Source: Candidatus Hermodarchaeota archaeon (GTDB taxonomy: Archaea > Asgardarchaeota > Lokiarchaeia > Sigyniarchaeales > SOKP01). From it: 64,000 nucleotides of DNA. The stretch covers positions 17,815-81,814 of the forward strand of contig JBHLLG010000008.1 in assembly GCA_048885925.1 (NCBI GenBank). Direction: 5' to 3'. The notes beneath the pieces are model-generated. The model ran no database searches and had not been told where the DNA came from. It saw only the letters and a program-made list of their open reading frames with translations. This document shows, piece after piece, positions 1-64,000 of this stretch. The position numbers were made by a program, and so were the translations under genes. Position 1 is the stretch's first letter. Each line of letters starts with the position of its first letter.

Positions 1-633
1 TTCACTATAGGGATAATTTTTTTTAAAAATTTTTATAAATTTGGCAATAGAGCCTAAATTTCTAATAATTAGACCATAAATCGTGTATTCGTCAAAAAAA
101 ACATTTTTTATATAATATACTAATTTATCTCGATCGGGAAAAAAGGAAATTGGACTTTTAATAAAATAATTGTACAAATCTTTGGGCATTACATCATAAA
201 TATATAATATAAATGAATTCGATACTTTTCCAAATAAATCATTTAAATTTGCTAAAAATAAAGTGTCTTTCTTGAGATTTCTGATTTTTTTTTTTTCTAA
301 AATGCTTATATCTTTTTCTAATAAATTGTATTTCACACAAAATTTTAAAATTTTAATAATTTCTCCTAATGCTGAAATTTGATATCCATTAGCTACTCTA
401 TCTATACAGTTTAAAAACAATTTTGAAATGATATTAAAACGATTTGGTACTTTTTTAATATCGATAAAAATGTCGAAATCAACTGATGCATTAAATAACA
501 ATTCAAAAGTTTTGAATTGTCCCGCTTTAAGACATTTCCTAAGTTTTTCGTAATATGAATTCTCAAATACCTTTTTGTTTTTTATCTTTAATAATTCAGT
601 TTTAAACTCGATAAAAAGTTGATTTTTTTTCAT
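1..633 (-). CDS. hypothetical protein (partial, runs off the window start)
   Basis: Manual translation: ATG at 633-631 (MKKNQLFIEFKTELLK...), open to position 1 with no stop (211 codons); not in the ORF track. Confidence 0.7.
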   Translation of the reverse strand, partial: MKKNQLFIEFKTELLKIKNKKVFENSYYEKLRKCLKAGQFKTFELLFNASVDFDIFIDIKKVPNRFNIISKLFLNCIDRVANGYQISALGEIIKILKFCVKYNLLEKDISILEKKKIRNLKKDTLFLANLNDLFGKVSNSFILYIYDVMPKDLYNYFIKSPISFFPDRDKLVYYIKNVFFDEYTIYGLIIRNLGSIAKFIKIFKKNYPYSE

Positions 634-707
634 AACGTGGTTATCAATTCAAAGGAAATTTTAAAAATCAAAACGATGTACAAAAAAACCTATACAAGTA
701 AATTAAA

Positions 708-1079
708 TTAATCTAATAATTCCGCTATTCTATTCGATACACTTTGAATGTTTAAAAAAACCATACCAAGTGAAGCCTCAGATTTTGCTAAGGTACATAA
801 AATTGCATTGGAACCCGCTTTTGATAAAATTATTATTCCATCAACGCCCTCAATGAGAATCCGTTTCAGATCTCCACGAGCGAGTTCTTCCACAGCGCGT
901 TCAGATACACTAAGAATTGCTGCACTCATAGCACTTACTATTCCATCATTAACATCTCTCGATAGAACAGAACAAATAGGAAGACCTTGCACACTTACTA
1001 TTGCGGAGCCTTGAATATCAGAGTTAACGGCTTCCATTCGCCTTAAAAGGTCAATGAGTTCACTGATGTTTTCACTCAA
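708..1079 (-). CDS. roadblock/LC7 domain protein
   Basis: 123 aa; SAIVSVQGLPICS...VSAMSAAILSVSERAVEEL.RG.L..ILIEG.DG pattern typical of roadblock/MglB. Confidence 0.9.
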   Translation of the reverse strand: MSENISELIDLLRRMEAVNSDIQGSAIVSVQGLPICSVLSRDVNDGIVSAMSAAILSVSERAVEELARGDLKRILIEGVDGIIILSKAGSNAILCTLAKSEASLGMVFLNIQSVSNRIAELLD

Positions 1080-1244
1080 AGATTTATCAACTTGAATAAA
1101 TAGTAGGTTAATGATCTAATAAGATAATAATATTATAATGTTATTTTTATTTTTAATTTTAATCTAAATTTAATTTTAACTTTATTAATAAAGTTAATAC
1201 ATATTTAAAAAATATTTTTATCAAAAACCGTATTAGTAATTTTA

Positions 1245-2219
1245 ATGACTGAGAATCAAAATTTGGAAACTAACACTAAAAAAGAAAAAACTAAAGAAGA
1301 ATCTGAGGAAGAAGAAGAAGAACTAAAAAATGAATCGCTTAAAAAAGCGGGAAAAATTGCTCAAGATGTAAAAAATTATATAAGGCCTAAAATCAAAATA
1401 GGAGCGAATGTATTAGATTTAATAACCGAAGCTGAAGCAAAAATTGAAGATTTAGGTGGACTTTGTGCTTTTCCCGTCAATTTATGCATAAACAATATTG
1501 CAGCGCATTATACATCTCCTATAAAAGATGATGGGTTAGAAATTAATGAGGGAGATTTGGTTAAATTCGATTTAGGAGTTCACTTAAATGGATATATTGT
1601 TGATACCGCTTTTACTGTCAATTTTAATAATGATAAATCTCTTGAAAATATCATTCAAGCAACTGAAGTCGCTCTTGATGCCGCAATAATGATGGTTAAA
1701 CCAAAAATGAATACTAGAAATATTGGTAAAAAAATTGAAGAAATTGTCAAAGGTTTTAATTATAACCCAATTAGAGAACTTGGAGGCCATCAAATTGAAA
1801 GGTGGACTGTCCATGGAAAAAAGCAGATACCTGAATTAGGATCCCAAGGAGGAGATGATATCGAAATTGGTGATGTTTTTTCTATTGAGATATTTGCAAG
1901 TACTGGAGAAGGATCTGTTCATAATACTCAATATTCATACATTTATGAGGTTAATCCCTATGCAGGCAGAGTACCTTTACGTAGAAAGACTTCTAAACAA
2001 ATTCTTGGCTATATTAATAAAAAATATAAAACATTACCCTTTGCAGAGAGATGGTTAGCAAAAAAATTTAGATTAGGAATAGCCTTTGGACTTCAAGAGT
2101 TAGTACAACAAGGAAAATTGCATGCACATTATGTTTTAGCGGAAAAAAAAGGTATATATGTTGCCCAATCAGAAGACACCATTATAATAACTGAAGATGG
2201 ATATGAAAAATTAACTTAA
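1245..2219 (+). CDS. map: type II methionine aminopeptidase
   Basis: AFPVNL..N..AAHY, KFDLGVH..GYIVDTAFT, GGHQI....VH, IEIFASTG, VAQSEDT metal-ligand motifs. Confidence 0.95.
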   Translation: MTENQNLETNTKKEKTKEESEEEEEELKNESLKKAGKIAQDVKNYIRPKIKIGANVLDLITEAEAKIEDLGGLCAFPVNLCINNIAAHYTSPIKDDGLEINEGDLVKFDLGVHLNGYIVDTAFTVNFNNDKSLENIIQATEVALDAAIMMVKPKMNTRNIGKKIEEIVKGFNYNPIRELGGHQIERWTVHGKKQIPELGSQGGDDIEIGDVFSIEIFASTGEGSVHNTQYSYIYEVNPYAGRVPLRRKTSKQILGYINKKYKTLPFAERWLAKKFRLGIAFGLQELVQQGKLHAHYVLAEKKGIYVAQSEDTIIITEDGYEKLT

Positions 2220-2262
2220 AACAATTAGGGAATTAAATTCAAACGAAATAACTCGCTTAATC

Positions 2263-3375
2263 ATGGATAAACCAAAAATTTGCCTTGTTTCTCTTACAAT
2301 TGCCCCTGACACTCAGGATGGAGCAGCAAAATTTTTTAGTGGTATTTATAATTATTTAAAAACGAAAGGTTATGATGTAAGATTAATCACAGGTAAATGG
2401 AATATTGCTCTTTCAGATCCAGATATTTTTCAAGTAAAAATAATAAGAAGGCGTTTTTTTTGGTTCCCTCAATTTAATTTGCATGCAGTAAAGTATCTAA
2501 AACAGCATAATTTTGATATTTTACATGGGAATAGCCCTAAAGGAGTTTTGCCTATCATATTAGCAAATCATAAACGATTTATTTCTACCATTCATGATTT
2601 AGGCCCATTCGAGACACAATTTACTAGGATTCCTATCGAAAAATTTTTAATCAAATACGCGGTTCAGAAATCAACATACATTACAACCTGTTCTGACTCT
2701 ATTAAAAAGGAAATTAAATTTTTTATGCCCAAAGTAAATATTAATAAAATTTTCAATCTATATTCCGCAATTGAGGATAAATATCAACCATTTCCTAAAG
2801 AAGCGAAAGAGTTAAAAGAAAAACTTGGCATTAAAGGACCAGTTATTTTGTATATAGGCCGTATTGCGAAATATAAAGGCGTAAGTGATATTATAAAGGC
2901 TTATAAAATAGCAAGAAAAGAAATTCATGATCTAAATTTGGTCATGGGAGGCAAACCTGATTTTTTTATGGAACAAATTTACCAAGAATGGAAAAGAAAA
3001 TACAAGGATATCTATTTTGTAGGTTTTATTCCTGAAAAAGAAATTCCTACGTATTATTCAATGGGAGATATTTTTGTGACATATTCTTATGCTTCAGAAG
3101 GTTTTGGCTTAACTCCAATTGAAGCTATTGCTTGCGGAACTCCTGTTATTTGTTCATCATTAGGTGCTTATAAAGAAGTTTTAAACAATAATGCAATTTT
3201 TGTTCCCCCGAAGAATCCTCAACAATTAGCTAAAGAAATTGTAAATTTATTAAAAGATGATAATAAAAGGAAAACTCTAATAGGGAAAGCTCAAGATTTT
3301 ATAAAGATGTATACTTGGGATTCAGTTGGAAAGAAACTTGAAGTTGTATATCAGAAAATGCTTGAAAATCTTTAA
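2263..3375 (+). CDS. GT4 family glycosyltransferase
   Basis: ILYIGRIAKYKG and SEGFGLTPIEAIACGTPVI motifs. Confidence 0.9.
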   Translation: MDKPKICLVSLTIAPDTQDGAAKFFSGIYNYLKTKGYDVRLITGKWNIALSDPDIFQVKIIRRRFFWFPQFNLHAVKYLKQHNFDILHGNSPKGVLPIILANHKRFISTIHDLGPFETQFTRIPIEKFLIKYAVQKSTYITTCSDSIKKEIKFFMPKVNINKIFNLYSAIEDKYQPFPKEAKELKEKLGIKGPVILYIGRIAKYKGVSDIIKAYKIARKEIHDLNLVMGGKPDFFMEQIYQEWKRKYKDIYFVGFIPEKEIPTYYSMGDIFVTYSYASEGFGLTPIEAIACGTPVICSSLGAYKEVLNNNAIFVPPKNPQQLAKEIVNLLKDDNKRKTLIGKAQDFIKMYTWDSVGKKLEVVYQKMLENL

Positions 3376-4481
3376 ACATTTTTAAGATTTGCTTTTACAA
3401 AGTTAAAACAAATATCAATTGGATTCTCAAATTGGCTGATTTTTTCTTTAAATGAACTTATTTTGAATCGATCTGGAGAGGGACCTTGATTAAGGAGATT
3501 TATAGCTCTTTCAATTAAATATTTTGAATTTTTTATATGCTCGAGAGGAAATCCATTTTCTTTTAAAAATTTCTCTTGAGGTGCTGACTCTCCTGGAAAG
3601 AATTCTATACTTGGAACATTCAATAAACTTGATTCCCGGACTATGGTTCCACCTCCGCTAATTATTAATGCTCCATAAAAGCATAGATCAACTATATTTG
3701 GCAAATATTGAACAACTTTAATATTTTTTTCTTTCTTATAATCTTTGAGTTTATGTAACAGAAATTCTTCTTGTTTTTGGGATCGAACAAGAAGGAAATA
3801 TTTATAGTTTGGAAATTCTTTAAAGATCGAAGGAAAAAACTCAATTATTTTAGTCTCTTCTGGCTTGATTTTATCAATTAAATAAGAAGCATGAGTTGGT
3901 TCAGATCTTATTATCAAGAATTCTCCTCTCTCTAAACCAAATTTATCCAAGATTTTAGGATTAGGAATGTATTCTGAAAGCCAAGCAATCTCATCAAGAC
4001 CATTGTAACTAACAATTTTTTCTGGATCAGCATAAAGTTGTATGTACCATTCTTTAGGAATACATTCGGGGGTAATAATATTATTTATAAATGGATGTAT
4101 TAATTTACATACTGGGATATTGCGAGGTTCATCATTAAATCCTATTGAAGGAATTTGTAATCCATAAGCGATTCTTGTCCCTTCTATTGATAAAAATGTA
4201 ACAAAATAATCTGGTGAAAACCTAACAACTAGAGGAAATAAATGTTTTAAACGATTTATATACGTTTTCAATTTATTTTCTAATCTTCCGCCACCATGTG
4301 TTCCAATTTGTTTATAATTTACTTGAAAATCGTCTAAAATTTTATAAGTTGAATCATAATCTCTAGCAGTTATTAAAAGTTCAGTCTGTTCATTTTCAAA
4401 CCTTTTTATTAAAGAATTAAACATTATGGCAGTTTTAGGCTGTTCAATGTCAATCCAAATCCTTTTACCAGATAAACTCAT
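3372..4481 (-). CDS. DUF354 family (GT-B-like) protein
   Basis: RIWIDI..P, ITARDY, IG.HGG, ISGGGTIVRESSLL.VPSI motifs. Confidence 0.8.
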   Translation of the reverse strand: MSLSGKRIWIDIEQPKTAIMFNSLIKRFENEQTELLITARDYDSTYKILDDFQVNYKQIGTHGGGRLENKLKTYINRLKHLFPLVVRFSPDYFVTFLSIEGTRIAYGLQIPSIGFNDEPRNIPVCKLIHPFINNIITPECIPKEWYIQLYADPEKIVSYNGLDEIAWLSEYIPNPKILDKFGLERGEFLIIRSEPTHASYLIDKIKPEETKIIEFFPSIFKEFPNYKYFLLVRSQKQEEFLLHKLKDYKKEKNIKVVQYLPNIVDLCFYGALIISGGGTIVRESSLLNVPSIEFFPGESAPQEKFLKENGFPLEHIKNSKYLIERAINLLNQGPSPDRFKISSFKEKISQFENPIDICFNFVKANLKNV

Positions 4482-4586
4482 ATTAAATAGTGAAAAGAGA
4501 TTATAATTAAATTCTTTATTATGAATTAAAATATAGTTTCTAGAAATATTGAAAGTTTATAGTATTTTCTTAAAATTATAAATTAT

Positions 4587-4880
4587 TTACTCCTTACAAA
4601 TACATGGATTTGATTCACATTTAATACAAATGTTTGGATACTTACTTGATAAAGCATATTCAAGATTAATGTCTAATAAATTAGCTAATGAACTTGTCCA
4701 GGCGATTACATCAGCCAATTCCTCCGAAACATGTTTTTTATCAATTTTTTCGCATCTTAAAACCTGTGCTAATTCTCCAATTTCTTCTATTAACCATAGG
4801 AAGGTACCCCTTATACCTCTATTTTTATCTCGAAGCAAATAAAGATCTTTAATTAAATCTTGAAATTCAGAGATTTTCAT
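4587..4880 (-). CDS. MazG-like nucleotide pyrophosphohydrolase
   Basis: WLIEEIGELA...EELADVIAW..SLANLL; C-terminal CxxC..xPCxC. Confidence 0.9.
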   Translation of the reverse strand: MKISEFQDLIKDLYLLRDKNRGIRGTFLWLIEEIGELAQVLRCEKIDKKHVSEELADVIAWTSSLANLLDINLEYALSSKYPNICIKCESNPCICKE

Positions 4881-4925
4881 GGAGATTAACCTATTAAAAT
4901 ATAATTAAGATTAATAATATTATGC

Positions 4926-5153
4926 TCAACCGGGAGCAAAAAGCCATTCAAAAACACCAACGTGAGCTAATACTACTATTAGGATTAAGGCAACGGACAA
5001 AAGAATAGTGCTTATAGGTCCTATTTTCATTCCAATTGAACTATCTTGGAAGAATCTCATTAATCCTGCTCCAGCTAATGGCATAGGTGCACTTCCACTT
5101 CTTCTTTTTTTTCGTCTTGATTGAGCTCGAGAACTTGACATACCTAAGAGCAA
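4926..5153 (-). CDS. secG: preprotein translocase subunit Sec61beta (true start possibly the ATG near 5141)
   Basis: Basic N-terminus, AGLMRFF....GMKIGP motif, single C-terminal TM helix. Confidence 0.9.
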   Translation of the reverse strand: MLLGMSSSRAQSRRKKRRSGSAPMPLAGAGLMRFFQDSSIGMKIGPISTILLSVALILIVVLAHVGVFEWLFAPG

Positions 5154-5296
5154 CTTAAAATTATGTAAAAATTATTTATTAAATTAATTACTAAAAACAT
5201 ATAAAACTTTATCTTGAATTATAAAAAAAAATATCATAAATCTTTATATTCTTTATTAATTATTCTTAGATAATTTAAGGAATTAATTATGGTAGC

Positions 5297-7144
5297 ATGA
5301 TAAAAAGAGAAAAATTATTGCGGGTATTCATCGGACTTCTATTAATTATATTAGTATTATCATTCATAGGGGATAATTTAACACTAAAAAATACAAGCTA
5401 TAACAAAAATAATGATTTAAATTTATCTTCTAGCTTAGAAGGAATTGAAAATGTAGTAATTACAAGAGTTGTAAGACAAGTTAATATAAGTGGTTATGGT
5501 ACTTTAATATTTGAAGATACATTAGATGTTAAAAATTTAAACAACAATCCAATTTCTTCAATTTTTATTTGTCTGCCGTCATATGATTATGAAGATCTTA
5601 CTTTTTTTCAAGCAAAAGGAATAAACCAAAATACGTTATTAGCAGAACGTACCAATATGAAAATGAATGATTTTGAAATGATAATTGTTTATTTTGATTC
5701 CCCATTATTGCCGCATCAAACAAAAACTATTTTATTTAAGTACATATACAAGGACGTTTTAAGTTATTATACAATAGATAAACAATACGTAGGGTTTTTA
5801 ATGAATGTTTTTCCACTTTTACCCTATAAATTAGACGGAGAAATTACAACAAACATTAAAATCCCTGAAGGAGCTGAGGATGTAATTAATGATTGGGGCC
5901 AATATCTTCCCGAAGCTTACAGGATAGTCTTTAGATTTGATTATATTAAATTTGAAATTGGAGCTTTTTATGTAAGTCCTTTCTTGGAGAATTTAGGTGA
6001 CAGAAAAATAGTTCAAATATCTTTTTCTGACAATATACGAACGAATATAGAAATGAATGAAATAAATCGTGAAATATTCATCTCTCCTTGGGGAATATTA
6101 AGGATTAGAGAAGAATTTTCTGTACATAATTTAGGAGAAATAGATGCCTATACTCTCTCATTACGAGTACCCAAAGATGCAAGGAATATCTACATATCTG
6201 ATTTTTTAGGAGAAATCCAAGGAATTTCATTTTTAGATATCGAAATATTCAACTATAAAAGAGCGGATATTGAATTAATGGAAAATCGTGTAAGGTTAAC
6301 ACCTAATTCAACTTATAGTTTTAATGTGGAATATTATTTACCATTTGAAAAATATATTTCCATGAATTGGTTCCAACAATCAATTCAAATTGATTTATTA
6401 ACAACTACCTTTGAGTATTTAGGAAGAGATCAAACGACTAAAATAATAATTGAAGGGTGTTATACCATTAGTTCAATTACTGATCCTCCAGATGCAATTC
6501 AAAAGTCTAAAGGGACTACAATAATCATATATAGAGCAGACATTGTTAATCCAACCGAGACTAAAGTAATACAATTAACGTTTACTCTTGATATTTTTGA
6601 ATTAATTCTGAGGCCTATTACCTTTATTTTAATTATATCTGTAATCGCCTCTATCTTTGTATTACTTATTAAAACGAGAAAAAAGGAGCGTGATATCACT
6701 ATTTTAGAAACAAAATTTATACCTGTTAATGAAATCAGAGAATTTTGCTCACTGACAGAAGAAAAAAATGCTTTAATCTTGGAAATTAGACAAGCGGAAG
6801 AAGATTCAAAACGTAAAAAAATGGCAAAAAAGAAATATAAAAATATCCTTGACAAAAATACTGCCAAAATCGAAGAGATACAAAAGGAAGTGATGTCATT
6901 CAAAAAAGCTTTGATAGAAGCCGGTGAAACGTTTGAAAGTGTCATAAAAAGGTTAGATGTTCTAGATGCAGAAAGGTTAAGTATTCAAGATAGTTTATCA
7001 CTCTTAGAATCTAGATATAAAAGAGGTAGATTACCCTCAAGAGCGGCTTACATTAAATTATCAAATGATTTCAAAAAAAGAAGGAAAAAAATAGATAGAA
7101 CTATTGATAGATACATTCAGCAATTAAGGAGTTATCTATTGTAA
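5297..7144 (+). CDS. ribophorin I (OST1/RPN1)-like oligosaccharyltransferase accessory subunit
   Basis: N-terminal signal/TM; two luminal R.(V/I).IS.(Y/W)G repeats (RQVNISGYG, REIFISPWG), A.NIYISD.LGEI; TM near aa 440-460; C-terminal coiled-coil. Confidence 0.75.
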   Translation: MIKREKLLRVFIGLLLIILVLSFIGDNLTLKNTSYNKNNDLNLSSSLEGIENVVITRVVRQVNISGYGTLIFEDTLDVKNLNNNPISSIFICLPSYDYEDLTFFQAKGINQNTLLAERTNMKMNDFEMIIVYFDSPLLPHQTKTILFKYIYKDVLSYYTIDKQYVGFLMNVFPLLPYKLDGEITTNIKIPEGAEDVINDWGQYLPEAYRIVFRFDYIKFEIGAFYVSPFLENLGDRKIVQISFSDNIRTNIEMNEINREIFISPWGILRIREEFSVHNLGEIDAYTLSLRVPKDARNIYISDFLGEIQGISFLDIEIFNYKRADIELMENRVRLTPNSTYSFNVEYYLPFEKYISMNWFQQSIQIDLLTTTFEYLGRDQTTKIIIEGCYTISSITDPPDAIQKSKGTTIIIYRADIVNPTETKVIQLTFTLDIFELILRPITFILIISVIASIFVLLIKTRKKERDITILETKFIPVNEIREFCSLTEEKNALILEIRQAEEDSKRKKMAKKKYKNILDKNTAKIEEIQKEVMSFKKALIEAGETFESVIKRLDVLDAERLSIQDSLSLLESRYKRGRLPSRAAYIKLSNDFKKRRKKIDRTIDRYIQQLRSYLL

Positions 7145-7167
7145 AATCTATTTGTGTGTATAATTTT

Positions 7168-7791
7168 ATGAAACCATGGCTTTTTGATTTATTGGCTTGC
7201 CCTATAGATAAATATTTTCCTCTAAAATTATACATTTTTTCTTTTGAGAATAAACCAGAAGAAATTCAATCTATTATTAATATTTATAAAAACAGAGATA
7301 TCAATTATATTAAAAGTGAAGAAATGGTTAATATTTCTCAAGAAAATAACGAATTTTTCATAAAAGATAACATAATTATCGAAAAAACTAATCTTAACTC
7401 CTATCTTGAGCTAGTAATTTCGAGCATAGATGAATTTGAAAATATTTTTGATAAATCTAATAATCCCATTAGTGAAAAATGTATTAAAATTATGAAATCT
7501 GATATTAAATCAAAAATTAAAGGTTTTTCTCCAATATCTGATTTAAATAATTTTGAAAAGATCTTACCTGAATTATTTTTTATAAATAAAATCAAATTAG
7601 AAATTGAAATCGAAGCTGGAATACTGGTTTGTCCTAAATGTAAACGCTGGTATCCTATTATTGAAACCATCCCACAAATGTTACCTGATAAATATCGTGA
7701 TGAAAAAAATGAAATTGAATTTCTAAAAAAGCATAAAAATTTATTAGATGAAAAATTCTTTAATCAAGATCTTAAACCATTTAGGATTTAA
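7168..7791 (+). CDS. trm112: Trm112 family methyltransferase activator with a long internal insertion
   Basis: MKPWLFDLLACPIDK at the N-terminus and EIEAGILVCPKCKRWYPIIETIPQMLP at the C-terminus; ATG 7168 preferred over GTG 7156. Confidence 0.85.
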   Translation: MKPWLFDLLACPIDKYFPLKLYIFSFENKPEEIQSIINIYKNRDINYIKSEEMVNISQENNEFFIKDNIIIEKTNLNSYLELVISSIDEFENIFDKSNNPISEKCIKIMKSDIKSKIKGFSPISDLNNFEKILPELFFINKIKLEIEIEAGILVCPKCKRWYPIIETIPQMLPDKYRDEKNEIEFLKKHKNLLDEKFFNQDLKPFRI

Positions 7792-7839
7792 AAATAACTC
7801 TATAAAGATCTCATAGATTCATCCTAAATTTAACCTATA

Positions 7840-7973
7840 AGCCCGGTGGTGTAGATTAATACATTTTTTTTTGTATTAAGCAAAATGGCCAAGCATTTGG
7901 GGCTTTGAACCCCGCGACTATACTCCTCCCTGTAAGGTGTATAGCGAACACGGTTCGAATCCGTGCCGGGCTA
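7840..7973 (+). tRNA. tRNA-Gln(UUG) with two non-canonical introns (~7855-7885 in the D-loop, ~7919-7948 in the variable region)
   Basis: Acceptor AGCCCGG/CCGGGCT, D-stem GTGT/GCAT, anticodon arm TGGGG-CTTTGAA-CCCCG (TTG at 7905-7907), T-arm CACGG-TTCGAAT-CCGTG; the cloverleaf closes only after removing two ~30-nt hairpins; CCA not encoded. Confidence 0.9.
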
Positions 7974-8089
7974 TTCAATTAATAAATTAAATTTAAAAAA
8001 TAAAAGCTTTAATAAATCACATATTTTAGTTTTTATCTTTAAATTAGTTAATTGAATTAGATTTCTTAAAAAAAAATTAAAAAATTTCA

Positions 8090-9472
8090 ATGAAATATCT
8101 CTCAGACCTAAATTGGAGTATTTTGGAAATTTTCTTTTTAATCATCATATTCATTATTGGATTTTTGGTCACCTACATTATTCTCCCTTACATAATAAAA
8201 TTCATGAAAAGAAAAGGATACGTAGGTATTGATATACATAAAAATTCTAAACCTGAAATTTCTGAATCTGGTGGACTTGCAATAGTAATAGGTTTTACAT
8301 TTTGTTCTTTTTTTTTAATTTTATTTTTTCCCGCTTTTTTTAACGAAATAATAGTTTTTCTTTTAACAGTTTTGCTAACTGGGCTTATAGGATTTATTGA
8401 TGACCGTAAAAAATTACGTTCACGATATAAAATAGCTTTATCAATATTTTCTGGTGGAATTATATTTTTAGCAAATATATATGGAATTATAAACATATCA
8501 TCTCCAACAATTCCTTTTCTGTATCAGACTAGATTGACAATTATATATCCATTTTTAATTCCAATAATAGTAGCAGTCTTTGCTAATACAGTGAATATGT
8601 TAGAAGGATATAATGGTGAAGGATCAGGAACTTGTTTGATTGCAGTTTGTTTTTTATTTGTTTGTGGCATATTGTGGAATTCTGCTGAAGCAATAATTTT
8701 TACAGTTCCAGTAATAGCTGTTTTAATTCCTTTTTACTTATTTAATAAGTATCCTGCAAAAACTTTTCCAGGTGATATTGGAACTTTAAGTATGGGAGTA
8801 ATGATTGCATGTATTATGCTATTTGGATCATTAGAAGTAGCTACATTTTGTGCATTTTTAATCCATATTTTAAATAGTTTTTATTATATATATTCTGTGA
8901 AAGGATTTTTTGAAAGTAGTGATATTAGAGAAACTAAAGAGGACATCATTTTATTAGAAGATGATCAGATAAAAGCATCAGATCAGAAAGATGCTGTATT
9001 AACCTTACCTAGATTAATACTAGCTAAAGGACCCTTAAAAGAATCAAAATTGGTGAAAAATTTTTATGCTATCTCCTTAATATGTGGCTTTTTTTCGATA
9101 CTCTCTATCTTATTAATACAATTCACATTGGGAATTTTTAATATTTACATCTTAATAATACCTTTCATTATTTTTTTAGCCCCTACAATTTTAATTTTAT
9201 ATAAATTCCCCAGAATCAGAGGTATAATTCTTTTAATGATAATATTACTAATTTCTCTTTTATTATTCTTATTATTTATTAAATCTGTAATAATGCCTAT
9301 TCCATTTCCTGATATTGACCTTAAAGTAATTCAAATCCCCGTTAATCTATTAATTTCATTAATTTTAGTAATCCCTATCTTATTACTTTGGTATCTAATT
9401 ACTATAAAATATTTCTGGACAGAAATAAATAAAATGAAAAAATTTGAAGCTAGACATAAAACTTTAACTTAA
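8090..9472 (+). CDS. aglH: UDP-GlcNAc:dolichyl-phosphate GlcNAc-1-phosphotransferase (AglH/ALG7, MraY-like)
   Basis: G.DIHK..KP.I.ESGG, IGFIDD, ANTVNMLEGYNG, FNKYPAKTFPGDIGT motifs; extra C-terminal TM helices. Confidence 0.85.
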   Translation: MKYLSDLNWSILEIFFLIIIFIIGFLVTYIILPYIIKFMKRKGYVGIDIHKNSKPEISESGGLAIVIGFTFCSFFLILFFPAFFNEIIVFLLTVLLTGLIGFIDDRKKLRSRYKIALSIFSGGIIFLANIYGIINISSPTIPFLYQTRLTIIYPFLIPIIVAVFANTVNMLEGYNGEGSGTCLIAVCFLFVCGILWNSAEAIIFTVPVIAVLIPFYLFNKYPAKTFPGDIGTLSMGVMIACIMLFGSLEVATFCAFLIHILNSFYYIYSVKGFFESSDIRETKEDIILLEDDQIKASDQKDAVLTLPRLILAKGPLKESKLVKNFYAISLICGFFSILSILLIQFTLGIFNIYILIIPFIIFLAPTILILYKFPRIRGIILLMIILLISLLLFLLFIKSVIMPIPFPDIDLKVIQIPVNLLISLILVIPILLLWYLITIKYFWTEINKMKKFEARHKTLT

Positions 9473-9522
9473 CAACTAATAATCTATATTAAAAAAATGT
9501 AGGATAATAAAAGGTATTCTCT

Positions 9523-12060
9523 TTGAAAAAAATCATTAGATATTTTCTTTTAATTACATATCTTTTCTGCTCTATTGGACTTTTTTTTATATTAAATACA
9601 TTAATTTTTGATTTTAAGTTAGCAACGCTTCTAATTGATTGGACATTTTTAATATCTCTTCTTTTATATTGTTTAACTATTGAAGAATTTTATCATTGGG
9701 TTAAAAATGGCAAAAGAAGTGAAATGAGTGATATTGTGGCTATAACATTTTTCTTTTTTCTTATATTTTTCTTTTCAAAAGATTTTTTAACATCAATAAT
9801 GGGTTCTTTTTCAATATATTTATGGATAGGGATTTTTGAACTGAAAGATTATCCCGTTTTGAATAAAATTTTAATCATCTCTTTAATAACTTATAACGTT
9901 ATTTTTATAGCAGGACTTTTTTCATTTTACCTTGAAGATCCATTTTTTATAAACACAAGTTTTGCTTTTTCTTTTTGGATAATTCTTCTTCTTGGATTCA
10001 TGCTATTCGGGAGAAAGTATATTATTATTTGGCGATTTATGAGTCCTGAATATTTAACCTTATTTTTATATATTATTGCTTGGTTAGCTGTGGTCTTCAT
10101 TAACCAATATACTCCTTTTACTTTTATTGTAGATAAAAATTTTGGCTCTCCGGGATATTCAATTCTCGATTTTTTTATGAATATTTACTTTATCTTAATA
10201 ATTGTCAATTGGATAACATATTTTTTATCAGGTTTTATTTTGGATAAATTACTGGGAATTAAGAGAGTTAAAGATGAAAATTTATTAAATATCACATATA
10301 AAATAAAAAGTGATATTGGAATCAAAAGTAAAGTGAAATTAGGTTTTGGAAAATATCCAATCTTAAATGCTATGGCTTATGGTTCTTTTTTTGATAAAAG
10401 AATTGCCGTAATAGCTGAAGATATAGATACTATTCCTGAAGATGAGTTAAAAGGGATTATTGCTCATGAATTGGCACATACCAAAGGAAGACACACGCTT
10501 ATTTTAACTTTAATCACCTCTGCTGATCTTTTTATAAGAATGCTCTTTGGAATTCCTGCTACTTTTTATGATTATACCTTTGGAAATCCTCGGATTCCAA
10601 TGATAAGTTTTATACTTTTAAATATCATAATTTACATCTTTCTTTTTATATTTGTTAGAGTTTTAGAAGGAAGAGCGGATTTAATAGTAAAGAAAGTAGG
10701 ATATGCTAACGAACTGGCCAAAGCACTCTATAACTTAGAAAGCTTTTATGCATCCGGACGCGAAATTGGATTAAATACTATGCTTTTATGTGATGAAAAA
10801 ATAACAAAAGACAATCAATTATTAGATTATATAAGCACAGCTTTTTATTTAAATCATTCAATGATAAAACCATCTAAAGCATCACTTTTAGCCAATTTAA
10901 TTAATTCACACCCTCCCAGTTATTATAGAATTGCTGCAATTTTAGGTAATGAATTGAAACCTAGTAAAGAAGCTATCCTTCCTTTTATTTGTTTAAAGAA
11001 ATCTAAACAAAAAAAATATGCAGGAAAATTTAAAGATGCACGAGAAAAATTCAAAATTATTGCAAATCAAAAATTTAAAGAATTATTTAATGTAAATGAT
11101 ATTTCTTTTTTAATGAATCAATTGAAAAGAAAAGATTTATATCAATTTGACATTCAAAAAACTTTTTTATTTAAAAATTTAATTACAAATGAAGTTATTA
11201 ATGGTAAGTTGAAGGATGTTCAATTTATTGACGATATCACAGATCCTGATCAACTCATTGTTATAAATTTAAAAAATTCTCATATACATTATTTAAATTC
11301 ATCTTTATATTCACGTGTTCAATATGACCTTAATGAACAATACTTTTTGAATAAAAAAATTCCATTAATTTTGAAAGAAATTTATTTGGATGACAATAAT
11401 AAAAAGGGATATTATTATTTCAAAGATAAAAATAATAATGATATTAAAAAACCTATTATTAAAACAAAATTACCAAATTCTCTTTCGGTTATTAAAAATT
11501 TCAAAGAACATGAAATATTTTTTAAAATTAAAGGAAATCTAAAAATTTTAACATGTAAAAAAATAATTCCAGCCAATAATTTAAAAGATTTTAAATTGGA
11601 GCTTGTTGATAATGAAAAAGATGATGAAAGAATAATAATATATTCTCTTAACGAGCTAATAATTCGACCGAAAAAAATTTATGTGGCAATAAGTAAAAGT
11701 GATATTTTTCGAGAATCTGAAATAAATGTAATAAATTGGCTTTCTAAGAGATACCTAAAATCATTTATTTATCTCAAAAAACCTGTAAATAATTTAGAAA
11801 TTGGATATATTCAGGGTATAGATTTCATTTCACAGGAATTTAAGAAAAAATCTATCAACCAAATGAATATAAATGAGTATTTCATAAGTGTGCACAATAT
11901 TTTTGGTAGGAAAATAAGAATTCCTTACAATAAGTTAGAATTAATAAGTTTTGAATACTATGGTGCGATGATTCAACTAAAAGCATCGACTAGCTTTTCA
12001 AGTCGCTTAGGATATAAGATATTAAAAAGGTCAAAACCAGATAGAGTAATTATAACTTGA
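9523..12060 (+). CDS. M48 (HtpX/Ste24-like) membrane zinc metalloprotease with large N- and C-terminal extensions
   Basis: LNAMAYG, DELKGIIAHELAH, EGRAD, SHPP..YRI motifs; multi-TM N-terminus. Confidence 0.85.
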   Translation: MKKIIRYFLLITYLFCSIGLFFILNTLIFDFKLATLLIDWTFLISLLLYCLTIEEFYHWVKNGKRSEMSDIVAITFFFFLIFFFSKDFLTSIMGSFSIYLWIGIFELKDYPVLNKILIISLITYNVIFIAGLFSFYLEDPFFINTSFAFSFWIILLLGFMLFGRKYIIIWRFMSPEYLTLFLYIIAWLAVVFINQYTPFTFIVDKNFGSPGYSILDFFMNIYFILIIVNWITYFLSGFILDKLLGIKRVKDENLLNITYKIKSDIGIKSKVKLGFGKYPILNAMAYGSFFDKRIAVIAEDIDTIPEDELKGIIAHELAHTKGRHTLILTLITSADLFIRMLFGIPATFYDYTFGNPRIPMISFILLNIIIYIFLFIFVRVLEGRADLIVKKVGYANELAKALYNLESFYASGREIGLNTMLLCDEKITKDNQLLDYISTAFYLNHSMIKPSKASLLANLINSHPPSYYRIAAILGNELKPSKEAILPFICLKKSKQKKYAGKFKDAREKFKIIANQKFKELFNVNDISFLMNQLKRKDLYQFDIQKTFLFKNLITNEVINGKLKDVQFIDDITDPDQLIVINLKNSHIHYLNSSLYSRVQYDLNEQYFLNKKIPLILKEIYLDDNNKKGYYYFKDKNNNDIKKPIIKTKLPNSLSVIKNFKEHEIFFKIKGNLKILTCKKIIPANNLKDFKLELVDNEKDDERIIIYSLNELIIRPKKIYVAISKSDIFRESEINVINWLSKRYLKSFIYLKKPVNNLEIGYIQGIDFISQEFKKKSINQMNINEYFISVHNIFGRKIRIPYNKLELISFEYYGAMIQLKASTSFSSRLGYKILKRSKPDRVIIT

Positions 12061-13031
12061 AAAAATTTAATAAAAATGTCTTTTTCAATAAATTTATTAT
12101 GCCTAGCAAAATTAAAAGTATTTTTCATCTTTTAAGAATTCGGCAATATTATAAAAATGTCATGATTTTTGCTGGAATATTTTTTAGTCAAAGATTATTT
12201 GAAATATCACTTTATTATAATTTAATAATTGGTTTTATCTTACTATGTTGTGCTTCTTCAATTAATTATATAATAAATGATATACGAGATATTGAAAAAG
12301 ATAAAAACCATCCAGAAAAAATCAGAAAGAGACCTCTTGCTTCTGGTGAACTTTCGGTTTTTTTTGCAATTATAATTTTACTAATTTTAACGTTTGTAAT
12401 TATATTTTGCTTGATTTTTATAATTCCAAATATTGTATTAATCTTTATGATCTGTTTTGTAATCCTTACCGGTCAGCTTTATAATCACCTTTTTAAAAAT
12501 TATGCTTTTATAGATATTTTAGTTTTATCAACAGGATATTTATGGAGAGCATTAGCTGGATGTGCTATAATTAATGAATACGTTTCCGCTTGGCTCCTCT
12601 TAGCAATTTTTGAGATTGCTTTATTTTTAAGTATTGCTAAAAGAAAGGGAGATTTAAATTTGCTAGGAATAGAAAAAGCAATTGAGCATAAGAAAGTTTA
12701 TGACCAATACTCTATTAGAATATTAGATCAATTTCATGTATTAATAGCAAGTTCTCTTTTTGTAACCTATTCAATTTATTTGATTCTTAAATTTAATCTC
12801 GATATACCAGGAAGTGATAATTTACATAAATATATCGTTATTTTTACGATACCAATTTTACTCTATATCATCATGAGATTTATGTATCTAACTTCATCTA
12901 AACCTGAGATTGCTCGCCATGCAGAAAAAGCTTTTTTTGATAAAGGGTTGATGATTGCCATCCTTTTTTTATTAGCAATTCTATTTTCTACCTTTTATTT
13001 TGAAGAAATTGTCGAAATCCTAAATTTGTAG
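12057..13031 (+). CDS. UbiA family prenyltransferase, decaprenyl-phosphate phosphoribosyltransferase-like
   Basis: LLRIRQYYKN, YIINDIRDIEKDKNHPEK..RPLASG, LSIAKRKGD motifs; 4-nt overlap with the upstream gene. Confidence 0.85.
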   Translation: MKKFNKNVFFNKFIMPSKIKSIFHLLRIRQYYKNVMIFAGIFFSQRLFEISLYYNLIIGFILLCCASSINYIINDIRDIEKDKNHPEKIRKRPLASGELSVFFAIIILLILTFVIIFCLIFIIPNIVLIFMICFVILTGQLYNHLFKNYAFIDILVLSTGYLWRALAGCAIINEYVSAWLLLAIFEIALFLSIAKRKGDLNLLGIEKAIEHKKVYDQYSIRILDQFHVLIASSLFVTYSIYLILKFNLDIPGSDNLHKYIVIFTIPILLYIIMRFMYLTSSKPEIARHAEKAFFDKGLMIAILFLLAILFSTFYFEEIVEILNL

Positions 13032-13256
13032 CTTATTTTTCCCATTTTTCTCCCATTTCACTCTGTTTTATTAAATTTTAATTGAAATTTTAATAAAGAT
13101 TTTTAATTAGAATCTTTATAAAAATGACAGATTTAATTACTTAATAAATCTACTTCGAGAAAAAATATAAACCATAGAAAATTTGAAAATTTAGCACGCT
13201 TGAAAAGATCTTTATTAATGTACTTTAATTTCAAAAAATATTAAAAAAAAAAAGAT

Positions 13257-13271
13257 AAAACTTATAAGTTT
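13257..13271 (+). promoter_or_regulatory. putative BRE/TATA promoter of dppA
   Basis: AAAA-CTTATAAG-TTT ~70 nt upstream of the start; near-identical ACTTATAAGTTT upstream of the ribosomal protein operon. Confidence 0.45.
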
Positions 13272-13341
13272 ATGAATTTAAAACATAACTTAACTAAAAA
13301 ATCTAATAAAAATAAAATTAAATTTTATATGTGATAATGAT

Positions 13342-15057
13342 ATGGAAAGAAAAACTTTAGCGATAGGAATAATTGTAATTGTCGCAATTGCAGGAGGCGC
13401 TATTGGTGCTGTAGTATATTTCATGACAGCTGCACCAGGCGCAGGTGAAATAACTGTTTCTGCTGGTCAGATGTATCTTCCCTTTACCATTGATCCACAG
13501 GATGGTTGGGACAGCGCTTCTAATAATGTCATGATTAATATTGTAGAAGGGTTGTTTATGTATGATTATTCTGATCCCGCTTTACCAAAAATACCTATGC
13601 TTGCTGCAGGTTTTGGTACTTGGGATGTAACTAATACAGAATATACCGTTAATCTCAAAACGGGCGTTAAATTCCATGATGGTGCTGATTTTGACGCAGA
13701 TGCCGTTGTATTTACTTTTGATAGAATGGAATGGTTGTATAACTTTACTGGGCTTAATACAGGATACGTCCCAGACGTATATGAGTTATATGAATTCCCA
13801 GATTATACTCCAATCATAGATGATGTTGTTAAAGTCGATGCCGACACCGTAAGATTTGAATTGAGTGCCCCTTTTGCCCCATTCGAGGATTTATTATGTT
13901 ATGTTGCTTCATCAATATTATCACCCGACTATTATAATATAACAGGTGGTATTGTTGAACTTGATGGTGATATCGTTGGAACTGGTCCTTTTGTATACGA
14001 TTCCTACGAGGAGGATGTTGAAGTCGTTATGCATGCTTTTGCCAATTATCATAGGGGCAAGGCCCAAATTGATAACTTAATCTATGTGGGAATTATTACA
14101 GCAACCGCTAGAAATGCAGCTTTATTATCCGGTGATATTCAATACTTATATTCTCCTATGGATGAGATGTGGGAGATCTTCAATTTAACTGCTGGCATTA
14201 CTCTATGGGCAGAAAGAAGATCCTCAGGTGTTCAATACTTAGCAATGAATAATGTGCAGATAGATAGAGATTGGAGAGAAGTAATTTCTTATGCTTTTGA
14301 TTATGACTATCTTATTGATGAAATAAGATATGGTCATGCCTCCAGATTGGATTCTCCTATTGGATACGGTATCAAGTACTACAATGGCACGCATCCAAAA
14401 GCTGTTTATAACCTTACCCATGCAAGATTAAAAATGCAATCAATGGGTTATGGAGGAGGCTTTAATGTAAGCGAAGATGATCAGTGGCTCCTACAAGCAG
14501 CCACTTCTCCATTTAGATCCCTTAACTACTCTTATAATATCGGTAATGAAATTCGAGAAGCGGTGTTCACGATGTTAATTGACAATCTCGCAAAGGTTGG
14601 AATTAGAGTAACGGATGCTGGGAGCACTTGGAGTATTGTACTCCAAAAAATCTATGAGTTAGGAGGTTATACCAGGAATCATTTGCAGCTATTATTTGTT
14701 GGGTGGGGTGCTGATTATAACGATCCCATGAACTTTATTAATCCATTGTTCACCAATAGATCCGTAGCTTCTAACGGTTGTCAATATAACGGGTATACAG
14801 AAGCAACAGCTGCGGGTAGAGACCCACTTCTCCTCAACGATAACGTCCAGCTTTTAATGGAAACGGCTTTATCAACACCTGACGGACCTGTAAGAGAAGC
14901 AATGTATGATAGAATGCAAGAGCTTTTACTTGAGGATATGCCCTGGTGTTTTGCTTATTCCGGTCAAGGACCAGCCTGGGCTCACGACTCTAACTTAATG
15001 GACATCCCATATAATGTTATGGGCAATTTGTATTTCTATCCTGTACATTATGCGTAA
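13342..15057 (+). CDS. dppA: peptide/nickel ABC transporter substrate-binding protein (SBP family 5)
   Basis: IVEGLF, LKTGVKFHDG..FDADAVVFTFDR, VGTGPF, GWGADYNDP motifs; N-terminal TM anchor. Confidence 0.92.
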   Translation: MERKTLAIGIIVIVAIAGGAIGAVVYFMTAAPGAGEITVSAGQMYLPFTIDPQDGWDSASNNVMINIVEGLFMYDYSDPALPKIPMLAAGFGTWDVTNTEYTVNLKTGVKFHDGADFDADAVVFTFDRMEWLYNFTGLNTGYVPDVYELYEFPDYTPIIDDVVKVDADTVRFELSAPFAPFEDLLCYVASSILSPDYYNITGGIVELDGDIVGTGPFVYDSYEEDVEVVMHAFANYHRGKAQIDNLIYVGIITATARNAALLSGDIQYLYSPMDEMWEIFNLTAGITLWAERRSSGVQYLAMNNVQIDRDWREVISYAFDYDYLIDEIRYGHASRLDSPIGYGIKYYNGTHPKAVYNLTHARLKMQSMGYGGGFNVSEDDQWLLQAATSPFRSLNYSYNIGNEIREAVFTMLIDNLAKVGIRVTDAGSTWSIVLQKIYELGGYTRNHLQLLFVGWGADYNDPMNFINPLFTNRSVASNGCQYNGYTEATAAGRDPLLLNDNVQLLMETALSTPDGPVREAMYDRMQELLLEDMPWCFAYSGQGPAWAHDSNLMDIPYNVMGNLYFYPVHYA

Positions 15058-15090
15058 ATAACATCATTGAAAAAATAAATTATTAAATCC

Positions 15091-15106
15091 TATTTTTTTC
15101 TTTTTT
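15091..15106 (+). terminator. putative oligo-T archaeal terminator after dppA
   Basis: tatttttttctttttt ~35 nt after the stop; weak evidence in an AT-rich background. Confidence 0.35.
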
Positions 15107-15828
15107 AATATTTTTCATGTTTTTCTTAAGGAAATTATGAACTTTCTCAATCTGTAAAATTATTATCGTGCAAATAGTAAAATGCATAAGTAAAATTCTA
15201 TTTTGATCTATTTACAACAATAGTTTTTAAGATTTAATTGGTATGTGTTTTAATGAAAATTATACGAATTAAATTATGAAGAATCGATGTCATGACTTTT
15301 TTAAAGATTAATTAATTAAAATTATACTTTTGGATAACAGAAATGATTTTTCTATATTTTATTTGAAAAAATCCAGAAATAGCTAAATCTTGATCTTATG
15401 CATAACAAACCATTTCAATACTCAAAATTCAAAATAGAGAGATATTAAATAGAATAAATTCTTAGAAAAAATTTATTCGGAATAAAAGTTGAAGGTTAAA
15501 ATCGGTATTCTATATTTAAAAAAGTTTTAAAAAAATTAAGATTTAATATGGAATTATATTAAAAAATTAGAACATCAAATAAGATAATCTCAATAAAAAA
15601 GTAAAGAATAATCTCATAAAACCTCTATTATGCTGTAAAATTTAAAGTCACACAGTTAATATTTTTATATATATTTAAAAGACTGTTTATATGGATGAGT
15701 TCAATGTCCCGTTAATTTAACAATATTATTATTCAATAGAATACTTTATAAAGGATCACTCTAGATATTGTTATTAATTGTCTCCCAAAAACTTTTAAAT
15801 TACAAGAAATTGGTTTATATAGGGTATT

Positions 15829-16281
15829 ATGAAACTTAAAATTGAATTAAGTAGGCAAGGTAATCTAATTTTAGCAATATTATTGATTCATTTTGTATTT
15901 TTTGGATATATATGTAATATCTTTGAAAAAGCAGCCGGGGAAAGATTGTTATATTTGCATAAAATTTTATTCGATCCAGATGCATTTTTAGCACCATTAT
16001 TTCTTTTTGCTATAGTATTTTTTATGGTCTTTCGAGAAAAATTCTTCGAATATGGAATTAGAAATAGTATTTGGCTTACTCCCATTGTTATTGGACAATC
16101 ATGGGTATGGATGTGGTTTATCGTTGGATTTGATATTACTCTAATTGGTGAATTTTTTACCCATCTTGACGGTTATATTACGATTTTTACGATCTTAGGT
16201 TTAAACCTGTTATCTGGGATTTTGGGAGCAATAACTAGACAAAAGTACGAAGAATACCTTCAAGAAATTAAAAAAATCTAA
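15829..16281 (+). CDS. hypothetical 4-TM membrane protein heading the dppBCDF unit
   Basis: 150 aa hydrophobic ORF, 25 nt from dppB. Confidence 0.7.
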   Translation: MKLKIELSRQGNLILAILLIHFVFFGYICNIFEKAAGERLLYLHKILFDPDAFLAPLFLFAIVFFMVFREKFFEYGIRNSIWLTPIVIGQSWVWMWFIVGFDITLIGEFFTHLDGYITIFTILGLNLLSGILGAITRQKYEEYLQEIKKI

Positions 16282-16306
16282 AATTACATTGGAGAGAAGA
16301 TAAATT

Positions 16307-17320
16307 ATGAGTATGATTAAATACATCATCAGAAGGACCCTGCAATTATTACCTGTATTGTTTGGTGCAATTACATTAACTTTTATTCTTTCAAGATTGT
16401 TGCCAGGAGATCCCGTTTTAGCTCATCTTGGTAGGGTTTTTACACAAGAACAGTATGATTATCAGTTGAGATTACTGGGTCTTGATAGACCAATTTTGGA
16501 GCAATATTTTCTTTACTTGGGGCGGTTATTTACTGGTGATTGGGGAGTATCCAGTCAATATAGAGGTATCCCAGTATGGGATATTGTTACAGAACGGTTT
16601 TTTAGAACTTTTGATATCGCGTTATTCTCAGTTATCATCGCATCTATCTTAGGGATTAAGACGGGTGTAATTTCAGCAACCCACCGAAATAAGGCTAAAG
16701 ATACCTTCTTACGGGGATTTGCTCTGGTTGGAGTTTCTATTCCCGTATTTTGGATGGGAATGTTGTTTCAATACCTTCTCACTTGGCAAATCAAGCTGTT
16801 TCCAGCAATTGGCTACAAGACTTCAGGTATAGGAGATCCTCCCAGTATTACTAATTTCAGAATAATTGATTGTCTCTTATCAGGAAATATCCATATGCTT
16901 ATAGATTATATCGAGCATTTAATTTTACCAGTATTATGTTTAACAATTATAACACTGGCATCTATCACGAGACAAACCCGGTCGAGTATGCTCGAAGTCT
17001 TGGAACAGGATTATGTAAGAACTGCTAGGGCAAAAGGATGTAAGGAAAAGGATGTAATCAATACACATGCACGAAAAAATGCGCTCATACCAACAATGAC
17101 GATTATAGGATTAAACTTTGGAGGTTTATTAGGGGGTGCTGTTCTTACGGAATCTACTTTTAATTTGCATGGAATGGGGGAGTTGTTAATCATTGCCATT
17201 ACGAATGTCGATTATTGGATATTAAATGGAATTGTATTTATAACAACGCTTGTTTTTATCATTATAAATTTAGGGATTGATGTCCTGTATGGAATTATTG
17301 ACCCACGAATAAGGTATTAA
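16307..17320 (+). CDS. dppB: peptide ABC transporter permease
   Basis: YIIRR, LPGDP, TRSSMLEVLEQDYVRTARAKG, IDPRIRY. Confidence 0.95.
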   Translation: MSMIKYIIRRTLQLLPVLFGAITLTFILSRLLPGDPVLAHLGRVFTQEQYDYQLRLLGLDRPILEQYFLYLGRLFTGDWGVSSQYRGIPVWDIVTERFFRTFDIALFSVIIASILGIKTGVISATHRNKAKDTFLRGFALVGVSIPVFWMGMLFQYLLTWQIKLFPAIGYKTSGIGDPPSITNFRIIDCLLSGNIHMLIDYIEHLILPVLCLTIITLASITRQTRSSMLEVLEQDYVRTARAKGCKEKDVINTHARKNALIPTMTIIGLNFGGLLGGAVLTESTFNLHGMGELLIIAITNVDYWILNGIVFITTLVFIIINLGIDVLYGIIDPRIRY

Positions 17321-17361
17321 TTAATAATTAAAATAGATAAAATGAGATATGTGAAAAAGTT

Positions 17362-18375
17362 ATGAAACAAACAAAAGAACAAGAATATAAAGTAGAATTA
17401 GAACTAGAAGAAAGAAAAGAACAAGGTATTATAATTAGTACTCTCTCATGGATTATCCATAATCTGAAATTTCTTTTTATACCGGGTTATAGGCTAGAAG
17501 AATTATCTATTCGGGAATTTGAATATGAAAAAACGATAAGTAAAAGAAAGTTTATACGACGATTAAAATCTCCATTAACCATATTAGGAATTTTAATTGT
17601 TTTTACGATCTCAACTTTTGCCGTGTTCCCGGAATGGCTTTCTCAATATACATTTGAACAAGCTAATGGTGTATTTTATGGTGCATGGCAGCCTGCCTCC
17701 TCAGGACACCCCCTCGGTACCACGGATTTTGGACGCGACATTTTAGCACGGCTCATTTATGGGGCAAGAGCTTCTTTGACAATTGCTTTACCGTCTATTG
17801 CTTTTAGTGTGGTTATTGGTGTTATCTTTGGAGTTATTTCCGGATATTACGGAGGATGGGTCGATTCATTAATAATGAGAATTATGGATATCTTCCTTGC
17901 GTTTCCGGGTTTGATCCTTGCTCTTGTATTTGTCGCAATTTGGGGCCCAAGGATGGAATATATAATGCTAGCTTTTGGAATTCTTGGTGTGCCCTATTAT
18001 TCACGATTAATTCGAGGAGTTGTATTGCAAGCGCGAGAATTACCTTATATTGAAGCCGCAAGAACATCGGGATCAGGAAATTGGAGAATAATGTTTAGAC
18101 ATATCCTTCCAAATACTATACAACCTATTATTATTTCTCTTACATTTAATATTGGTGGGATCATTTTGAGTTTAGCGGGTCTTGCCTTCTTGGGTTATAG
18201 TGATATCAGATTAATTGAATGGGGAAATGATATAAATGATGCACGGCTCCATTTATATGATGCTCCCTGGGCAGCGCTCTGGCCTGGTTTTATGATCCTA
18301 ATTGCTGTACTTGGTTTCATGTTAGTTGGTGATGGATTAAGGGATGCGTTAGATCCGAGATTGAAAAATTTATAA
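17362..18375 (+). CDS. dppC: peptide ABC transporter permease
   Basis: HPLGTTDFGRDILARLIYGAR, YIEAAR..G, GDGLRDALDPR. Confidence 0.95.
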   Translation: MKQTKEQEYKVELELEERKEQGIIISTLSWIIHNLKFLFIPGYRLEELSIREFEYEKTISKRKFIRRLKSPLTILGILIVFTISTFAVFPEWLSQYTFEQANGVFYGAWQPASSGHPLGTTDFGRDILARLIYGARASLTIALPSIAFSVVIGVIFGVISGYYGGWVDSLIMRIMDIFLAFPGLILALVFVAIWGPRMEYIMLAFGILGVPYYSRLIRGVVLQARELPYIEAARTSGSGNWRIMFRHILPNTIQPIIISLTFNIGGIILSLAGLAFLGYSDIRLIEWGNDINDARLHLYDAPWAALWPGFMILIAVLGFMLVGDGLRDALDPRLKNL

Positions 18376-18440
18376 AAATATTTTTTTTTAACTATATTTT
18401 TTAACTATATATAATTATTACTATTAGTGGAAAGAAGAAA

Positions 18441-19721
18441 ATGAATCTCGCTGAAAAAGAGAAAGTTATGAATCAAAACAATTCAAATAACCAAACGGAC
18501 GCAAGCAAAATGAGTTCTTCAGGAATACTGCTTGAGATTAAAAACCTAAAAACAAATTTTTTTACAGAAGAAGGCGTAGTTAAAGCAGTAGATGGAATTT
18601 CATTTAATTTGTATGAAGATGAAGTTCTTGGTCTTGTTGGTGAAACTGGATGTGGAAAATCTGTTACTGCTTTATCTATTTTACGTCTAGTAAGAGCACC
18701 AGGAAAAATTGTTGATGGAATTATTAAATTTAATGGTATCAATTTGTTGGATTTATCTAAAGAACAAATGAGAGAATATCGTGGTAACAATATTACGATG
18801 ATTTTTCAAGATCCTTTGAATTCTCTTAATCCTGTTCTTCAAGTTGGAAGACAAGTGTCAGAAGTCTTCTTATTGCACCAAAAAGACAGGCTTACACAGA
18901 TTAGAGAAGAACGCCTTTTGGAAAGAGAAAAAATGATTGAAGAATTAAAACAATTAGAGTTAGATTTTAAAGAGAAAAAGGCAAGTCTTACAGAAGAAGA
19001 AAAGGAAAATTTTCAACAAAATCTAAAAGAACGTAAAGAAAAAATACCAGGGAAACCAACTTTAAAAAGAATAGCTTTAGAATTGTCCGAGGATATCATT
19101 AAGGAAGTAGGAATTGCCGATGCTAAAGGCATCTTAAAGAGGTATCCACATGAACTAAGTGGTGGTATGAGACAACGTGTGATGATTTCAATGGCACTCT
19201 CTTGCAATCCCCAACTTTTAATTTGTGATGAGCCAACAACGGCTTTAGATGTAACTATCCAAGCTCAAATTCTTGATCTAATAAAAGTTTTAAAGCGGAA
19301 GTTTAGAACATCTGTTCTCATGATTACACATGATTTAGGAATTATTGCTGAATTGTGTGATAGAGTAGCTGTTATGTATAGTGGAAATATTGTAGAATAT
19401 GCAACAGCAGAAGAACTATTTAAAAAACCTCGTCACCCCTATACTATTGGACTTATTGGGGCAATTCCTAGTATTGAAAAGAAAAATCAAGAATTACAAA
19501 CAATCCGGGGAATGGTACCAAATTTAATTTATCCTCCATCTGGTTGTAGATTTCACCCGAGATGTGATGAACGTTTGGAAATTTGTGATAAGGTGAAACC
19601 TAGATTTATAGAAATTGAAAATAAATATTTTATAGCATGTCATTTATTTGATAAAAAGTATAAAGATTCTCCAAAATATCAATGGAAAAAATCTGAGAAA
19701 GAAACTACGCTTTTTGTATAA
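18441..19721 (+). CDS. dppD: peptide ABC transporter ATP-binding protein
   Basis: GETGCGKS, YPHELSGGMRQR, DEPTTALDV, C-terminal GCRFHPRC. Confidence 0.95.
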   Translation: MNLAEKEKVMNQNNSNNQTDASKMSSSGILLEIKNLKTNFFTEEGVVKAVDGISFNLYEDEVLGLVGETGCGKSVTALSILRLVRAPGKIVDGIIKFNGINLLDLSKEQMREYRGNNITMIFQDPLNSLNPVLQVGRQVSEVFLLHQKDRLTQIREERLLEREKMIEELKQLELDFKEKKASLTEEEKENFQQNLKERKEKIPGKPTLKRIALELSEDIIKEVGIADAKGILKRYPHELSGGMRQRVMISMALSCNPQLLICDEPTTALDVTIQAQILDLIKVLKRKFRTSVLMITHDLGIIAELCDRVAVMYSGNIVEYATAEELFKKPRHPYTIGLIGAIPSIEKKNQELQTIRGMVPNLIYPPSGCRFHPRCDERLEICDKVKPRFIEIENKYFIACHLFDKKYKDSPKYQWKKSEKETTLFV

Positions 19722-19790
19722 AATTGGAAAATATATTTATTTAATAAAAAGAAAAATCAAGTAGAAATAAAAAATATAGGTATAAAAAAC

Positions 19791-21077
19791 ATGATGAAAT
19801 CTGAGAAAAAGAATCGAGTTGTTCTTAGAGTAAAAAATCTTAAGACATACTACCCTATTTTAGGTGGGCTCTTTAGACGCACAATTGGATATGTTAAAGC
19901 GGTAGATGGAGTTACTTTTAATCTCTATAAGCAAGAAACACTTGGTCTAGTTGGAGAAAGTGGATGTGGTAAAACTTCAATTGGAAACACAATTTTAAAT
20001 ATTGTTCCAGCTACTTCAGGAGAAATTACATATGAAAATAGAGTTATTGTTAGTGGAAGCGATCAGAAAAAAGAAAGAATACTACATCTAAGAAATGAAA
20101 GTAGTTTTAAGCATATTATATTTATACCAATTTATCGCTTTCTGAGTGGGCTAATTAATTACTTAAAACCAGGTATTAAGAAAATTTATCGAATTACCCG
20201 GGATTATCTCGCAAGAAAATATCCATCATTAAAAAATATGTTCATTGAAATAACATCCATATTTAAACAAAATTATCGTAATTACTTAAAAATTGAACGT
20301 CCTTATAATAAAGATTTACATAAAAAGATTCAAGTTGTATTTCAAGATCCTGATGCTTCTTTAAATCCTCGATGGAGAGTGGTTAACATAATCGGTGAAC
20401 CTCTTCGAATTTTGGTAAAAATGAGAAAAAGAAAAAACATTCGTAAACGCGTTCTGGAAGTTTTAGAAACAGTTTCAATGAAATTGGAACATTTAGATCG
20501 ATATCCACATGAATTCTCTGGCGGTCAAAAACAAAGAATTGTAATAGCTAGAGCTCTTGCATGTAATCCTGAAATAATTATTTTAGATGAACCAACTTCC
20601 GCTCTCGATGTATCAGTTCAAGCCCAGATTTTGAATTTATTAAAAAAACTTCAAAAAAAATTTAATTTGTCTTTTCTATTTATTACCCATGATCTAAGTG
20701 TAATACAACATATAGCAGATAGAATTGCAGTAATGTATCTTGGTAAATTTGTAGAGACTGGAACCATTGAAGAAGTTTTTTACAATCCAACACATCCATA
20801 TACTAAGGCACTGTTATCAGCTCGACCTACATTCGATCCGAGCTCAAAACGAAGTAGAATAATATTAAAAGGCGATGTACCAAGTCCGATAAATCCTCCA
20901 ATAGGGTGTCCTTTTAATCCTAGATGTCAAGAAAAAGATAAACACGTTGGATGTGGTATTGACCAACCAAGAAAAATACATCTTGGGGGAGAACACTACA
21001 TGTATTGCTTACCGTTAAAAGAAGAAAAACCCTCATATGAAGGAAGAGAATTTATCTCGGATACTTGGCAAACTTAA
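19791..21077 (+). CDS. dppF: peptide ABC transporter ATP-binding protein
   Basis: GESGCGKT, YPHEFSGGQKQR, DEPTSALDVS, GDVPSPINPP.GC.F.PRC. Confidence 0.95.
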   Translation: MMKSEKKNRVVLRVKNLKTYYPILGGLFRRTIGYVKAVDGVTFNLYKQETLGLVGESGCGKTSIGNTILNIVPATSGEITYENRVIVSGSDQKKERILHLRNESSFKHIIFIPIYRFLSGLINYLKPGIKKIYRITRDYLARKYPSLKNMFIEITSIFKQNYRNYLKIERPYNKDLHKKIQVVFQDPDASLNPRWRVVNIIGEPLRILVKMRKRKNIRKRVLEVLETVSMKLEHLDRYPHEFSGGQKQRIVIARALACNPEIIILDEPTSALDVSVQAQILNLLKKLQKKFNLSFLFITHDLSVIQHIADRIAVMYLGKFVETGTIEEVFYNPTHPYTKALLSARPTFDPSSKRSRIILKGDVPSPINPPIGCPFNPRCQEKDKHVGCGIDQPRKIHLGGEHYMYCLPLKEEKPSYEGREFISDTWQT

Positions 21078-21567
21078 TTATTCACAATATTTTTGATTTA
21101 ACTTTTTCTTTTTACATTCGCATTATTAATTCTAGCAAATAAGATATCTCGAAGATTTAATCTTTTTCTATTTTATTAGCTATAGTTATATTCAATAGCT
21201 AAAAAATTCTATCGCCTTAAGAACATTAGTATAAAATTCACAGAATCGGATTATCTTGACTAAATTTAAATTTCTAATAAAGATTTATTAAATATAGGAG
21301 AATAAAATAAGTGTGAGGTTTAAATTGAGAATTACGTATTTTTTGATGAAGAGATTTATCCTGATAAACATAAAAGAAATTCAGTCTTTAAACTTAAAGA
21401 ATGGAATTATTCTAGATCTTTGGGCTTCTAATATCTATAATAGGTTTAGATCTAAAAAAAATTGTATAACAACAAAATGTTCTTTTTATATATTACAATA
21501 ATCTTGATATATTATATTAAATTTAGAGAATTAAATTAGGACAACTTTAATAATAAAAAGCAATAGG

Positions 21568-22824
21568 ATGGATATTTCAGATTTAAAATTACATAATAAT
21601 AAAGAGACAATAGGACATATAAATTATTTAGTTTTTGAGCGTATAGCAGGAACAAAAGGAGAATCTAAAGCAATCAACTACATTCAAAAAGAATTAAATA
21701 AAGAAAATATAGAAAATAAAGTTGAATCCTTTAATTGGTCTAGTACGATTAATATTTTAGTAAAATCTATAATTATTTTCGTATTTGGTACATCTGTTCT
21801 TTATGAGATATTTATCTGGTTGAAAATTTTATGGTTTATGATTATTCTTGATTTAACTTTTATTGTAATAACATATATTCTTTTCATAAATTTTCATGAC
21901 ATGACCCGGTTAATTTTAATTGGTAGAGCCAAAAAATCCAAAAACATCATAACTAATATCTCAGCAGTGGAAAAAAAAAAAAACCGCCCTGCCATTATTT
22001 TTACTGCTCATTATGATTCCTTATCTTCAAATTATCCATATAATGTAAAAAGATATTATTATCTAATAGTAATAATTATTGGTTTTTCCTATATTACTTC
22101 CACACTGATTTTTTCCATTTGGACAGTTCTAACATATTTTTCCGACAATTTTGTTACTGAATTATATACTTTATTATTGGATAAATCAATCGATTTTTCC
22201 TATGTGTCATTTTTATTTTTGCTTATTTCGAGTGCTATACTTCTATACAATAGGGAACGAAATCAATCGCTTGGTTCAATTGATAACGCTAGTGGTATTT
22301 CAATCCTAATTGAGCTCGCGAAAATTTTAAACAAAGATCCTCCCAAAAATATAGATATTCTATTCTTATGGTGCGGAGCTGAAGAATGGGGTTTATGGGG
22401 GTCTAAACAATTCTGTCTAATGCATTTTGACGAATTGAATGAGGAATATGATCTTGATAAATCTTATAACATCAATATTGATATGGTAGGGACGAATATC
22501 GGATTAATAAATAAAACGGGTTTATTTAAGAAAAGAAAAGGAAATGAAAAATTGATTAATGTTATAGAAACTTCAGCAAAAAGATTAAATATACCTTTAG
22601 ATAAGCAGAATTTAACTATCGAACCAAGAAGCGATCACAATTCATTTCGATCATTTGCTAAAAAAGAAAAAAAAAAAATGCAGGTTTGTTGTTTTCTATC
22701 AAATAAAGATTCAAAATTCATTCATACATCGCGAGACACTCCAAATAAATGCTCATCCAAAAACCTTAATGGTTGTTTAGCTATTTGTTATAATACGATT
22801 AAAAGTTTAGATTTACAATCATAA
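21568..22824 (+). CDS. membrane-embedded M28 family peptidase
   Basis: TAHYDS, GSIDNASG, GAEEWGLWGS, INIDMVG, SDH..F, IHT..D; internal TM helices. Confidence 0.88.
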   Translation: MDISDLKLHNNKETIGHINYLVFERIAGTKGESKAINYIQKELNKENIENKVESFNWSSTINILVKSIIIFVFGTSVLYEIFIWLKILWFMIILDLTFIVITYILFINFHDMTRLILIGRAKKSKNIITNISAVEKKKNRPAIIFTAHYDSLSSNYPYNVKRYYYLIVIIIGFSYITSTLIFSIWTVLTYFSDNFVTELYTLLLDKSIDFSYVSFLFLLISSAILLYNRERNQSLGSIDNASGISILIELAKILNKDPPKNIDILFLWCGAEEWGLWGSKQFCLMHFDELNEEYDLDKSYNINIDMVGTNIGLINKTGLFKKRKGNEKLINVIETSAKRLNIPLDKQNLTIEPRSDHNSFRSFAKKEKKKMQVCCFLSNKDSKFIHTSRDTPNKCSSKNLNGCLAICYNTIKSLDLQS

Positions 22825-23080
22825 TTAAAAGAAAAAAATTTAGAATCTCTAGTATTTAATTTTAGAATTGTTAATTAGATATTTTTAATAATCTTCCATT
22901 TAACTCGTTTATTTTTTAGTCTATAACCCTAATTTAAACTATTTGTAAATCTTAGTTACACAAAGGTAATGTTTTGAATTTTAAATATATGGAACTGAAA
23001 TAACTTAAATTGAAAAATAATATTAAGAGGCTTTATCTATAATCATTTTTTTATTACTTGAAAAACTGTAAATAATAGGA

Positions 23081-23575
23081 CTACCAAACCATAGGAACAC
23101 GATAATCTGGAAAGATAGCTTGGTAAATTGCTAAAAAAGCTATTAAAATCACTATTAATAATATAATAAGAATTATTAATCCTTTAATATCGCTTGGAGA
23201 AAATCGAACTTTTGTTTTAACTTTATATTTAGGTGTTGCTATTTTTTGAATAAGCCACTTTTTATAAGATTTTGTTGGTTTACCATCCTTTAATGGATTT
23301 TCACCTGATGAATTTTTAAAATATTCTTGAATTTCAGCTGTATTTACGGCATCACATGCCTTTTTAATTAATATTCTATTGCTAATAAAATCAAAACTTG
23401 AAAAACAAATAACTATAATAGGTATGGATATATACCAATAAAATACTACAAACAATACAAAACGAATCACATAATAATAATAAAATGTAGCTAAAGCGAT
23501 TAAAAAAATCATTACAGCAATAAAGATAAAACATTTAACATCTTCCTTATTTGGTAAAGGTATGTGATTTAGCAT
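23081..23575 (-). CDS. hypothetical membrane protein
   Basis: 164 aa, three hydrophobic segments. Confidence 0.6.
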   Translation of the reverse strand: MLNHIPLPNKEDVKCFIFIAVMIFLIALATFYYYYVIRFVLFVVFYWYISIPIIVICFSSFDFISNRILIKKACDAVNTAEIQEYFKNSSGENPLKDGKPTKSYKKWLIQKIATPKYKVKTKVRFSPSDIKGLIILIILLIVILIAFLAIYQAIFPDYRVPMVW

Positions 23576-24084
23576 TTTCTGAAATTTCGATTTTTAAATG
23601 ATTTATATTTAATAATTTTTTATTTAATTATTTATTTTTTTATTTTAAAGAATAAAAAGTTAATCAGTAAAAATACTAATTTTCCCGATATTATGAATTT
23701 AATAAACCAATAAAATTTATTGTCAGCATTCAACAGATATTTATGTTATTTATTTAATGTAATCTTTATTGAGGAAAATAATAAATAACATATTAAATAC
23801 GATTGCCTTGTCTATCTAACGAGACTCAGGATTATTAGTAAGATTTACATTAGATTTCGTTTAAAAATCAACCTTTTTTTTCTTCTGGATGTAAATTTAT
23901 TTGATCTTAACAAAATATTGAAAAATTGTAGTTGATATAATTAATAAGGTGAAATCACAACTAGAATTGCAGATTGGTATTTTTTTATGAAATAAATACA
24001 GCCTGCACTAAACTTCCTATTATATAAGTAGTTTTAGCAATAAACTCCATTCTTTTTATTATTAAAAGGTTATTTATCTCAAAT

Positions 24085-25323
24085 TTGGTAAAGAAAAAAA
24101 TTTTAAAGAAAAGGTTATCTTATAGTTTCAAGAAATTAAAATATTATGCGATGATGATAAAAAATTCTCAAGTATATGCAATTAAAACCTCTCCAAAAAC
24201 AGTCTTTACTGACTACAAAAGACTAATGCATTTGGCAAATTATGAGAAATTTTACAAAAAAGAAAATAAAACTATTATTAAGTTAAATCTAAGTTGGTCA
24301 AAGTTTTTTCCTGCATGTTCTAGCCCTCCATGGCAAGTGGAAGGAGTGCTAAAAACTATGATTGAGGATGGTTTTAACCCTAAAAGGCTTTTTACAGCTG
24401 AAAATAGAACTGTGGTAACTAATATAGAAAAAGGATTAAGAGGAAATAAATGGGGACCGATTCTCAGCAAATATAAAGTTTGGTTTGTTCCTTTAACTAA
24501 AATCCCTTTTATTCCTTATGAATCTTTAAGGTCAAAATTTCTTACATTAAAGAATAAAAAATTATTTGTATTAGATTCTAAAATATTTCCAGAAGGTTTT
24601 TTTATCCCAAAGTTTTATGTTGGAAAACCAATCATACATCTCCCTACAATGAAAACCCATGGTCATACTGGAGCTATTGGAGGCTCACTTAAAAAGACTA
24701 ATGAAGAAATGAAACATGGGGGCATAACTTGTGCTATGAAAAATGCTTTTGGAGGGCTTTTAACAAAAAGAAGACATTTCTCACATCAATATATGTCTGA
24801 AGTATTAGTTGATTTACTAATTATACAAAAGCAAATTCACCCCAGTATATTAGCTATTGTAGATGGTACTGTTTGTGGCGACGGCGCTGGTCCAAGAACA
24901 ATGGTACCTCGTATTAAAAATTATATTCTTGCGGGTTACGACCAAGTTGCTGTTGATACGGTTGTTGCTAAAATGATGGGTTTTGAACCTTTAAAATTAC
25001 CTTCAATAAACATAGCTCACGATGAAGGTTTGGGATGTGGAGATTTCAACCAAATTGAAATCCTTGGTGAAGATATTCCTAATATTAATTGGAATTTTAA
25101 AGTTAAGCGAAGTCTAGTAATTTGGGGTGATCAAATGGTACGAAAAGGTTTTCTACAATTTCTCTATCCTTTGTTTAGAAATGAATTATTCTTCTTAGGA
25201 CCAACCTTTGCTTCCATGATTTATCATGATATGATATGGTACCCAACTATTGGTAAACGAAGAATTAAGAAATTTTTTCAAACTGAATGGGGCAAATTGT
25301 TTTTAAGTTACCCTAAAAATTAA
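24085..25323 (+). CDS. DUF362 domain protein (true start possibly an ATG near 24146-24154)
   Basis: IIKLNLSW, HLPTMKTH, TCAMKNAFGG, IVDGTVCGDGAGP, DQVAVD. Confidence 0.85.
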   Translation: MVKKKILKKRLSYSFKKLKYYAMMIKNSQVYAIKTSPKTVFTDYKRLMHLANYEKFYKKENKTIIKLNLSWSKFFPACSSPPWQVEGVLKTMIEDGFNPKRLFTAENRTVVTNIEKGLRGNKWGPILSKYKVWFVPLTKIPFIPYESLRSKFLTLKNKKLFVLDSKIFPEGFFIPKFYVGKPIIHLPTMKTHGHTGAIGGSLKKTNEEMKHGGITCAMKNAFGGLLTKRRHFSHQYMSEVLVDLLIIQKQIHPSILAIVDGTVCGDGAGPRTMVPRIKNYILAGYDQVAVDTVVAKMMGFEPLKLPSINIAHDEGLGCGDFNQIEILGEDIPNINWNFKVKRSLVIWGDQMVRKGFLQFLYPLFRNELFFLGPTFASMIYHDMIWYPTIGKRRIKKFFQTEWGKLFLSYPKN

Positions 25324-25357
25324 TGCCTCAATTTTTATTAATTCTACATAAAAAACT

Positions 25358-26140
25358 TTATATTAACATATCTCTAATTAATTCTTTATAATCCAGATCA
25401 AAACTAGACTTTTTCAATTTTAAATGAAGAAAAAATTCTTTAGATCCTTTCTTTTCTAACTGGGTTGATTTTGTTATCCCATAGATAAAAAAATCATTAT
25501 GCTTAAGCCATTGAATTAATTCAATAAGAATTTTAGAAAGTTGGTTAGAATTATTTATTCTTCTAAATTTTTCCTGGGTATGAAAATCTATTTCGAAAAG
25601 GGGTTTTACTAATGCAAGAATATCACCTTCTTTTCTCAATAAATTTTTCACATTAGGTAAAACTTCTCTTAATGATGTAAATGTTATATCTATTGTACAT
25701 AAATCCACTAATTCATCGATTGGTAATGAATTACGAGCATCAACACCCGATATTGGTATAATTTTATCCTGCAATGTTTCATTTAGTAATGAAGTATGGA
25801 GTAAATTAGTAGCTGTGTCAATTGCATATACTTTTAAAGCTCCCTTCTTTATTAAGCAATCTGTAAAACCTCCCACAGAAGCTCCAATATCTACACAAAC
25901 CTTCTTCTTAACATCAATTGAAAAATCCTCTATTGCTTTTTCTAATTTTATTCCCCCACGGCCAACATAAGGAAACTCTTTTAATAAGCGGATTTCGATA
26001 AATTTTTCAAATCTCTTGCTCGGTTTCGAAATAATTTTACTATTGACAAATATATAACCATTTCTTATTAGCCATTGTGCTTTAGTTCTACTCTCGGCCA
26101 ATCCTCGTTCTACTAATAGAATATCAATCCTTTCTTTCAT
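25358..26140 (-). CDS. tlyA: TlyA family rRNA 2'-O-methyltransferase (S4 + FtsJ-like)
   Basis: KERIDILLVERGLAESRTKA, YVGRGGIKL, DIGASVGGFTDCL, LVKPLFE. Confidence 0.9.
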   Translation of the reverse strand: MKERIDILLVERGLAESRTKAQWLIRNGYIFVNSKIISKPSKRFEKFIEIRLLKEFPYVGRGGIKLEKAIEDFSIDVKKKVCVDIGASVGGFTDCLIKKGALKVYAIDTATNLLHTSLLNETLQDKIIPISGVDARNSLPIDELVDLCTIDITFTSLREVLPNVKNLLRKEGDILALVKPLFEIDFHTQEKFRRINNSNQLSKILIELIQWLKHNDFFIYGITKSTQLEKKGSKEFFLHLKLKKSSFDLDYKELIRDMLI

Positions 26141-27257
26141 TTAATATTAATTTTTCTCTATTTTTTAACATCTCTTCAATTCTACTTGTTAAACCTAAAC
26201 TTAATCTACTAATTTGTACTTTTACTGACGCTTTAGCGCCCCATTTTTTATAAATAGCTCGAAATAATAAACCTAAAAAGATAAACGTACCTATAGCTGA
26301 GAACCAAATAGTTATTAAGTTTAACTGTTTTAAAAATAAAAAATATAAAATATTATGAGAAAGATAAATAGTGAGAGAATAATAAGAATAATAAAACAAA
26401 AATTTATAGCTTTTTTTTGTATCAGTTATTATAAATTCTTCAAATATTAATAAAATTGAAAATAATAGAATATCTATTCCTAGTGAATAAATTATCCAAG
26501 AGAGACTTATTCTATCTGTAAAATTGGGAAATTTAAGCAGGATCCCCACAATTATTAAAGATATTCCTGTTATTATGGTAGGAATAATGAAATTGTTTTT
26601 TAGGATTTTTTTATTATTTATATGATTTTTTTGTATATACGCATCGTATAAAAGATCTCCTATAACTGTTCCAAATAAAAAAAATGGAAAAAATACCAAT
26701 ATGGGATCTTGGTTAATATCATGATATATAAAATGATAAATAACTCCTAAAATGTTCATATCTCCCTTAAAAGGTGATAGAATTATTATTAGGAATTCAT
26801 GGAGCAAAATAATCCCTATTCCAATAAATACTCTAAAAATTTTTGAAGTTCTTAAAAGAGGCCATGCTATAAATAAGGATACTGCGGCAGTTAATAAAAC
26901 AAACCATGTCCAAATGTATGAAGGATTGAATAATGTTATTGCTGTTGGAATATTGTAAAATATTGCAATGATGAAAATAAAAAGTGTCCGAAAAAAGTAA
27001 GCATTCTTTATCATTCTAGAATTATAATCTTCAGAAATCTTTGCTTTTAAGAGATTTCTCCTATGAGATATCATAGTGCTTATACCAGAAATAAATAAAA
27101 ACCCAGAAGCTCCAATTGGATCTAATATCCTTACTGTGATACTATGTAAAAACATAAATTCGCTTTTCACCCACCAGGCAATTACATGATTTAAAACCAT
27201 CCAACTCATGCATAAACCACGGAAAATGTCAATACTTTTTAATCTTAGGTTTTTCAT
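26124..27257 (-). CDS. DUF1624 / heparan-alpha-glucosaminide N-acetyltransferase-like membrane protein
   Basis: RLKSIDIFRGL...MVLNH, FLFISG, SLTIYLSH; multi-TM. Confidence 0.75.
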   Translation of the reverse strand: MKNLRLKSIDIFRGLCMSWMVLNHVIAWWVKSEFMFLHSITVRILDPIGASGFLFISGISTMISHRRNLLKAKISEDYNSRMIKNAYFFRTLFIFIIAIFYNIPTAITLFNPSYIWTWFVLLTAAVSLFIAWPLLRTSKIFRVFIGIGIILLHEFLIIILSPFKGDMNILGVIYHFIYHDINQDPILVFFPFFLFGTVIGDLLYDAYIQKNHINNKKILKNNFIIPTIITGISLIIVGILLKFPNFTDRISLSWIIYSLGIDILLFSILLIFEEFIITDTKKSYKFLFYYSYYSLTIYLSHNILYFLFLKQLNLITIWFSAIGTFIFLGLLFRAIYKKWGAKASVKVQISRLSLGLTSRIEEMLKNREKLILNERKD

Positions 27258-27360
27258 AGCAAATACTAATTCAGTTTTCTATATTAAAATCTCCTAATTT
27301 ATAATTAAAATCTTTTATGAAAAGCGTTATACAAAAAAGTTAATCCTTTTTTTATTAAAC

Positions 27361-28224
27361 CTATATTAGATTATTTTGTTTATATTGCCCTATTATTTGA
27401 CTAGATTTTGTAAGAGAAATTTCATCATTTATCAATCTATCAACAATATCTCTTAATTTAATTTTTAAATCATTAAATTCTTCAGTATCTTCTCCAGTTT
27501 TCCTAAAACTCTTTGATTTTTGGAATATATGTTGTTTTAATATTTCATAGTAATTATTTTGGTTAATTTTTATTCCATTTCTTAATGCTAGAATTAATGC
27601 AGCTGTTTCATGTTTCGTTTTAAATCTTTTCTTTTTTGTTAGGTTTTTCATTTTTGATGATTTTGATTCATCTATTAAACTAATATCTAGGTTACCTCTA
27701 TTTTTGTAAGTTACATATAATTCCTCGATCAATTCTTTTATTATTTGTAAAACACCACTTCCGAATTTAAATTCCAACATTATTAAATTTGGATTATTCT
27801 TTTGAAAGCATTCTACTTTATCTTTTACATATTTGATGAATTCTCTTTTGTCATATATAGTATGCGAAAGTAAGAAAAAATCGTCTAAAAAAATTACGAT
27901 TCCTATCTGTTTCGTGCCAGGATCTATAGAAAATAGTAATTTTGAAAAAAATTTCTTATAATCGATTTTATATGCAGCTAACACTTGTAAAATATAGTGT
28001 TCAAAATTCTCCTCATAAGAATATGAAAGAATTCTTAAATTGTCATAAGAATTTGTAAAATTGAGAACATCTTCTGAAGTTGTCAATATTAAAGAACTTA
28101 GTTTGGGGAATTTTTCTCTTATATTTAAAATTTCAAACTTAATATTTAATCGAATCAGTTCTTTATTTAATCTATAAAAGAAATTTAAATTCTCTGTACT
28201 AATATATAAAGTTTTATTTCTCAA
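27361..28224 (-). CDS. hypothetical protein with an RNase H-fold (YqgF/RuvX-like) domain
   Basis: FSIDPGTKQIGIV...IDESKSS...HETAALILA resemble YqgF-family motifs. Confidence 0.6.
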   Translation of the reverse strand: MRNKTLYISTENLNFFYRLNKELIRLNIKFEILNIREKFPKLSSLILTTSEDVLNFTNSYDNLRILSYSYEENFEHYILQVLAAYKIDYKKFFSKLLFSIDPGTKQIGIVIFLDDFFLLSHTIYDKREFIKYVKDKVECFQKNNPNLIMLEFKFGSGVLQIIKELIEELYVTYKNRGNLDISLIDESKSSKMKNLTKKKRFKTKHETAALILALRNGIKINQNNYYEILKQHIFQKSKSFRKTGEDTEEFNDLKIKLRDIVDRLINDEISLTKSSQIIGQYKQNNLI

Positions 28225-28268
28225 ATTATAATTATAAATATTAGATAAAATTAATAACTTTTAATTGA

Positions 28269-28958
28269 ATGAAATTTCCAATCTTAGAAATAAATAAACA
28301 TTTTGCTTCAATAAATACAATACAGGGAATATTTTCGGTATTTGGTGATTTTGGTGTTGGTAAAACTACATTTGCGCTACAAATAGCCACTGAATCTGCA
28401 AAAATAGGTAAAAACGTTATATATATTTATACTAAACATAATTTCCCAGCTGAAAAAATTCTTTTACACAATTATAATTCTAAAGAGATTTTAAATAATA
28501 TCATTTTTATTCAGACAACACACTTTGATGAATTAAATAAAATTATTTTTAATCTTGAATTTTTAATTTTAAATCATATAAATAAAAGAAAAATTAATTA
28601 TAATTTAATTGTTGTAGATTCAATTACTAATTTATATCAATTAGAATTAAATAAGACTAATAAACAGAAAAATTATGAGTCTAATTATAAATTAAATCAA
28701 ATGCTAGCAAATTTAACCTATTTAAATGAAGCTTATGATATTGAGATCTTGATAATTAATGAAATTAGTAGAAAAAACATTAATAATGAAATAATTGAGC
28801 TTCAAACTGGAGGAAAAGTTATGGAATATTGGGTAAATTATCAATTAAAAATTGCTAGAACTAAAAAGTTAAATGAAAGAAAGCTAATTTTAACCGCATA
28901 TCCTGAACAGAATACAACTAATTTTTTATCTATTATAAGAAAGAAAGGATTTGAATAA
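28269..28958 (+). CDS. radB: RadB-like RecA/Rad51 paralog
   Basis: Walker A GDFGVGKT, Walker B LIVVDSIT, GG..MEYW; no N-terminal HhH domain. Confidence 0.75.
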   Translation: MKFPILEINKHFASINTIQGIFSVFGDFGVGKTTFALQIATESAKIGKNVIYIYTKHNFPAEKILLHNYNSKEILNNIIFIQTTHFDELNKIIFNLEFLILNHINKRKINYNLIVVDSITNLYQLELNKTNKQKNYESNYKLNQMLANLTYLNEAYDIEILIINEISRKNINNEIIELQTGGKVMEYWVNYQLKIARTKKLNERKLILTAYPEQNTTNFLSIIRKKGFE

Positions 28959-29026
28959 GAGAGATTTTCTTACGAAATTGGTATCCAAATTTATTTCTTA
29001 TCTTTAAACTTATTTTATTTAGGACA

Positions 29027-30256
29027 ATGAAAAAAAAGAAACTAACACAAATCACAGAAAGTTCAACGAAAATCTTTCTTTATGCAAATGACAATGGATT
29101 GCCTCCTTCAAAGGCTATGAATGTATTTTATAACAAAAGAATGGAACTTAATCGTGATATCTCAAATTTAGCTATTAATGCTTATGTAAATCTACATAAA
29201 CCTGATGATCTACTAATTATTGATTCAATGGCCGCATCAGGAATAGGGTCTATTAGAATGTTAAAAGAGTGTCAAAAAATTGCTAATATTGTTATTAATG
29301 ATATCAATCCCGAGGCAGTTAAACTTATTAAAAAGAATTTAAAATTAAATCGTATTAACAAAACCTCAAATCAAATAAAAATTACAAATAAAGATGCAAA
29401 TGCTCTTTTTTCTGAAATTACTGATAAGGGGTTAATACTTTCATCTGGGAAAAAAAAAAAGCCAAATGTTATATCAATTGATCCATTTGGAACTCCAAAT
29501 CTTTACATAGATTCTGCTTTTAAAACAATTCAGAAAAGTAATGCTCTGGTATGTATAACTGCCACGGATACAGCAGTTCTATTTGGAGTACGATCAAAAG
29601 CATGTATGAGGAAATATCTCTCTAAACCTCTCCGTAATGAGTACAGTAAAGAAATAGGTGCACGAATTTTAGTACAATTCATTGCACGAATAGCAGCTAT
29701 TAATAAAGTAGGAATCATTCCATTATTAACATTTTATTCAGGACACTTTATTAGGGTCTTCTGTTTAACATTTAAGAATAAACAAAGGATTTCAAAATTT
29801 TTAAAAAAAAACGGATACATTATACACTGCAAAAATTGTGGTTATCGCTCATCACATGGAGATAATATTTTACATTTACCCCTAGAATGCCCTATGTGTG
29901 GAAATAAGAAATCTCTCGATTATGCCGGCCCTCTATGGGCTGATAAAATCCACGATATTAATTTCATTAATGAAATACTTCTATTAAATGAAAAATCTAA
30001 ATTTTTAAATAAAAATAGAATAAGCAAAATCTTAACTTTTGCGAGGCAAGAAATTGATATGCCCATTTCATATTATAATATCCATAAACTCAGTCAAAAC
30101 TTAAAACTTTCATCAATTCCAAAAATTTCAAATCTTATAAATATACTTAAAGAAAAAGGATATAAATCTTCAAGGACTCATTTTGATTTTTTAGCTATAA
30201 AAACTGATATGGATTTAGAAACTCTAAAAAATACTTTAATTGATACAAAAAAATAG
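29027..30256 (+). CDS. trm1: tRNA (guanine-26-N2)-dimethyltransferase
   Basis: VFYN.RM..NRDIS, AASGIGSIR, IDPFGTP, ITATDTA, AGPLW, RTHF. Confidence 0.95.
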   Translation: MKKKKLTQITESSTKIFLYANDNGLPPSKAMNVFYNKRMELNRDISNLAINAYVNLHKPDDLLIIDSMAASGIGSIRMLKECQKIANIVINDINPEAVKLIKKNLKLNRINKTSNQIKITNKDANALFSEITDKGLILSSGKKKKPNVISIDPFGTPNLYIDSAFKTIQKSNALVCITATDTAVLFGVRSKACMRKYLSKPLRNEYSKEIGARILVQFIARIAAINKVGIIPLLTFYSGHFIRVFCLTFKNKQRISKFLKKNGYIIHCKNCGYRSSHGDNILHLPLECPMCGNKKSLDYAGPLWADKIHDINFINEILLLNEKSKFLNKNRISKILTFARQEIDMPISYYNIHKLSQNLKLSSIPKISNLINILKEKGYKSSRTHFDFLAIKTDMDLETLKNTLIDTKK

Positions 30257-30270
30257 TTCTTTTAATAAAC

Positions 30271-30906
30271 ATGTCAAAAAAAAATGAAATGCATAAAAGA
30301 GATTATTATTATAAAAAAGCAAAGAAAGAAGGTTACCGAGCAAGATCAGCATATAAATTATTAGATATTCAAAACAAGTTTAATATTTTTAAGAGAGCTT
30401 TTTATATCTTAGATTTGGGATGTGCGCCAGGTTCTTGGCTACAAGTTGCTAAAAAATATGGAGAAGAAAATTTAGAAAGATATAAAGATCAATATTATCA
30501 CCGGAATCACTATAAGATCATGGGTATAGATATGAAAAAAATCAGCCCTATTGAAAATATTAATTTTATAAAGTTAGATATTACTAATCCACAGTTACAA
30601 AAAGAAATAAGTAATTATTTTAATAGTGATTTAGATTTAATATTATCAGATGCATCAATTAATAAAATTGGAAACAAATTTGCTGATCATTTAAACCAAT
30701 TAAAGCTTTGTTATTTAATACTTGAAATATCCAAAAGAAATTTAAAACGTAATGGGAATTTAGTTATTAAAATCTTCCAAGGTACTGATTTTAATAAATT
30801 CAAGAATGAAATATTGTCATTATTTAGGATTGTGAAATCATATAAACCAAAATCATCTAAAAAAAGGAGTAATGAAATTTACTTAATTGGCTTACAAAAG
30901 AAATAA
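30271..30906 (+). CDS. rlmE: 23S rRNA 2'-O-methyltransferase RlmE/FtsJ
   Basis: GYRARSAYKL, LDLGCAPGSW, ILSDAS, KIFQG, KP.SS...S.EIY. Confidence 0.95.
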   Translation: MSKKNEMHKRDYYYKKAKKEGYRARSAYKLLDIQNKFNIFKRAFYILDLGCAPGSWLQVAKKYGEENLERYKDQYYHRNHYKIMGIDMKKISPIENINFIKLDITNPQLQKEISNYFNSDLDLILSDASINKIGNKFADHLNQLKLCYLILEISKRNLKRNGNLVIKIFQGTDFNKFKNEILSLFRIVKSYKPKSSKKRSNEIYLIGLQKK

Positions 30907-31518
30907 TTAAATATCCTGTAAACGTGCCTCAATCTCATCAAAATTTATATTATATTCTTCTCCTTTTGAAGTGACTTGAATCCATTCCGTTAACCATGGA
31001 CAATGTTTTGGATTAAATTGATCTAAATTAGTATCATTACATTTATCTCGAAATGGACAAATAAAGCAGGGTTGTCGAGAAAACATATTCCAAATAAAAT
31101 CTTTTCTGCTTTCATCGATTTTAAGCTCTTTTACTTTACTATCTATTTCATCAATAGCAAAAATATGTTTTGTCCATGATGCATCAACTAATTCTCGTTT
31201 CATTTTTATTTTCGATTGTAATTCTAGTAATTCAAGTATTTCTTCTAATTCAATTCTTTTCTTATTACTTTTTTCTATAAGATCATTAAAAAATATATCT
31301 TTTTCACGATTTATAATATTCAAAATGAATTTTTCATCTTTTCTTAATGTTCGGTTAAATTCTTTCTTCTTCTCTTCTATTCTTTCAATTCTTCTTTCAA
31401 CAGTAGATTTTTCTTCAGTGGGACCTTCCACACGTTCTTTTATTTTACATTTATGACGAGATAAATAGGCAAAACCTTTACCACAGTAAGGACAAACTTC
31501 TTTTTTTTTTTTTGCCAT
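30907..31518 (-). CDS. TFE-beta / RPC34-like transcription factor with an N-terminal zinc finger
   Basis: Central winged helix; C-terminal PCFICP....C.......P..CPWLTEW Fe-S motif; N-terminal CPYC..RHKC. Confidence 0.7.
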   Translation of the reverse strand: MAKKKKEVCPYCGKGFAYLSRHKCKIKERVEGPTEEKSTVERRIERIEEKKKEFNRTLRKDEKFILNIINREKDIFFNDLIEKSNKKRIELEEILELLELQSKIKMKRELVDASWTKHIFAIDEIDSKVKELKIDESRKDFIWNMFSRQPCFICPFRDKCNDTNLDQFNPKHCPWLTEWIQVTSKGEEYNINFDEIEARLQDI

Positions 31519-31707
31519 TTTATTAGCTTTATAAATTTATTTTAATTGGTTCATCTAAAATTAAATAATCATAAGAGTTATGATATATTCTTTATGAATA
31601 GTTAAAAATTAAATTTTCCTTTTTTTAAGAATTTATATCTTTAATAGCTAAATTTATATTAATAATTTTAAATGATATTTAAACCTAAAAATCATTATTA
31701 ACTAATA

Positions 31708-32523
31708 ATGAGAATTAATGAAATATTAGAAATTGATAAAGGGCAAATAATTAAAATTTATAATGTTTTAAGTAAATCAGAGTCCCTTGAAAGTTCTCTA
31801 GCAATTTTAACTTCAGGAGCAAAAAATTTTGATGAAGTTCTAGGTGGAGGTTTTTATAGAGGTAAGAAATATTTAATTTTTGGAGCGAATAATACAGGTA
31901 AAACACAGCTGTGTCATCAATTATGTGTTCAAGCCTACATTCAATTTTCTAAGTTTTCTGAAAAACCAAAAAGAAGTAAATATTTAGTCTATTATTTTGA
32001 CACAGAAAATACTTTCCGACCTGAGAGATTAAAGGAAATAATGAGATCATCTCGTTTAAAATCTCACCTAATATTGAAAAACACTTTAATATCAAAAATT
32101 ATGAGTAATTCTGCTTTTCTGCTTTCATTAAAAAATCTTGAGACCGTCTTAGAAAAAGATCAACTTAACATATTAATTATAGACACTATAAATAATTATT
32201 TTAATTCTGAAAAAGATATTTCTTCTTATAAAACTAAGGAATTATTTTTTAGGATTTTAAAGAAAATTAATTCACTCACATTAGATTATAATTTAATTAC
32301 AATAGCTACCGCGCAAGTATCTTCGAATTTTAGTGATGATACATTAATACCATTTTCACCAATAGGCAATCAATTACTAAATCAATTTTTTTCAGAATAT
32401 ATTTATTTGGATTATAAAAGTCAAGAACAGAGATATATTCACCTTGTAAATTCTTATAGTCTTCCTGAAAAAAGAATACTCTACAAAATAACCTCCTCAG
32501 GAATAGTAGATTTTAAATATTAA
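31708..32523 (+). CDS. RadA/Rad51 paralog
   Basis: SGAKNFDEVLGGG, GANNTGKTQLCHQLCV, DTENTFRPERL, LIIDTI. Confidence 0.88.
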   Translation: MRINEILEIDKGQIIKIYNVLSKSESLESSLAILTSGAKNFDEVLGGGFYRGKKYLIFGANNTGKTQLCHQLCVQAYIQFSKFSEKPKRSKYLVYYFDTENTFRPERLKEIMRSSRLKSHLILKNTLISKIMSNSAFLLSLKNLETVLEKDQLNILIIDTINNYFNSEKDISSYKTKELFFRILKKINSLTLDYNLITIATAQVSSNFSDDTLIPFSPIGNQLLNQFFSEYIYLDYKSQEQRYIHLVNSYSLPEKRILYKITSSGIVDFKY

Positions 32524-33352
32524 AGAATTTCAAAAAAGTTTCTATTGAAAGGTTTGGAAAATCTCTAGTTTTACACTCAGAATTTACTAAGCATATTTTA
32601 TTATCTATTTTATCACTTATCCATCTTATTAGTTTAATAGCATATTGAAGCTTTTTTAATTTTATAGGACTTGCTTTTTGATTGTGTATGAGATCTAATT
32701 TTGAATATTTACCAATAATAGTTCCAAAGTCCATTCCGATAAGAAATAATTTATGAAATGGTTGTAAAAGGGTGCGTAAGAAATAGAGGATTCGATCTCC
32801 ATCCGTAAATCCTCCTGGATTTAATACATTCCGAGTTGGTTCAATTTGGGTAGTTCCTATAATATTTTCAAATTTAATTATCTCATTTTTAAACAGATTC
32901 AGCTTCTCTCTATTATCACCGTGAGCATGAACAACATTAAACCTTGCATATTTAAATTCATTTTTAGTAATTCCATCTAAGTCTGTAAATATAGCATCAA
33001 TTTGAACTCGTTTTTTTCTTAACAGCGTTGATGCACCATCGGCAGTTAAATTAATAAAATTTTTAAAAAAATTCACCCCCTTTCGTTTTAAAATTATATT
33101 AAATGTTTTTTCCAAAGAAGGACCACATCCATAAATTAAGATCATTGGTTTTAAAGAAATAATTTCCTTAAATTGACTTAAAACGGTTTCTAGATTCCAT
33201 TTTTGACTTTTTTTTTTAAAAAAAATTTGAGATAAGTAATCTCGAGATTCACATTCTTTTATAAAGTCGAATTTAAAATCCTCTAATATTTGAGAGTACC
33301 AATCCTTAAATTCATAATAGAAATTTATTTGATCGCTTAGTTTTAAATTCAT
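32513..33352 (-). CDS. mptE: 6-hydroxymethyl-7,8-dihydropterin pyrophosphokinase (DUF115)
   Basis: GCGPSL, ADGA, TDLDG, VHAHGDN, GTTQ, GGFTDGDR, GMDFG. Confidence 0.9.
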   Translation of the reverse strand: MNLKLSDQINFYYEFKDWYSQILEDFKFDFIKECESRDYLSQIFFKKKSQKWNLETVLSQFKEIISLKPMILIYGCGPSLEKTFNIILKRKGVNFFKNFINLTADGASTLLRKKRVQIDAIFTDLDGITKNEFKYARFNVVHAHGDNREKLNLFKNEIIKFENIIGTTQIEPTRNVLNPGGFTDGDRILYFLRTLLQPFHKLFLIGMDFGTIIGKYSKLDLIHNQKASPIKLKKLQYAIKLIRWISDKIDNKICLVNSECKTRDFPNLSIETFLKFFNI

Positions 33353-33480
33353 AATTTCAAAAAATCTACTTCAAAAAATCAATAATAAAATTTTAAATTC
33401 TTACCTTAATTAATAAAAACATATTATTTAATTCAATATTATTATAATTCATAAATTAATAAAAAAAGAGTAAGATAAAA

Positions 33481-33876
33481 ATGACTAAATGGTTTACTAA
33501 AACACATCAATGGTTTGATGATGCGACAAAAATGGTTGGAATTACACCATATGCCGCAGAACAACTCGGAGAGATTAGTTTTGTCGATGTTGAGGGTCTT
33601 GAAGATGCTGAACTTAACCAAGTAAAAATGGATGGAGATGAACCATCGAGTGATCCAATAGATTGTACTGTTGAATCAAGTAAAGCTGTTGGTGATATTT
33701 ATTCACCAGTAAGTGGAAAAGTAATTGAAATTAATTCGGATTTGATGGATGAGCCAGAAAAAATTAATGAAAATGCTTTTGCGGCTTGGCTTTTTAAGAT
33801 TGAACCTTCAAATTGGGATGCCGAAAAAGGTAATTTATTAGACGAAGCATCCTATAATGCATTTGTTGGAAAATAG
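33481..33876 (+). CDS. gcvH: glycine cleavage system H protein (lipoyl carrier)
   Basis: FTKTHQW, VGIT.YAAEQLG.I.FV, VESSKAVGDIYSPVSG (lipoyl Lys), WLFKI. Confidence 0.92.
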   Translation: MTKWFTKTHQWFDDATKMVGITPYAAEQLGEISFVDVEGLEDAELNQVKMDGDEPSSDPIDCTVESSKAVGDIYSPVSGKVIEINSDLMDEPEKINENAFAAWLFKIEPSNWDAEKGNLLDEASYNAFVGK

Positions 33877-34070
33877 ATTTAAAAATTAATTAAAATATAT
33901 TTTTCAAATCTCTTTTTATTTTTTTCTTATTGCAATTTTATTCTATCCAATTTGAATAATACAATCTTAACAGAAATATTTAGAATAGGTTAATAAAATT
34001 AAATATTATAATCTCAATTATAGTAAACATATAAAATGGATTATAATAAAAAAATTGCTTTAAAAAGTAA

Positions 34071-34565
34071 TCATCGCTGTAGTTTCACATTTAACATATA
34101 CTGAAGCAAGAAGAAAGTTGTAATAATCATTATAACTCCAATTAATAAAATCCAAACTGCCATTTTTTTATTATATACATATTTAGATGCTTGATATAAT
34201 AGTATAAATCCTGTTGAGCAGAAGAAAATTAATATTGAAGCTACAATGCCCTCTATAATATAACTTTCATTAATATCAACAAAAATAAATACGGGATCTC
34301 CCTCAGAAGTTGCCCCAAGTGCAGGAGGTTCTCTAACTATAAAATAAACCACCCCTGTTTGAAGAATAAATAATATTATTAAAATAGCTATTACACTTAA
34401 AGATCTTGAAGGCATTGGAAAGGAAATTCTTGGAAGTTTGAATTTGGGAAAATTAATCTTGGGTTTCCTTATAGATTTCCCGAACAGCCAAGGGGTTCTA
34501 CTTCTAATTTTTTCTATTATTGTTTCAGAACCAATAATTTCCTCTTTATCTAACTTTTCTTTCAT
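34071..34565 (-). CDS. OSTC/DC2-like (OST3/OST6 family) oligosaccharyltransferase subunit
   Basis: MPS..., GVVYFIVREPPALG, YIIEGIVASIL...GFILL; three TM helices, no thioredoxin domain; resembles eukaryotic DC2 as recalled. Confidence 0.8.
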   Translation of the reverse strand: MKEKLDKEEIIGSETIIEKIRSRTPWLFGKSIRKPKINFPKFKLPRISFPMPSRSLSVIAILIILFILQTGVVYFIVREPPALGATSEGDPVFIFVDINESYIIEGIVASILIFFCSTGFILLYQASKYVYNKKMAVWILLIGVIMIITTFFLLQYMLNVKLQR

Positions 34566-34646
34566 AACTATTCGCTTTCAAGTAAGCTATAGAATAATTA
34601 TTAACATAAATTTATTAAGTTTTTCAAATAGTTTTCAACAAAATCT

Positions 34647-36140
34647 TTAATTGCAACTTAAGTTTTTTAATAAAGCAATTATAAATTTCCAAACTTTTTC
34701 AACAGATTTAATAAGCAAACGCTCATCTGGAGAGTGGGCTGCTTCATTTATAGGACCAATTGCTATCATATCCATTTGTGGAAACTTTTTTTTCAATATT
34801 CCACACTCTAACCCAGCATGAATAGCTTTGACTACTATTTTTTCATTAAAAAGATCTTCATAAGTTTCATCGCATTTCGCTAAAAGATTTGATTCAAAAT
34901 TTGGTGTCCATCCTGGATAATCACTATCTATCTTGAAATTAAAATCTAAATTACTCAAATCGAAAAGTGCTTTCACGTTCTCCCAAATTACAGTCTTAAA
35001 ATATTCACTTAAACTTCTTTGACTTATTTTAATTTCAATATCAGAATCTCTAGTCTTTATTGTACCTAAATTGGTAGAATTAAATACTAAACCTTTTATC
35101 TGAGGGTGCATCGAGAGAGGTCCAAAAGGTATTAAATAAATAATATTTAATATTCTATCTTGAAATTTATTTGAAAAAACTTTTTTATTAGAATAATTTT
35201 CTAATTTCTTAATTGAAATTTCTAAATTTGGTTCAATTCCTTCAAAAATTACTTTAATATTTCTACTTTGAGTTTCAATAAAGTTCTTAATCTCAGAAAA
35301 TTTATCTTTTTCTATATATAATATTGAAGTAGCTTCTCTAGGTATTGCATTAGTTTTATTTCCCCCATCTATTGAGCAAAATTGAATTTTGAACTTTTTG
35401 TTTAACTTCCATAGAATCTGACTGATAATCTTTAGAGCGTTACCTCTCCCTAAATTAATATCTACTCCCGAATGGCCTCCTAATAATCCCGATATAAATA
35501 TTTTTATTGGAATATATGTTTCCTCAACCTTTATCTTCTCTATTTTAACTTCATAAATGGTTACAATTCCTCCTGCACATCCAATAGTTACTGCATTATC
35601 CTCTTCAGCATCAATATTTATCAGAAAATCTCCGCCTGTAAAATCCTCCTTAATTTCAAATGCACCTCTTAATCCTTGTTCTTCATTTACAGTGAAAAGT
35701 AAATCTAAACTTAAAGAATCAATATCTATTTCTCCCTTATGGATTTTTTTCATTAAGGTTAAAAGATAACTAATTCCAACACCATTGTCAGCACCGAGCG
35801 TTGTACCATCAGCAGTAAGCCATTTCTCACCATTTAAATTCTTAATCATTAATTTTAGTGGATCTTTGGAAAAATCATGGGTTACAGCTTCATTTTTTTC
35901 ACAAACCATATCCATATGACACTGTAACACTCCTTTTAGATAGGGAAGTGATTTCACTGGAATTTTTATTAAAAGATTTCCAGCTTTATCAACTTTAGTA
36001 ACATAACCCAAATCATCTGCTTCTTTCTTTATAAAGGACCTAATTTTTTCTTCATGTTCGGAACACCGAGGTATTTTGGAAATTTTTTCAAAATATTCCC
36101 AAAATTCAATAGGTTCTCCTAATTCTTTTAAGTTAAACAA
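34647..36140 (-). CDS. pepD: aminoacyl-histidine dipeptidase (M20C)
   Basis: LQCHMDMVCEK, GTTLGADNGVG, EEQGL.GA, GGHSG.DI, IHAGLECG, HSPDE. Confidence 0.93.
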   Translation of the reverse strand: MFNLKELGEPIEFWEYFEKISKIPRCSEHEEKIRSFIKKEADDLGYVTKVDKAGNLLIKIPVKSLPYLKGVLQCHMDMVCEKNEAVTHDFSKDPLKLMIKNLNGEKWLTADGTTLGADNGVGISYLLTLMKKIHKGEIDIDSLSLDLLFTVNEEQGLRGAFEIKEDFTGGDFLINIDAEEDNAVTIGCAGGIVTIYEVKIEKIKVEETYIPIKIFISGLLGGHSGVDINLGRGNALKIISQILWKLNKKFKIQFCSIDGGNKTNAIPREATSILYIEKDKFSEIKNFIETQSRNIKVIFEGIEPNLEISIKKLENYSNKKVFSNKFQDRILNIIYLIPFGPLSMHPQIKGLVFNSTNLGTIKTRDSDIEIKISQRSLSEYFKTVIWENVKALFDLSNLDFNFKIDSDYPGWTPNFESNLLAKCDETYEDLFNEKIVVKAIHAGLECGILKKKFPQMDMIAIGPINEAAHSPDERLLIKSVEKVWKFIIALLKNLSCN

Positions 36141-36236
36141 TTTTATCTATTCTCGTTAAAATATATATATTAATTCATTTATAATAATTATAAAATAACA
36201 AAAAATTCCTTATAACTTTATTTAAAGGCTGATGGA

Positions 36237-37364
36237 ATGAGTTGGAAAGATCTTTATTCAGAAGTAAAGAAACGTAAAATGGAAGCATTGAATAAAAAAG
36301 ATGTGGTACAAGCCGTCGAAAAACACGGAAAAATTTTAGCTATTAATGGAAGATATGAAAAACCCAAAAAAGTAATTGAACATATGTACGCATCATTGAA
36401 AAAAGTTATTAAAGAAACTGATATTATGAAAGAAGATATATCTGAATATGATGTAGTTCTTATTGGATGTCCGGGTAGTGATCTTCCATATGCTTCTCAT
36501 CCAAAAATTAGAGATTTTGTAATGAATGGTGGATGGTTAATAACAACAGATTGGGCTTTAAAAAGTATTATTGAAAATATTTTTCCGGGTTTTATTCGTT
36601 GGAATCAAGCAAAAACTGCTGATGCTGTTGTTGCTTGTCAAATTATTGAACCAAATCATCCCTTTTTAGAAGGAGTAATAAGTGAAATTCAACAAAACAA
36701 ATGGCAAAAAAAATCAGTTAAAAATACAAAAAAAACTGAATTTCGTTGGTGGTTAGAAACACGTTCTTTTCCAATACAAATTATAAATCCTCAAGCTGTT
36801 CGTGTATTAATTAGTTCATGGGAAATTCAAAATAAGTGGGGAGAATCACCTGTACTTATAGAATTCGATTATGGAAAAAAGGGTGGGCGAGTAATTCATA
36901 TGATTAGCCACACACATTTACAAAAAGGTGGAACTAAAGGTAAATATGCTTCAGCTCTAATACTAACTAATATTTTAGATGAGAAAGTATCTCTAAAAAT
37001 GGGTATCTCAAAAAAATCAACCCCCAGTTATGTTTCTGATTTTCAAACACCTCAAACTCAACATCAATCTTATCAAACTCCCTTAGAAGACCAATGGATA
37101 TCTCCAAATCAACAGACAGAATATTTAACGCCAACAATTGGGAATAATAAATTAACACAAACCTCTCAAATAATTGAAATAGACGTTAATAATCCTGATT
37201 TTTCATTTGCTAACAAATGCATTTACTGTAACTATGATTTCACTGAATATAAGGGAAAAATATTTGTTTGTGAAGCCTGCAATACTCCATATCATGAACA
37301 TTGTATAAATATACAAATTAATGAAGGAATTTGCAAAAATTGTAATAGAATATTATTATGGTAA
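36237..37364 (+). CDS. class I glutamine amidotransferase-like domain fused to a C-terminal C4HC3 zinc finger
   Basis: YDVVLIGCPG...IRDFVMNGGWLITTDWA, GRVIHMISH; C-terminal CxxC-x13-CxxC-x4-HxxC-x9-CxxC. Confidence 0.65.
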   Translation: MSWKDLYSEVKKRKMEALNKKDVVQAVEKHGKILAINGRYEKPKKVIEHMYASLKKVIKETDIMKEDISEYDVVLIGCPGSDLPYASHPKIRDFVMNGGWLITTDWALKSIIENIFPGFIRWNQAKTADAVVACQIIEPNHPFLEGVISEIQQNKWQKKSVKNTKKTEFRWWLETRSFPIQIINPQAVRVLISSWEIQNKWGESPVLIEFDYGKKGGRVIHMISHTHLQKGGTKGKYASALILTNILDEKVSLKMGISKKSTPSYVSDFQTPQTQHQSYQTPLEDQWISPNQQTEYLTPTIGNNKLTQTSQIIEIDVNNPDFSFANKCIYCNYDFTEYKGKIFVCEACNTPYHEHCINIQINEGICKNCNRILLW

Positions 37365-37427
37365 TACTATCAATATAAAAATATAAAAAATAAAAAAAAG
37401 AATAGTATACTTTAGATTTCTTTGGAT

Positions 37428-37625
37428 TTAATTCTCAATGATCTCTATTGCCTCTTCTGGACATTGAGTTTCACATGCCCTACAACCAACACAATCTTCT
37501 CTGTTTTCTTCTATAACATTTACTTTACCTCCCTCAGGTTCATCAAAGCATTCAGAAGGGCATACTTCATAGCATGTACCACAACCAGTGCATGCATCTA
37601 GATCTATCTTTATATCAAAGGACAT
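37428..37625 (-). CDS. 2x[4Fe-4S] ferredoxin
   Basis: CTGCGTCYEVCP and CVGCRACETQCP. Confidence 0.92.
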   Translation of the reverse strand: MSFDIKIDLDACTGCGTCYEVCPSECFDEPEGGKVNVIEENREDCVGCRACETQCPEEAIEIIEN

Positions 37626-37796
37626 TTTTTTAACTCCATTATGTTCTTATTTCAAAATTTTTGATTATTTTATAATAATCTTATTTTTGATAATAAAATA
37701 AAAAATTTAAATTTCGTTTTTATTAAGAAAACATATCAATAATTTCTTAACTATTAAATCTAAAAAGAATATTAATCGCAACCTATCATCTTCAAA

Positions 37797-38915
37797 ATGA
37801 AATTAAGAAAATTTTGGAAATACAAATACAGCGGATCAATCTATGGGATTGAGATAGCTGATATAAATGGTAATGGTAAGGAAGAAATTATTGCATATTC
37901 TAAAACAGGAGTTCTTATTGTTATTTCACAAAATGGAAAATTGTTATATCATAGGATAATTTCTAAAAATTCACCAATTTGGCATTCTAAGATATACGAT
38001 ATTGATAATGATGGGAAAAATGAGTTAATATTAGGTGGAATGGATGGAATTTTAAGAATTTTTAAATGTGATTTAAAATATAATTTAAAATCTTTGTGGA
38101 ATCATAAATTTGATTCTTCTATTAGTGGAATTCTTATAGATGATATAAATAATGATAATATCGATGAATTAATCGTATTTTCACTTGATAAATCTTTAAG
38201 AGTATTAAATCCTTTAAACGGTGATTTAATATGGGGTCAAGTTTTTGAAGATGGCATAGGAGATGCGATTATCTTTATAGATACAAAGAATAATAGTAAA
38301 AAGGAAATAATTGCTTGTGGAAATGACGGTACAATAAGATGTTTTGATGGGATAGATGGAAGCTTATTATGGTTTAAAACTTTTTCTAATAAAGTCAGGT
38401 GCGTTTCATTTCTAAATTCTGTTAAAGGTATTGTATTATTAGTAGGAGGGGATGATAAAGTATTACATATCCTAGATAAAGCAACACAGAAAGAGTTTAA
38501 AATAATTAAATTCAAGGATTTCGTTTGGAAATGTATATCATATCCAAAGTGCGTTTTCAATAATGCAATTATAAGTTCTTATTCATTTGATTATTTTAAA
38601 AATTTAATAGCTATTGAAAAAGTAAAATTCACTTCAAAAATTATATGCTTAAATGAAATTTTTGAGGTTAAATGGGAATTAAAAGGCTATAATTGCGAGT
38701 TTATAAAAATTATTAAGTTTCAAGAAAAATTATTCATATTACTCGGGACTACTAAAGGTGAACTACTCATTGTCGATCCTGAAATAGGAAAAATTTTATT
38801 TAAAATACAACATGATTCATGTATAAATATGATTCAATTCCTTGAGGAACAAAGGATTATTATTAATTGCTATGATGATGGGAGCATCTATGCATATAAT
38901 CTAGAAGATTTTTGA
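37797..38915 (+). CDS. beta-propeller protein with FG-GAP-like Ca-binding loops
   Basis: DINGNGKEEII, DIDNDGKNELILG, DINNDNIDELIV; WD-like DG.IR repeats; no signal peptide. Confidence 0.75.
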   Translation: MKLRKFWKYKYSGSIYGIEIADINGNGKEEIIAYSKTGVLIVISQNGKLLYHRIISKNSPIWHSKIYDIDNDGKNELILGGMDGILRIFKCDLKYNLKSLWNHKFDSSISGILIDDINNDNIDELIVFSLDKSLRVLNPLNGDLIWGQVFEDGIGDAIIFIDTKNNSKKEIIACGNDGTIRCFDGIDGSLLWFKTFSNKVRCVSFLNSVKGIVLLVGGDDKVLHILDKATQKEFKIIKFKDFVWKCISYPKCVFNNAIISSYSFDYFKNLIAIEKVKFTSKIICLNEIFEVKWELKGYNCEFIKIIKFQEKLFILLGTTKGELLIVDPEIGKILFKIQHDSCINMIQFLEEQRIIINCYDDGSIYAYNLEDF

Positions 38916-39024
38916 TTTAAGAAGACTCTTTATAAAATTAAAAAGCTCTAATATAAAAAAGTTAAATGTAATTGTAGATTACCTTTAAAATTAAAAAAAA
39001 ATAAAATATTTATTTTTTAGCTTT

Positions 39025-39357
39025 TTACTCACTTTCCTCGGCTTCCTCAGCAGCTAATTCCTCCTCAAGTTCTTCAAGAGGAACAGGTGCTGGCGTAGTT
39101 AACATGCTGTAGCCAATCCAAATTGCAATAATTGAGATAAGCAAAACTAGAAGCCACATAGGCGCAACTACAAATAATCTCCAATCAAGCCAATCAATTC
39201 CAAAGAAATTCAACCAACTATCCCAATCTGGGTTATCCCATATAGTGTCAAATAAAAGATCAATAAGTGAACCCATTGTATAAACAATAGCAATTAATAT
39301 ACCAACGATCATTACAATTGCGCCAATAACTTTATCCTTAGCCATTTTGATAACCAT
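39025..39357 (-). CDS. small two-TM protein, DPM2-like
   Basis: DKVIG...VYT and P.......I.IWIGYSML.TP.P; acidic tail. Confidence 0.6.
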   Translation of the reverse strand: MVIKMAKDKVIGAIVMIVGILIAIVYTMGSLIDLLFDTIWDNPDWDSWLNFFGIDWLDWRLFVVAPMWLLVLLISIIAIWIGYSMLTTPAPVPLEELEEELAAEEAEESE

Positions 39358-39563
39358 TTAGAATTTGTTTTTTTATTTAATAATATTAGTTCTGCATAAA
39401 GTTAAGCGTGTAATTTGTGCTTAATATAATTTTTAAAAAATGATTCAATTAAAACCATTCGATCAAGACTATAGGATCGTAAATAAAATATTATGATGAT
39501 CCACATATAAACTATATAGAATTATATGAAAAATATCAATAATCAAGATTAAGTACCAGATTT

Positions 39564-40532
39564 ATGTCTAAGGAAAATGATTATGTACTAATAATTGGAT
39601 CAAGCAATATTGATTTGAATGTCTATTCCAAACGTTTTCCAAATCCCGGTGAAACTGTCACAGGAGGAGTTTTTAAACAATTTTTGGGGGGAAAAGGAGC
39701 TAATCAATCTGTTGCCTCAATAAGGTCTGGCGCTAAAACGATTTTTATTGGAAAGATTGGAATGGATCTTTTTGGTGATCAGATGATTTCTCAATTAACT
39801 AAAGAAGGAATTAACATGAATAACGTTATAAGAGATCCTGAAGAACATAGTGGTGTAGCGTTAATTTTGATTGATGAAAATGGTGAAAATATGATAAGTG
39901 TAGCTCCTGGAGCAAATTTTAAAATGACTCCTCAAGAAATAAGATCTGTCAGCAATATAATAAAAAAGGCTAAATCTTTAGTTGTTCAAATGGAAATTCC
40001 TATAGAAACAATTAGGGAGATTTTTAGAATCGCTTCTGATGGTAATGTGATCAAAATTTTAAATCCCGCCCCATTGAAAAGCATACCTATTGAAATTTTA
40101 AAAATGGTTGACATTATTGTCCCAAATGAAGGTGAGCTTTATAGATTGCACTCATTTTTTGATTTTAAGGAATTAAATAAGGAAGGCACTCAAAAAATTA
40201 TTCAAGCTGCAAAAAATATTTCAAATTTAGGGATAAGATATATTATTACTACATTGGGAAGTAAAGGATGTTTAATTTATGATGGAATAGAAGATAAGTC
40301 ATTCGAAATACCTGCACCTAAAGTTAAAGCTATAGATACTGTAGGTGCAGGTGATTGTTTTATTGGAGTATTAGCAAGTATGTTAAGTAAAGGTGAAAAT
40401 ATTTTAAGTGCTGTTAAATTTGCTACTGTAGCAGCGTCAATTGCAGTTACTAGAAAAGGAGCTCAAGAATCAATGCCATATCTCTATGAAATTGAAAATA
40501 GATTAAAAGTGTTAAATTTATACGAAAAATAA
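39564..40532 (+). CDS. rbsK: ribokinase (PfkB family)
   Basis: GSSNIDL, GGKGANQ, LNPAP, PNEGE, DTVGAGDCF. Confidence 0.92.
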   Translation: MSKENDYVLIIGSSNIDLNVYSKRFPNPGETVTGGVFKQFLGGKGANQSVASIRSGAKTIFIGKIGMDLFGDQMISQLTKEGINMNNVIRDPEEHSGVALILIDENGENMISVAPGANFKMTPQEIRSVSNIIKKAKSLVVQMEIPIETIREIFRIASDGNVIKILNPAPLKSIPIEILKMVDIIVPNEGELYRLHSFFDFKELNKEGTQKIIQAAKNISNLGIRYIITTLGSKGCLIYDGIEDKSFEIPAPKVKAIDTVGAGDCFIGVLASMLSKGENILSAVKFATVAASIAVTRKGAQESMPYLYEIENRLKVLNLYEK

Positions 40533-40537
40533 AGAAA

Positions 40538-41221
40538 GTGAGTAAAATAGTAAAAGAAACTATTCCCGCTAAAAGAAGTACTCATTTACGAAAAACAAAT
40601 TCTCATGAATTACGAATTCAAATAAATAAAAGTACTCTTGATGATATTTTCATTATAAATGGAACCTCTTTTATCACTAAAAATATTTCTAATTCAGATT
40701 TAATAATTGAACCAAATACTTACTATATGGTAATCAACCTTGGAAAGGAATCAGTAGAACTCCATTATAATCAGGATATTTCAAACCATAAAATAATATA
40801 TAATCCATATAAGTACGAATTTGCAAAGAAAGTCAACTTTGAACCAGAATTATTTAAAAATTTGTATCATGTTCCCCAAGGGTATATTGATACGCTACCA
40901 AAATGGTACAGTTTTAAATTTACATATCCAGATTATAATTTAATATTTATCCGTCCAGAATTTGGACTTTCAATTCAAATTCATAAATATAGGAATGAAT
41001 CCTGGGAAGTTTTAGAGGGTAATCCTATAATAATCAGTAAGGATAAAGTTTTTTATTTTGTTGAGAATAAAACAACGTTTAAAAATCCTATTAATACTTA
41101 CCATTCTATTATTAATCCTAATAAAGCAGAAAATAAGTTTGTAATTATAAAAGAAAAATGGGATGGAAAATTCAATGAGAATGATATAGAACGGATTTTT
41201 AACCCAAATCATTATAATTAA
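40538..41221 (+). CDS. cupin-domain protein (mannose-6-phosphate isomerase C-terminal-like)
   Basis: LSIQIHKYRNESWEVLEG...YHSIINP, ENDIER. Confidence 0.65.
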   Translation: MSKIVKETIPAKRSTHLRKTNSHELRIQINKSTLDDIFIINGTSFITKNISNSDLIIEPNTYYMVINLGKESVELHYNQDISNHKIIYNPYKYEFAKKVNFEPELFKNLYHVPQGYIDTLPKWYSFKFTYPDYNLIFIRPEFGLSIQIHKYRNESWEVLEGNPIIISKDKVFYFVENKTTFKNPINTYHSIINPNKAENKFVIIKEKWDGKFNENDIERIFNPNHYN

Positions 41222-41310
41222 TTCTTTTTTATTCATGAAATAAGTAGACAAAAAGAACCTTTTTTTTTAAAATATTATGAAGAGAGAGCTTCTCTTCAAA
41301 ATTACATCTA

Positions 41311-41324
41311 ACACTTATAAGTTT
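41311..41324 (+). promoter_or_regulatory. putative TATA element upstream of the ribosomal protein operon
   Basis: ACACTTATAAGTTT, shared with the dppA upstream motif; preceded by the inverted repeat TGAAGAGA-N5-TCTCTTCA (41278-41298). Confidence 0.4.
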
Positions 41325-41450
41325 TATTATTTTTGCTAACTTAACCTAAAAGTTAAAATTTAATATAATACTACAAACCTTACCGTGATATATTATATAA
41401 CAAAAAAAATTATAGAATAAAGTTAATGGAATAAGTAGATTGGTTAAAAA

Positions 41451-42023
41451 ATGGCTCCAAATGAACGTGATGATAAAGAAGAGTTAGAAGAGTCAGATCA
41501 AAAGTTTGATAATGATTCAGAAGAAGATCTAGATTCGGATGAACAACCAGAAACTGATTTAGAGGATGAATTGAAAGAAGAATTAGAAGAAAAGGATATA
41601 GATACTGAATCAGAGTTAGATCGACTACGATTCAAGTATAGGGGTTATACCTTAGAGGAACTAAGAAAAATGAATATGGACCAATTTATACAGCTATTAC
41701 CAGCAAGAGCAAGACGTTCTCTGAAGCGTGGATTACCACCGAGACAAAAGAAGCTTCTTGAAAGGTTAAGAAGAGCATATAGAGCAAAGAAAAGAGGAAA
41801 AGATTTGCTCACTCGAACCCATGTAAGGGATATGATAATATTTCCTGAAATGGTTGGTTTAAAAATTGGAGTATACAATGGAAAAGAATATGTTACAGTT
41901 GATATTAAGCCAGATATGATAGCTCATTATCTAGGAGAATTTTCTCTCACAAGAAAAAGAGTTCAACATGGATCTCCTGGGATTGGAGCCACAAGAAGTT
42001 CCAAATATGTTCCATTGAAATAA
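41451..42023 (+). CDS. rps19: 30S ribosomal protein uS19 with acidic N-terminal extension
   Basis: [48 protein letters not shown]. Confidence 0.97.
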
Positions 42024-42049
42024 AGAAAAATAAAAAAAGTTGATAAAAA

Positions 42050-42529
42050 TTGCCTACTTGGGGATATTCATTTACAGAAGGAAAATACGATGCTGATAGA
42101 TTAGCAAAAGCATCAGGTCGTGATATTAGAGTTAAACCAAAGCATGCAAGAGAAATTTGTTCTGTAATAAAGGGAATGAAAGTTGATCAGGCAAAAGTAT
42201 TTTTAGAAAAAGTTATTCGCCTTGAACAATCAGTACCTTTCAGACGAGCCAAAAAAAAGACTGCCCATAAACATGATTTAAAACAATTTAAATGGTATGC
42301 AGGAAGATATCCTCGAAAAACAGCAGCTAGGATCTATGAAATTCTCACATCGGTAGAATCAAATGCAGAATATAAAGGTTTAGATATCGACCTTTGCAGA
42401 ATTATCCATGCTGCCACACATAGGGGAAGAATAATAAAAAGATATATGTCTCGAGCTAGAGGCAGAAGCACATCAAAATTTAAATATCTTTCACACATCG
42501 AAATCATAATTTATGAATTCCCAAGTTAG
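42050..42529 (+). CDS. rpl22: 50S ribosomal protein uL22
   Basis: KHAREIC..IKGM, VPFRR, GRYP.K, NAEYKGLD, RARGR; TTG start. Confidence 0.97.
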   Translation: MPTWGYSFTEGKYDADRLAKASGRDIRVKPKHAREICSVIKGMKVDQAKVFLEKVIRLEQSVPFRRAKKKTAHKHDLKQFKWYAGRYPRKTAARIYEILTSVESNAEYKGLDIDLCRIIHAATHRGRIIKRYMSRARGRSTSKFKYLSHIEIIIYEFPS

Positions 42530-42578
42530 GTAAATATTTGATAAAATCAAGATAATTAATATTAAAAGATTGAGAAAA

Positions 42579-43364
42579 ATGAGTCCTCTTGTGAAAAATT
42601 TTATTGAACAAGGAATTAAATTGATGCAAATAAATGAATATTTACGTTCAGAGTTAGTTCGAGCAGGGTTTGCTGGTGTTGAGTTACAACGCACCCCATT
42701 AGGCGTAAGAATTACATTAAAAACTTCGCGTCCGGGTTTAGTGATTGGAAAAGGTGGGAAGAGAATTCAGGAGATAACAGATGTACTTCAAGATAGATTT
42801 GGTTTGGAAATGCCTCAAATTGAAGTTGAAGAGGTCGCTGAGCCAGATTTAGATGCCCAAATTATGGCAGAAAGACTTGCATATTCACTAGACAGAGGAA
42901 GACACTATAGAAGAGCAGGATATTATATTCTTAGAAAAGTAATGGACGCTGGAGCACGTGGAGTTGAAATTATTATATCTGGAAAAGTTACTTCACAAAG
43001 AGCTAGAACACAAATCTTTCGCGCCGGTACTATGTCTAAAAGTGGTCAACCTGCCCAAGAAGGCGTGGATAAGGGTGTTGCTCAATGTATACAGAAATCA
43101 GGAGTATTAGGAATAATAGTAAAAATAATGCGAGCCGATACAAAAATGGGAGATGATATTAATATTAAGGAGGATCTTCTAACTAAGGCACAGGCACAGG
43201 CAGTTGCAAAATTAGCGAAAACACTAGTAGATTATGTGATTGAAGAAGAAGAAGGAGTTTTAAGTGAAGAAGATAAAAAATTGCTTGATGAAGTGAATGA
43301 AGAAGAAATTTCTGAAATTTCATTAACTTCTGAAGTTAAAGATGAAAAAAAAGGAAAAAAATAA
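42579..43364 (+). CDS. rps3: 30S ribosomal protein uS3
   Basis: RAGFAGV..QRTPLG, RPGLVIGKGG (KH), GARGVEIIISGK; ATG 42579 preferred over TTG 42570. Confidence 0.97.
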   Translation: MSPLVKNFIEQGIKLMQINEYLRSELVRAGFAGVELQRTPLGVRITLKTSRPGLVIGKGGKRIQEITDVLQDRFGLEMPQIEVEEVAEPDLDAQIMAERLAYSLDRGRHYRRAGYYILRKVMDAGARGVEIIISGKVTSQRARTQIFRAGTMSKSGQPAQEGVDKGVAQCIQKSGVLGIIVKIMRADTKMGDDINIKEDLLTKAQAQAVAKLAKTLVDYVIEEEEGVLSEEDKKLLDEVNEEEISEISLTSEVKDEKKGKK

Positions 43365-43392
43365 TTTGATTATAATAAAATTGTGATAAGTT

Positions 43393-43590
43393 ATGGATAT
43401 AATAACGGCTGAAAAAATTCGAGAAATGGATGATCGAGAAAGACAAAGAGTTTTAGTTAGTTTAAGAGAGGAATTAATGATGCTTTATTCAATGCAAACA
43501 GGTGGCGGACTTTCTGACAATCCTGCAAAAGCTAAATTATTACGTAAACAAATAGCAAGAATATTAACTGTTATGAATGAAGAAAGATGA
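43393..43590 (+). CDS. rpl29: 50S ribosomal protein uL29
   Basis: IREM..., NP.....LRKQIARILTV; operon position. Confidence 0.93.
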   Translation: MDIITAEKIREMDDRERQRVLVSLREELMMLYSMQTGGGLSDNPAKAKLLRKQIARILTVMNEER

Positions 43591-43904
43591 TGATCGATCC
43601 TAAATATTTAATATATCATGACCTCATAGGTTTTGATACTTATGCTAAACCCTTATCAATGTCTTTAAGTACGAAATTCGTGAATATCGGTGTTGTAATT
43701 GATGAAACACGAAATATGTTAATTACTGAGAAGGATAATAAAATTAAGCGCTATATTAAGAAGAATTATATTTTTAGGTTTAAAATACCAAATTATGAAG
43801 ATAATGAAGAGGATTATTATTTAGAAGTTAACGGAATCAGGATTATTGGACTTCCTATAAATAGATTGAGAAGCCTAAAGAAGAAGAGGTGGTTAAAAAA
43901 ATGA
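43587..43904 (+). CDS. rnp1: ribonuclease P protein component 1 (Rpp29/Pop4)
   Basis: HDLIG, GVVIDETRNML, operon position. Confidence 0.9.
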   Translation: MMIDPKYLIYHDLIGFDTYAKPLSMSLSTKFVNIGVVIDETRNMLITEKDNKIKRYIKKNYIFRFKIPNYEDNEEDYYLEVNGIRIIGLPINRLRSLKKKRWLKK

Positions 43905-44254
43905 GTAGAAATATTGGGATCCCCGGAGTGGTTCCTCCTAAGACCAAACCCGAAGATTGTAAAGATCAGTCTTGTCCATTTCATGGAAATACAAAAATTA
44001 GAGGAAAAATCACTAAAGGGGTTGTTGTAAGTAAAAAGTCAAGAAATACTGTAATAATAAGACGAGATTATGTTCAATTTGTTAAAAAATATCAAAGATA
44101 TGAGCGTCGAAATACCCGACTTGCCTGTCATTTACCCGATTGTTTAAACAATGAGATTTTGGTTGGAGATTTGGTAAGAGTTGGAGAATCACGAAAAATA
44201 TCTAAAATGAAAGCATTTATAGTATTAGAGAAAATTGCAAGTGGGGTGATATAA
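43901..44254 (+). CDS. rps17: 30S ribosomal protein uS17
   Basis: RNIG, CPFHG..KIRG, KKYQRYERR, GESRKISK. Confidence 0.97.
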   Translation: MSRNIGIPGVVPPKTKPEDCKDQSCPFHGNTKIRGKITKGVVVSKKSRNTVIIRRDYVQFVKKYQRYERRNTRLACHLPDCLNNEILVGDLVRVGESRKISKMKAFIVLEKIASGVI

Positions 44255-44680
44255 GTGGGAACAAGAAGAAAATTAGGAAGAAAAACATATGTTAAACCCC
44301 GTACTAGCTATGGATTATGTAATGGTTCTAGAATAAATATTGCAGACAATTCTGGAGCAAAAATTGCCAAAATCATAAATGTGGATGGTTTTAAGACGAG
44401 GTTAAGAAGATTACCAAAAGCAACTGTTGGAAGTGTATGTACGGTTACAATAAAAAAGGGTAAACCAGAATTGCGAGGGAATATAGTAAAAGCAGTTATT
44501 GTTAGGCAAAAAATGATATACAGGCGACTAGATGGAACAAGACTTTGCTTCGAAGATAATGCTGGTGTATTAGTAACAAAAGAAGGTGATGCAAAAGCAA
44601 CCGAAATAAGAGGTCCAATTGCACGAGAAGCAGCTGAAATGTTTCCAAGACTCGCATCAATTTCGTCTTTGATAATATAA
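44255..44680 (+). CDS. rpl14: 50S ribosomal protein uL14
   Basis: ADNSGAK, KKGKPELR, AVIVRQK, FEDNAGV; GTG start 5 nt after GGTGA. Confidence 0.97.
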   Translation: MGTRRKLGRKTYVKPRTSYGLCNGSRINIADNSGAKIAKIINVDGFKTRLRRLPKATVGSVCTVTIKKGKPELRGNIVKAVIVRQKMIYRRLDGTRLCFEDNAGVLVTKEGDAKATEIRGPIAREAAEMFPRLASISSLII

Positions 44681-44694
44681 AAGAGGGATCTAAA

Positions 44695-45123
44695 ATGAAA
44701 ATTAAATCAAAACAACCAAGTAAACAAAGAAAAGCTCTCTACACCTACAGAAATCATCAACGCTCAAAATTACTTAGTACACGGGTAGCTGATTTTCTAC
44801 GTGATGAATATGGAATTAAAAGACTTCCTCTTAGAGTAGGTGATCATGCAAGAATAACACGAGGAGAATTTTCTGATTTTGAAGGAGAGGTTATTGAAGT
44901 TACCAAAAACCAACGAGCTAAAATTAAAGAAGCTCAATTTGATAAAACAGATGGAACACAATTCCATCCAGCAATTCATATTTCAAATTTAGTAATTACA
45001 AAATTCGCAAAAGAAAAAAAGATGGATCCATGGCGAGCAAATATGATTGAGAGAAAGGCTTTATTTGGCTTTTACGAAGAAGGATTAAAAGCTCCAAAGA
45101 AAGAAAAAGAGGAGGATAAATAA
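44695..45123 (+). CDS. rpl24: 50S ribosomal protein uL24
   Basis: SKQPSKQRK, LPLRVGD...I.RG.F...EG.V, IH.SNLVITK. Confidence 0.96.
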   Translation: MKIKSKQPSKQRKALYTYRNHQRSKLLSTRVADFLRDEYGIKRLPLRVGDHARITRGEFSDFEGEVIEVTKNQRAKIKEAQFDKTDGTQFHPAIHISNLVITKFAKEKKMDPWRANMIERKALFGFYEEGLKAPKKEKEEDK

Positions 45124-45126
45124 GAA

Positions 45127-45885
45127 ATGACTCGACATGGGGCTCAAAAAAGGTTGAAAAGACTTAATACTTCAGCGTTTTTACAGATAAAAAGGAAGCA
45201 TGGAATTTTTTTTGTTAAACCATCTCCTGGGCCGCATTCCAATAGATTTTGCTTACCACTTCTACACATCGTAAGAGATCTACTCAAAATCGTTGATAAT
45301 CATAGAGAAGCAAAAAAAATAATTGGTTTAGGTTATATCAAGGTTGATGGTAAAACTATTACTGATGAGTCATTTCCAGTAGGATTGATGGACGTAGTTT
45401 CAATAGAAAAAATGAATAAACACTATAGAATCCTTCCAGATTCTCATCATGGCTTAATCTTACATGAAATTACGGAACAAGAAAGTACATTCAAATTGTG
45501 CAGGATAACCAATAAAAAAACTCTAAAAGGAGGTCATATTCAGTTAAACCTACATGATGGACGAAATATCTTAATTAGAGTTCAAGATCCAAAAAATCCA
45601 AAAGAGGATATATATAAACGAATGGATGTATTAAAGATTTCAATTCCAGAACAAGAAATTAATAAAATATTAAAATTTAAAGAAAACAATATGGCAATCA
45701 TCATGTCTGGAAAAAATATAGGACAAATTGGTAAGATTATTAGTATTTTAAAAAGATTTGGCCCCAAAGCAAGTACAGTCTCCATTCAACATGATGGTGA
45801 TCATACAGAAACTCTCTATGATTATACATTTATTATAGGAGAAGAAAATTCTGAAATAGATTTACCAAAAATTAAAAGTGTATAA
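45127..45885 (+). CDS. rps4e: 30S ribosomal protein eS4
   Basis: KRLKRL, PSPGPH, KVDGK, FPVGLMDV, QLNLHDGRN. Confidence 0.97.
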   Translation: MTRHGAQKRLKRLNTSAFLQIKRKHGIFFVKPSPGPHSNRFCLPLLHIVRDLLKIVDNHREAKKIIGLGYIKVDGKTITDESFPVGLMDVVSIEKMNKHYRILPDSHHGLILHEITEQESTFKLCRITNKKTLKGGHIQLNLHDGRNILIRVQDPKNPKEDIYKRMDVLKISIPEQEINKILKFKENNMAIIMSGKNIGQIGKIISILKRFGPKASTVSIQHDGDHTETLYDYTFIIGEENSEIDLPKIKSV

Positions 45886-45914
45886 TTAAAAAATAAAAAT
45901 TTTGTGATTAAAGA

Positions 45915-46508
45915 ATGTCATCCAAAACTAAAATAAATAAACTAGATACCCTAACAAAAGAATTTGAAGAAAAATGGAAAAATCCAATGAAACGTCCATT
46001 TTTAGAAAAATTAACATTAAATATAGGAGTTGGAGCGGGAGGGGAGGAATTAGAAAAAGCAGTTACAGTCTTAGAAACAATAACAAATCAAAAAGCAATT
46101 AAAACACTATCTAAGAAAAATGTGAAGGAATTTAATTTAAGAAAAGGGCGTCCAATTGGGGCTAAAGTGACTATAAGAGGTCAAAATGCGGAAAAACTTC
46201 TCAAAAGATTATTAATTGTAAATAACAACAAAATCTTAGTAAGAAGTTTTGATGATTATGGAAATTTTGGTTTTGGAATAACAGAACATATTTCTATTCC
46301 AGGTATTGAATATGATAATACAATAGGTATATGGGGTTTAGACTGCATTGGTAGAGTAATAAGACCTGGAATGCGAGTAAAATTTAGGAGGAATAAACAT
46401 ACAAAAATTCCAAAATATCATTATGTTTCACGTGAGGAAACCCAATATTTTTTGATACAGACATTTGGAGTTGAGATTGTTAAAAAATTAGATTTAGAGT
46501 TCTTTTAA
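45915..46508 (+). CDS. rpl5: 50S ribosomal protein uL5
   Basis: NPM..P.LEKLTLNIGVG, PIGAKVTIRG, FD..GNFGFGI.EHI. Confidence 0.97.
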   Translation: MSSKTKINKLDTLTKEFEEKWKNPMKRPFLEKLTLNIGVGAGGEELEKAVTVLETITNQKAIKTLSKKNVKEFNLRKGRPIGAKVTIRGQNAEKLLKRLLIVNNNKILVRSFDDYGNFGFGITEHISIPGIEYDNTIGIWGLDCIGRVIRPGMRVKFRRNKHTKIPKYHYVSREETQYFLIQTFGVEIVKKLDLEFF

Positions 46509-46526
46509 AGATTAAGGTGAAAAAAG

Positions 46527-46676
46527 ATACCACAAGGTAAACATTATGGGAAGGGAGTACGCGAATGTAGGCGTTGCCATACTCATAGAGGCGTAATCCG
46601 GCGATATGGACTATATATTTGTAGAAGATGTTTCTATGAAATTGGTAAAGATATTGGATTTAAAAGATTTGAATAA
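46527..46676 (+). CDS. rps14: 30S ribosomal protein uS14 (zinc-binding), apparent ATA start
   Basis: Manual translation (M)[48 protein letters not shown]; in-frame TGA at 46518-46520 upstream; missing from the ORF track. Confidence 0.93.
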
Positions 46677-46711
46677 GTATTAATAAAAAATATAGAAAAA
46701 GGTGAAAAGAT

Positions 46712-47095
46712 ACGACAAATACAATAGCAGATGCATGTTGTGCTCTTAAAAATGCAGAAAGAGCACGTAAAAAAGAAGTAATAATTAGCCCTGCTTCTAA
46801 AATTCTACAACAGATATTTAGAATCTTTCAAAAACATGCCTATATCGGAGAATTCGAAAGATATGATGATGGACGTCAAGGAAAATTTAAAATTGCTTTA
46901 TTAGGAAAGATAAATGAATGTGCGGGTTTATTAAAGCTGAACTACAAGGTTACGCAATTTGAAATGTTAGAAAGAAAATTATTACCTGCACCTGGTTTAG
47001 GTATAATTATATTCACAACTAATCAAGGTATAATGACAATGAGAGAAGCAGAAGAAAAGGGAATAGGTGGAAATACTTTGTGTTATATCTATTAA
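46712..47095 (+). CDS. rps8: 30S ribosomal protein uS8, apparent ACG start
   Basis: Manual translation (M)TNTIADACCALKNAERARKKEVIISPASK...YIGEFERYDDGRQGKFKIALLGKINECAG...TTNQGIMTMREAEEKGIGGNTLCYIY*; in-frame TGA at 46703-46705 upstream; missing from the ORF track. Confidence 0.93.
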   Translation, partial: TTNTIADACCALKNAERARKKEVIISPASKILQQIFRIFQKHAYIGEFERYDDGRQGKFKIALLGKINECAGLLKLNYKVTQFEMLERKLLPAPGLGIIIFTTNQGIMTMREAEEKGIGGNTLCYIY

Positions 47096-47118
47096 TTCAA
47101 CCATGAGGTAAACATAAA

Positions 47119-47697
47119 ATGGTAAAAATTGCGTTCTTTAAGGAAGAATTAGAAATCCCTAAGGGTGTTGAAGTTAAATTGGAAGGTGGGCATCATATTA
47201 GGGTGAAAGGCCCAAAAGGAGATATTTTAAAAGACTTTTCTCACGTAAGAGGGATAAAAGTCTCTATTGAAGGAAATAAAATTATTTTTTCGACAAATTT
47301 CCCTAAGGGTGCAACTTTAGCTTTAATTAAAACAGTTGTTAGTATTATCAATAATTTAATTATTGGGGTTCAAACCAATTATAAATATGTCTCGAAAATC
47401 TGTTATTCACATTTTCCATGTAATTGTGAAGTGAAACCAGATAAACAAATGATTCAAATTGTAAATTTCTTAGGGGAAAAAGCACCAAGGAAAGCAAATT
47501 ATCCAGAAAATGTGAAAGTGGAGATACAGGGAGATGATATATATTTTATTGGACCCGATAAAGAATCATTAGGACAAGCAGCCGCTAATGTTCAAAAAGC
47601 ATGTCGTATCCGTAAAAAGGATCCACGAGTTTTTCAAGATGGAGTTTATCTATATAAAAGAATGCTTGGAGATGAAATCCTCTGGGAAATAAAGTGA
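47119..47697 (+). CDS. rpl6: 50S ribosomal protein uL6
   Basis: IPKGV, VKGPKG, YSHFP, NFLGEKAPR, KDPRVFQDGVY. Confidence 0.97.
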   Translation: MVKIAFFKEELEIPKGVEVKLEGGHHIRVKGPKGDILKDFSHVRGIKVSIEGNKIIFSTNFPKGATLALIKTVVSIINNLIIGVQTNYKYVSKICYSHFPCNCEVKPDKQMIQIVNFLGEKAPRKANYPENVKVEIQGDDIYFIGPDKESLGQAAANVQKACRIRKKDPRVFQDGVYLYKRMLGDEILWEIK

Positions 47698-47707
47698 GGG
47701 AAGTATC

Positions 47708-48199
47708 ATGGAAAAAAAAAGATTGTTAAAAATAAGAAAGGAAATAAGTAAGAAAAGACCTTCATTTAGGAGAGTAGAATCCTGGAGATATAAAAGAGTA
47801 AAAGATTCATGGAGAAAACCTATTGGGATTGATTCAGCAACTCGAAAAAAAGAAAAATCTGGGGTTAAATCGCCTACAGTTGGTTATAGAGGCCCTAAAA
47901 AAGTAAGAGGGATACATCCATCTGGATATGAAGAAGTGAGAATTACTAATTTAAAAGATTTATCTAATTTAAATAAAAAAAAGCATGCTATAAAAATTTC
48001 AGCTAGATTAGGTGCTAAAAAGCGTATTGCGGTTATTGATTACTGCCAAAAAAGAGGTTTTAAAATATTGAACCTAGGAATTTCACAAAAAGAACTTGAA
48101 CGGTTAGAAACAATAGTAAAAGCACCAATTTCTGATGAGGAAAGTGAGGAATTTCTTGATGTTGATAATTTAGAAGATTCTCTTGATTTAGAGGACTGA
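47708..48199 (+). CDS. rpl32e: 50S ribosomal protein eL32
   Basis: KRPSFRR, WRKPIGIDS, VGYRGP..VRGIHPSG. Confidence 0.96.
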   Translation: MEKKRLLKIRKEISKKRPSFRRVESWRYKRVKDSWRKPIGIDSATRKKEKSGVKSPTVGYRGPKKVRGIHPSGYEEVRITNLKDLSNLNKKKHAIKISARLGAKKRIAVIDYCQKRGFKILNLGISQKELERLETIVKAPISDEESEEFLDVDNLEDSLDLED

Positions 48200-48227
48200 G
48201 TTTAGAAATCAAAAGAGGAGATAATAA

Positions 48228-48689
48228 ATGAATTTAAAACCACAAAGAAGGATGGCTGCAGAAATTCTTAAATGTGGAGAAAATCGAGTTTATTTCGATC
48301 CATACTTAATAGAAGATATTTCTTTAGCAATTACAAGAGAAGATGTTCGCAATTTAATAAAACAAGGGGTAATTCAAAAAAAATACAAAGAAGGAATTTC
48401 AAAATATAGAAAAAACCTAACCCATGAAAGGAAGAAAAAGGGAAGAGCGAGAGGATTAGGAAAAAGAAAAGGTAAAAAGTATGCTAGAACACCAAAGAAA
48501 AGAGCATGGATAAGAAAAATTCGCCCAATTAGAAAAGAATTGAAAAAACTTAGAGATCGAAAGTTAATTACAGCAACTAATTATCGGAAATTATATAAAA
48601 ATGCTAAAGGTGGAATGTTTCATAGTGTTGCACAATTGAATAGGTATATTAAGGAAAAAGATTTAATTAGGAGAGGGAGAGGTCGCTAA
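48228..48689 (+). CDS. rpl19e: 50S ribosomal protein eL19
   Basis: QRRMAAEILKCG.NRV, AITREDVR.LI, RGLGKRKG...AR. Confidence 0.97.
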   Translation: MNLKPQRRMAAEILKCGENRVYFDPYLIEDISLAITREDVRNLIKQGVIQKKYKEGISKYRKNLTHERKKKGRARGLGKRKGKKYARTPKKRAWIRKIRPIRKELKKLRDRKLITATNYRKLYKNAKGGMFHSVAQLNRYIKEKDLIRRGRGR

Positions 48690-48691
48690 AA

Positions 48692-49285
48692 ATGGCAAAA
48701 GGTCCAAGATATAGAAGATCTTTTCGAAGAAGACATGATGGTAAAACTAATTACCAAAAAAGATCAAAATTACTAAAATCAAGAAGAATAAGATTAGTGC
48801 TAAGAGCTTCAAATAATCATATGAGAGTTCAAGTTATTCAATCTAAATTAGGAGGAGATAAGGTTTTAGTTTCTGCCTTTTCTAAGGAATTAACCTCAAA
48901 ATATGGTTGGACTGCTAATACTGGTAATATTCCAGCAGCTTATTTAACTGGTTATTTAGCTGGATTAAGGGCAAAAGCTAAAAAAATAAATGAAGCTATC
49001 TTTGATTTAAGCATATTTTATCACAAAAATCGAGTACTTGCTGGATGTAAAGGATTAATAGATGCAGGTCTCAATATTCCTTATCGTGAAGAATTTTTTC
49101 CAGAAGGATTAAATGATAGAATCAAAGGTGCTCATATTGAAGATTATGCCAAAACTTTAAAATCAAATGAACCAGAAAAATATGAAAAAATATTTTCCAG
49201 TTATATAAATATTAAAAAAATTAATCCATTGAAGTTTGGTCAAATTTTTTCAAATTCATTAAAAATTATTGAGACTAAAGCTTAA
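48692..49285 (+). CDS. rpl18: 50S ribosomal protein uL18
   Basis: MAKGPRY...FRRR..GKTNY, GNIPAAYLTG. Confidence 0.97.
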   Translation: MAKGPRYRRSFRRRHDGKTNYQKRSKLLKSRRIRLVLRASNNHMRVQVIQSKLGGDKVLVSAFSKELTSKYGWTANTGNIPAAYLTGYLAGLRAKAKKINEAIFDLSIFYHKNRVLAGCKGLIDAGLNIPYREEFFPEGLNDRIKGAHIEDYAKTLKSNEPEKYEKIFSSYINIKKINPLKFGQIFSNSLKIIETKA

Positions 49286-49299
49286 GAACGTGATATAAA

Positions 49300-49914
49300 A
49301 TGAGTCGTTTAAGAAGTATTGATGAAGAATGGGTCCCAAAAACAAAATTAGGTGAACTTGTTCAACAGGGCCTTATGACATTGGAAAAGATATTTCAAAA
49401 CAATTTAGTTGTAAAGGAAAAAGAAATTGTAGATGTTCTATTACCACAATTACGTGAAGATGTTATATCTATAAAAATGATCCAAAAGATGAGCGCTAGT
49501 GGGCAAAGAAGTAGATTTAAGGCAGTAGTAATTATAGGCGCTGATGGTTTCCTTGGTGTTGGAGCATCTAAAAGTAAAGAGGTTGGACCTGCTATTAGGA
49601 AAGCAATTGACAAGGCTAAACTTTCTGTTATTCCAATTCTTAGAGGATGTGGAAGTAAAGAATGTGGGTGTGGGGGTACTCATAGTATTCCTTTTAAAGT
49701 TCAAGGTAAATGCGGTTCAGTTAAAATCAAATTAATCCCGGCTCCTGCTGGTGTTGGATTAGCATGTGCAGACAAAGTAAAACAAGTGCTAAAACTATGC
49801 GGCATTGAAGATATATGGAGCAAAACCTATGGTGATACAAGAACAAGTGAAAATCTTGTAAAGGCAACTATTGATGCTCTCAAGCATGCACATAAATATA
49901 ACTTTAATTTATGA
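49300..49914 (+). CDS. rps5: 30S ribosomal protein uS5
   Basis: WVPKTKLG, AIRKAI..AK, RGCGS, HSIPFKV.GKCGSV, PAPAGVGL. Confidence 0.97.
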   Translation: MSRLRSIDEEWVPKTKLGELVQQGLMTLEKIFQNNLVVKEKEIVDVLLPQLREDVISIKMIQKMSASGQRSRFKAVVIIGADGFLGVGASKSKEVGPAIRKAIDKAKLSVIPILRGCGSKECGCGGTHSIPFKVQGKCGSVKIKLIPAPAGVGLACADKVKQVLKLCGIEDIWSKTYGDTRTSENLVKATIDALKHAHKYNFNL

Positions 49915-49931
49915 AAAAGAGTGGTGTTTAA

Positions 49932-50456
49932 ATGGCTATGGCAAAAAAAAACCCAAAGGTAAAGGAGTCAGAATTTCAACCAAAGCTTTATTTTGCAATT
50001 CGAATAAGGGGCGCTCCTGGGATGAAAGGTAAAATATCAGATACGTTGAAGATGCTTAAAATGCATAAAGTAAATCATGGTGTACTTATATGGGGTATTC
50101 CTTCATATAAAGGCATGTTAGTAAAATGTAAAGATTATATTGCTTATGGAGAAATTGATGAAAAAACATTAATCAGATTACTAAGAGTGAGAGGAAAAGT
50201 CGAAGGTAATCATACTCTAACAGAAGAACATATTAAAAATTTAACTAATTATAAAAATTTTAGAGAATTAGCTAAAGCCCTATTGAACGGTGAAATTCAG
50301 TATCGTGAAAAAGATATATATAAAATTAAACCAGTTTTTCGATTACATCCCCCCAGAAAAGGACATCGAGGGACATTAAAGAAACATTTCAATGAGGGAG
50401 GAACACTGGGTCATGTTGGAATTTATATAAATGAATTAATTCACAAAATGTTATAA
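49932..50456 (+). CDS. rpl30: 50S ribosomal protein uL30
   Basis: AIRIRG, KDYIAYGE, KPVFRLHPPRKG. Confidence 0.96.
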   Translation: MAMAKKNPKVKESEFQPKLYFAIRIRGAPGMKGKISDTLKMLKMHKVNHGVLIWGIPSYKGMLVKCKDYIAYGEIDEKTLIRLLRVRGKVEGNHTLTEEHIKNLTNYKNFRELAKALLNGEIQYREKDIYKIKPVFRLHPPRKGHRGTLKKHFNEGGTLGHVGIYINELIHKML

Positions 50457-50467
50457 TAATAAGGTGA

Positions 50468-50947
50468 GTGATAATTACAAGAAAATTTCCTAAGAAAGTC
50501 CGAAAAATGCGAGGCAGTCGTACACATGGCTATGGTAGAGTAGGTCAACATAGAAAAACGGGACAAAGAGCTGGAAGAGGAAAAACTACTCAATGGAAAA
50601 AAAGCATGTATAGTTATTATTTAAAGCAGAAAGAACTTGGATTTCCTGATCCTGATTGGGATTTGGGAAAAAAAGGCTTTAAAAGACCTCAAGATATTAA
50701 CAGAATCTATCAAGTTAATACTATAAATATTAAAGATTTAGACCATAAAATCGAGAAATTTGTTATCAATAAAAGAGCAACTAAATCTGGAAATAAATAT
50801 AACATTAATTTGAATGAGCTTAACATTCAGAAATTATTAGGTAGAGGAGAAGCCAATAAAGCGATTAATGTTATTGTTAATAAAGCTTCTAAAAAAGCAA
50901 TTGAAAAAATTGAAGCTGCTGGTGGTAAAATTACTTTATTAACTTAA
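50468..50947 (+). CDS. rpl15: 50S ribosomal protein uL15 (start GTG 50468 or ATT 50474)
   Basis: RKMRGSRTHGYG..GQHR, GK.GF, KLLGRG, A.EKIEAAGG. Confidence 0.96.
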   Translation: MIITRKFPKKVRKMRGSRTHGYGRVGQHRKTGQRAGRGKTTQWKKSMYSYYLKQKELGFPDPDWDLGKKGFKRPQDINRIYQVNTINIKDLDHKIEKFVINKRATKSGNKYNINLNELNIQKLLGRGEANKAINVIVNKASKKAIEKIEAAGGKITLLT

Positions 50948-51027
50948 ATAGAACAATAAAAAATTGATTCTATATACTCATTTTATACTATTTATCTTAA
51001 TTGAAAATAATTATTAAAGATTATAAG

Positions 51028-51171
51028 ATGGAAGAAGAATCCTTAAATGAAAATAAAACCAATTACAACAATGAAGATCGAAAAAAGAGAAATATCTGTT
51101 TATTAATTTGCGTAATTATACTTTTAGTGATGATGATACCATCTACAATAGCATTCTTAGCTATTTTCTAA
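51028..51171 (+). CDS. small tail-anchored membrane protein (47 aa)
   Basis: Manual translation MEEESLNENKTNYNNEDRKKRNICLLICVIILLVMMIPSTIAFLAIF*; below the ORF-track cutoff. Confidence 0.55.
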   Translation: MEEESLNENKTNYNNEDRKKRNICLLICVIILLVMMIPSTIAFLAIF

Positions 51172-51183
51172 ACTTTTTTTCTT

Positions 51184-51828
51184 TTAATAGAGCATCTTGT
51201 TTATTAATTGGATTAAGCCTGGTAATATAAAAATAAATTCAAGTGTATTTCCAATAATATGTATGCCAGTAAAAACAATTCCTGTGAGAAAATAAGGAAT
51301 AAATTCATTTAAAGTACCTAAGAAAGACAGAACGTGAATTAATGAAGCGATAATTTGAAAATTTGAAGTAATTAATGCCCCAATTATGCCAAATAAAACC
51401 ATAACAGGAATATTGTAGAAATCTCCATTTAATGTAAATAAATTTTTCTTTTCTATAAGATTACGTGTTAAAGCTCCCAATAATCCAGTTATAGAATAAT
51501 GAGTCAATTGGAATGCCAAAAGTGGTAAAGGAGAAGAACCAAAAGGATTAAAATAACAAAAGATGAAAGAACTTAAGAACCCAACTATCATCCCATCTCT
51601 TTTCCCTAAAATAAAACCAGATAAAAAAATCATTAGAGTAAATAATTCTATGTTGGGTACGTATGCTAATAAATACCCCAAAACTATCGCTAATGCTGTG
51701 AAAGTACTTATTAAAGCAATTCGAAAGGATCTTTGTTCTAACCATACTGAATGATTCACTCGCTCTTGCTTTGTGTCGGTAATTCCCCTTGTTTCATTAG
51801 GTTTTTCTACTTCTGATTTTAACCCCAA
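51184..51828 (-). CDS. ECF transporter S component (CbrT-like, possibly cobalamin)
   Basis: IALIS.F.ALA, PNIEL, G...G...G..VG, F...HIIGN; six TM helices. Confidence 0.75.
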   Translation of the reverse strand: MGLKSEVEKPNETRGITDTKQERVNHSVWLEQRSFRIALISTFTALAIVLGYLLAYVPNIELFTLMIFLSGFILGKRDGMIVGFLSSFIFCYFNPFGSSPLPLLAFQLTHYSITGLLGALTRNLIEKKNLFTLNGDFYNIPVMVLFGIIGALITSNFQIIASLIHVLSFLGTLNEFIPYFLTGIVFTGIHIIGNTLEFIFILPGLIQLINKMLY

Positions 51829-52008
51829 TATAATCTCAGTTTAAATTTCTTTTTAATATGTTAATTAGTAAGGAACGAAAGAATTTAAATATATAGGTTA
51901 AGTTTCCCATAGCACTCCGGGCTTCTACTCTTCAAAAAATAAGATTAGGAGGAGTGATTTTTTTCTCTAAAAATTAATTAAGAAAGTAAATTTTTTTCGA
52001 GAATTTTG

Positions 52009-52449
52009 TTAGGATTTATTAAACTTTATTTCTTGTTCTCCCTCTCCCCGAGTTAAAGCACTCATTTGACTTAAAGAAGCCAAGTGTTTTAATCCTTTAA
52101 CTTTGATTTTTCGAGCAAGAACTTTTCTCCGTATATCTTTGCCTGAGAGTGTTCCATCACCAATTTCTTTAAATATTTGCCTTGTAGTTTTCATATAACT
52201 ATCCCACCCTAGCTTTTCTTTCTTCACATTTTCTTTAGGTACATTTTTTACACTTCTCACAGATATAGTTCCTTTATCAACTTCAATTAAGGCAGCATTT
52301 TCGGCATCTGTTGGATTTAAAAGTATTTTGATACACTCTTCCTTAAACTGCTCCTTGAACTTTTCATTTGTATTTAATAATTCATATCTTTCTTTAATTG
52401 CTTTAACAAATTCACTTAATTCTTCAATACTTAGATCTGGTTCTGACAT
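52009..52449 (-). CDS. SCP2/sterol-carrier-like domain protein
   Basis: I.VDKG.I.V, F.EI.DG.LS, L.RKIKVKG pattern. Confidence 0.55.
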   Translation of the reverse strand: MSEPDLSIEELSEFVKAIKERYELLNTNEKFKEQFKEECIKILLNPTDAENAALIEVDKGTISVRSVKNVPKENVKKEKLGWDSYMKTTRQIFKEIGDGTLSGKDIRRKVLARKIKVKGLKHLASLSQMSALTRGEGEQEIKFNKS

Positions 52450-52601
52450 AATTCCTAAACTTTAGTTTTGGATTTGATTTTATGTGCTAAAATTAATTAT
52501 TATCCCCTAATATTTAAATTTTTGACATTTTTATCAAATTCTATTAATTCAATAGAACAAAAGAATATTATCAATTTTGAATAACTTTTGGAATAAGAGT
52601 T

Positions 52602-53027
52602 CTAAAATGAAAGTGAATTATCTACTCTAAAATACTTCTTTAAATTAAAAATATCCGCTTCTATTGATTTCGACTTTTTATTATATACTTCATTTGGATA
52701 ATTTCTTAAGGAAAATTCAGCTAATTGGAAAAGAATTCTATTCAAATTTTCTCCTTTTTGGGTTAAAGAATATTCTATCGTTACTGGAGTCGTGGACTTA
52801 ATTGTCTTTTTAATAATATTTGACTTTTGTAATTCTTTTAAACGCAAAGATAGCATTTTTGTACTAAGTTGAGGATTAGATTCTAAAAATTCGGTAAATC
52901 GCGTTTTACCTTTAAATAAATCTCTAATTATTTGTATTGACCATTTCTTTCCAATAATATTTAGAGTTGCTTCTATAGGACAATTTTTCATATTCTCTAA
53001 ATCTTCAAATACTTCCATTTTCCTCAC
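52602..53027 (-). CDS. HxlR family winged-helix transcriptional regulator
   Basis: CPIEATLNIIGKKWSIQIIRDL..GKTRF.E, LS.RLKEL, EYSLTQKG. Confidence 0.92.
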   Translation of the reverse strand: MRKMEVFEDLENMKNCPIEATLNIIGKKWSIQIIRDLFKGKTRFTEFLESNPQLSTKMLSLRLKELQKSNIIKKTIKSTTPVTIEYSLTQKGENLNRILFQLAEFSLRNYPNEVYNKKSKSIEADIFNLKKYFRVDNSLSF

Positions 53028-53039
53028 ATCATTACCAGT

Positions 53040-53098
53040 AAGTAACTTATTAATTTAAATAAAATAAAAGTTTGTTACTTTATATCATTTTGTTACTT
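53040..53098. promoter_or_regulatory. putative HxlR operator sites
   Basis: AAGTAAC (53040-53046) plus two TTTGTTACTT copies (53071-53080, 53089-53098) between the divergent hxlR and SRPBCC genes. Confidence 0.45.
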
Positions 53099-53159
53099 AA
53101 ATAAATTTACTATTAAAAACATCAATGAAATAAACAAATAATTAATTAGGTAATTAGAG

Positions 53160-53624
53160 ATGGAACATATTATTCTGGTTAAAGAAGAAATTAATTGTGA
53201 TGTCAATACTGCATTTTCAATGTTTACAAAAAACGAACTTTTAGAGAATTGGCTAACAATAAAAGCTGATGTAGATCCTAAACTTGGAGGTAAATATGAA
53301 CTCTTTTGGGTACCTGAACATCCAGAAAATGATAGTACAATTGGTTGTAAAATTACTGGAATTGAGAAAAATAAATTTATTTCATTTGATTGGAAAGGCC
53401 CAGCAGAGTTTAAATCTTTTATGAATTTTGCTGATCCTTTAACACACGTAATTATATTTTTTTCTCATAACAATAATAACCCAAAGAAAACAATTATCCA
53501 TTTATTCCATACAGGGTGGAGAAAGGATTTAAATTGGCAAAAAGCTCGTGAATATTTTGAAAAAGCTTGGTTAAAGGCATTACAAGGTTTAAAAGAAAAA
53601 ATCAAACAGAAGGAACTAATTTAA
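53160..53624 (+). CDS. SRPBCC (Aha1/START-like) domain protein
   Basis: F..FT..E.L..W, DPKLGGKY, ISFDW, T.IHL.HTGW. Confidence 0.88.
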   Translation: MEHIILVKEEINCDVNTAFSMFTKNELLENWLTIKADVDPKLGGKYELFWVPEHPENDSTIGCKITGIEKNKFISFDWKGPAEFKSFMNFADPLTHVIIFFSHNNNNPKKTIIHLFHTGWRKDLNWQKAREYFEKAWLKALQGLKEKIKQKELI

Positions 53625-53651
53625 TAAATAAGTAACATAAATTTTTTTTAT

Positions 53652-54749
53652 TTATTCAATAATTTCAATTTCTTCTCTTTGTAGAGGAACCTGCTCTCTT
53701 TCAAATCGTTTCATAGTAATAGCGTCATTTGGACATGTCACAGCACATAATCCACATCCCATGCATTTATTTGTATCAATTTTAGCTAAATCTTCAATTT
53801 TAATGGCATGAAACTTACATCGAGTAATACATGTTTCACATCCTTCACATAGATCCTCATCAATTAAAGCAATATAATTTGCTTTCCCAATAGCTCTAGG
53901 ATAATTAAATTTGGTTAAACCAGTTAATAAAGCACAACAGCATTCGCAACACGCACAAATTAACCTACAGTTTATCCCTACATTATCAGTAGAATGAACA
54001 AGACCTATTTCTGAAGCGTTTTTCGTAAGCTCCCTTGCCTCTTCCTTTGTAATTTCCCTAATGATAGGATCTCCTTGCATTAATGCAGATTTTGCAAAAG
54101 CACCTAGTAAGATACATGTATGGATTGGGTATTTATCTCTGCATTTTCTAGTTCCATTAATTTCTTGTCTATTACGACAAGGGCATGGAATTACGGCAAA
54201 ATCATTATTTTGTTCGATAATACTATAAACTTCTTCAATAGGTACAATTTCATCTTGAGGTTCAATTTTTTCGCTAACTGTTAATATTCTATTTCGTGGA
54301 GTTCCATCTGCTGTAGATTCCCATTTTTTATAATATCTTTCATCATAAAAAAATTTTAAACCTAAATGAGCAAATTTTTTAGCATTTTCTCCATTATAAT
54401 TTGCTTTTAAAAAGAAAGGGCCATCCCAAATGATTAAAGGACTAGGAAGGGAATATGCTTTTCCTAAATTTACTATAAATCCTTTTTCAGTTAAATATTT
54501 TAACTTTTCAATAAGTTGATTTTTATCAATGTTCAGTTTTTTGGCAAATTTGACAATCGACATCATCTTGGGAAAAAAATTCAGCACTTGTATTATTTCA
54601 GCTATCTCTGGATTGTACATCATACTTAATTACTCCAAATATGTCTGAGTGGGTTCCCCATTCTCATCAGTAGGAACAGAATACCATTCATACTTTAATC
54701 TTCTAGCAAGGTTCAACAAATTTTTTCTATGTTCCTCAGATTCAATCAT
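53652..54749 (-). pseudogene. 4Fe-4S binding protein interrupted by an in-frame TAA at 54632-54630 (pseudogene or sequencing error)
   Basis: CPCR, ICACCECCC, CEGCETCITRC, CMGCGLCAVTCP; the same frame extends upstream to ATG 54749 through a single TAA. Confidence 0.7.
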
Positions 54750-54898
54750 TTTTCATTTCATTCAAAATAAATTGCAGTATTTGTTATTATCGACTTCTAA
54801 ATTTATATAATTTGTTGTAAAAAGTAATTGTTAAATTTCCTTTATTTTGAAAAAGGAATATTTAGCAAGAATATAATTACTTATTAAATTTAAACCTC

Positions 54899-55603
54899 TT
54901 ATGCATCAGAAGGCAAATATATAGCTATTTTACAAACATCTCCTCCATTCAAAACGGATTCTAACACTTCAACTTCTACTGGTTTTTGTAATATCTCTTC
55001 CCAAATACCCTTATAAAAACCAGCTCCACAATAGCAATATGTTGGAGATATTTTTACTCCTGGACTTTTTAAAACATCTCTTATTCTAGGACAATGACAA
55101 TAATGTGCCTTTTTCTTTTCTTGATCTGATTCCTCCATATATTCTACAAGAAATCCACTTTTTGGTATTTTCGTAGCAATAATTTTATTCTTTTTTTTAA
55201 TTCCAGCTAAGCCCCAACCTCTTTTTACAATAAAATTAAAATATTCCTCATTTAATTTCAAATCATTTTTTAAGAAATTTTTGAATTTTTCCTGAAGCAT
55301 TTGGTGAACTAAGTCAAGATTTTTTGTTTCTTCATATTTTTTCTTAATTTCTTGTAATTCAGTTTTAGGATATTGGCATGCACATCCTGTCATAATTTTA
55401 ATGCGTTTTTCTTCATTAATGAGTGAATCAAGTCTTTCCATTGCTTCCTTAGACCAACTAAATTTAATATCTACATTTGTTTTATCATTGAAGTTTTCAC
55501 TCCCAGTTAAAACTTTATTCTTAATATCTTGTCTAACAATTTCATCTAGGCATTTTGAGAATTTATTTAACCAATACTTCTCGAAATCAAATTCTTCAGA
55601 CAT
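54899..55603 (-). CDS. DUF6144/V4R-like cysteine-motif protein
   Basis: GCAC, YCHCP, TYCYCGAGFY..IWE.IL..PV.VEVLESV..GGDVC. Confidence 0.7.
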   Translation of the reverse strand: MSEEFDFEKYWLNKFSKCLDEIVRQDIKNKVLTGSENFNDKTNVDIKFSWSKEAMERLDSLINEEKRIKIMTGCACQYPKTELQEIKKKYEETKNLDLVHQMLQEKFKNFLKNDLKLNEEYFNFIVKRGWGLAGIKKKNKIIATKIPKSGFLVEYMEESDQEKKKAHYCHCPRIRDVLKSPGVKISPTYCYCGAGFYKGIWEEILQKPVEVEVLESVLNGGDVCKIAIYLPSDA

Positions 55604-56053
55604 TTTATCATTTCCACTTATAATGATGTTTAATCAAATAAGTTTGACTTTAATAATCAAATTTCTACCGTATTAATAAATTTATTAGTAGTACCCCTAA
55701 CTTGTCAAATTATCAAGATTAACTATATATTTAAATTGATCAACTTAAGAATTTAATCTGGTTTTTTGCTAATCCTAAATTATTAGAAGGTACTGAACAT
55801 GAATCCCTTTGAGATTATAACTATAGAACTGGTAAAAAAGTTTATTTAACTAACTATACGACTTTTCTAAACTTAATTTTTATATCTTCTCTAGATTCAA
55901 TATTATAAGAGAAAAAGACCAGAACTCATAGACCAAGTTTCCATATCTTTAAATAGATTGTTTCCTTAATAAAATTATATTTGGATAATATGGTAACTTA
56001 TCCTATTTATTAACAATAAATAAAATTTAGCAATAGAAAATAATACTAAAATT

Positions 56054-57820
56054 ATGAAAGATCTAAAAAAATTAACCTATTTCATCATTTCTTTAACAAT
56101 TATACACCTCATATATCTGAGTTCAGTCCCTATTGTTAAAGCTGAAGATGGAATTTCAAATTCATATTATCAAAATCTCAATTTCAATAGGATTTATGTT
56201 TACGAAGTTTCTCAATTTGGTGATCCTACAGGATGGTACAATTTTACATTTGATCTTGAAGGTTTTTGGAAAACAAATCCAGGAGGTCAAATTAGGATTA
56301 ATCTAACAGGATTTTATAATAAGGATGTAAACGATTGGGGGAATGTATTTGATGATCCAATACCTTGGTATGATATTGAAATTTTAGAGAACAATTTTGG
56401 TATTCTTAATATGAATTTTTCTTTAAATAATAGATCCAATAGCGAAGTTTCAAATGCACTAACTCTTGGATATAATAGTTTTCAGCCGGGTTTTTTAATA
56501 CCAAACAAAAATTTTACAAATATGAAGAAACTAGCATCGAATCAAGCAAATCCAGAAGATTCTTTTGTTATAGGAGAGGCTAATGTTGAAGAAACTTACA
56601 ATTTCTTATATATTGGTTTTGATCAAATAGGTGGAGATCAAAACACCGATTTGATATACGATAAGAGGACAGGATTGTTAGTTTGGGCAAAAACAAGTGT
56701 TTTCGGATACTTTCTTGAAATTAAATCATTAAACTTCACAATTGAAGAAAGTCTTATTTATAATGTCCTTCAATTTAATGAAGCAACATCATGGTATAAT
56801 TTAACAGGAGGTTTTGAGGGAAATTGGGAAACGAATTGCGGAGGCCAAATTATTGTTAACCTTAAAGGATATTACAATAAAGATCCAAATGATTGGGGTA
56901 ATATAATAGATGATCCAATTCCTTGGTTTGATATAGAAATAAAAGAAAATATCTCGGGGATTTTGAAAACAAATTTTACGATAGCAAATAGATCAAATAG
57001 TGAGTTAGGTTGGACATTTATATTGGGATATAATGGTTTTCAATCTGGTTTTCTTATACAAATTATAGATAATTTGACAAGAGTAAAAAAATTGGCTTTG
57101 CAAGAAGCATCTGGATTTGCTAATGGATTAGTTTCTATAGAAGAAACACAATTAACTATTAAAATAACATTTGATCAAATTGATGGAGATCAAAAAACTT
57201 ATATGATTTATGAAAAACGTACCGGATTATTACTTTGGGCTAATAGTTCTGTTTCGAATTATTACCTTGAAATGGTAATTGATGATTATCTCCCATGGGT
57301 GTCTATAAAAGATGATTCTGGTAAACCAAATAACAGTTTTTTGATGTTCTTACCGTATATAATTATTACGGCAATAAGTATAACTTTAATGTCCACATCT
57401 CTAATTATTTCGAAATATTACTCAAAATTCAAGAAATTTAACAAATATATATTGGTTGCTATATTAGCTATTGCTAGTTTTACTTCTTTCTTTGTATTTA
57501 CCTTCAGTATAGAAGTTGGTGAAGTGAATGAACCCTTAAAAGAAGTTCAAGACATTACTTTAATAATCGATTATGGAAATGGAACAATAGAAACTTGGGA
57601 AAATTTTGAATTAACTGATTTCAATACTACTGCTTTTGACGCATTAAATAAATGGTGCGATATTGAATTCACTGATTATGGCGATATGGGACTTATAGTA
57701 GAAAGTATTAATAATATAAAAGGAAATTGGCTTTATTCGGTTAATGATGAATCTCCAGGTGTATCAGCTCAAAAATACAATTTGAAAAATGGAGATATAA
57801 TCAAATGGACTTTTCACTAA
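56054..57820 (+). CDS. surface glycoprotein with two tandem ~180-aa repeats, two TM helices and a C-terminal DUF4430 (transcobalamin-like) domain
   Basis: Signal peptide; internal repeats; C-terminal LIIDYGNG...TAFDAL...G..VESIN...WLYSVN...VSA..Y.LKNGD.IKW. Confidence 0.75.
   Translation: MKDLKKLTYFIISLTIIHLIYLSSVPIVKAEDGISNSYYQNLNFNRIYVYEVSQFGDPTGWYNFTFDLEGFWKTNPGGQIRINLTGFYNKDVNDWGNVFDDPIPWYDIEILENNFGILNMNFSLNNRSNSEVSNALTLGYNSFQPGFLIPNKNFTNMKKLASNQANPEDSFVIGEANVEETYNFLYIGFDQIGGDQNTDLIYDKRTGLLVWAKTSVFGYFLEIKSLNFTIEESLIYNVLQFNEATSWYNLTGGFEGNWETNCGGQIIVNLKGYYNKDPNDWGNIIDDPIPWFDIEIKENISGILKTNFTIANRSNSELGWTFILGYNGFQSGFLIQIIDNLTRVKKLALQEASGFANGLVSIEETQLTIKITFDQIDGDQKTYMIYEKRTGLLLWANSSVSNYYLEMVIDDYLPWVSIKDDSGKPNNSFLMFLPYIIITAISITLMSTSLIISKYYSKFKKFNKYILVAILAIASFTSFFVFTFSIEVGEVNEPLKEVQDITLIIDYGNGTIETWENFELTDFNTTAFDALNKWCDIEFTDYGDMGLIVESINNIKGNWLYSVNDESPGVSAQKYNLKNGDIIKWTFH
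56195..57275 (+). repeat. intragenic tandem duplication (~56195-56730 and ~56755-57275)
   Basis: GGQI.(I/V)NL.G.YNKD.NDWGN..DDPIPW.DIEI.EN, NRSNSE, LGYN.FQ.GFLI, FDQI.GDQ.T..IY.KRTGLL.WA occur twice. Confidence 0.9.
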
Positions 57821-57884
57821 AAGACAAACTTCTTTTTTTATTTTCTCTAAAGAAAAGTATATAATCAGAATAGAGGTAAAAAAA

Positions 57885-58319
57885 TTAGTACTTTATATCT
57901 TTAGTTTCAATTTTTTTTAAAACAGGTTCCATTTCTTTGAAGGCTTTCCTAATTTTATGGAAATAGTATCCTAATTTATACCCTTTTTTACAATTTGTAA
58001 ATAGCATGAAATTGTTATCAGCAGATCCGACTAAAATAATTGTATATCCTTTAGTTCCTCGAATAACAATATCTCTTAATTCACCTTGCTCTAACCCTCG
58101 GCTAATTTTTTCACCTAATGAAATTAATGTAGCAGGGCTAGCACTATAAATATCCCATACAACATCTGCAGTTTCAGAACTCGCAATTCTTAATCCCGTT
58201 TTTGAAACTACGGCAGTTCCTTCTAGGTCAGTGGATGCTTCTAACTTTTCTAAATTGCGCATTAATTCATCTAAGATGTCCTGACTTATTGCAATTTCAG
58301 TATCCTTCGCTTTTTCCAA
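57885..58319 (-). CDS. roadblock/LC7 domain protein (divergent)
   Basis: GTAVVSKTGLRIAS, SA..ATLISLGEKI..GL..GEL.DIVIRGTKG. Confidence 0.85.
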   Translation of the reverse strand: MEKAKDTEIAISQDILDELMRNLEKLEASTDLEGTAVVSKTGLRIASSETADVVWDIYSASPATLISLGEKISRGLEQGELRDIVIRGTKGYTIILVGSADNNFMLFTNCKKGYKLGYYFHKIRKAFKEMEPVLKKIETKDIKY

Positions 58320-58359
58320 TTTTCACACCTTTATTAAGTTAATATAAATTTTTGAAAAT

Positions 58360-59778
58360 TTAAATGTTTTTTACATAAAAACTTCTTAATTCTTTTAGAA
58401 AAACGGGATCTCCTTTTTTAATCACTTTTTCTTTATTTTCAATTCCAATAATTACAGAACCTTTAGTACCAAATGTATCTAAAACATTTGTAAATGGAGG
58501 TTTTAGTTTTTTTCCAACAATCTTTTTAGCACCACTAAAACTTTGTGCTAAACCTGTACATACGATTCCTTGAGGATGAGCTGGATTCTTAATAATCCCT
58601 TTCTTAATTTTATATTTATAAAACAGTGGAGGTTCTTTCCATATTTTTAATAACTCTGCTGAGCCTAAAATTCTTAAACTAGTTGGAGGTAGATCTAATC
58701 GGCTTAATAACATTGTCTTATTTCTTTTATTTATCAAAATTTTCTCCTTGAAAAAAATAACAGCTTTAAATCCTCTTTCTTTATTTGAAACTGTCGTTTG
58801 AATTCTTCTTTCATCAAAATCATAGTAAGGGTAAATTTTTCCAGTAGTAGTGAACATTCCAATCGTAATATGAATTTGAGTACCAAAACTAGTTTTTGGT
58901 TTGAATAATTTATTATTATTTACCTTTACTTCAATTATATCACAAAATTCAAAGGCATTAGGGTTGTTGGTAGCATAACAACCTCGAAAAATTTTTTTTA
59001 ATTCTATACCTTTTATATTAATCCCAACTCTATCTCCTGCTTTAGCAGAATCAACATTTTGGTGAAAAATTTGAATGCCCTTAACTCTACCAGATGTTTT
59101 TATAGGTAATATTTCTAAAGTTTGATTTGTATTTAATGTTCCATTTAAAATAGTACCTGTCAATATTACTCCTACACCTTTTATTGAGAAGTGGTGATCG
59201 ATAGGAATTATAATATCTCCTTTAGTATTTCTTTCAATCTTTAAAGATTTAATTGTTTCTAATATTCCATTTTTTAAATTTTCAAAACCAATTTTATTTT
59301 TTGCACTAACAGCAAAAATCGGTACATTCTGTCCAAAGGATGTTGAACTAAAAAACTCTCTTGTTTTCTGTATCTCATCCTCAATATTTCCAGAAAAGAG
59401 ATCAATTTTATTGAGAATTACAGTAATCTTATCAATATTAAGGGATTCAATCATAATAAGATGTTCTCCTGTTTGAACTTGAGGGCCTTTATTAATATCA
59501 ATGACTATTAAAGCACAATCGATAATTTCTACTGATGAAGCACTTATTTTAATTAGATCAGCATGACCCGGACCATCTACCAAAGTGATTAAATATTTGT
59601 CAAGAATAAAACTGGTAAAGCCTAAATCTATAGTTATTCCTCGTTCCTTGCTTTGCGGATGGGCATCAATTCCTGCCGTAGAAATTATTTCACTAAGCAC
59701 TTCTGCTATTGCTGTCTTCCCAGAGTCGATATGTCCGAATAATCCGATGTGTATAGGGATTCTCTTTTCAATTTCCAT
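58360..59778 (-). CDS. selB: selenocysteine-specific elongation factor SelB/eEFSec
   Basis: GHIDSGKT...ST...D.HPQS.ERGITIDLGF, LVDGPGH..LI, QTGEHL, NKID, IDHHF.IKG.G, SRLDLPP, FGTKG. Confidence 0.88.
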   Translation of the reverse strand: MEIEKRIPIHIGLFGHIDSGKTAIAEVLSEIISTAGIDAHPQSKERGITIDLGFTSFILDKYLITLVDGPGHADLIKISASSVEIIDCALIVIDINKGPQVQTGEHLIMIESLNIDKITVILNKIDLFSGNIEDEIQKTREFFSSTSFGQNVPIFAVSAKNKIGFENLKNGILETIKSLKIERNTKGDIIIPIDHHFSIKGVGVILTGTILNGTLNTNQTLEILPIKTSGRVKGIQIFHQNVDSAKAGDRVGINIKGIELKKIFRGCYATNNPNAFEFCDIIEVKVNNNKLFKPKTSFGTQIHITIGMFTTTGKIYPYYDFDERRIQTTVSNKERGFKAVIFFKEKILINKRNKTMLLSRLDLPPTSLRILGSAELLKIWKEPPLFYKYKIKKGIIKNPAHPQGIVCTGLAQSFSGAKKIVGKKLKPPFTNVLDTFGTKGSVIIGIENKEKVIKKGDPVFLKELRSFYVKNI

Positions 59779-59852
59779 CTTTAATTACTGTAAAAATGAA
59801 CTAAATTTATAGATTGCTATTCAATATAAAATAAGTAATCGTATTATGTTGA

Positions 59853-59872
59853 ATTTCAAAAATCGGACTCCT
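59853..59872 (+). repeat. 20-bp direct repeat, left copy
   Basis: ATTTCAAAAATCGGACTCCT, identical to 61205-61224. Confidence 0.9.
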
Positions 59873-59949
59873 TTACATTTAAATAGAATTCTAATTAAAT
59901 TTGACAAAATTTAAAATTATAATTATAAATCAGATTTTTTGATGTTTCG

Positions 59950-61134
59950 ATGAAGCAAATGCAAGAAGGAATACAAATGACAACTACAAAAATAAGATTC
60001 CTCTATTTGGACAAATTAAGGATCTTTTTGACGATTTTAGTGATTTTACACCATGCTACAATCGCATATGGTGGAAGTGGTGGTTGGGCAATAAGAGAAA
60101 TGCCGTCAGATTCCATCAGTCCCATCATATTTACCTTGTTTAATGCTATTAATCAATCATTCTTTATGTCCACCTTTTTTCTGCTGGCAGGGTATTTCAC
60201 TCCTCGATCCTATGAAGAAAAGGGACCACTCAAATTTCTCAAATATCGGTTGATCCGTTTAGGAATTCCTTTGATTTTGTTAATCCTTATAATCCGACCG
60301 ATTAATCTATATATCTTACTGAATTTTGCGGTAGATAGCTCGGAGAGTTGGTCTTTTCTGGAAGTTCTGCAATACCAATATACAAACTTTACTCTCAATT
60401 TCGGGCATCTTTGGTTTTTATTAGTTTTATTGATTTTTGCAGGAGTTTATGTAGTATTCCGAGTATTTACAGATCGATGTTTCCCACAAAAATCTATTCA
60501 TATATTTCGAGATAAACTTCCTCCTAGTAGGGTAATAATTCTCTCTATTGGTCTTCTATCATTTCTAAATTTCTTGGTTCGGCTATTTTTTCCGGTAGAT
60601 GAGTGGTACTTTTTTGTTCAATTCGCCCATATTATTCATTATACATTTTCCTTTTACTGTGGCGTATTAGCTTATAGGGGAGATTGGTTTAGCCGGATAT
60701 CTAGTTCACATGCCCGAAAGTGGGGGATCATATCTCTTATTATGATTATTCTTGCGCCGATCTTTTTATTGTTAGGAGGGGTGTTAGAAAATCGAAATTA
60801 TGACGTTTTTAAAGGAGGATTTACATGGCAATCTCTAACATATACCATCTGGGAATCAATTCTTTTGATAGGGATTCCAATCTGGCTTATATATATGTTT
60901 CGAGAACAAGTTACTCACCATGAGCGGGTAGTTAAAGCTTTAGGTGCTAATGTGTTTACAGTCTATATAATACACCAACCAATCCTTATTGCTTTCAATG
61001 TAGCTTTCTTATCAATAGCCATCCCAACTGTATTGAAATTTATTCTTGTCTCTCTAATAACTGTTCCTCTTTGTTTCATTTTAAGTCATTTCTTCTTTCG
61101 CAAAATTTCTTATGCAAAACACGTCCTCGGCTAG
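59950..61134 (+). CDS. acyltransferase family 3 (OpgC/MdoC-like) membrane protein
   Basis: YLDKLR.FL..LVILHH, FFMS.FFLLAGYF, RLIRLGIP, GHLWFL, VYIIHQP. Confidence 0.9.
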   Translation: MKQMQEGIQMTTTKIRFLYLDKLRIFLTILVILHHATIAYGGSGGWAIREMPSDSISPIIFTLFNAINQSFFMSTFFLLAGYFTPRSYEEKGPLKFLKYRLIRLGIPLILLILIIRPINLYILLNFAVDSSESWSFLEVLQYQYTNFTLNFGHLWFLLVLLIFAGVYVVFRVFTDRCFPQKSIHIFRDKLPPSRVIILSIGLLSFLNFLVRLFFPVDEWYFFVQFAHIIHYTFSFYCGVLAYRGDWFSRISSSHARKWGIISLIMIILAPIFLLLGGVLENRNYDVFKGGFTWQSLTYTIWESILLIGIPIWLIYMFREQVTHHERVVKALGANVFTVYIIHQPILIAFNVAFLSIAIPTVLKFILVSLITVPLCFILSHFFFRKISYAKHVLG

Positions 61135-61204
61135 TATCAATTATATCTGAAAGATTTTATTTTATTTCATTTAATATAAATAAAAATTTTAAATAATTTA
61201 GGAG

Positions 61205-61224
61205 ATTTCAAAAATCGGACTCCT
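61205..61224 (+). repeat. 20-bp direct repeat, right copy, inside a hairpin (61195-61229)
   Basis: ATTTCAAAAATCGGACTCCT; perfect 10-bp inverted repeat AATTTAGGAG (61195-61204) / CTCCTAAATT (61220-61229). Confidence 0.9.
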
Positions 61225-61287
61225 AAATTTTAATTATATTTTTAATTTAAAATATCATATAATCATTATATTAATATATCGTCAAAT

Positions 61288-62172
61288 GTGGAGTTTATGC
61301 CGAAATTTTGTGTATATTGTGGAAATCCTGTAAAAGAATCGGATAAATATTGTATCATATGTGGTAAACCATTGATCACGAACATCACAAAACCAGAGAA
61401 GAAACCTGAAATCGAGCAACTAATAAGAAAGGAAGAAGCTAAAAAAGTTGATAAAGAAGTTGAAAAAGTAAAATCAGAAGAAGAACCAGGAAAGGAAACT
61501 TTTGAAGAGGAAGAGGAAGAAAAATACTTGATGAAATTTAAAAAACCAAAAGAAAAGAAAGATATAAAACCTCTTCCTGAAGATGTAAAAGAACAGATGG
61601 TTTATTATATTGAATTTAATGATATTCAACTAAATAAAGATCTACTTCTTGAGAAATTAAATGATCTTTCAAAATCTACGAAGGATGAAAGATATGAATA
61701 TGATCTAGATTTTAAAAAAGAAGTTAATATAAAATTAGAAGCAATTAAAACTCTAATAAGTGAATTGAAAGAAAGAGAAAATATAATTAAACAGAATTTA
61801 AAAGAACCATTTATAGTTCAAAGAATACAAGATGATATTGATGAAAAAATATTTCAGCTCAAAAATTTAACAAGGGAATATAAGTTACATAAAGTTGATA
61901 AAGAAACCTTTGAAAAATTGAGAGATAAATACAAAGAACAAAAAAGCGATTTTGAAGAAGAAAGAGAGAACCTTATAGAAGGAATGAAATTATGGATTCA
62001 AGAATTAAAATTAGAAAAAGCAGAATTATCAAGTGAAAGAAAACTAAATAAGGGTAGATATCATGCCAAAGAAATAACTGAAGATGAGTTTAATGAAAAA
62101 GATAAAGAATTTGACCTAAGATTGAAAAAAATTGACATTAAAATTGATACATTAGAAAAATTAACAAAATAA
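61288..62172 (+). CDS. zinc-ribbon plus CdvA-like coiled-coil protein
   Basis: FCVYCG...YCIICGKPL; long coiled-coil with Y.L.KVD.ETF..L...Y and RY..KEITEDEF. Confidence 0.65.
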   Translation: MEFMPKFCVYCGNPVKESDKYCIICGKPLITNITKPEKKPEIEQLIRKEEAKKVDKEVEKVKSEEEPGKETFEEEEEEKYLMKFKKPKEKKDIKPLPEDVKEQMVYYIEFNDIQLNKDLLLEKLNDLSKSTKDERYEYDLDFKKEVNIKLEAIKTLISELKERENIIKQNLKEPFIVQRIQDDIDEKIFQLKNLTREYKLHKVDKETFEKLRDKYKEQKSDFEEERENLIEGMKLWIQELKLEKAELSSERKLNKGRYHAKEITEDEFNEKDKEFDLRLKKIDIKIDTLEKLTK

Positions 62173-62223
62173 GATTAATAGTTAAAATATTTTTATTAAG
62201 TAATATTTATAATAACGATATTT

Positions 62224-62349
62224 ATGAGAAATAAATTAATTGCAGTTATAATTTTGCTTTTAGGCTTATCACTTTTAACTATAGGATTGATTGAAGGTCA
62301 ATTTAATTTAATCAATTTTATTTATGAGAAAATGGCAATCATTCCTTAA
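62224..62349 (+). CDS. small single-TM protein (41 aa)
   Basis: Manual translation MRNKLIAVIILLLGLSLLTIGLIEGQFNLINFIYEKMAIIP*; fills the gap and overlaps the next stop by 4 nt. Confidence 0.5.
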   Translation: MRNKLIAVIILLLGLSLLTIGLIEGQFNLINFIYEKMAIIP

Positions 62350-62681
62350 TCTTCCCATTTTCCTTTTTTAATTGCAATTGAATCATTTAAAAATCCCTTT
62401 TTTTGAAATATCTTTTCTTGGGACTTTCTGAACTTATTTGATTGATTATAATGTTTTTTACATAAATATATTTTATGTTGTGTGTTTTCAATAAATATTA
62501 AACCTGCTTTTTCTACATATCTTTTCCAAGAGTTTTCTGATAGAGATCGAATAGCAATTTCCTTACACTCTTTAATCGAACATTTTCTAGATTTAACCGA
62601 TCCGCCTAAATCACGACTATCTCTAAGTTCTTTCGGAAGTTTCATAATTAGATACTTGCTAAAAACTTTATTAGGATACAA
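62346..62681 (-). CDS. archaeal zinc-binding hypothetical protein (true start possibly ATG 62645)
   Basis: CSIKEC...AIRSLS...AGL...YLCKKHY pattern. Confidence 0.65.
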   Translation of the reverse strand: MYPNKVFSKYLIMKLPKELRDSRDLGGSVKSRKCSIKECKEIAIRSLSENSWKRYVEKAGLIFIENTQHKIYLCKKHYNQSNKFRKSQEKIFQKKGFLNDSIAIKKGKWED

Positions 62682-62717
62682 TATTATGATTTTTAAATAA
62701 TTATTCTCTTAAAATTT

Positions 62718-63440
62718 TTGCTAAAACTGATGAATATCTTAAACTTAATTTTTAACGAAGACTTCATAAAAAAAAAACTATTTCCTTGCGATTCACCTTT
62801 AAGAATTTCTATAAAGGATAGGTTTTTTACTAGTGCAGCAGTTCTTTTTTCAATCATTCCGTATGATAATAAACCATATGAATTAATATTAATTCATCGC
62901 TCAGAAAGAGGTTTGAGACATAGGGGTGAAATTTCTTTCCCAGGAGGAAAATTTGATTCCCGATTCGATAATTCTTTGGAGGATACAGCTTTAAGAGAAA
63001 CAGAAGAAGAAATTGGTGTACCTCGTGAAAAAATTAAAATTTTTGGATGTTTAGATGATTTTCCTACCATGACACAGTATATAATTACCCCTTTCTTAGG
63101 AATTATTGATAAAAATCAAGTTCTTGTAAAAGATGAGAGAGAAGTCCAAAGAATTCTTAAGATACCAGTTGATTTTTTTACCAGTAGAAAAAATTTTAAA
63201 GAACAAGCTATTGATATTGAAAAAAAAAAATTCCCCGTTTTTTATTTCAATTATTATGATAAAAATAATGGGCAAGAATATACCATTTGGGGAGCAACAG
63301 CATACATGATAACTAGTTTTATAGAAAAGGTTTATGAACTGAACATGTCCCAATTGGGATTAAAACGCTTTAAACTTGAAAAAATCAAACAAATTAAAGA
63401 ATACATTAAATATAGAAATCAAATCACTAGAAAATTCTAA
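62718..63440 (+). CDS. Nudix hydrolase, CoA pyrophosphatase family
   Basis: AAVL, HRS..GLRHRGEISFPGGK, TALRETEEEIG, IWGATA. Confidence 0.92.
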   Translation: MLKLMNILNLIFNEDFIKKKLFPCDSPLRISIKDRFFTSAAVLFSIIPYDNKPYELILIHRSERGLRHRGEISFPGGKFDSRFDNSLEDTALRETEEEIGVPREKIKIFGCLDDFPTMTQYIITPFLGIIDKNQVLVKDEREVQRILKIPVDFFTSRKNFKEQAIDIEKKKFPVFYFNYYDKNNGQEYTIWGATAYMITSFIEKVYELNMSQLGLKRFKLEKIKQIKEYIKYRNQITRKF

Positions 63441-63451
63441 AACTCTAAATA

Positions 63452-64000
63452 ATGAATTTTACAAATTTTATTTTCAGTAGAGACCTAATAGAAAATAAAT
63501 TAATGGATTTTAAATCACCAGATAGAATTTCTATGGAACACGAAAAGTTTGTAAATTCTGCAGTTTTTGTTCTAATAATTCCTTATAAAGTTAAACCATA
63601 TGACTTAATATTAATACGTCGTACGAAAAGAGAAAATGATAAACATTCAGGGGAAATTTCGTTCCCAGGAGGTAAATATGATCCTACCCTTGATTCGAGT
63701 TATTTAGACACAGCGAAAAGAGAATTAAAGGAAGAATTAGGAATTGAACTCTTGAATGAAAATATTTTAGGATGCATTGATGATCACTTAACGCCAAAAG
63801 GATTTATAATAACACCATTTGTTGCTTTTATACAACAAGACCAACAAATGATAAAGCAGGATGCAGAAGTAAAAAAGATATTAAAAATCCCTATTACATT
63901 TTTTATAAATAAAGAGAATTATAAAGAGAGAACTTATACGCTTAAAGGTGATACTGTTAGCGTTGGGAAATACAATTATAAATCACCTCAAAATGGTAAA
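63452..64000 (+). CDS. second CoA-pyrophosphatase-type Nudix hydrolase (partial, runs off the window end)
   Basis: Manual translation MNFTNFIFSRDLIENKL...SAVFVLIIP...RRTKRENDKHSGEISFPGGK...TAKRELKEELG. Confidence 0.9.
   Translation, partial: MNFTNFIFSRDLIENKLMDFKSPDRISMEHEKFVNSAVFVLIIPYKVKPYDLILIRRTKRENDKHSGEISFPGGKYDPTLDSSYLDTAKRELKEELGIELLNENILGCIDDHLTPKGFIITPFVAFIQQDQQMIKQDAEVKKILKIPITFFINKENYKERTYTLKGDTVSVGKYNYKSPQNGK

Follow-up and report, generated by a model that had tools for sequence, protein, structure and literature searches.

The window, the 64,000-nt stretch of DNA analysed here, carries a ribosomal protein gene cluster in which uS14, uS8 and uL15 can be read from ATA, ACG and ATT, respectively, each placed six nucleotides behind a full GGTGA Shine–Dalgarno (SD) core (Table 1). 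The starts that a preliminary description had listed for other genes of the cluster were all correct: uL22 (GTTGA, 6 nt, TTG), uL29 (TGTGA, 6 nt, ATG), uS5 (CGTGA, 6 nt, ATG) and uL14. Below, ATA, ATT and ATC are abbreviated as ATH, and N5, N6 and so on give the number of nucleotides between GGTGA and the codon.

Table 1. Genes, SD cores and starts in the ribosomal protein cluster.
Feature	Positions	Strand	Remarks
uL14 start	44245..44257	+	GGTGA, 5 nt, GTG; the cluster's fourth full GGTGA, again before a non-ATG start
uL5 gene	45915..46508	+	ATG start, TGTGA 7 nt upstream
uS14 SD core GGTGA	46516..46520	+	pairs with UCACC of the 16S 3' end
uS14 gene	46527..46679	+	49 codons and a stop; begins with ATA 46527-29
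uS8 SD core GGTGA	46701..46705	+	TGA 46703-05 in frame; spacer aaagat
uS8 gene	46712..47097	+	codon 1 ACG 46712-14
uL15 SD core GGTGA	50463..50467	+	
uL15 gene	50474..50947	+	read from ATT 50474-76, 6 nt after the SD

The arrangement claimed for uS14 held in every particular: the TGA of its SD core (46518-20) is an in-frame stop, followed by the spacer aaaaag and ATA 46527, and a scan of all 49 codons of the frame revealed no ATG, GTG or TTG. The TAA stop of uL5 lies 18 nt upstream of this start, in the same frame. The match to Pfam PF00253 (25.8 bits, profile positions 6–52 of 54) falls just below the cut-off of 27; the identity of the gene is propped by its position between uL5 and uS8 and by homologues annotated by NCBI as 30S ribosomal protein S14. 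Of 38 loci in the genus, 22 start with ATA, 12 with ATT, 3 with ATC, one (L146) with GTG and none with ATG; all 38 have GGTGA upstream, 35 of them at N6. Database homologues carry M or V at the same codon, with N-termini of the form M/V-PQ(G/T)K, and a contig of run X5 contains an identical copy of the start region.

For uL15, a protein matching PF00828 above the cut-off (59.2 bits), the ATT six nucleotides behind GGTGA was confirmed, while its ranking as the weaker case was overturned: it is stronger than had been described, since the GTG ahead of the ATT is not conserved and the ATT is. Two in-frame codons precede the ATT, GTG 50468 (0 nt from the SD) and ATA 50471 (3 nt). Initiation at GTG 50468, which yields the listed ORF 50468-50947, or at the downstream in-frame ATG 50507, which is kept in most congeners, is an alternative that we consider quite improbable. 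The GTG abuts the SD, and elsewhere its position is filled by ACC, GTA, AGA, GGA, ACG, AGG, AAA or ACA, and in L040 by the stop TGA. The ATG has no SD and is missing from L049, L053 and the outgroups, and the residues ahead of it (T-R-K-F-P-K-K-V-R-K) are conserved as far as the outgroups. Of 24 congener loci, 17 have the ATT itself unchanged; ATT ACA AGA aligns with ATG ACG CGx of the outgroups L055 and L056, synonymous changes preserve the residues that separate ATT from the next ATG, and uL15 of L053 has no canonical start anywhere. Contigs of X1, X3 and X12, which come from three studies, carry this start region unaltered.

The same pattern extends to uS10, which starts with ATA in all 19 congeners, 18 of them with GGTGA, while six outgroups have ATG behind xGTGA aligned with that ATA. 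In uS10, Spt4 and others, the conserved N-terminus is reached from the upstream in-frame stop without passing an ATG, GTG or TTG. Because the same codon class recurs in independent assemblies (37/38 loci for uS14, 17/24 for uL15 and 19/19 for uS10, counts that overstate the support because kin are not independent), as well as in public contigs from other studies, assembly error is excluded for these three genes. As a general explanation, that the true codons are ATG and the calls are sequencing or assembly errors, it is improbable. In its favour stands uS8, where the ACG occurs in this assembly alone among 40 loci and could be explained by a single T-to-C change; yet a second lineage, under two accessions, shows the same protein call without codon 1, and an upgraded SD is unique to the ACG locus.

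The layout reported for uS8 is as described, although the case for the ACG is weaker than first described, the codon being private to this assembly among the 40 loci. The protein matches PF00410 above the cut-off (85.6 bits), and the first canonical codon in its frame lies 84 codons in. Codon 1 of the other 39 loci is ATG in 33 and TTG in six, and a full GGTGA precedes uS8 only here and in L147. It is most likely, judging from the sequence, that the ACG continues to act as a start codon, if a poor one: a recent ATG-to-ACG change would have occurred in this species, probably also in one sister lineage, accompanied by a strengthening of the SD from xGTGA to GGTGA. A competing possibility, unlikely but the most serious of those weighed for this gene, is that translation starts four codons on at the in-frame ATA 46724-26 and that the codon change merely shortened the protein. 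ATA belongs to a start class in use in this genome, ACG is not enriched behind GGTGA, and public calls (P0001 and P0002) begin MADACC; this ATA is the start of the 123-aa public call, and P0002, from a second NCBI lineage (two accessions, 93% identical), is the same 123-aa call, skipping codon 1. Against this, ATA 46724 has no SD before it and lies 18 nt after GGTGA, at a distance where ATH stands at background (beyond 7 nt). Starting there would also lose T-N-T, in which the other 39 loci preserve N and almost always T/S. The Pfam match to S8 starts at residue 4.

Genome-wide, ATH was found at N6 behind GGTGA in 36 of 94 ORFs, compared with 21 of 282 positions at N9, N12 and N15 of the same 94-ORF set (Fisher p = 2e-11). 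A scan of spacings behind GGTGA limited the excess to N5 (22/74) and N6 (42/116), and it was absent behind HGTGA (19/206), GHTGA, GGTAA and other stops; AGTGA, TGTGA and CGTGA carry ATG or TTG, with no enrichment of ATH. All three Ile codons are in use behind GGTGA, whereas CTG, ACG, AAG and AGG are not. The surplus of near-cognate codons holds for ATH but not for ACG, whose 2 of 116 sites at N6 equal background, with no genome-wide enrichment. A Pfam domain begins (profile position 1–6) before the next canonical start in 16 of 20 ATH ORFs, the other four being uninformative. Before subtraction of a background of ~10%, ATH codons at N5–N6 behind GGTGA number 64 and canonical starts 54. One outgroup genome lacks the ATH excess and another has it.

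The proposal that the strongest SD is paired with the weakest codons was supported: the enrichment of ATH is confined to the full GGTGA at 5–6 nt. ATG genes do not avoid GGTGA. ATG and TTG genes tolerate weaker SDs and spacings of 4–8 nt. Across the genus, GGTGA stands at N6 in 35 of 38 uS14 (ATH) loci as against one of 39 uS8 (ATG/TTG) loci, to which the single ACG locus adds its own GGTGA. Tuning of ribosomal stoichiometry, which had been suggested as the purpose, is not indicated, because ~64 ORFs of all kinds share the habit of starting at ATH.

Our main reading, to which we assign a probability of about 0.8, is that the essential genes uS14 and uL15 are intact and would be translated from AUA and AUU behind a perfect SD; SD-positioned near-cognate initiation, as originally proposed, is thus supported for these two codons at the sequence level. 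The 16S 3' end reads ...GGATCACCTCC in the congener G021 and the outgroup G031. It (...GGAUCACCUCC) would pair with the perfect GGUGA and thereby set the codon 5–6 nt downstream into the P site, where the ordinary initiator tRNA (anticodon CAU) would be accepted despite the third-position mismatch, the weak codon working only with a full SD at tight spacing. ATH starts would then be a genus-wide habit rather than a ribosomal-protein device, shared by uS10, Spt4, aIF1 and roughly 45–60 other genes of this genome. What the sequences show is the lack of canonical starts, the orthology of ATH with ATG, the dependence on the SD and the distribution across lineages; we infer Met-tRNAi as the initiator, how efficient the starts are and whether they regulate anything. 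No RNA run was listed as containing this stretch. Decoding of AUH at initiation by an Ile-tRNA, or by a second initiator tRNA dedicated to it, would fit the use of all three Ile codons and the exclusion of CTG, ACG, AAG and AGG, but is very improbable: one initiator-type tRNA gene was found, with A1:U72, three G:C pairs in the anticodon stem and anticodon CAT, and no second initiator-like anticodon arm, although tRNA detection was poor (ARAGORN recovered only 29 tRNAs in the 95% complete assembly).

Initiation led by the SD must also be weighed against termination–reinitiation coupling, in which the weak codons would be open only to ribosomes coming straight from termination on the upstream gene. 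Re-initiation could contribute at uS14 and uL15, because their starts lie 18 and 17 nt past the stops of uL5 and uL30, respectively. As an account of the whole class it is improbable, though slightly less so than assembly error: genome-wide, a long upstream ORF ends within 60 nt of 14 of 49 ATH sites, a share that does not exceed the one at canonical sites (21 of 54 behind GGTGA and 25 of 130 behind HGTGA), and aIF1 stands alone behind ~380 nt of intergenic DNA.

Every gene caller has start-codon rules built in, and ATT, ATC and ATA are among the starts in NCBI table 11. The claim that such genes are systematically missed proved half true: the NCBI pipeline already calls uS14 and aIF1 at ATH (its uS8 call here is four residues short), but the JGI, ENA and Logan calls truncate aIF1. 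In this lineage, Prodigal-type pipelines take 15 to 35 residues from aIF1, with the zinc knuckle gone, and at 37 of 38 uS14 loci, all ATH, they have no canonical start to find.

The idea that weak starts may sense initiation fidelity finds a lead in aIF1, whose own start is ATT. This codon is present in all 20 visible congener loci, with ATA in G029, and no canonical start lies ahead of the CPxC zinc knuckle in the congener loci. The ATT lies 9 nt after GTGA, not 5–6 nt; the 5' region is conserved among congeners, and the intergenic DNA before the gene includes a conserved promoter-like box. As reported in PMC4705826, S. solfataricus 30S complexes bind AUU mRNA without aIF1, and aIF1 rejects AUU. 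One tentative reading by analogy, which we hold less likely than not to be right, is that one Lokiarchaeia-type genus has become less stringent about start codons, with the level of stringency maintained by an aIF1 that is initiated at AUU and restricts its own production. Three genomes fit it in their aIF1 start and their ATH share at GGTGA-N6: ATT with 42/116 in G000, ATA with 10/36 in G029 and TTG with 4/47 in G031. aIF1 may simply share the lineage's general ATH habit. If the analogy is true, AUA, AUU and AUC with a perfect SD would be working starts for 1–2% of genes, essential ribosomal proteins included, and a second-position near-cognate such as the ACG of uS8 could survive once its SD is strengthened. 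The eukaryotic initiation system grew out of factors that Asgard archaea carry, and this lineage, with third-position near-cognates on essential abundant proteins and a weak start on a fidelity factor, would offer a natural experiment in the setting of stringency.

ACG initiation occurs in eukaryotic and viral mRNAs, and uS8 resembles it as a second-position near-cognate at an otherwise well-placed site, although here ACG is a single private candidate and not a used class. The ATH starts are real and represent known near-cognate initiation in a variant form that spans the lineage. Bacterial AUH starts with extended SD motifs listed in PMC13009471 include infC and pcnB (AUU) of E. coli and infC (AUA), cvfC1 (AUU), ccpN (AUA) and citZ (AUA) of S. 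aureus, the S. aureus starts giving about 10% of AUG output. Common to both are a third-position near-cognate, a conserved, strong and well-spaced SD on which the weak codon depends, and ATG orthologues. Here, however, the host is an archaeon with the eukaryote-type factors aIF1, aIF1A and aIF2, the starts are frequent (the 64 against 54 given above, background of ~10% still included), and they serve highly expressed essential genes (uS14, uL15, uS10) instead of low-abundance regulators. A review of archaeal initiation (PMC7531240) gives, in its account of start codons, AUG, GUG and UUG only, and terms SDs 'not prevalent' in what was then the only Lokiarchaeote genome to hand. The anti-SD, GGUGA core, ribosomal protein operon layout and leadered mRNAs are those of canonical archaeal SD-led initiation; the difference is that a subset of genes joins a perfect SD to AUH. 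Fidelity factors autoregulated through their own weak starts are described for bacterial IF3 (infC, AUU) and eukaryotic eIF1 (AUG in poor context) in PMC4705826 and PMC6237735. The archaeal eIF1 homologue aIF1, with ATT as its sole possible start in 20 of 20 congeners, resembles them; it differs in the 9-nt distance from GTGA and in the canonical start four codons upstream in related lineages, and feedback here is an analogy, which, if true, would make aIF1 a third case of such a loop, independent of IF3/infC and eIF1.

The ribosomal protein genes of the window run in the order uS19, uL22, uS3, uL29, RNase P p29, uS17, uL14, uL24, eS4, uL5, uS14, uS8, uL6, eL32, eL19, uL18, uS5, uL30 and uL15, which is the usual archaeal ribosomal protein cluster. 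Pfam scores were 85.6 bits for uS8, 59.2 bits for uL15 and 25.8 bits, slightly below the cut-off of 27, for uS14. The preliminary description had placed the starts of uS14, uS8 and uL15 at ATA, ACG and ATT, each 6 nt after a GGTGA Shine-Dalgarno (SD) motif. Re-reading of the sequence confirmed these SD and start sequences, as well as the pairs given for uL22 (GTTGA-TTG), uL29 (TGTGA-ATG), uS5 (CGTGA-ATG) and uL14 (GGTGA-GTG). The 49 codons of uS14 from ATA onward contain no ATG, GTG or TTG; in uS8, the earliest canonical codon lies 84 codons into the frame, with an in-frame ATA four codons past the ACG. Within the cluster, the full GGTGA occurs only ahead of four non-ATG starts, the GTG of uL14 and the three near-cognate codons of uS14, uS8 and uL15.

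The cluster begins at uS19, preceded by a sugar kinase gene and one resembling mannose-6-phosphate isomerase, and uL3, uL4, uL23 and uL2 are absent upstream. The uS19 protein carries an N-terminal extension of ~88 residues beyond the S19 domain, and the true start of uS17 may be an ATG four codons past the listed GTG.

Coordinates of start sites and related features (no prefix, window position; G000, assembly of the window; other G numbers, comparison genomes; C, contig; L, compared locus)
Feature	Location	Strand	Description
uS14	GGTGA 46516-20; ATA 46527		six bases between; TGA of the motif in frame
uS8	GGTGA 46701-05; ACG 46712		six bases between; TGA of the motif in frame
uL15	GGTGA 50463-67		followed directly by GTG, ATA, ATT
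uS19	41451-42023		190 codons; Pfam S19 domain at residues 89-173 only
RNase P p29	43587-43904		4-nt overlap with uL29
uS17	43889-44254		listed GTG start overlaps p29 by 16 nt
uS10	G000:C1:336948-337250 (L082:11-313)	minus	ATA behind GGTGA
Spt4/RpoE2-type zinc-finger gene	L083:11-196 (G000:C2, about 9011-9196)	minus	62 codons; ATA 6 nt past GGTGA
small GTPase gene	G000:C86:10802	minus	ACG 6 nt past GGTGA (TKISLVGLSGCGKTS)
partial second uS8 copy in one congener	G022:C7:199727-199870		residues 2-49, 92% identical
aIF1 (SUI1)	L171:1426-1743 = G000:C24:8656-8973	+	ATT, the only possible start
second SUI1 copy in another congener	G007:C18:24958-25173		broken by TAA
initiator tRNA gene	G000:C24:31211-31314	minus	25-nt intron just 3' of the anticodon loop

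We checked the start sites against contigs of four sequencing runs from four studies; the assembly itself may derive from one of these runs. A contig of run X5 (2,677 bases) spans 45900-46673 with six differences, none of them in 46516-46529, and the uL15 start showed zero differences in contigs of runs X1, X3 and X12. The uS8 start lies inside an X5 contig that differs from the assembly at two positions, either of which may fall at codon 1. No RNA runs containing the stretch are listed.

The assembly comprises 3.9 Mb at 29% GC and belongs to a genus with 53 species genomes in the collection; near-identical public proteins carry the names Promethearchaeota or Lokiarchaeota. We compared uS14 across 38 loci, from 36 genomes of the genus (this one included) and two metagenome contigs. 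The first codon was ATA in 22, ATT in 12, ATC in three, GTG in one and ATG in none, and GGTGA was present in all 38, at a spacing of 6 nt in 35. Database homologues beginning MPQTK or VPQGK have canonical starts at exactly this codon, and in families outside the genus the uS14 N-terminus is longer and starts with ATG. For uL15, ATT was unchanged in 17 of 24 congener loci, followed by ACx/TCA and AGA/CGA (T/S-R-K-F), and this segment lines up exactly with ATG ACG CGx (M-T-R-K/N-F) of two outgroups. At the position of the GTG that abuts the SD in this genome, congeners have ACC, GTA, AGA, GGA, ACG, AGG, AAA, ACA or other codons, and one locus (L040) has a TGA stop. An ATG immediately precedes the ATT in two of the 17 ATT loci and lies one codon past the ATT position in seven other congeners; locus L053 offers no canonical start whatsoever, as the downstream ATG retained by most other loci is missing there too.

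uS10, located elsewhere in the genome, makes a fourth case: its ATA was found in 19 of 19 congener loci, 18 of them with GGTGA; outgroups have ATG behind a weaker xGTGA in six loci and ATT in one (genome G029). The Spt4/RpoE2-type gene contains no canonical start in its whole frame.

Genome-wide, we collected all occurrences of GGTGA in which the TGA is the stop ahead of a reading frame 65 or more codons long (n = 94). The codon 6 nt downstream was ATA, ATT or ATC (ATH) in 36 of these ORFs and ATG, GTG or TTG in 23, whereas at control spacings of 9, 12 and 15 nt in the same ORFs ATH reached 21/282 (Fisher p = 2e-11). Behind AGTGA, TGTGA or CGTGA (HGTGA), the same test gave ATH at background level (19/206) and canonical codons in 68/206. 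GHTGA, other NNTGA, GGTAA and NNTAA likewise showed no ATH excess over background, and no enrichment of ACG, CTG, AAG or AGG was seen behind GGTGA. When only sites with a nearby upstream stop were counted, ATH followed GGTGA in 8/68 cases at 4 nt, 22/74 at 5 nt, 42/116 at 6 nt, 10/74 at 7 nt and 2/77 at 8 nt, while ATG was used evenly across 4 to 8 nt. Since the excess is limited to GGTGA at tight spacing, the weak codons depend on the complete five-base SD as well as on that spacing.

The proposed pairing of the strongest SD with the weakest starts stands in one direction only: ATH is enriched only with full GGTGA at 5-6 nt, but ATG genes use GGTGA too. ATG at 5-6 nt has 28 sites with GGTGA and 101 with HGTGA, in a genome where G is rare, and ATG genes do not avoid GGTGA. 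Within the GGTGA class, the SD was not seen to be longer at ATH than at ATG sites; A at -1 occurred in 58% vs 64%, and T at +1 in 31% vs 18%.

As a check independent of the SD, 20 of 42 ORFs with ATH or ACG 6 nt past GGTGA were scanned with Pfam, chosen as the longer ones and those with a distant next canonical start. In 16 of the 20, the domain (profile position 1-6) begins ahead of the next canonical start; the other four were uninformative. The 16 include aldehyde ferredoxin oxidoreductase, IMP dehydrogenase, short-chain dehydrogenase, GFO/IDH/MocA oxidoreductase, BcrAD/BadFG ATPase, a RagA-like GTPase, a response regulator, HIT, the O6-methylguanine transferase DNA-binding domain, uS10 and Spt4. 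The habit is therefore a general one rather than a ribosomal protein device, and tuning of ribosomal stoichiometry by such starts is not indicated. We also considered coupling to an upstream ORF or an operon-internal position; the stop of a long upstream ORF lies no more than 60 nt away at 14/49 ATH, 21/54 canonical GGTGA and 25/130 HGTGA sites, so that ATH sites are not enriched. Overall, we put at about 0.85 the probability that near-cognate initiation positioned by the SD takes place at the AUA of uS14 and the AUU of uL15, as part of a genus-wide and genome-wide trait.

Among 40 uS8 loci, the first codon was ATG in 33, TTG in six and ACG only in this assembly, and the SD was AGTGA, TGTGA, CGTGA or weaker, with GGTGA here and in one ATG locus. 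The public uS8 of this genome has 123 residues and begins at the ATA at 46724. The same shortened call appears in two NCBI accessions of a second lineage (93% identical), which suggests that a small clade may have in common the lack of a table-11 start at codon 1; an ENA protein, 92% identical, has the full MTNTL start. When metagenomes were scanned for further copies of the uS8 start from this species, only two contigs were returned, both of other species (uS14 ATA, uS8 ATG). Given the upgraded SD and the call in the sister lineage, the ACG probably exists in the genome and probably continues to serve as the start, at odds that are even or slightly better. The sole other ACG candidate at this spacing, in the small GTPase gene, is followed by an ATT two codons later and a TTG four codons later.

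The task of rejecting non-canonical starts falls to aIF1. In all 20 visible congener loci, the stop that precedes its frame is followed by one or two codons, then by ATT AAA GAC GAC and further on by the CPxC zinc knuckle, with no ATG, GTG or TTG ahead of the knuckle. The gene stands alone behind ~380 nt of intergenic DNA, where a promoter-like AAAGATTTTTATAAG box and a GGTTGTGA motif are kept in the 20 loci, the latter invariant; the ATT lies 9 nt past a GTGA. In S. solfataricus, AUU mRNA is reported to be bound by the 30S complex only when aIF1 is absent (PMC4705826).

Elsewhere, aIF1 starts with ATA in G029, a genome of yet another genus (35% GC), with TTG in G031 (31% GC, from a different family of the order) and G024, with ATG in G034 and G028, and with GTG in G038. 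A 0.99 Mb sample of G029 gave ATH in 10/36 at 6 nt vs 7/74 at 9 and 12 nt combined (p = 0.02); the first 1.2 Mb of G031 gave 4/47, with canonical codons in 19/47, and no excess. These data hint, from three genomes only, that the ATH excess goes with an ATH-initiated aIF1 (two genomes) and TTG with its absence (one), and cause could run in either direction. In the boldest interpretation compatible with the data, the stringency set point would be tied to an AUU-initiated aIF1.

The assembly contains one initiator-type tRNA gene, with anticodon CAT, A1:U72 and three G:C pairs in the anticodon stem. A second initiator-like anticodon arm was not found in the assembly, where tRNA detection was poor: ARAGORN returned 12 tRNAs, or 29 when introns were allowed, an incomplete census. 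The 16S 3' end, absent from this assembly, reads ...GGATCACCTCC in a congener (G021) and in G031.

NCBI records of uS14 (49 residues, M-P-Q-G-K) and aIF1 (105-113 residues, M-K-D-D-D, named YciH) start at the ATH codon, indicating that the NCBI pipeline accepts it. The expectation that gene callers miss such genes holds for the Prodigal-type aIF1 calls of this clade at JGI, ENA and Logan, which have 90, 84, 76 or 70 residues and lack the zinc knuckle, but not for the NCBI calls.

Our literature search turned up no publication describing AUH initiation in Asgard archaea or an aIF1 gene with a weak start. In the available portion of a review of archaeal initiation, AUG, GUG and UUG are the only start codons named, and SDs are described as not prevalent in the sole Lokiarchaeote genome then available (PMC7531240); the accessible text of a 2026 review again calls them not prevalent in the Lokiarchaeote genome (PMC12993045). 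The closest printed parallel to the AUH starts described here is found in S. aureus, where infC (AUA), cvfC1 (AUU), ccpN (AUA) and citZ (AUA) combine such codons with extended SDs and yield ~10% of AUG output (PMC13009471).
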